From: a virus
Lineage: Duplodnaviria; Heunggongvirae; Uroviricota; Caudoviricetes
IMG/VR virus record: IMGVR_UViG_2537561710_000006
DNA length: 4,333 nt
Strand: one strand, 5' to 3'
In this document: positions 1-4,333 of the stretch, piece by piece
Layout: every line of letters begins with the position of its first letter
How positions within the stretch are numbered: the first letter of the stretch is position 1
Notes under the pieces: generated by a model
The model's database searches: none
What the model was told of the DNA's origin: nothing
Seen by the model: only the letters and a program-made list of their open reading frames with translations
Position numbers and translations under genes: made by a program

Positions 1-225
1 GATGACCCTGAAAATATCAGCTATGCCGGACAGGGCGTGCGTGTTGAAGGCTCCAGCCCGTCCCTGTTTGTCCGGACTGATGATGTGCGGCAACTGCGGC
101 GTGGAGACACGCTGACCATCGGTGAGGAAAACTTCTGGATAGACCGGATTTCGACGGATGATGGCGGAAGCTGTCATCTCTGGCTTGGGCGGGGCGTACC
201 GCCTGCCGTTAACCGTCGTCGCTGA
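1..225 (+). CDS. FII: Head-tail joining protein gpFII, C-terminal part (5' end lies upstream of the window)
   Basis: Frame 1 is open from base 1 to TGA at 223-225. The translation (...DDPENISYAGQGVRVEGSSPSLFVRTDDVRQLRRGDTLTIGEENFW...HLWLGRGVPPAVNRRR) matches my recollection of the lambda gpFII C-terminus. It sits immediately upstream of Z, as in lambda. Confidence 0.9.
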   Translation, partial: DDPENISYAGQGVRVEGSSPSLFVRTDDVRQLRRGDTLTIGEENFWIDRISTDDGGSCHLWLGRGVPPAVNRRR

Positions 226-232
226 AGGGGGG
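226..232 (+). promoter_or_regulatory. Shine-Dalgarno-like purine/G-rich tract (AGGGGGG) for Z
   Basis: G-rich tract 5-11 nt upstream of the Z ATG at 237, directly after the FII stop codon. Confidence 0.5.
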
Positions 233-236
233 ATGT

Positions 237-815
237 ATGGCCATAAAAGGTCTTGAGCAGGCCGTTGAAAACCTCAGTCGTATCAGCAAAACGGCGGTGC
301 CTGGTGCGTCAGCAATGGCCATTAACCGCGTTGCTTCATCCGCGATATCGCAGTCGGCGTCACAGGTTGCCCGTGAGACAAGAGTACGCCGGAAACTGGT
401 AAAGGAAAGGGCCAGGCTGAAAAGGGCCACGGTTAAAAATCCGCAGGCCAGAATCAAGGTTAACCGGGGGGATTTGCCCGTAATCAAGCTGGGTAACGCG
501 CGGGTTGTCCTGTCCCGACGCAGGCGTCGTAAAAAGGGGCAGCGTTCATCCCTGAAAGGTGGCGGCAGCGTGCTTGTGGTGGGAAACCGTCGTATTCCCG
601 GCGCGTTTATTCAGCAACTGAAAAATGGCCGGTGGCATGTCATGCAGCGTGTGGCCGGGAAAAACCGTTACCCCATTGATGTGGTGAAAATCCCGATGGC
701 GGTGCCGCTGACCACGGCGTTTAAACAGAATATTGAGCGGATACGGCGTGAACGTCTTCCGAAAGAGCTGGGCTATGCGCTGCAGCATCAACTGAGAATG
801 GTAATAAAGCGATGA
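237..815 (+). CDS. Z: Minor tail protein gpZ (tail completion protein), 192 aa
   Basis: ATG at 237 with upstream G-rich RBS, stop TGA at 813-815. The translation (MAIKGLEQAVENLSRISKTAVPG...SRRRRRKKGQRSS...[10 protein letters not shown]) is recognisable as lambda gpZ, and the 192-aa length matches. Confidence 0.95.
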   Translation: MAIKGLEQAVENLSRISKTAVPGASAMAINRVASSAISQSASQVARETRVRRKLVKERARLKRATVKNPQARIKVNRGDLPVIKLGNARVVLSRRRRRKKGQRSSLKGGGSVLVVGNRRIPGAFIQQLKNGRWHVMQRVAGKNRYPIDVVKIPMAVPLTTAFKQNIERIRRERLPKELGYALQHQLRMVIKR

Positions 816-1207
816 AACATACTGAACTCCGTGCAGCCGTACTGGATGCACTGGAGAAGCATGACACCGGGGCGACGTTTTTTGATGGTCGCCCCGCTGT
901 TTTTGATGAGGCGGATTTTCCGGCAGTTGCCGTTTATCTCACCGGCGCTGAATACACGGGCGAAGAGCTGGACAGCGATACCTGGCAGGCGGAGCTGCAT
1001 ATCGAAGTTTTCCTGCCTGCTCAGGTGCCGGATTCAGAGCTGGATGCGTGGATGGAGTCCCGGATTTATCCGGTGATGAGCGATATCCCGGCACTATCAG
1101 ATTTGATCACCAGTATGGTGGCCAGTGGCTATGACTACCGGCGCGACGATGATGCGGGCCTGTGGAGTTCAGCCGATCTGACTTATGTCATTACCTATGA
1201 AATGTGA
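812..1207 (+). CDS. U: Tail tube terminator protein gpU, 131 aa
   Basis: ATG at 812 overlaps the Z stop (ATGA at 812-815), stop TGA at 1205-1207. The translation ([70 protein letters not shown]...) is recognisable as lambda gpU, and the 131-aa length matches. Confidence 0.95.
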
Positions 1208-1210
1208 GGA
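1206..1210 (+). promoter_or_regulatory. Shine-Dalgarno (GAGGA) for V, overlapping the U stop codon
   Basis: GAGGA lies 4 nt upstream of the V ATG at 1215 and overlaps the U TGA at 1205-1207. Confidence 0.6.
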
Positions 1211-1214
1211 CGAT

Positions 1215-1955
1215 ATGCCAACACCAAATCCTCTGGCACCGGTGAAAGGGGCCGGGACCACACTGTGGGTTTATAACGGGAACGGCGACCCATATGCAAA
1301 CCCGCTTTCAGACAATGACTGGTCGCGTCTGGCAAAGGTTAAAGACCTGACGCCCGGCGAACTGACCGCTGAGTCCTATGACGACAGTTATCTCGATGAT
1401 GAAGATGCGGACTGGGCCGCGACCGGACAGGGGCAGAAATCCGCTGGAGATACCAGCTTCACGCTGGCGTGGATGCCCGGAGAGCAGGGGCAGCAGGCGC
1501 TGCTGGCGTGGTTTAATGAAGGTGATACCCGTGCCTATAAAATCCGCTTCCCGAACGGCACGGTCGATGTGTTCCGCGGCTGGGTCAGCAGTATCGGTAA
1601 GGCGGTGACGGCGAAGGAAGTGATCACCCGCACGGTGAAAGTCACCAACGTGGGACGTCCGTCGATGGCAGAAGATCGCAGCACGGTAACAGCGGCAACC
1701 GGCATGACCGTGACGCCTGCCAGCACCTCGGTGGTGAAAGGGCAGAGCACGACGCTGACCGTGGCATTCCAGCCGGAAGGCGCAACCGACAAGAGCTTCC
1801 GTGCGGTGTCTGCGGATAAAACAAAAGCCACCGTGTCGGTCAGTGGTATGACCATCACCGTGAAAGGTGTTGCTGCAGGCAAGGTCAACATTCCGGTCGT
1901 ATCCGGTAATGGTGAGTTTGCTGCGGTTGCAGAAATCAACGTCACCGCCAGTTAA
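1215..1955 (+). CDS. V: Major tail tube protein gpV, 246 aa, with C-terminal Ig-like (Big_2-type) domain
   Basis: The ORF track starts at 1185, but the ATG at 1215 is preceded by GAGGA and gives the lambda-like N-terminus [20 protein letters not shown]...; the upstream in-frame ATG at 1185 lies inside U. Stop TAA at 1953-1955. The body ([48 protein letters not shown]...) is recognisable as gpV. The C-terminal ~85 aa ([25 protein letters not shown]...[19 protein letters not shown]) has the typical Big_2 Ig-like pattern. Confidence 0.95.
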
Positions 1956-1958
1956 TCC

Positions 1959-1963
1959 GGAGA
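1959..1963 (+). promoter_or_regulatory. Shine-Dalgarno (GGAGA) for G
   Basis: GGAGA lies 7 nt upstream of the G ATG at 1971, in the 15-nt V-G intergenic gap. Confidence 0.6.
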
Positions 1964-1970
1964 ATCAGCG

Positions 1971-2393
1971 ATGTTCCTGAAAACCGAATCATTTGAACAT
2001 AACGGCGTGACCGTCACGCTTTCTGAACTGTCAGCCCTGCAGCGTATTGAGCATCTCGCCCTGATGAAACGGCAGGCAGAACAGGCGGAGTCAGACAGCA
2101 ACCGGAAGTTTACTGTGGAAGACGCCATCAGAACCGGCGCTTTTGTGGTGGCGATGTCCCTGTGGCATAACCATCCGAAGAAGACGCAGATGCCGTCCAT
2201 GAATGAAGCCGTTAAACAGATTGAGCAGGAAGTGCTTACCACCTGGCCCGCGGAGGCAATTTCTCATGCTGAAAACGTGGTGTACCGGCTGTCCGGTATG
2301 TATGAGTTTGTGGTGAATGATGCCCCTGAACAGGCAGAGGACGCCGGGCCTGCAGAGCCTGTTTCTGCGGGAAAGTGTTCGACGGTGAGCTGA
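1971..2393 (+). CDS. G: Tail assembly chaperone gpG, 140 aa (zero-frame product)
   Basis: ATG at 1971, stop TGA at 2391-2393. The translation (MFLKTESFEHNGVTVTLSELSALQRIEHLALMKRQAEQAE...VSAGKCSTVS) is recognisable as lambda gpG. The slippery heptamer lies 6 codons before the stop. Confidence 0.95.
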   Translation: MFLKTESFEHNGVTVTLSELSALQRIEHLALMKRQAEQAESDSNRKFTVEDAIRTGAFVVAMSLWHNHPKKTQMPSMNEAVKQIEQEVLTTWPAEAISHAENVVYRLSGMYEFVVNDAPEQAEDAGPAEPVSAGKCSTVS

Positions 2394-2809
2394 GTTTTGC
2401 CCTGAAACTGGCGCGCGAGATGGGGCGACCCGACTGGCGTGCCATGCTTGCCGGGATGTCATCCACGGAGTATGCCGACTGGCACCGCTTTTACAGTACC
2501 CATTATTTTCATGATGTTCTGCTGGATATGCACTTTTCCGGGCTGACGTACACCGTGCTCAGCCTGTTTTTCAGCGATCCGGATATGCATCCGCTGGATT
2601 TCAGTCTGCTGAACCGGCGTGAGGCTGACGAAGAGCCTGAAGATGATGTGCTGATGCAGAAAGCGGCAGGGCTTGCTGGAGGCGTTCGTTTTGGCCCGGA
2701 CGGGAATGAAGTTATCCCCGCTTCCCCGGATGTGGCGGACATGACGGAGGATGACGTAATGCTGATGACAGTATCAGAAGGGATCGCAGGAGGAGTCCGG
2801 TATGGCTGA
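1971..2809 (+). CDS. T: Tail assembly chaperone gpG-T fusion, made by -1 programmed ribosomal frameshift at 2369-2375; about 279 aa (G residues 1-135 plus 144 T-frame codons from 2375 to 2806, stop TGA 2807-2809)
   Basis: The -1 frame ORF 2375..2809 has no plausible independent start or RBS and begins exactly at the G GGA AAG slippery heptamer near the end of G. Its translation (..FDGELSFALKLAREMGRPDWRAMLAGMSSTEYADWHRFYSTHYFHDVLLDMHF...) matches the lambda gpT segment. The G/G-T arrangement is an established conserved feature of long-tailed phages. Confidence 0.9.
2369..2375 (+). other. -1 programmed ribosomal frameshift slippery heptamer G GGA AAG (recoding signal for G-T)
   Basis: GGGAAAG, read in the G frame as gcG GGA AAG, fits the X XXY YYZ pattern. 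The -1 frame is open from here to 2809 and encodes the T-like sequence. Confidence 0.9.
2788..2793 (+). promoter_or_regulatory. Shine-Dalgarno (AGGAGG) for H, embedded in the 3' end of the T frame
   Basis: A consensus AGGAGG lies 8 nt upstream of the H ATG at 2802. Confidence 0.7.
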
Positions 2810-4333
2810 ACCGGTAGGCGATCTGGTCGTTGATTTAAGTCTGGATGCGGCCAGATTTGACGAGCAGATGGCCAGAGTCAGGCGTCATTTTTCCGGTACG
2901 GAAAGTGATGCGAAAAAAACAGCGGCAGTCGTTGAACAGTCGATGAGCCGGCAGGCGCTGGCTGCACAGAAAGCGGGAATTTCCGTCGGGCAGTATAAAG
3001 CCGCCATGCGTATGCTGCCTGCGCAGTTCACTGACGTGGCCACGCAGCTTGCAGGTGGGCAAAGTCCGTGGCTGATCCTGCTGCAACAGGGGGGGCAGGT
3101 GAAGGACTCCTTCGGCGGGATGATCCCCATGTTCCGGGGGCTTGCCGGTGCGATCACCCTGCCGATGGTGGGGGCCACCTCGCTGGCGGTGGCGACCGGT
3201 GCGCTGGCGTATGCCTGGTATCAGGGCAACTCAACCCTGTCCGATTTCAACAAAACGCTGGTCCTTTCCGGCAATCAGGCCGGGCTGACGGCAGATCGTA
3301 TGCTGGTCCTGTCCAGAGCCGGGCAGGCGGCAGGGCTGACGTTTAACCAGACCAGCGAGTCACTCAGCGCACTGGTTAAGGCGGGGGTAAGCGGTGAGGC
3401 TCAGATTGCGTCCATCAGCCAGAGTGTGGCGCGTTTCTCCTCTGCATCAGGCGTGGAGGTGGACAAGGTCGCTGAAGCCTTCGGGAAGCTGACCACTGAC
3501 CCGACGTCGGGGCTGACAGCGATGGCGCGCCAGTTCCATAACGTGACGGCGGAGCAGATTGCGTATGTTGCTCAGTTGCAGCGTTCCGGCGAAGAAGCCG
3601 GGGCATTGCAGGCGGCGAACGAGGCCGCGACGAAAGGGTTTGATGACCAGACCCGCCGCCTGAAAGAGAACATGGGCACGCTGGAAACCTGGGCAGACAG
3701 GACAGCACGGGCATTCAAATCCATGTGGGATGCGGTGCTGGATATTGGTCGTCCTGATACCGCGCAGGAGATGCTGATTAAGGCAGAGGCCGCGTTTAAG
3801 AAAGCGGACGATATCTGGAATCTGCGCAAGGATGATTATTTTGTTAACGATGAAGCGCGGGCGCGTTACTGGGATGATCGTGAAAAGGCCCGTCTTGCGC
3901 TTGAAGCCGCCCGAAAGAAGGCTGAGCAGCAGAGTCAACAGGACAAAAATGCGCAGCAACAGAGCGATACCGAAGCGTCACGGCTGAAATATACCGAAGA
4001 GGCGCAGAAGGCTTACGAACGCCTGCAGACGCCGCTGGAGAAATATACCGCCCGTCAGGAAGAACTGAATAAGGCACTGAAAGACGGGAAAATCCTGCAG
4101 GCAGATTACAACACGCTGATGGCGGCGGCGAAAAAGGACTATGAAGCGACGCTGAAAAAGCCGAAGTCGTCAGGAGTCAAAGTGTCAGCCGGTGAGCGTC
4201 AGGAAGACCAGGCGCATGCTGCCCTGCTGGCGCTTGAAACCGAGCTCAGGACGCTGGAAAAACACAGCGGTGCGAATGAGAAAATCAGCCAGCAGCGTCG
4301 CGATTTATGGAAAGCGGAAAATCAGTATGCGGT
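2802..4333 (+). CDS. H: Tail tape measure protein gpH, N-terminal ~510 aa (3' end beyond the window)
   Basis: ATG at 2802 with a strong RBS, overlapping the T-frame stop by 8 nt. The frame stays open to the window end (510 codons), so it is missing from the ORF track, which lists only stop-terminated ORFs. The translation (MAEPVGDLVVDLSLDAARFDEQMARVRRHFSGTESDAKKTAAVVEQ...GGMIPMFRGLAGAITLPMVGATSLAVATGALAYAWYQG...) is recognisable as lambda gpH. It continues into a long charged A/E/K/Q/R-rich, probably helical region typical of tape measure proteins. Confidence 0.95.
   Translation, partial: MAEPVGDLVVDLSLDAARFDEQMARVRRHFSGTESDAKKTAAVVEQSMSRQALAAQKAGISVGQYKAAMRMLPAQFTDVATQLAGGQSPWLILLQQGGQVKDSFGGMIPMFRGLAGAITLPMVGATSLAVATGALAYAWYQGNSTLSDFNKTLVLSGNQAGLTADRMLVLSRAGQAAGLTFNQTSESLSALVKAGVSGEAQIASISQSVARFSSASGVEVDKVAEAFGKLTTDPTSGLTAMARQFHNVTAEQIAYVAQLQRSGEEAGALQAANEAATKGFDDQTRRLKENMGTLETWADRTARAFKSMWDAVLDIGRPDTAQEMLIKAEAAFKKADDIWNLRKDDYFVNDEARARYWDDREKARLALEAARKKAEQQSQQDKNAQQQSDTEASRLKYTEEAQKAYERLQTPLEKYTARQEELNKALKDGKILQADYNTLMAAAKKDYEATLKKPKSSGVKVSAGERQEDQAHAALLALETELRTLEKHSGANEKISQQRRDLWKAENQYA

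Follow-up and report, generated by a model that had tools for sequence, protein, structure and literature searches.

A close match to lambda's G-T frameshift site in the tail gene cluster of a lambdoid (pro)phage of E. coli

The overlapping reading frames G and T, which are flanked by V (tail tube) and H (tape measure), raise the question of how the downstream frame is translated: by ribosomes that slip back one base near the end of G, as the first-pass annotation of this DNA had proposed, or from a start codon of its own. The window, by which we mean the whole 4,333-nt stretch analysed, aligned gap-free over its full length with lambda 7741-12073 at 96.4% identity (FII'-Z-U-V-G-T-H'), with 159 nucleotide differences over the 4333 bases (features in Table 1). 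The top phage match was PhiR26_1 (97.7%), the top E. coli match was to O157:H7 prophages (99.2%), and related sequence was carried by 4028 of the 5426 complete E. coli genomes. These lambda, phage and E. coli prophage matches indicate therefore that the window comes from a lambdoid phage or prophage with a tail of the lambda type. The naming of the two products as gpG and gpG-T was supported by the location between V and H and by profile matches, with bit scores of 215 for G against TIGR01674 (cutoff 74) and 189 for T against TIGR01715 (cutoff 77), together with PF06894 and PF06223; PHROG 32165 is a single 290-position profile that spans both G and T. A PDB sequence search with the G-T fusion protein gave no match. 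The evidence presented below indicates that in this lambdoid (pro)phage of E. coli the locus almost certainly serves as a lambda-type G/GT −1 programmed ribosomal frameshift site; it is a near-identical copy of the lambda G-T site, and the phenomenon is already known, not new.

Table 1. Coordinates of the genes and sequence elements discussed, counted from the first base of the window
Feature	Position	Strand	Basis or description
FII, 3′ end	1-225	+	
Z	237-815	+	Minor_tail_Z match above curated cutoff
U	812-1207	+	Phage_tail_U match above curated cutoff
V, major tail tube protein with C-terminal Ig-like domain	1215-1955	+	PF16461 (Phage_TTP_12) and PF02368 (Big_2); lambda annotation
G, tail assembly chaperone gpG, 140 aa, 0-frame product	1971-2393	+	PF06894 (Phage_TAC_2), E=1.8e-59; TIGR01674 equivalog, E=2.5e-64; lambda annotation
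G/T overlap	2330-2393	+	T frame open from 2330, G stop 2391-2393; used part 2375-2393
Upstream 9-bp hairpin, CCUGCAGAG/UUCUGCGGG	2349-2371	+	−13.2 kcal/mol; 3′ arm includes GGG of the heptamer
Slippery heptamer G GGA AAG, almost certain −1 programmed ribosomal frameshift site	2369-2375	+	Phase verified; identical to lambda
T, 144-codon reading frame in the −1 phase of G, almost certainly read solely as the C-terminal portion of gpGT	2375-2809	+	PF06223 (Phage_tail_T); TIGR01715, E=1.9e-56
Candidate three-way junction	2383-2453	+	Outer helix 2383-2390/2446-2453; small hairpin 2393-2409; GC-rich hairpin ~2409-2424/2429-2444
H, tape measure protein, 5′ part (first 510 codons)	2802-4333	+	PF06791 (TMP_2), E=2.7e-70; lambda annotation

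The anatomy and homology of the site were read directly from the window. Base 2369 is codon position 3 of the G frame (ORF 1971-2393), which reads GCG GGA AAG at this point and continues TGT TCG ACG GTG AGC to the TGA at 2391-2393, so that GGGAAAG at 2369-2375 stands, as annotated, in the phase G GGA AAG with the G stop as the sixth codon after it. Reading the −1 frame from base 2375 gave 144 sense codons up to the TGA at 2807-2809, which is overlapped by the start of H (ATGGCTGA), and joining 1971-2375 to 2375-2809 gave a fusion of 279 aa; the open frame of 144 codons and the fusion of ~279 aa proposed earlier were thus recovered. Upstream, a stop at 2327-2329 limits the open −1 frame to 2330 onward. 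The window genes contain five in-phase X XXY YYZ heptamers in ~1440 codons, and only the one at 2369-2375 opens a long −1 ORF. Gene order, heptamer, 5-codon distance to the G stop, 144-codon T frame and 279-aa fusion are all the same in the lambda G/GT system (Levin, Hendrix & Casjens 1993; Xu, Hendrix & Duda 2004, 2013, 2014). No base differs from lambda in the heptamer, the 17 nt ahead of it or the 40 nt after it; within 2300-2500 the window departs from lambda at four positions (2319, 2334, C2351T and T2416C), none of them at the slip site. At the protein level, gpG differs from its lambda counterpart at five residues (L59V, Q70K, T94A, N117D and T122A), and the T protein at none. Given the 96% identity, the window copy would be expected to behave like the lambda site, and no feature of its sequence speaks against this reading.

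The lambda G-T frameshift has been a textbook case of recoding since 1993. E. coli possesses a single tRNA-Lys (mnm5s2UUU), which pairs weakly with AAG, and A_AAG is therefore a shift-prone core. By analogy with lambda, most ribosomes would read G to its TGA and release the 140-aa gpG, while a few percent would slip with tRNA-Gly on GGA in the P site and tRNA-Lys on AAG in the A site, both tRNAs re-pairing one base back on GGG and AAA. According to general decoding rules, tRNA-Gly (UCC) should be able to re-pair from GGA to GGG, and the junction would be Gly-Lys in either frame. After the slip, the T frame would be read from 2375 to 2809 to give the 279-aa gpGT (...SAGK-VFDGEL...; junction peptide ...PVSAGKVFDGELSFALK). 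As the tail is built, gpH, the tape measure protein, would be coated by gpG in many copies and by a few gpGT through their G part, the T part of gpGT would bring in the tube protein gpV, and neither chaperone product would stay in the virion.

For the products, their ratio and their roles, this account draws on published lambda work and would carry over to the window by analogy. According to PMC5009743, which cites Levin 1993 and Xu 2013/2014, the gpG:gpGT ratio is ~30:1 and critical, both products are required, the G domain binds gpH and the T domain binds gpV, and neither product is in the virion. The statements of the first-pass annotation on lambda, namely that gpG and a low-abundance gpG-T are both required and that their ratio matters, are likewise present in the literature (PMC5009743, PMC3296357, PMC7618472). 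The lambda frameshift occurs at G_GGA_AAG, where ~96% of ribosomes stay in the 0-frame and ~4% shift (PMC3296357), and tRNA-Lys (mnm5s2UUU) reads both AAG and AAA, the phage yield and the balance of gpG to gpGT both changing with its level of thiolation (PMC3296357, PMC7618472). G_GG.A_AA.G ranks among the top three heptamers for efficiency in E. coli (PMC4066793), and in a reconstituted in vitro system G GGA AAG was slippery and G GAA AAG less so (PMC6924986).

The use of the site was then assessed by comparison with diverged relatives, comprising N15, HK225, phi80, mEp213, LLS, PhiR12_4, an Stx1 phage and ASU11, 26 Enterobacterales prophages with a T-protein identity of 36-78%, and 160 N15-type and phi80-type viral contigs. 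The slip-site count covered 295 loci with a recognisable T frame, representing 91 distinct 102-nt segments. The A_AAG core stood at the homologous position in 294 of these loci; the chance expectation for an in-phase heptamer in the 21-codon overlap is ~0.07, and the retention of the slip site in all loci except one therefore removes chance as an explanation. The heptamers counted over the 295 loci were GGAAAAG (183), GGGAAAG (106), GGTAAAG (3), AAAAAAG (2) and GGCAAAG (1). The sole locus without A_AAG has G_GGA_AAA (L261, 692-698), and the rare variant G_GCA_AAG was seen at L147, 695-701. N15, phi80, HK225, mEp213 and LLS have homologous G and T genes, and their slip site occupies the equivalent codon, in most cases at a distance of 5 codons from the G stop, but they differ from the window in carrying a shorter T (113-115 codons) and G GAA AAG, on which the P-site tRNA-Glu re-pairs imperfectly and which is the less slippery sequence in vitro (PMC6924986).

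Synonymous variation across these relatives was observed to change frame at the slip site. The slip-site codons had a synonymous entropy of 0 (Lys AAG in 30/30, Glu GAA in 23/23 and the preceding Ala GCG in 17/17), Glu, Lys, Pro, Val and Thr codons near the slip site varied freely at their two-fold and four-fold sites, and the six overlap codons showed a low synonymous variability of 0.33 vs 0.64 overall. By codon-position entropy in 10 diverged phages, the most variable position in the 24 nt before the heptamer was position 3 of the G frame (1.37 vs 0.77/0.55), and from the heptamer onward it was position 3 of the T frame (0.56 vs 0.23/0.20), a peak that includes the 68 nt preceding the first conserved ATG. 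The conceptual fusion proteins of the relatives aligned unbroken across the junction, and the T frame was conserved from the first post-slip codon as F/L-x-G/S-E-L-x-F-x-L-K-L-A-R-E-F/M-G-R-P-D-W-R-A-M-L. These comparisons illustrate neatly how a recoding site can be located from the point at which synonymous variation changes frame. The G stop lay 5 codons from the slip site in 74 of the 91 distinct segments, 1 codon in 15, and 0 and 13 codons in one each; a fixed 5-codon distance was rejected as a defining feature on the strength of these 1-, 0- and 13-codon cases, and as judged from the aligned segments the conserved feature is the slip site itself and not the position of the stop. In the copy from Shigella flexneri SFBU0723 (L052, 695-796), one deletion and one insertion, each of 1 nt, lie just 3′ of the heptamer and the G ORF is disrupted upstream; from its sequence this looks like a decaying prophage copy.

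T could instead be an ordinary gene in its own right that initiates at GTG 2375 or one of the internal ATGs (2420, 2444 or 2456), the heptamer being coincidental, and most records describe it as separate: in the RefSeq/GenBank entry of lambda and in many relatives T is a free-standing 144-aa CDS from the GTG (lambda 10115, equivalent to window 2375), in the records of other relatives it is annotated from an internal ATG, and ATG 2444 and ATG 2456 are indeed conserved as Met codons. GTG 2375, whose G is the last base of the heptamer, is the only start-like codon of the −1 frame before 2420. The earlier statement that the −1 frame has no start of its own is hence literally incorrect, but it stands in functional terms, as this GTG has no properly spaced Shine-Dalgarno (GGGAAA directly adjoins it) and is GCC, GTC or GCA in relatives. 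ATG 2420 is TTC or TTT in most relatives, and a search for a spaced Shine-Dalgarno ahead of 2375, 2420, 2444 and 2456 found none. What weighs further against independent initiation is that the 23 codons of the T frame that precede ATG 2444 encode a strongly conserved peptide and show their variation at third positions of that frame, and are therefore translated; as this stretch lies before any conserved start codon, only ribosomes arriving in the G frame can deliver that translation. Nor would a coincidental heptamer account for the frozen synonymous positions of the slip-site codons, and gpGT, with no free gpT, is what published lambda work finds (Levin 1993, cited through PMC5009743 and PMC3296357). 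We consider a separate T gene very improbable.

The same Gly-Lys junction peptide would also arise if RNA polymerase dropped one base in the GGGAAA run and generated a subpopulation of frameshifted mRNAs, and the Stx-type relatives do carry a six-A run (AAAAAAG) on which such slippage might occur. The runs of three G and three A are, however, far shorter than the lengths known for polymerase slippage, the relatives with GGTAAAG and GGCAAAG retain only AAA, and the conservation of the codon phase and of the tRNA-Lys A_AAG core fits ribosomal slippage instead. Moreover, loss of tRNA-Lys U34 thiolation shifts the gpG:gpGT ratio, which is a translational effect (PMC3296357). Transcriptional slippage thus appears even less probable than a separate gene, and −1 frameshifting by the ribosome at the heptamer is the reading followed below.

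Whether RNA signals around the heptamer assist the shift was considered against well-characterized bacterial sites. At dnaX and IS911, where frameshifting runs to tens of percent, stimulation has been demonstrated for an SD-like element upstream and for a hairpin or pseudoknot downstream. What the window shares with E. coli dnaX and IS911/IS3 is the X XXA AAG heptamer, the single tRNA-Lys and two products in a fixed ratio. Unlike these sites, the window has no Shine-Dalgarno-like element 6-17 nt before the heptamer (GGAGG, AGGAG, GGAG, GAGG, AGGA, GGGG and GGGA are absent in the 30 nt upstream), its downstream structure is a candidate, and the efficiency in lambda is ~3-4%. An Rfam scan of the window (E<=1) returned no known frameshift element and one chance miRNA-like match on the minus strand of H. 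The upstream hairpin at 2349-2371 is more stable in its lambda version (−15.4 kcal/mol, with C at 2351), C2351T weakening the window version, and it is specific to the lambda clade. It was rejected as a functional element and is probably incidental, given that N15, phi80 and Stx-type relatives lack it and keep the slip site, and that its 3′ arm is the heptamer itself.

Downstream of the heptamer, the first-pass annotation had noticed no obvious strong structure by eye and took this to match a largely heptamer-driven lambda site. This held for the range 2376-2440 that it had put forward for folding, in which the minimum of −20.9 kcal/mol (z −0.33) was no more stable than shuffles, but that range cuts off a possible 3′ strand, and longer folds yielded a candidate three-way junction that starts 7 nt 3′ of the heptamer. 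The fold of 2340-2480 had a z of −1.98, and that of 2378-2464 reached an MFE of −38.9 kcal/mol with a z of −1.93 against synonymous recodings, a null of resampled synonymous codons that suits coding sequence. The T2416C difference from lambda turns a U-G into a C-G pair in the candidate downstream hairpin. Among 30 relatives, the mean z was −1.73 at the candidate structure vs −0.78, −0.63 and −0.22 in three control segments. A consensus fold of 9 sequences (−30.8 kcal/mol) retained the GC-rich hairpin inside the outer helix, and that of 30 sequences collapsed to −2.7 kcal/mol. Over the 91 distinct sequences 92.9% of cells could pair, with only one clean covarying pair (A-U in 68, G-C in 17), which is in essence one split that separates lineages. 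Because the arms of the helices code for the invariant peptides LAR and WRAM, conservation by itself explains most of the pairing; synonymous suppression over the candidate structure was no outlier, 12 of the 159 sliding windows being equally low or lower. The signal was missing in the Stx-type, Kluyvera, Klebsiella, Pantoea and Proteus relatives, which retain the slip site. A family-wide conserved downstream structure was consequently rejected, since the 30-sequence fold collapses and distant relatives break both helices and keep the slip site.

Some contribution of the sequence context to frameshifting is nevertheless likely, because bare heptamers in E. coli reporters gave only 2-10x a ~0.05% background, well under 1% (PMC4066793), vs ~4% in lambda (PMC3296357), a gap of ~10-fold. 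A more specific model, in which the three-way junction at 2383-2453 would be a lineage-restricted 3′ stimulator of lambda, N15 and phi80-type sites that raises the shift from <1% to the ~3-4% needed for the 30:1 ratio, and one that Stx-type (A_AAA_AAG), Kluyvera, Klebsiella, Pantoea and Proteus relatives would have dropped or supplanted by other means, is in our estimate unlikely. Levin and colleagues reportedly noted in 1993 that 3′ sequences had some influence, although no simple structure could be recognised in them. If that is so, a real stimulator would refine an old detail and open no new topic; a specific candidate structure is now defined. That the more slippery A_AAA_AAG of Stx phages compensates for the missing structure is speculation, as it is based on two distinct sequences.

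The way in which the T product is recorded deserves attention in its own right. Among the records compared, a joined G-T CDS is annotated only in LLS and the slippery site is marked only in N15 and LLS; one record labels the GGG of the heptamer as the ribosome binding site of T. Because most records annotate a stand-alone T from the non-conserved GTG, and related sequence is present in so large a part of the complete E. coli genomes, annotation pipelines misdescribe the T product in thousands of prophages.

Two other places in the window resemble frameshift sites. At the Z/U junction (803-815), Z ends in ATA AAG CGA TGA with an in-phase A_AAG at 806-809, two codons before the stop, and U (ATG 812) lies in the −1 frame of Z, so that a −1 slip would give a Z-U fusion with 132 further codons. 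This junction sequence is shared with lambda, HK630 and PhiR26_1, and the A_AAG, being only a tetramer, is expected to be very inefficient without a stimulator. In H, an in-phase G_GGG_GGG (a run of seven G) at 3089-3095 is followed by a −1 frame open for 83 codons. E. coli ribosomes shift poorly on G-rich heptamers (PMC4066793), and the G7 run is possibly an indel site.

Two observations concern related copies of the region. In several O157:H7 genomes, a group II intron (an ltrA reverse transcriptase/maturase, antisense) splits gpU in the 99.2%-identical copy, as exemplified by E. coli O157:H7 F6294 (locus L299, 1117-3500) at the equivalent of window ~1117; the window has no such intron. Searches by tblastn also found copies ~98-100% identical to the T protein of the window on short or low-coverage contigs in assemblies labelled with other names (Neobacillus, Oceanobacillus, Kitasatospora, Shewanella, Pseudomonas, Chromatium, Leeuwenhoekiella, Enterococcus, Marinifilum, Pseudoxanthomonas, Psychrobacter and others), and these G-T copies are most likely contamination by laboratory lambda DNA.
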